Positions 1 through 12,020 of a stretch of 12,020 nt of DNA are shown one piece after another. Within the stretch, counting starts at the first letter, position 1, and each line of letters starts with the position of its first letter. Origin of the DNA: Candidatus Sigynarchaeum calidifontis (lineage in GTDB: Archaea > Asgardarchaeota > Lokiarchaeia > Sigyniarchaeales > Sigyniarchaeaceae); assembly GCA_030587475.2 (NCBI GenBank), contig JAUQYZ020000170.1:1-12020 (forward strand), read 5' to 3'. The notes under the pieces are model-generated. The model worked only from the letters and a program-made list of their open reading frames with translations. It had not been told where the DNA came from and did no database searches. The translations under genes were made by a program, and so were the position numbers.

Positions 1-2
1 TC

Positions 3-197
3 GGCGAGGTGGCGGATGCAATTAAGGCTGATAAAAAAATCGCGTTCGTGTTCGGTGGCGGTAAGGTGTCCGGGCTCACGAAAAAAGAAATCGACGCTGG
101 CGATCCGGTCAAGATCGTCGACCATGACATCGGCGCGCTCGGTTCCGTGTCGATTTTAATCAACGAGCTCGAAAAAGCGCTCAAGGACGCTGCTTGA
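3..197 (+). CDS. C-terminal fragment of a probable SPOUT-class RNA methyltransferase (5'-truncated by the window edge)
   Basis: The frame is open from the window start to TGA at 195-197. IAFVFGGGKVSGLTKKEIDAGD...GSVSILINEL resembles the SpoU/TrmH-type knot motif (hhhhFGxExxGLxxEEhxxxD...AhxhhhYEL) but is divergent. Confidence 0.5.
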   Translation, partial: GEVADAIKADKKIAFVFGGGKVSGLTKKEIDAGDPVKIVDHDIGALGSVSILINELEKALKDAA

Positions 198-231
198 TCC
201 TTTCCCGAGTGGTCATTCAGGCTTGTCGAGT

Positions 232-1014
232 TTACTTTGCGGCCTTTGCGACCCCGGCTCCGTTAAACACGGCCATCGCCACGTGAGGCATTCGAGGGCC
301 GATCAAGCCCACGAGGCCGGCTCCCTCCGTGTGGGCGTCGCATGTTATGATGCAATCGAGAAAACCCGATTCCTGGATTATAAAATGTTCTTTTTTAGCA
401 CCCGCTTTCACCAACGTGCGCTCGATTATTTCCTTGGTTTCACCGTGGCACATGACCCGGTCGAGACCGTCGCGCCGCCATGCATGGAACTCGTCCACGG
501 CGCGAGCATCGAGCTCAACGAATATCTTTGAATTTTCATCGATCTCCGCTACAATTACTGGGTAAGCAAAGCCATTGCAGAAGCCAAAGAGCTTGGCAAT
601 TTTCCGGGCAGGCACCTTCTTGCCGTCGACGAGTTGTTCCCGCATGCGGAACAGAGGGTAGAGTGCATTTTTCCCTTCGAGTCCAATGTCGAAAAACAAG
701 CCGAAGCCTGCCGAACCGGGCGTGTCCACCCTCGCGCGCGGTATCACGTCATCTTTGTGCAAATCCACGAGCAGCGTTCGAGCGCCGTGCTTCAATCGCA
801 AGTAGTTCCTGGCCGCCTCCGAGTCCTCGCCATCGATCAAGATCTTGAACATGATAGATTCCCCCTTTTTGATCTCGTCGATGCTATATTTCACGCGGAA
901 AGCATCAATATCTTGTTGCACGGCTTTCTTGAGCAATGCAAGCCGTGTTGACGTGATTTCACGGCTTCGATCGATATCAACCTTGTCTAGCAAGGTTATT
1001 GTAACGGAACCCAT
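232..1014 (-). CDS. DUF2110 family conserved archaeal protein
   Basis: TITLLDKV...IDGEDSEAARNYLRLKHG...GFGLFFDIG...GLVGLIGP matches my recollection of the DUF2110 pattern. I prefer ATG 1014 over the ORF-track start 1137 because the upstream 41 codons look non-coding and contain a TATA-like element. Confidence 0.8.
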   Translation of the reverse strand: MGSVTITLLDKVDIDRSREITSTRLALLKKAVQQDIDAFRVKYSIDEIKKGESIMFKILIDGEDSEAARNYLRLKHGARTLLVDLHKDDVIPRARVDTPGSAGFGLFFDIGLEGKNALYPLFRMREQLVDGKKVPARKIAKLFGFCNGFAYPVIVAEIDENSKIFVELDARAVDEFHAWRRDGLDRVMCHGETKEIIERTLVKAGAKKEHFIIQESGFLDCIITCDAHTEGAGLVGLIGPRMPHVAMAVFNGAGVAKAAK

Positions 1015-1040
1015 TTCAAAGTAAGATGCCGGCCATCTCG

Positions 1041-1051
1041 GATAAACTTTA
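1041..1051 (-). promoter_or_regulatory. Putative BRE/TATA promoter of the DUF2110 gene
   Basis: Minus-strand TAAAGTTTATC lies about 27 nt upstream of ATG 1014, the spacing expected for a leaderless or short-leader archaeal transcript. Confidence 0.4.
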
Positions 1052-1210
1052 TGCTGCTCTGCGACGATAATCTTTAGGAAAAGGATGTTGAGCCAATGCG
1101 GCGATAGGATTCCTAACGTTTTTTTTAATTGATTCATTGACCCCCGTGCGATTGGTTCAAAGGATCAATCGTGAAGCAAACAGAATTGTTCCATGAAATG
1201 GTGTGTTTAA

Positions 1211-1666
1211 TTGTCCGAAGGCGATTTCAAACAGATCGTAAGGGTTCTCGGCACGAACATCGACGGCAATCGATTACTGGTCTACGGCCTGTCTGAGGTA
1301 CAAGGAATCGGCATACGTTTTGCAACATCCATGGTCAGGATCCTCGGCCTGGATGCATCGAAGCGCATCGGATTCCTTGATGACCAGACGCTCGCGAAAC
1401 TCGAGGATATTGCGAAAAACCCGTTGAAATACAACATCCCCGGCTGGATGCTCAACCGCCGCAAGGATTATCGCACGGGTGATGATCGCCACATCGTGAG
1501 CTCGGATCTAGCTTACATCAAGAAGCTGGATATCGACCGATTGCGCAGGATAAAGTGTTGGCGCGGGATCCGCCACGCGCTGAACTTGAAGGTTCGTGGG
1601 CAGAGAACACGCACGACGGGCAGGTCCGGGCTCATCATGGGTGTTTCCCGGAAGAAACAAGCATAA
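1211..1666 (+). CDS. rps13: 30S ribosomal protein S13 (uS13)
   Basis: FKQIVRVLGTNIDG...GIG...IPGWMLNRRKDYRTG...WRGIRHALNLKVRGQRTRTTGR is archaeal-type uS13. TTG start, with GGTG at 1200-1203. Confidence 0.98.
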   Translation: MSEGDFKQIVRVLGTNIDGNRLLVYGLSEVQGIGIRFATSMVRILGLDASKRIGFLDDQTLAKLEDIAKNPLKYNIPGWMLNRRKDYRTGDDRHIVSSDLAYIKKLDIDRLRRIKCWRGIRHALNLKVRGQRTRTTGRSGLIMGVSRKKQA

Positions 1667-1745
1667 TAAGCCTGGCACCATCTTGCGTTCCACTTGAACA
1701 AGCACATGCTTGATTGGACCTCACGATGACAGAGCGTGGTATATA

Positions 1746-2315
1746 ATGGGAAGCCCAAGAAAATTACACAAGAAATACAAGACCCCCGTAAAGTTATGGG
1801 ACAAGAGCCGGTTGGAAGAAGAGTTAAAGCTGATCGGCGAGTACGGGTTGCGCAACAAGCGCGAGATCTGGCGTCACAAGACGTTTCTATCCAAGATCCG
1901 CCAGCAAGGCCGTGAGATTCAAGCCATGCCCCCGGCCGAGCAGACGGCCGCTAGAGAACTGTTGGTCAAGCGCGCACAGCGGCTCGGCATCCTCGAGGCT
2001 GGCCAGCAAACCGTTGACGATCTCCTCAACCTAACCTTGAGGGACATATGTAACCGCCGGCTGCAAACTTTCGTGCACCGTATGGGGCTTGCAAAAACCG
2101 TCAATCAAGCCCGGCAGTTGATAACCCACAAGCATATCGCCATCGACGGCCAGATCGTTAATTCTCCGAGCCATCTCGTTCTCAAGAGCGAGGAGAACCT
2201 TATCACCTATGCGCCCGGTTCGGCCTTCAGCAAGGCAGATCACCCGATGCGACAGTCGATAGACGCCGCGAAAACGGCCACACCTGCCGAGATCAAGGAG
2301 GATGGGCAGTCATGA
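1746..2315 (+). CDS. rps4: 30S ribosomal protein S4 (uS4)
   Basis: MGSPRK...[11 protein letters not shown]...[28 protein letters not shown] is archaeal-type uS4. Start set at ATG 1746 by analogy to the conserved MG(D/S)P N-terminus. Confidence 0.97.
2295..2301 (+). promoter_or_regulatory. Shine-Dalgarno-like site for rps11
   Basis: AAGGAGG lies 10 nt upstream of ATG 2312, which overlaps the rps4 stop (ATGA), suggesting translational coupling. Confidence 0.5.
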
Positions 2316-2854
2316 GCGACGAGCAGAAAGAACCGGCACCGGAACAGCCCCAACCCGAAGCCGTGGAAATCGAGGCCAAGCCCACCACGGAAGGGCAAGA
2401 AGCGAGCGGTATAGAAGCCAAAAAGGAACAAGCACGTCCAATTCCCAAGTTGTTCCCGCGACGGAAGGAGCCATATTTTCAAGGCATTGCCCACATATTC
2501 TCTTCGTACAACGATACGATCATCACGATAACCGATTTGACAGGCTCTGAAACGCTCGCCCGGCAATCTGGTGGCATGGTCGTAAAGTCACAGCGTGATG
2601 AATCTTCGCCCTACGCGGCAATGCAAGCCGCCTTCCGCGCGGCACGGTTAGCCAAGGATAAGGGTATCAAGGAGATCCACGTGCTCGTGCGCGCGCCTGG
2701 TGGTACCGGTGCGAAGACGCCCGGCCCAGGTGCGCAATCCGCTGTACGTGCGCTGTCGCGATCCGGCTTGCGCATCTTGCGGATCGAAGAGGTCACCCCG
2801 GAGCCACATGATGGTTGCCGGCGCAAGGGTGGCCGTCGTGGCCGGCGCGTGTAA
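2312..2854 (+). CDS. rps11: 30S ribosomal protein S11 (uS11) with a long N-terminal extension
   Basis: [21 protein letters not shown]...[13 protein letters not shown]...TPGPGAQ...[16 protein letters not shown]. Confidence 0.98.
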
Positions 2855-2878
2855 AATAGCGCTCGCGCGTCTTTCGGG

Positions 2879-2919
2879 AAAAAATTACGCATTCTCTTCT
2901 TTATTTGCGCCTTTTTTTT
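2879..2919. terminator. Probable bidirectional oligo-T terminator region between rps11 and the TPR gene
   Basis: The plus strand has a pyrimidine-rich stretch ending in T8 (2912-2919). A6 at 2879-2884 gives T6 on the minus strand. The flanking genes converge. Confidence 0.6.
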
Positions 2920-2952
2920 GAATTCCGATAATAATAGCATAATTTCTGCGTG

Positions 2953-3522
2953 CTAAAGGATCAAGGACTCGTATTTCCGAGCGTCTGCCTCGTTCCCGCC
3001 TAGCCGTGCCGTGTCCGCTGCCTTCTGGAATAGATCGTTCGCCATGTCTGGCTGCTTCAAGTCCTGATATATCAAGCCGAGGCTACAGTAGGTTTTCGCT
3101 ACCTCGTTCAAATCGCCGAGACTGTCGAAAAGGACGGCACAAGCAGAAAAAGCGTTAAGACTTTCAACGTAATGCTTTAAATGGAAATGTACTAAGCCGA
3201 TCTTGTTGAGTACGTACGCTTTCAACTTTGACTTGTCCAAAGGACTGAATTGCTTGTCTGCAAGCAGCAAATAATTCAATGCATGCTCGTATTTATTCTC
3301 GTTAAATAATTGATTGGCGATGAGCACCGCGGCTTGCACGATGCCGTTCGGGTTTTTCTTGGCTTGAAAAATGTGGAGCGCGATGAAGGCCGGGGTCGTG
3401 GGATCGAGGTGCCTACTCACCATTTCGTTCCCAAGGTTGATATACGCCATAGCCAAGTCGTTTTGGTCGACAAGTTGGCTATTAACCTTCCTGGAATATT
3501 CGAGAATCTCTCGCAATGACAT
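2953..3522 (-). CDS. Tetratricopeptide repeat (TPR) protein
   Basis: Repeats AYVLNKIGLVHFHLKHYVESLNAF and AKTYCSLGLIYQDLKQPDMANDLFQKA fit the TPR consensus. ATG 3522 is preferred over 3567 because a TATA-like TTAAATAT (3573-3566, minus strand) overlaps the longer start. Confidence 0.8.
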   Translation of the reverse strand: MSLREILEYSRKVNSQLVDQNDLAMAYINLGNEMVSRHLDPTTPAFIALHIFQAKKNPNGIVQAAVLIANQLFNENKYEHALNYLLLADKQFSPLDKSKLKAYVLNKIGLVHFHLKHYVESLNAFSACAVLFDSLGDLNEVAKTYCSLGLIYQDLKQPDMANDLFQKAADTARLGGNEADARKYESLIL

Positions 3523-3612
3523 CGTGCCACGCCACCGAGCTGCTATCTGGTCATATGCTATTATCATATTTAACTCGACTGCCCAGCAGCATGGGGTATC
3601 TCGTGAGATCGA

Positions 3613-4683
3613 TCATTCGCCGGTGAAAAACGAGAGTGCTTGCGAGATCGCCGTTGTAAACTCATCCGGTGGAATGATGAACCCCGCGACGAACCGGTGT
3701 CCCCCGCCGCCTCGTCGCTTTGCAAATGTAGCCACGTCAAACGCCTTCACCACCTCTTTTTTTGCTTGATTGATGCTTATCGTGGCATGGATCTCGCCTG
3801 TTGTCTCATTCCCTCTATATGATAATAAGAAAGAATAATCGAGGCCAAGTTTCTTGAGTTCTGGTTCGATGATGTAATACGGGATCACGGCCCCGATAGT
3901 TTCCTGTTTCTCCGAGTTGTCGACATCGCTGAAATCAATGAATAAAAATTGCTTATAGAGAAACACGCGCTTTTTCGACTCATCACCGAAAGATTTATCG
4001 CTTTCAACATCAATTCGTGTGAAAAAATCAGTTTTTTCATTTGCAACAAATAGACCACGCAAGAGCTCGATGCCTCGGTTGATGCGCTTTCGTTGCTTCT
4101 TTGCCTTCGAGATCACGCGCGGATCCGTTGCGATCGGGCGCGGATCTGGTTCGTCAACGAGCATGTCGATAACATCTATGAAGAACGAGTAATCCTCCCG
4201 GTCTTCGAGAATGGCTAGGGAAATGGCCTCGTACTCCTTCGGGAACGCCTTCGGCGGGCGACCAGTGTCCCTCGCGTCTATGAAGTCGAGGAATGCCGGG
4301 TCGCAAAGCTTGGCTTGGACTTGCATAGTTTTGGCAAAAAAATCATGGGTCAAGGCAGCGGCAGACTTTGACGTGTCTTGCACGACGACTCGTGTCTCGC
4401 TAGTGGTTTTTACTTCAAGTTCTGACGCGTGATGGTCGATCCAGACATGTGCTTGCTTCGTGTACGGAAGATCCAGCACGATGATGATACCACCGATGAA
4501 GTCGTCGCTGTTCGGTTCCAGGAACCGGGATTTTCCTTGTTGTATGTTGCCGGGACTCTCGAACAGAAAGTCGATATCTTCGTCTTTAACCCCGAGCGCG
4601 ATCAGGCCCCGGGTGCATATGACCGCCGCGAGTAGACCATCCGGGTCGTTATGAGTGATGATATTAACCTTCTGGCCGGACAT
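3613..4683 (-). CDS. DHH/DHHA1 family phosphoesterase (NrnA/RecJ-like superfamily)
   Basis: Motifs HNDPDG, VLD, IDHH, SAA, DARDTG and C-terminal GGGGHRFVAG. Start set at ATG 4683, just before motif I. Confidence 0.9.
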   Translation of the reverse strand: MSGQKVNIITHNDPDGLLAAVICTRGLIALGVKDEDIDFLFESPGNIQQGKSRFLEPNSDDFIGGIIIVLDLPYTKQAHVWIDHHASELEVKTTSETRVVVQDTSKSAAALTHDFFAKTMQVQAKLCDPAFLDFIDARDTGRPPKAFPKEYEAISLAILEDREDYSFFIDVIDMLVDEPDPRPIATDPRVISKAKKQRKRINRGIELLRGLFVANEKTDFFTRIDVESDKSFGDESKKRVFLYKQFLFIDFSDVDNSEKQETIGAVIPYYIIEPELKKLGLDYSFLLSYRGNETTGEIHATISINQAKKEVVKAFDVATFAKRRGGGGHRFVAGFIIPPDEFTTAISQALSFFTGE

Positions 4684-4774
4684 CTCGGCAAGTAATCGCT
4701 GCAAGATGGATTTGACTTGGAGATAAGCAAATAAAAAATGATCGTCCCGCCCTTGACCAAACAACCCTCTAGAC

Positions 4775-5998
4775 TTACATCAGTCGTTTTTTCAAAAAAG
4801 CCTCGAGAAGGTTGTACACCTCTTCGAGAACTTCAATGGGCGGCAAGAACGTTATTCGGATATGGTTGGTGCCGTACTGGCCAAAGCCGGATCCATATAC
4901 CGCCATGATGCCCGTTTCCTTGAGCAAGTCGATGACGAATTCCTTGTCATCCTTCCAGGGCCCTCGCTTCTGCACGAGAAAATCGATGCGAGGGAACAAA
5001 TAGAATGCACCGTCTGGAACCACGCATGAAATGCCAGGGAGTTCCTTCAGCCGCTTTAAACTGTAATCCCGTCGTTTCCAAAGTTTCTCGACCATGATCT
5101 TCGTGTGCTGCTTTGGTTCTTCCATGGTCTTGATAGCTGCATACTGCGCCGGCACGTTCACGCAGAGCCTGATGCGTGCGAGCGATTCAATGCTTTGCTT
5201 AACTTGCTTGAGCTTTCCTTGTGGATCGTGAAAGTACATGTAGCCAAGTCGCCAGCCGGTCGACAAGTGCGCCTTCGAGAACCCGTTCATGCCGACTATC
5301 GGCACGTCGTTTTTAAGTATGGAAACATGGCACTTGTAAGACGCATACTTTTCAAAAAGGATCTGGTCGTATATCTCGTCGGAAACGAGGGGAATATCGT
5401 AGTCACCCGCAAGTTTCCCTATTTCCTTCGTGAATTTCTCGTCGTAGAGGACTCCCGTCGGATTATTCGGGGAACAGAGCAGGATGAACTGGGTTTTCTT
5501 GCTGATCTTGCTCGCAAAGTCGTCGACGTCGGGCTGCCAGTTTTTCGACTCGTCAAGCTTGTACTCGACCGGTTTTCCACCGAAAAACCTCGCGTAGGAT
5601 ATGTACGGGGGATACACAGGCCCTGGCACGAGGATTTCATCACCTTGTTCGATTAGCGCAGCGGCGATGAAGAAGATCGCCTCTGACACCCCGCCGGTGA
5701 GCAAGATATCATCGGGAACTAGGTTCAACCCGTTCCGGCGGTTTTCCTCCGCTGCTATCTTCTCTCTGAGCTCGTAGACACCGAGAGAATTGCCGTACAT
5801 GTTTTGACCTTTACGAGCCGCGTTCGCCAGCGCGTCAATGATGTAAGCCGGCGTCTTGAAATCGGAAACATCTGGGTTGACCGGATCGCCAATGTTCAAA
5901 TAATAGATTTTTTTCCCTTTCTTGGCAAGTTCATCCCCGATGATGGCGATGTCCCGGATCGCGTAGGACATTCCTTGTAATCTGCTGGCGATTTTCAC
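4775..5998 (-). CDS. alaA: PLP-dependent class I/II aminotransferase, alanine aminotransferase type
   Basis: YAIRD, LNIGDP, PNNPTG, SDEIYD, NGFSK...TGWRLGY (PLP lysine), RIRLC, GAFY, GSGFG. It closely resembles the Thermococcales alanine aminotransferase as I recall it. GTG start. Confidence 0.88.
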   Translation of the reverse strand: MKIASRLQGMSYAIRDIAIIGDELAKKGKKIYYLNIGDPVNPDVSDFKTPAYIIDALANAARKGQNMYGNSLGVYELREKIAAEENRRNGLNLVPDDILLTGGVSEAIFFIAAALIEQGDEILVPGPVYPPYISYARFFGGKPVEYKLDESKNWQPDVDDFASKISKKTQFILLCSPNNPTGVLYDEKFTKEIGKLAGDYDIPLVSDEIYDQILFEKYASYKCHVSILKNDVPIVGMNGFSKAHLSTGWRLGYMYFHDPQGKLKQVKQSIESLARIRLCVNVPAQYAAIKTMEEPKQHTKIMVEKLWKRRDYSLKRLKELPGISCVVPDGAFYLFPRIDFLVQKRGPWKDDKEFVIDLLKETGIMAVYGSGFGQYGTNHIRITFLPPIEVLEEVYNLLEAFLKKRLM

Positions 5999-6080
5999 GT
6001 CAATCAGCTCGCCGGGCCGGATACCGCTGCCCTTGAAAACTCTTGTAATAACGAGCGCATTTCGCGTGGATCCATGGCCG

Positions 6081-6091
6081 CAAACTTATAG
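6081..6091 (+). promoter_or_regulatory. Putative BRE/TATA promoter for the cinA-like gene in the divergent intergenic region
   Basis: CAAACTTATAG ends about 25 nt before ATG 6116. Confidence 0.45.
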
Positions 6092-6115
6092 CCCTTATCA
6101 TCTATTGATCTTATA

Positions 6116-6688
6116 ATGAAACACGTCGATGCGCCCATCGCGGAACTGCTCGTGGCCGCCAAGACCGTCATCGAGACCCTCGCGGGCAAGGAATGCATGC
6201 TCGGCATCTCGGAATCGGTAACCGGTGGCACGATCGCCTCGTACTTGACCCGAATCGACGGCTGCTCCAACATCTTGTTCGCATCACAAGTGCTCTATTC
6301 CAGCCTAGGAAAATCCAGCTTTTGCGAGCTTCCAATGAAGAAGATTGTCGAACAAGGTACCGTCTCAAAGGAAATCATATCGGAGATGCTAGACTGCATG
6401 GCTCGGCGATTTTTCAAGGCACTCGAGGATCCGGACGCGACCCGTCTCGTGATCGCGCCACGGCATTTCGTGTCACTTGCTACTTGCGGCGTGGCTGGCG
6501 ATCCCATCGAGGACTTGCCCCGTGGAACCGTGTTGGAAGGTATCTCCTTGTACCGTGACGGGAAGTGCATAGAGAATGAGATCCGGCATATGCAGCTCGA
6601 AGGTAACCGATGGACGATCATCTCGGGCGCCACGAGGGCGGCGCTTTCCCTTATTCTTGAGAAGGCTTCGATGTTAAGTATTAAATGA
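6116..6688 (+). CDS. CinA C-terminal domain / PncC-like NMN deamidase family protein
   Basis: SESVTGG (cf. AESCTGG), YSSLGK (cf. YSNEAK), GTVS (cf. GAVS), TCGVAG (cf. TTGIAG), PRGTV. Confidence 0.85.
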   Translation: MKHVDAPIAELLVAAKTVIETLAGKECMLGISESVTGGTIASYLTRIDGCSNILFASQVLYSSLGKSSFCELPMKKIVEQGTVSKEIISEMLDCMARRFFKALEDPDATRLVIAPRHFVSLATCGVAGDPIEDLPRGTVLEGISLYRDGKCIENEIRHMQLEGNRWTIISGATRAALSLILEKASMLSIK

Positions 6689-6733
6689 CCCATCATCCTA
6701 AAACAATAGACTTACCTCATCCAACGTGATTCG

Positions 6734-7519
6734 ATGATAAAAATAGTGACAAAAAATCCCCTTAAAAATGAAGGCATCGAAGGGAGGAACATCACGCTAA
6801 TATCTGGTATGGCGGGCATCTGTTCCGTGGGACGCATCGCGGTGGATGCTATAGCTGCCCAATTCAACGCCAAGCTGGTCGCGTCGATGTACCTGGACGA
6901 TTTGCCCGCCCATGTTACGATTGATGAAAATGGCCGTATGAATTTACCCGTCGTGCAACTCTATCTAGCGAAACCTGTCGCCCAGCAAGCCTTTTTGCTC
7001 GTTACAAGCGATTACCAGCCATCATCCAACACGGGGATGTTCAATTTCGTAGATAGCCTGATGAATTACCTGATCGAGACGAATATTTCGTTAATCATCA
7101 GCCTTGGTGCATTTGTCGTGGAACAAATACCCTCAGATCCCAAGATTTTCGTATCGGGAACGGACGAGGCCGTGATCGCCAAGTTTCTCGCGATTGACAA
7201 GAAACGCACAATTCGCATGGAGAACGGCTTGATCTCCGGGGCGAATGGACTCATCCCCGCGTGGGGAGCGATGCTTGGCTTGCCCGGTATATGTTTGCTC
7301 GCGGAGACCGTGCCCATCGTGAAGCGCGATCCAAAGGCGGCGAGGCTGGTCATCGAAGTTTTAAGCAAGCATTTCGTTTTCCCGTTCGATTTTACCTCCA
7401 TTGATAAAGAAATCAAGGAGCTGGAGGCTGCACTTGCCGACTTCCAGCGTGGTGCGCCGGGGGCTGTCGACATCACCGAGCAAAACGCCCGGCGAGATCG
7501 GCAATCGTATATTGGTTAG
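6734..7519 (+). CDS. PAC2 family proteasome assembly chaperone-like protein
   Basis: GMAGICSVGRIAVD (cf. GLPGIGxVGKIAxD), SDYQP, IISLG, ISGANGL, GICLLAET, DPKAA, C-terminal YIG. Confidence 0.88.
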   Translation: MIKIVTKNPLKNEGIEGRNITLISGMAGICSVGRIAVDAIAAQFNAKLVASMYLDDLPAHVTIDENGRMNLPVVQLYLAKPVAQQAFLLVTSDYQPSSNTGMFNFVDSLMNYLIETNISLIISLGAFVVEQIPSDPKIFVSGTDEAVIAKFLAIDKKRTIRMENGLISGANGLIPAWGAMLGLPGICLLAETVPIVKRDPKAARLVIEVLSKHFVFPFDFTSIDKEIKELEAALADFQRGAPGAVDITEQNARRDRQSYIG

Positions 7520-7536
7520 GAGCCCCCCTAACCAAT
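7511..7536. repeat. Perfect 10-bp inverted repeat containing the PAC2 stop codon
   Basis: ATTGGTTAGG (7511-7520), loop AGCCCC, CCTAACCAAT (7527-7536). Confidence 0.9.
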
Positions 7537-7557
7537 CGTCGGGATTCACCCGACGAT
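7535..7557. repeat. Perfect 9-bp inverted repeat containing the stop codon of the 1247-aa gene
   Basis: ATCGTCGGG (7535-7543), loop ATTCA, CCCGACGAT (7549-7557). Confidence 0.9.
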
Positions 7558-10500
7558 GATGTAGTTCGATCCCTTCCGGACGAGAATTTCGTCATCCACG
7601 AGGTCCTGGAGGATCCGGTAGAGCTTGCTGCTCTTCTTTTGCGAGATGATGTTGAGGTCGTTCTTGATCTTGAGGTAATGCAGCTCCCGGACTCCCTCCT
7701 TGCGCTGGCGCTCGATGTACTCCTTTAAAACCGTCCGGTTGACGACCGTGCCCGTGTCCGTGGCCTTCTGGGAATAGCCCGACTTGTCTTTAGGCTGCGT
7801 TACCGAGGAGGGCGCGGCCTTCGATGCCTTCGGGGGCGGGGCCATGGTAGCAGAGCTGCTCGCAGAGCTCGTCGTGGCTCGCTTCACCGCGGCGCTCTTC
7901 TTGATGGGCGCGGGAGCGGGTTGTATCACGCCGGTCGCCTCGATGTTCTTGACCTCCTCTTGTCGAGCCTTCCGCTTCTCTTCCGCCGATTCTTCGATAT
8001 CGCGTCTCGTGGGTTTTTTTGCGAGCACTTGTCGTCGTAACCTTGCATACTGTTCCGTCTGGGCTTTCTTTCTCCGTGATTGGATGAAAATCACGATGGC
8101 GACCGCTGCCGCCCCTCCAATCGAGACGCCGAGAATCAAGGGCAAGTTGATGACCGAGATGCTGATCACTCCCTCGGCCGGGTAGACGACCTGGTTATAA
8201 CCATCGCTGACGACGATGGACAAGTGGTACTCGCCCCATTCTAGCGAGATCCTAGCCAAGTACGTGTCGGGCTCGCCAGAGACGGGCTCGAGCTGGACTT
8301 GTTCCAGGCCGTTCACGATAACGTATTTCGAGACGAGGCTGAATCCGGGTTCCTGGCTCGTGATCCGCACTTTAACATCGACCGACCCCGGTATCAGCAA
8401 GCTGGAAGGGGGAAGGCTGATGATGTCGATCACGGGGAGCCACTTGACAGTGATGGTTCCATTGTATGGAAGTTTTTGCTCTTTATCCCGGAAACGGTCC
8501 TTTACATAGAATGAATACGTGTACACGCCGTGTTGGAGAATGATGCTCCATTTAAAAGTCACCATTTTTGAGTAATCGGACGACGCTGGCTCGAACGTGT
8601 AATTAAAGCCGTTCCACGTGATGCGGAAGTATTCGGGCGCAATTCCCTCGTCGTCCTTGTACGTGAAGGAGATTTCAAGGGTTTGTCCAACCCCGCCGTA
8701 TAAGCGGGGCGTCACCAGCGGGGTGATGGTGGGTGGATTGTTCACGATGACGTGATGCGTCGCCGGGGTGAAGTGCGTGCCATGTATGTCAACGAGGTGG
8801 ATCGTGATGCTGTAGTTGCCTGAAGGAAGGGTGCGCGCGAGGCTAAAACTCGCCCCGGATAGATAATCCACGAATCCACTTGCTTGAAACGCAAGATCGT
8901 TGATCGAAGATTGGAGCGTGCCCCCGTGAAAGTCTTTGCCCTCGATAAATGCATAAGCCCGAACCACGGGCGTGTTCGCTGGGGAGGAATAGGCGGCGGT
9001 AAACACGATATTTTGGCTCGTGGTGAAGAGGCTACCACTAACGGTACTGGAAATGCTCGCGGGGTTGGCTCCCGGCGGGATGAACATGAACGAGACGTTT
9101 GTTATCGGGACTTGAACCTGGGAGAGTGGAAACATCGTGTAATGCTTCCCGTCCCCAAGATTGATGCCACCAGCAATGCCCCCGTTCAGATTAAGAAAGC
9201 TGATGATAATTCTACCATTATTAAGCAAGATTATTCGATAATAATTGAACGTACCGCCTGAAACATAATTCCACACGTCAAGTATTACTTTATCGGGAAA
9301 TAATTGGTAATAACCATCATCGGAACCAATCACGTTTGTAAAAAGATTTATCGACAAGATTGAGGATGGTGCAGTCGAACCTGGAGCTGGTAATGTCGAT
9401 TCATAATTTTTCGTGAACCTGATGAAACCACGCGGAGAGAACACGATGCTCGAGAATGGTAATCCGTAAAAAGTGAAGTTGAATGGAAGATCGATGCTGG
9501 TAATCGTTGTTATTTTATTGGTATATGAAAAACCATAATTTTCAAAGCGAAGCAGCTTGCTTGCGGAATAATTGAATGGTTGGATTAAATTCGGCCCATT
9601 TATCCATTGCGTCGAACTCGTGAATGTCGAGTCATTTGCGAAGACGTAAAATTGCCAACCGGGCGTATTCAAAAATGTCGTGTTCGTGTACCTTAGATCG
9701 AGCTTGAATTCACAGCCGATATAGCAATTGACTCCTGCACCCGATACTTTGATGGGGTATAAGTTTTGTACCGATCCAGACACGTTGAATATGACCACCA
9801 GGTTCGCCGGTCCATCGTTATCAAGATCTCGGTATGTAAACCGGATGGTCACGTTCGTGAAGTTGATCCAGCCTTGCGTCGGGTCGATCGTGAGGTTCTC
9901 GATCGTCGGCGCGTGCGTGTTTTCGTAAGTGACAAGTGGAATGGTGTTTATTGGTGAATGCCACCACCCGCCAGGGCCGAGCACGTGGAACCGGTGTGAA
10001 TGCGTTCCCGGCTGGAGAAATTGGATCGAGTATGTGTAGACCTTCCCGTCCATGAGGTTTAAATCGAGGGGATCTGCACCAGCCATGGTGCGGTTAGTGC
10101 CGTCGAGCTCCACGAGGATCGCATATGGGCCCTTGTTCTCGATATCTTGTAGAGTGAGCGTGAAGTTGAAGATGGTCACTTGGGTGCCAGATGCCGGTGT
10201 TATGGTGTAATTCAATATACGCGGGCTGGTAGTGAATCCATAGTTGAAAACGAACGAACGATTCGCAATACTGGACGAATGACTAAAAGCGGTGAAATGG
10301 ATGCCGTCGCCGAAGTTCACGCCCATCGATTCGCTCATGGCGAAGTCAACGGTCACGTGGTGGAAGTTGAGTAGAAGAGTCCCGTTCCGGTAGATGACGT
10401 ATTGATAGGACGCATCGTAAGTCTTTGTATAAAAATAATAGTAGTCGTGAAGTACAAGTTGTTGCTCGATGAGAACGTAATCGGGAGTGATGAGCACGTT

Positions 10501-11289
10501 CAGGTCTGATGAGCCAGTCGGGGTTATGTTCCACGTGCTGTTCGGGCAAGCGGTTATCGTGTATTGGGCACGCGCCCCCTTGCCGGGAAGGTTGATCGGT
10601 TGTTCATTCGTGGAACTCCACGGGAGCACATTAAATCGCAAGAAACCGAAGTGCGACACTTGCACGATATTGAAGGTTTTGCCGTAGAACGTGAATTCAA
10701 AGCCGAGCGGGATGTCATACATCAAACGACCCGCTTGGCCTGTTGGTTCGGTCGCCGCACTCGAATTTAGCCATCTGAATGGCACCTCTACCCTCGTATA
10801 ATTCCGCAGAGCTGCGAGACTCGGTCCCGGGAGCGAGCCAACTGCCGGATACCTCGTAGTGCTCGTGCCGTTCGACGCGACGAAGTAATGCGAGTAGTTT
10901 CCGATGGTCGGGAGCGTGATGACGGCCTGGTATCGCACGCCGGCCACGTAATTCGGCTCTACGTACGGCACCTTCGACATGATGTGGATGGTTGTCCAGT
11001 TCTCGTGGACGACTGTGAGGTTAATATAAGCAGGCGTTGCATTCGAGCTGCTTTGATAGGTGATCGAAAAGTTGAAGGGTGTGAGATTCGCGTAGCCGAA
11101 CGAAGCGTTGAGTCCAGGTGCTGAAAGGACGGGATCGTCGGCCGATTCTTCCAAGTGATCGGCCCCGTCGAAAGCAGGCCTGCTTGCGATGTTCGGTCGT
11201 GTGTTATTGAGCACGCAAAACAAGATCGGGATGCAGACCAGGCACGCGATGGTACAATACCAGCGAGTTGGACGTGGCGTGGATCTCAT
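7546..11289 (-). CDS. Large type I single-pass membrane glycoprotein with Ig-like repeats, two NIDO-like modules and a cytosolic C-terminal winged-helix-like domain
   Basis: 1247-aa uninterrupted ORF. Basic then hydrophobic N-terminus. About 30 N-x-S/T sequons by manual count before the TM helix. TM helix at aa 1049-1069 followed by QSRRKK. Low-complexity linker, then a compact 66-aa C-terminal domain. Confidence 0.85.
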   Translation of the reverse strand: MRSTPRPTRWYCTIACLVCIPILFCVLNNTRPNIASRPAFDGADHLEESADDPVLSAPGLNASFGYANLTPFNFSITYQSSSNATPAYINLTVVHENWTTIHIMSKVPYVEPNYVAGVRYQAVITLPTIGNYSHYFVASNGTSTTRYPAVGSLPGPSLAALRNYTRVEVPFRWLNSSAATEPTGQAGRLMYDIPLGFEFTFYGKTFNIVQVSHFGFLRFNVLPWSSTNEQPINLPGKGARAQYTITACPNSTWNITPTGSSDLNVLITPDYVLIEQQLVLHDYYYFYTKTYDASYQYVIYRNGTLLLNFHHVTVDFAMSESMGVNFGDGIHFTAFSHSSSIANRSFVFNYGFTTSPRILNYTITPASGTQVTIFNFTLTLQDIENKGPYAILVELDGTNRTMAGADPLDLNLMDGKVYTYSIQFLQPGTHSHRFHVLGPGGWWHSPINTIPLVTYENTHAPTIENLTIDPTQGWINFTNVTIRFTYRDLDNDGPANLVVIFNVSGSVQNLYPIKVSGAGVNCYIGCEFKLDLRYTNTTFLNTPGWQFYVFANDSTFTSSTQWINGPNLIQPFNYSASKLLRFENYGFSYTNKITTITSIDLPFNFTFYGLPFSSIVFSPRGFIRFTKNYESTLPAPGSTAPSSILSINLFTNVIGSDDGYYQLFPDKVILDVWNYVSGGTFNYYRIILLNNGRIIISFLNLNGGIAGGINLGDGKHYTMFPLSQVQVPITNVSFMFIPPGANPASISSTVSGSLFTTSQNIVFTAAYSSPANTPVVRAYAFIEGKDFHGGTLQSSINDLAFQASGFVDYLSGASFSLARTLPSGNYSITIHLVDIHGTHFTPATHHVIVNNPPTITPLVTPRLYGGVGQTLEISFTYKDDEGIAPEYFRITWNGFNYTFEPASSDYSKMVTFKWSIILQHGVYTYSFYVKDRFRDKEQKLPYNGTITVKWLPVIDIISLPPSSLLIPGSVDVKVRITSQEPGFSLVSKYVIVNGLEQVQLEPVSGEPDTYLARISLEWGEYHLSIVVSDGYNQVVYPAEGVISISVINLPLILGVSIGGAAAVAIVIFIQSRRKKAQTEQYARLRRQVLAKKPTRRDIEESAEEKRKARQEEVKNIEATGVIQPAPAPIKKSAAVKRATTSSASSSATMAPPPKASKAAPSSVTQPKDKSGYSQKATDTGTVVNRTVLKEYIERQRKEGVRELHYLKIKNDLNIISQKKSSKLYRILQDLVDDEILVRKGSNYIIVG

Positions 11290-11296
11290 CAGCTCT

Positions 11297-11340
11297 GAAA
11301 AAAGTATTAATCGATATATATTATCTTAATGTATAAGTAA
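11297..11340. promoter_or_regulatory. AT-rich divergent promoter region with several TATA-like elements
   Basis: GAAAAAAGTATTAA, ATATATATTA and GTATAAGT lie in the 90-bp gap between head-to-head genes. ATATATA (11314-11320) is about 25-30 nt from ATG 11289. Confidence 0.6.
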
Positions 11341-11379
11341 AGGCGTGTACCATTATCGCACGTCGATGGGTGTTGAACC

Positions 11380-11985
11380 GTGACCGAGTCGCAAAAGATG
11401 GTGGAATTCTACAAGATCAAGTGCGTGGTCGTCGGTGCGAACTTCGTCGGGAAGACCTCTCTCATACGCCGTTACGTGACGCGTAAATTTACCAGCGATT
11501 ACCAGGCCACCATCGGGATGGATATCACGGTCAAGGAAGTTGACCTCACGTTCGGCTTGATCACCCACCATGTCACCATATCGCTGCACGACCTTGCGGG
11601 CCAGTATCGTTTCGAATCCCTTCATAAGAATTTTCTCAAGGGAGCGGACGCGGCGATCATCGTCGTTGCGCAAGATGACCCAGACAGTCTCTACGGTAAA
11701 AAAGACGTGCATAGTGACAAGGCCATCAGCATCGCGGATTGGGTCGCTCGAATCGACGAAGCGAACCAGCCCAAGTACGTACCGAAGATATTGGTAATTA
11801 ACAAGAGTGATTTACCGACAAATCTCCTCAAGGACGAGGAGATCAAGGTCGTATGTGAAAAGCACAAGATCCTGGGGGCATACCGAACCTCCGCGAAGAC
11901 CGGCGAGAATGTCAGCAAGGTATTCCAAACCGTGGCTGGAATCCCACTCGTGCGCGAGAATATCGAAGTATTACCAACGGTTTAA
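11380..11985 (+). CDS. Ras-superfamily (Rab-like) small GTPase
   Basis: G1 GANFVGKTS, G2 YQATIG, G3 DLAGQ, G4 NKSD, G5 TSAK. Rab-like IGMDI, RFESL and FLKGA. GTG start with GGGTG 7 nt upstream; an alternative ATG is at 11398. Confidence 0.95.
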   Translation: MTESQKMVEFYKIKCVVVGANFVGKTSLIRRYVTRKFTSDYQATIGMDITVKEVDLTFGLITHHVTISLHDLAGQYRFESLHKNFLKGADAAIIVVAQDDPDSLYGKKDVHSDKAISIADWVARIDEANQPKYVPKILVINKSDLPTNLLKDEEIKVVCEKHKILGAYRTSAKTGENVSKVFQTVAGIPLVRENIEVLPTV

Positions 11986-11997
11986 GGCTGTTACACG

Positions 11998-12010
11998 TTA
12001 ATTTTTTAAT
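11998..12010 (+). terminator. Possible oligo-T terminator after the GTPase gene
   Basis: T6 at 12002-12007, about 16 nt after the stop. Close to the window edge. Confidence 0.4.
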
Positions 12011-12020
12011 CAGTGCTTGT

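Follow-up and report, generated by a model that had tools for sequence, protein, structure and literature searches.

The 12,020-nucleotide window analysed here contains, on its reverse strand, a gene (7546..11289 (-)) whose open reading frame runs through 1247 amino acids to a stop codon, and whose product is predicted to be a surface glycoprotein of type I that spans the membrane once and ends in a cytoplasmic winged helix. A Ras/Rab-like small GTPase gene (11380..11985 (+); Pfam Ras, E 1.6e-28) lies head-to-head with it. A hydropathy scan of the 1247-aa protein revealed exactly two hydrophobic segments, at aa 8–31 and aa 1049–1071. The first marks an N-terminal signal sequence or anchor (aa 1–27, 11209..11289 (-)), in which 3 Arg precede an 18-residue hydrophobic core. 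The database gene call (P0002) begins at an internal GTG and thus misses this element; since the orthologues P0003, P0008 and P0011 retain the hydrophobic N-terminus, the ATG at 11289 is supported as the start. The second segment is a transmembrane helix (8077..8145 (-); hydropathy peak 2.67), and 11 of the 25 residues that follow it are K or R. The ectodomain carries 29 N-x-S/T sequons, compared with 12.0 +/- 3.1 in shuffled sequences, while a single sequon lies C-terminal of the transmembrane helix. Under the positive-inside rule, and given this sequon distribution, the C-terminus of the 1247-aa protein is predicted to be cytoplasmic and the gene product to be a heavily N-glycosylated type I surface protein. 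The open reading frame, hydropathy and sequons thereby bear out the layout proposed in a preliminary description of this DNA (signal, a sequon-rich ectodomain of about 1020 aa, one transmembrane helix, basic stop-transfer, linker and compact cytoplasmic domain), which had placed the transmembrane helix at 8083-8145 and the terminal domain at 7546-7746, in both cases within a few bases of the limits found here.

The ectodomain (aa 28–1048, 8146..11208 (-)) is a chain of beta-sandwich modules, Ig-like and beta-rich, of a type often seen on the surface proteins of this order of archaea. It contains an internal duplication (BLASTP E 3e-11, 25% identity, 312 columns) comprising repeat unit 1 (aa 48–348, 10246..11148 (-)), modelled as an Ig-like sandwich with a larger beta-rich module that bears an F-x-F-T-F-Y-G motif, and its paralogue, repeat unit 2 (aa 456–736, 9082..9924 (-)). 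Between the two lies an Ig-like module (aa 355–455, 9925..10227 (-)) homologous to the accessory beta module of the Paenibacillus nanensis GH9 xanthanase (residues ~808–919), as indicated both by structure (6fhn_A 819–919: VIA Z 16.4, rmsd 1.1 Å, 100 residues aligned, 33% identity) and by sequence (6fhj_A 808–899: phmmer E 2.1e-10). The F-x-F-x-F-Y-G motif of the duplicated module presumably recalls NIDO; a Pfam scan of the whole protein (E ≤1) gave neither a NIDO match nor any other match in the ectodomain, and the module was modelled only inside a 411-residue unit in which Ig-like domains dominate the matches. An Atlas search with the ectodomain returned unnamed clusters only.

The cytoplasmic part of the protein is a cassette made up of a charged helix after the transmembrane segment, the motif KKSAAVKRA, a Pro/Ala/Ser/Thr spacer of near-constant length and a C-terminal basic winged helix. 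The linker (aa 1072–1181) is A/K/S/R/T/P-rich with a net charge of +14, and begins with a predicted juxtamembrane basic stop-transfer and an E/R/K-rich charged helix (aa 1072–1120, 7930..8076 (-)), a similar helix following the membrane segment in the other receptor classes that carry the tail. The conserved basic linear motif KKSAAVKRA (aa 1130–1138, 7876..7902 (-)) lies 117 residues from the C-terminus, and this distance is 112–117 residues in the receptor class and in a soluble class of tail-bearing proteins alike. Its loose LKKT likeness raised a WH2/beta-thymosin reading, which we rejected: Pfam WH2 had no match in eight linker segments (E ≤10), and a genome-wide WH2 scan found none on the receptor gene 7546..11289(-). 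Immediately before the winged helix, the tail alignment revealed a second conserved motif, PKDKSGYSQKATDTGT (aa 1166–1181, 7747..7794 (-)), which is predicted to be disordered (model pLDDT <50).

The C-terminal domain itself (aa 1182–1247, 7549..7746 (-)) has a net charge of +5 and was modelled with AlphaFold2 from an alignment of 15 tails (88 residues modelled, 62 of them with a pLDDT of at least 90). The model contains the elements H(1185–1197), E(1202–1204), H(1205–1211), H(1217–1232), E(1236–1239) and E(1242–1245), which in tail-alignment numbering are H26–38, E43–45, H46–52, H58–73, E77–80 and E83–86. This is the order H1-S1-H2-H3-S2-wing-S3, in which three helices make up the core and a beta-hairpin forms the C-terminal end. 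Foldseek and VIA returned winged helices without exception among the 50 best matches, and winged helices likewise take all the top places among the 443 PDB representatives that reached a Z of at least 5, so that the modelled domain is a canonical winged helix. In sequence searches, the domain had no match to a Pfam family or PDB sequence; its sole near-significant PDB profile match was the RNase R winged helix (E 0.0012), and its sub-threshold Pfam matches were the winged helices of ANAPC2, Cullin_Nedd8 and MAGE. Between orthologues, the tail is the best-conserved region of the protein, at 60–98% identity compared with 31–52% for the ectodomain. Recent gene conversion between tails was considered as a source of this pattern; a tail fragment of the same genome, on C157, has 85% DNA identity over 93 nt, so that the conservation is due to selection and not to a recent copying event.

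Searched exhaustively with a profile, 1.84 billion proteins yielded 44 representatives with the domain, C-terminal in every case, and across 400 Asgard genomes it is confined to the window's own family (the Sigynarchaeum lineage). Three classes of carrier can be told apart: type I receptors whose ectodomains are unrelated (the Ig-like chain of the present protein, a PQQ/FG-GAP propeller, FN3, TSP3, or none known), a conserved soluble protein of ~370 aa, and small proteins with the layout TM-loop-TM-linker-winged helix. Nearly all carriers outside the soluble class have predicted transmembrane segments, and a single genome encodes receptors with the tail alongside a small membrane protein and one conserved soluble protein that also bear it. 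The homologues of the soluble paralogue are Sigynarchaeum-lineage orthologues only, and its N-terminal domain yielded no Pfam match and no usable Atlas match. A second winged-helix-like stretch between the membrane segment and the cassette in P0009, P0010 and P0014 was discarded as a relative of the tail (hhalign probability 0.3). One genome of the same family, G280, is without the tail; the orthologue there stops at 448 aa and has its N-terminus in common with the tail-bearing P0012, and the absence looks like an assembly effect.

Because the soluble protein and the small two-TM proteins also end in this tail, it is a shared cassette and not the private output domain of a single receptor. The preliminary description had pictured a receptor with its own output domain: a winged helix does lie beneath a surface receptor, with the order of helices and strands foreseen there, but the domain is not that receptor's own. 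The tail is conserved in homologues and recurs beneath different ectodomains (propeller, FN3, TSP3), a recurrence that the description had proposed to look for, and no characterised family in Pfam, the PDB or the literature matches the architecture. Our literature searches found no account of it, and it appears to be undescribed so far and restricted to one lineage.

In a tree of the tails, those of receptors are mixed irrespective of ectodomain, the NIDO-like, propeller, FN3 and TSP3 labels requiring as many changes as shuffled labels, and the soluble and two-TM tails form separate diverged clades, with 38% and 29% identity to the receptor tail, respectively. Were the winged helix a homotypic assembly domain, through which receptor tails, soluble and two-TM proteins bind one another in a receptor–adaptor logic like that of TIR or death domains, one would expect a single genome to carry it on receptors and also on a small membrane protein and a conserved soluble one, and the grouping of tails by lineage rather than by ectodomain would follow from mutual compatibility. 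Separate diverged clades are, however, unusual for close co-evolving homotypic partners, and two partners that each carry a net charge of +5 to +7 are unlikely to associate unless a polyanion bridges them. We hold this explanation to be very improbable. A two-copy tail complex prediction scored 0.00 in a run without controls, which speaks neither for nor against self-association. Because the same cassette ends unrelated receptors, a conserved soluble protein and, in diverged form, a small two-TM protein, we propose that it would act as a common intracellular docking plug, in which many outer modules are served by one inner contact. The sharing of the tail fits such a common docking or tethering module better than a dedicated one-component switch.

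What that contact might be is suggested first by charge. The 66-aa winged-helix domain has a net charge of +4 to +14 in 33 of the 33 members counted, and in receptors and soluble proteins the 69 residues upstream of it have a mean charge of +6 to +7. Near-invariant basic positions of the tail alignment are K50 in H2, K60, K63 and R/K66 at the beginning and further along H3, and R/K79 and K80 in the wing, next to G81 and S82; in winged-helix proteins H2, H3 and the wing are the DNA-contacting elements. Moreover, the structural neighbours with the highest identity (19–21%) include nucleic-acid binders, namely the N-terminal winged helix of RNase R, the DNA-bound DpnI winged helix, QsrR-DNA and SarS, and the human MCM4 WH domain has 19% identity to the tail in the structural alignment. 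Taken together, the uniform positive charge, the basic residues of H2, H3 and the wing, these neighbours and the RNase R profile match point to a polyanion, and to DNA in particular, as the partner. RNA or anionic lipids would fit the basic surface equally well. A domain and linker that are strongly positive in all members, on proteins that nearly all span the membrane, might bind the anionic inner membrane face, or serve as a sorting or retention signal that gathers the carriers in patches, protrusions or vesicles, as C-terminal modules common to many surface proteins often do. Known signals of this kind, PGF-CTERM and the LPXTG type, act outside the membrane. The same cassette on a soluble 370-aa protein, a tether of ~110 residues that puts the domain far from the membrane, and a folded, conserved winged helix with specific invariant residues, which exceeds the needs of a charge patch, make such a membrane or sorting role improbable.

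The geometric matches bring a different kind of partner into view. The best fits to the tail model are protein-binding winged helices, the C-terminal domains of kleisins: 1w1w_E (Scc1; Z 9.1, rmsd 1.6 Å, 61 residues), 6qpq (Z 9.0), 8dk1_E (JetA; Z 8.7) and 4i99_C (Z 8.3). These SMC-head-binding domains, together with the matches to MukE/F, Stn1 and the cullin WHB, and the sub-threshold ANAPC2, Cullin_Nedd8 and MAGE matches, are in keeping with a protein-docking module in which the winged helix, alone or with the basic motif, would bind one and the same cytoplasmic protein in every case; an SMC-type ATPase head, a component of ESCRT-II/III, a small GTPase or a cytoskeletal filament would be examples. 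The logic would be that of chemoreceptors sharing CheA/CheW or integrin tails sharing talin, for which a conserved tail beneath varied ectodomains is the pattern expected, and a linear motif at a fixed distance upstream is typical of peptide-mediated docking. Winged helices that bind DNA or RNA nonetheless tie with the kleisins in score, many matches (RNase R, DpnI, MCM4 and ORC among them) lying within 1 Z unit, kleisin identity is only 6–7%, and uniformly high positive charge is not general among protein-binding winged helices. The Ras-like GTPase gene is head-to-head with the receptor gene in 4/4 loci seen, the arrangement being repeated in three orthologous loci; the whole 15 kb is collinear there, the adjacency is therefore not independent evidence, and the GTPase was set aside as a candidate partner. 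We regard protein docking as a serious rival, if on balance an unlikely one.

Our preferred reading is thus that of an N-glycosylated receptor whose shared cassette docks on a polyanion, the inferred contact being most likely nucleoid DNA, to which we assign a tentative probability of about 0.45. Surface proteins would be connected to the chromosome by the winged helix and basic linker, held on ~110 flexible residues, and these would serve either to tether membrane and chromosome or to regulate a single common target from the membrane. Besides the kleisin-like geometry, several points weigh against DNA: one DNA specificity common to several surface receptors would be an odd design for transcription control, a small lineage-specific family offers little covariation or context evidence, and the adjoining genes (PAC2, CinA and the Ras-like GTPase) give no DNA-related hint. 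More speculatively, and in our view doubtfully, adhesion-type receptors (Ig-like, integrin-like propeller, FN3, TSP3) could be wired to the chromosome through the shared tail, with the soluble and two-TM paralogues competing for the same DNA sites or acting as adaptors there. As a permanent surface-to-nucleoid tether, such a system would functionally resemble eukaryotic LEM2/MAN1 or LINC coupling; as a releasable membrane-held regulator, it would be Notch- or SREBP-like.

No closer relatives of eukaryotes are known than the Asgard archaea, and to our knowledge almost nothing is known of how their surface proteins are coupled to the cell interior. Here, a set of adhesion-type receptors has one conserved folded cytoplasmic module in common, and the 66–123-residue tail is a concrete and cheap handle on what the cell surface is wired to. 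If DNA is the partner, this would be a direct surface–chromosome link in a eukaryote-like archaeon; if a protein, the tail would identify a hub of receptor coupling. Confinement to one small family limits evolutionary claims, and the tail is a lineage-specific invention, not the ancestor of a eukaryotic system.

Several known systems resemble parts of this architecture. MAN1 and LEM2 (Heh1/Heh2) carry, at the inner nuclear membrane, an MSC winged helix beside disordered basic regions, which tethers chromatin and docks CHMP7. The likeness lies in a winged helix on an integral membrane protein, and the small two-TM carriers have a comparable layout, whereas the present protein (P0001) crosses the membrane once and has a very large extracellular part. 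The MSC family gave no Pfam match (E ≤1) and is absent from the best 50 structural matches of the tail, and the restriction of the tail to a single Asgard family leaves no ground for a claim of ancestry. The comparison with ESCRT-II and CdvB made in the preliminary description gained no specific support: the tail is a single winged helix, not a tandem, without a Pfam match to Vps25, Vps22 or Vps36, and Odinarchaeota Vps25 (7pb9) aligns at Z 7.9 with an rmsd of 5.8 Å, tied with dozens of winged helices.

The bacterial regulators ToxR, CadC and TcpP are, like the present protein, single-pass, with an extracytoplasmic domain joined to a cytoplasmic winged helix and without a kinase or phosphorelay. 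They are, however, of type II, their wHTH is of the OmpR/PhoB type (Pfam Trans_reg_C) and stands at the N-terminus, and their periplasmic sensor is small. The present protein has no Trans_reg_C match (E ≤1) and is of type I, combining a signal sequence and an adhesin-like ectodomain of 1020 aa with a 110-aa tether and a C-terminal winged helix common to many paralogues. In kleisins (Scc1, ScpA, JetA, MukF), as in the present protein, the winged helix is the last element of the chain and follows a long disordered linker, but kleisins are soluble; the present protein has an ectodomain and transmembrane helix in place of the N-terminal SMC-neck-binding domain of kleisins, and no Pfam match to Rad21_Rec8 or ScpA_ScpB. 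Pfam scans detected no sequence similarity between the tail and FtsK gamma, a DNA-binding winged helix that also lies at the extreme C-terminus of a membrane-anchored protein, after a long flexible linker; FtsK has a polytopic anchor and, between linker and winged helix, a translocase motor, which the present protein is without. Finally, methyl-accepting chemotaxis proteins and integrin-type receptors are alike in design only, with variable ectodomains set over one highly conserved cytoplasmic module that contacts a common partner; in their case the module is of a different fold.

The gene at 7546–11289 on the minus strand is an open reading frame of 1247 residues, whose product we call P0001, in an Asgard genome of 5.0 Mb that is 89% complete and whose closest database relatives carry the labels Candidatus Sigynarchaeota / Sigynarchaeum or Promethearchaeota. 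A hydropathy scan of P0001 identified just two hydrophobic segments: a signal sequence or anchor at aa 8–31, with three Arg residues ahead of it, and a transmembrane (TM) segment at aa 1049–1071 (nt 8077–8145), followed by 11 Lys/Arg in the next 25 residues. Between the two lie 1017 residues with 29 N-x-S/T sequons, compared with 12.0 ± 3.1 in composition-matched shuffles; a single sequon lies C-terminal of the TM segment. Since the charge and sequon distributions both say so, the large domain is placed outside the cell and the C-terminus inside. The coordinates and reading of this frame in the preliminary description were correct. The database gene call for the same locus (P0002, 1222 aa) begins at an internal GTG and lacks the signal sequence (11209–11289, minus strand). 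As the orthologues of P0001 retain a hydrophobic N-terminus, the ATG at 11289 is to be preferred as the start codon and appears likelier to be the true one.

The ectodomain carries an internal duplication (aa 48–348 versus 456–736, BLASTP E 3e-11), and a model of aa 45–455 (pLDDT 82.4) is all-beta and divided into three modules. The first is a generic Ig/CBM-like sandwich, which matches many structures at Z 9–11. The second is larger and bears an F-x-F-T-F-Y-G motif; Pfam NIDO did not match P0001, this module included. The third, an Ig-like module at aa 355–455 (9925–10227, minus strand), is a clear homologue of an accessory beta module, possibly the xanthan-binding CBM84, in the GH9 xanthanase of Paenibacillus nanensis (6fhn_A 819–919; Z 16.4, rmsd 1.1 Å, 33% identity), a match supported by phmmer (E 2.1e-10). 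Modules of this type are repeated many times in giant surface proteins of the order, which reach about 3600 aa. An adhesin-like, possibly glycan-binding surface protein is a fair description of P0001, and it is by inference that we call it a receptor.

The main new result concerns the other side of the membrane, where the tail of P0001 (aa 1182–1247) is a shared, lineage-restricted cassette. Among P0001 orthologues, identity is 31–52% in the ectodomain, 18–73% in the linker and 60–98% over the last 81 residues, the last range leaving aside the frameshifted P0011 (53%). A profile built from an alignment of 15 tails (A1) was run, with no word index, over 1.84 billion representative proteins; 44 of these matched at E ≤0.001, among them 35 that reached E ≤1e-10, with the domain C-terminal in every one. 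The type I receptors that carry it have ectodomains unrelated to one another: an Ig-like, beta-rich chain in P0001, PQQ/FG-GAP beta-propellers with bacterial TSP3 repeats in P0009, P0010 and P0013, FN3 arrays in P0014, P0024 and P0042, and TSP3 alone in P0025 and P0036. The tail thus recurs under different ectodomains, as the preliminary description had proposed to check. It is also found on a conserved, soluble class of about 370 aa, whose helical N-terminal domain is without known family. This soluble carrier is single-copy, 67–86% identical and conserved in the Sigynarchaeum lineage only; in the window's own genome it is a protein of 373 aa in which basic motif and winged-helix tail follow an N-terminal domain of about 230 aa (L002 580–1701, plus strand; contig C22, about 10848–11969). 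A further class consists of small proteins in which a diverged tail lies behind two N-terminal TM helices. Its representative in the same genome (282 aa; L004 1471–2319, minus strand; contig C63, about 42508–43356) has a long Pro/Ala/Lys-rich linker and a tail ending K-K-G-S-K-Y-I-I. The remaining carriers include the polytopic P0043 and the LRR-containing P0045.

Across 400 Asgard genomes, the domain was present in the window's own family alone, in three genomes (G000, the source of the window, G281 and G282). In the fourth member, the single-contig G280, the orthologue (L018 1471–2817, minus strand; G280:C1) ends after 448 aa, mid-ectodomain; it shares its N-terminus with the near-identical P0012, which has 1250 aa and the tail; an assembly join or a frameshift probably accounts for the break. 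Of the 154 genomes of the order, 36 have the ectodomain modules in large surface proteins, and since the tail is confined to one family, a widespread ectodomain toolkit has been joined to a family-specific tail. In a tree of tails, whose resolution is low because the domain is short, the tails of soluble proteins form one clade and most two-TM tails a distant one; receptor tails are mixed whatever their ectodomain type, with as many label changes as when labels are shuffled. Four copies were detected in the window's own genome. In addition, at least two type I propeller and TSP3 receptor genes are cut by contig ends at or just after the TM segment (L011, contig C20 8264–10119; L010, contig C193 1–2230), and an orphan tail end lies at the edge of contig C157 (L003 1501–1593, contig positions 18505–18597; 85% DNA identity over 93 nt). 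The shared cytoplasmic region has probably broken the assembly, and counts of tail-bearing receptors per genome are therefore too low; this genome holds more than the four copies detected.

An AlphaFold2 run on A1, in which 88 residues were modelled, gave a mean pLDDT of 83.5, and 62 of the 88 reached at least 90. The elements follow the order H-S-H-H-S-S (helix 1185–1197, strand 1202–1204, helix 1205–1211, helix 1217–1232 and a hairpin at 1236–1239 / 1242–1245), preceded by about 20 residues that come out disordered. The predicted topology is that of a canonical winged helix, and its order matches the element-by-element reading made earlier from the sequence. In both fold searches, Foldseek and VIA-align, the 50 best matches were all winged helices. 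The Foldseek matches (best E 0.018) included MCM4 WH, cullin WHB, Sulfolobus PBP2, FNR/CRP, Odinarchaeota Vps25 and Z-alpha. VIA-align matched the tail, among others, to Scc1-C (1w1w_E; Z 9.1, rmsd 1.6 Å, 61 residues), 6qpq (Z 9.0), JetA (8dk1_E; Z 8.7), MCM4 WH (Z 8.7), ScpA-C (4i99_C; Z 8.3), the RNase R N-terminal winged helix (Z 9.0/8.3, 19% identity) and the DpnI winged helix on DNA (Z 8.5/8.1, 20–21% identity). Because these scores differ by no more than about one Z unit, they settle the fold but point to no subfamily. At the sequence level, no significant relatives of the tail were identified in Pfam or the PDB: P0001 matched no Pfam family at E ≤0.01, 30 scanned members gave scattered, sub-threshold winged-helix matches (ANAPC2, Cullin_Nedd8, RTP, SarA/Rot and EutK_C), and the top PDB profile match was the RNase R winged helix (E 0.0012).

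In every receptor, the TM segment is followed by a basic stop-transfer together with a stretch rich in E, R and K whose sequence suggests a charged helix. Next comes a short basic motif. Receptors have it as KKSAAVKRA, the soluble class as K-S-S-x-x-G-x-F-S-K/R-K-K-x-T; it lies 112–117 residues from the C-terminus in members found by strict pattern and is visibly aligned in most others. From there, some 45 residues of Pro/Ala/Ser/Thr spacer lead, via a receptor-class motif (P-K-D-K-S-K/G-Y/F-x-x-K-x-T-D-x-G-T), into the winged helix. The propeller and FN3 receptors P0009 (aa ~640–700), P0010 (aa ~700–755) and P0014 (aa ~500–545) have an extra compact stretch between the TM segment and the cassette, with an ending that by eye recalls a second winged helix; hhalign found no similarity of this stretch to the tail (probability 0.3).

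A single basic, folded, cytoplasmic module, more constrained than the rest of these proteins, thus lies beneath many ectodomains and on a soluble protein, a hallmark of a common intracellular contact. That contact would be a polyanion, most likely DNA, a reading to which we give a probability of roughly 0.45. It draws on the invariant high positive charge of the winged helix (+4 to +14 in 33/33 members counted) and on the position of its nearly invariant polar residues, which are basic and, in tail-alignment numbering, sit on H2 (K50), on H3 from its start onwards (K60, K63, R/K66) and on the wing (R/K79-K80-G81-S82); H3 and the wing are the elements with which winged-helix proteins usually contact nucleic acids. 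The linker is likewise basic and Ala/Lys/Ser/Pro-rich, the 69 residues ahead of the winged helix averaging a charge of +6 to +7 in receptors and in the soluble class, and identity is higher to several nucleic-acid-binding winged helices. Docking onto one shared protein partner is a possible, if doubtful, alternative, with which the best geometric matches, kleisin-type, protein-binding winged helices, and the resemblance of the fixed-distance linear motif to a docking peptide are consistent. It is improbable that the tail binds anionic lipid or serves in sorting, and very unlikely that it mediates homotypic assembly. The one-component receptor of the preliminary description is only one reading among several that fit the data, with control of the tail by the ectodomain hypothetical.

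Membrane-anchored winged-helix proteins are known, and what is new here is the winged-helix family and its modular arrangement. Among the closest known kinds, the membrane-bound winged-helix regulators of ToxR/CadC type differ from P0001 in their opposite topology, their winged-helix family and their small sensor. The MSC winged helix of MAN1/LEM2, at the inner nuclear membrane, and the FtsK gamma domain also belong to these kinds, the 282-aa carrier loosely recalling the TM-loop-TM-linker-winged helix layout of LEM2/MAN1, while kleisin C-terminal domains are like the tail by shape alone. By membership test, the tail belongs neither to the ToxR/CadC-type regulators nor to the kleisins; it had no Pfam match to the MSC family at E ≤1, that family was absent from the 50 best structural matches, and no sequence similarity to FtsK was detected. 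Our literature search turned up no account of an adhesin-like type I protein that ends in a cytoplasmic winged helix, or of the tail family. The cassette makes the coupling of surface to interior in an Asgard archaeon cleanly accessible to experiment, with a reach limited by its confinement to one small family and by a function that is putative.

Turning to the genomic neighbourhood, the gene order runs S13-S4-S11, TPR, DHH-like, aminotransferase, CinA (6116–6688, plus strand; Pfam E 6.8e-20), PAC2 (6734–7519), the P0001 gene and, head-to-head with it, a Ras/Rab-like GTPase gene (11380–11985). An AT-rich spacer of 90 bp separates the last two, spacer and GTPase gene together occupying 11290–11985. 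This order, GTPase included, is kept at the orthologues P0008 and P0015 and also, interrupted by some additional genes, at P0007. As collinearity extends over the whole 15 kb, the GTPase pairing lends no independent support to a functional link. Within 6004–6696, opposite-strand frames of 89 and 133 aa, which belong to no family, overlap the CinA gene and are probably spurious.
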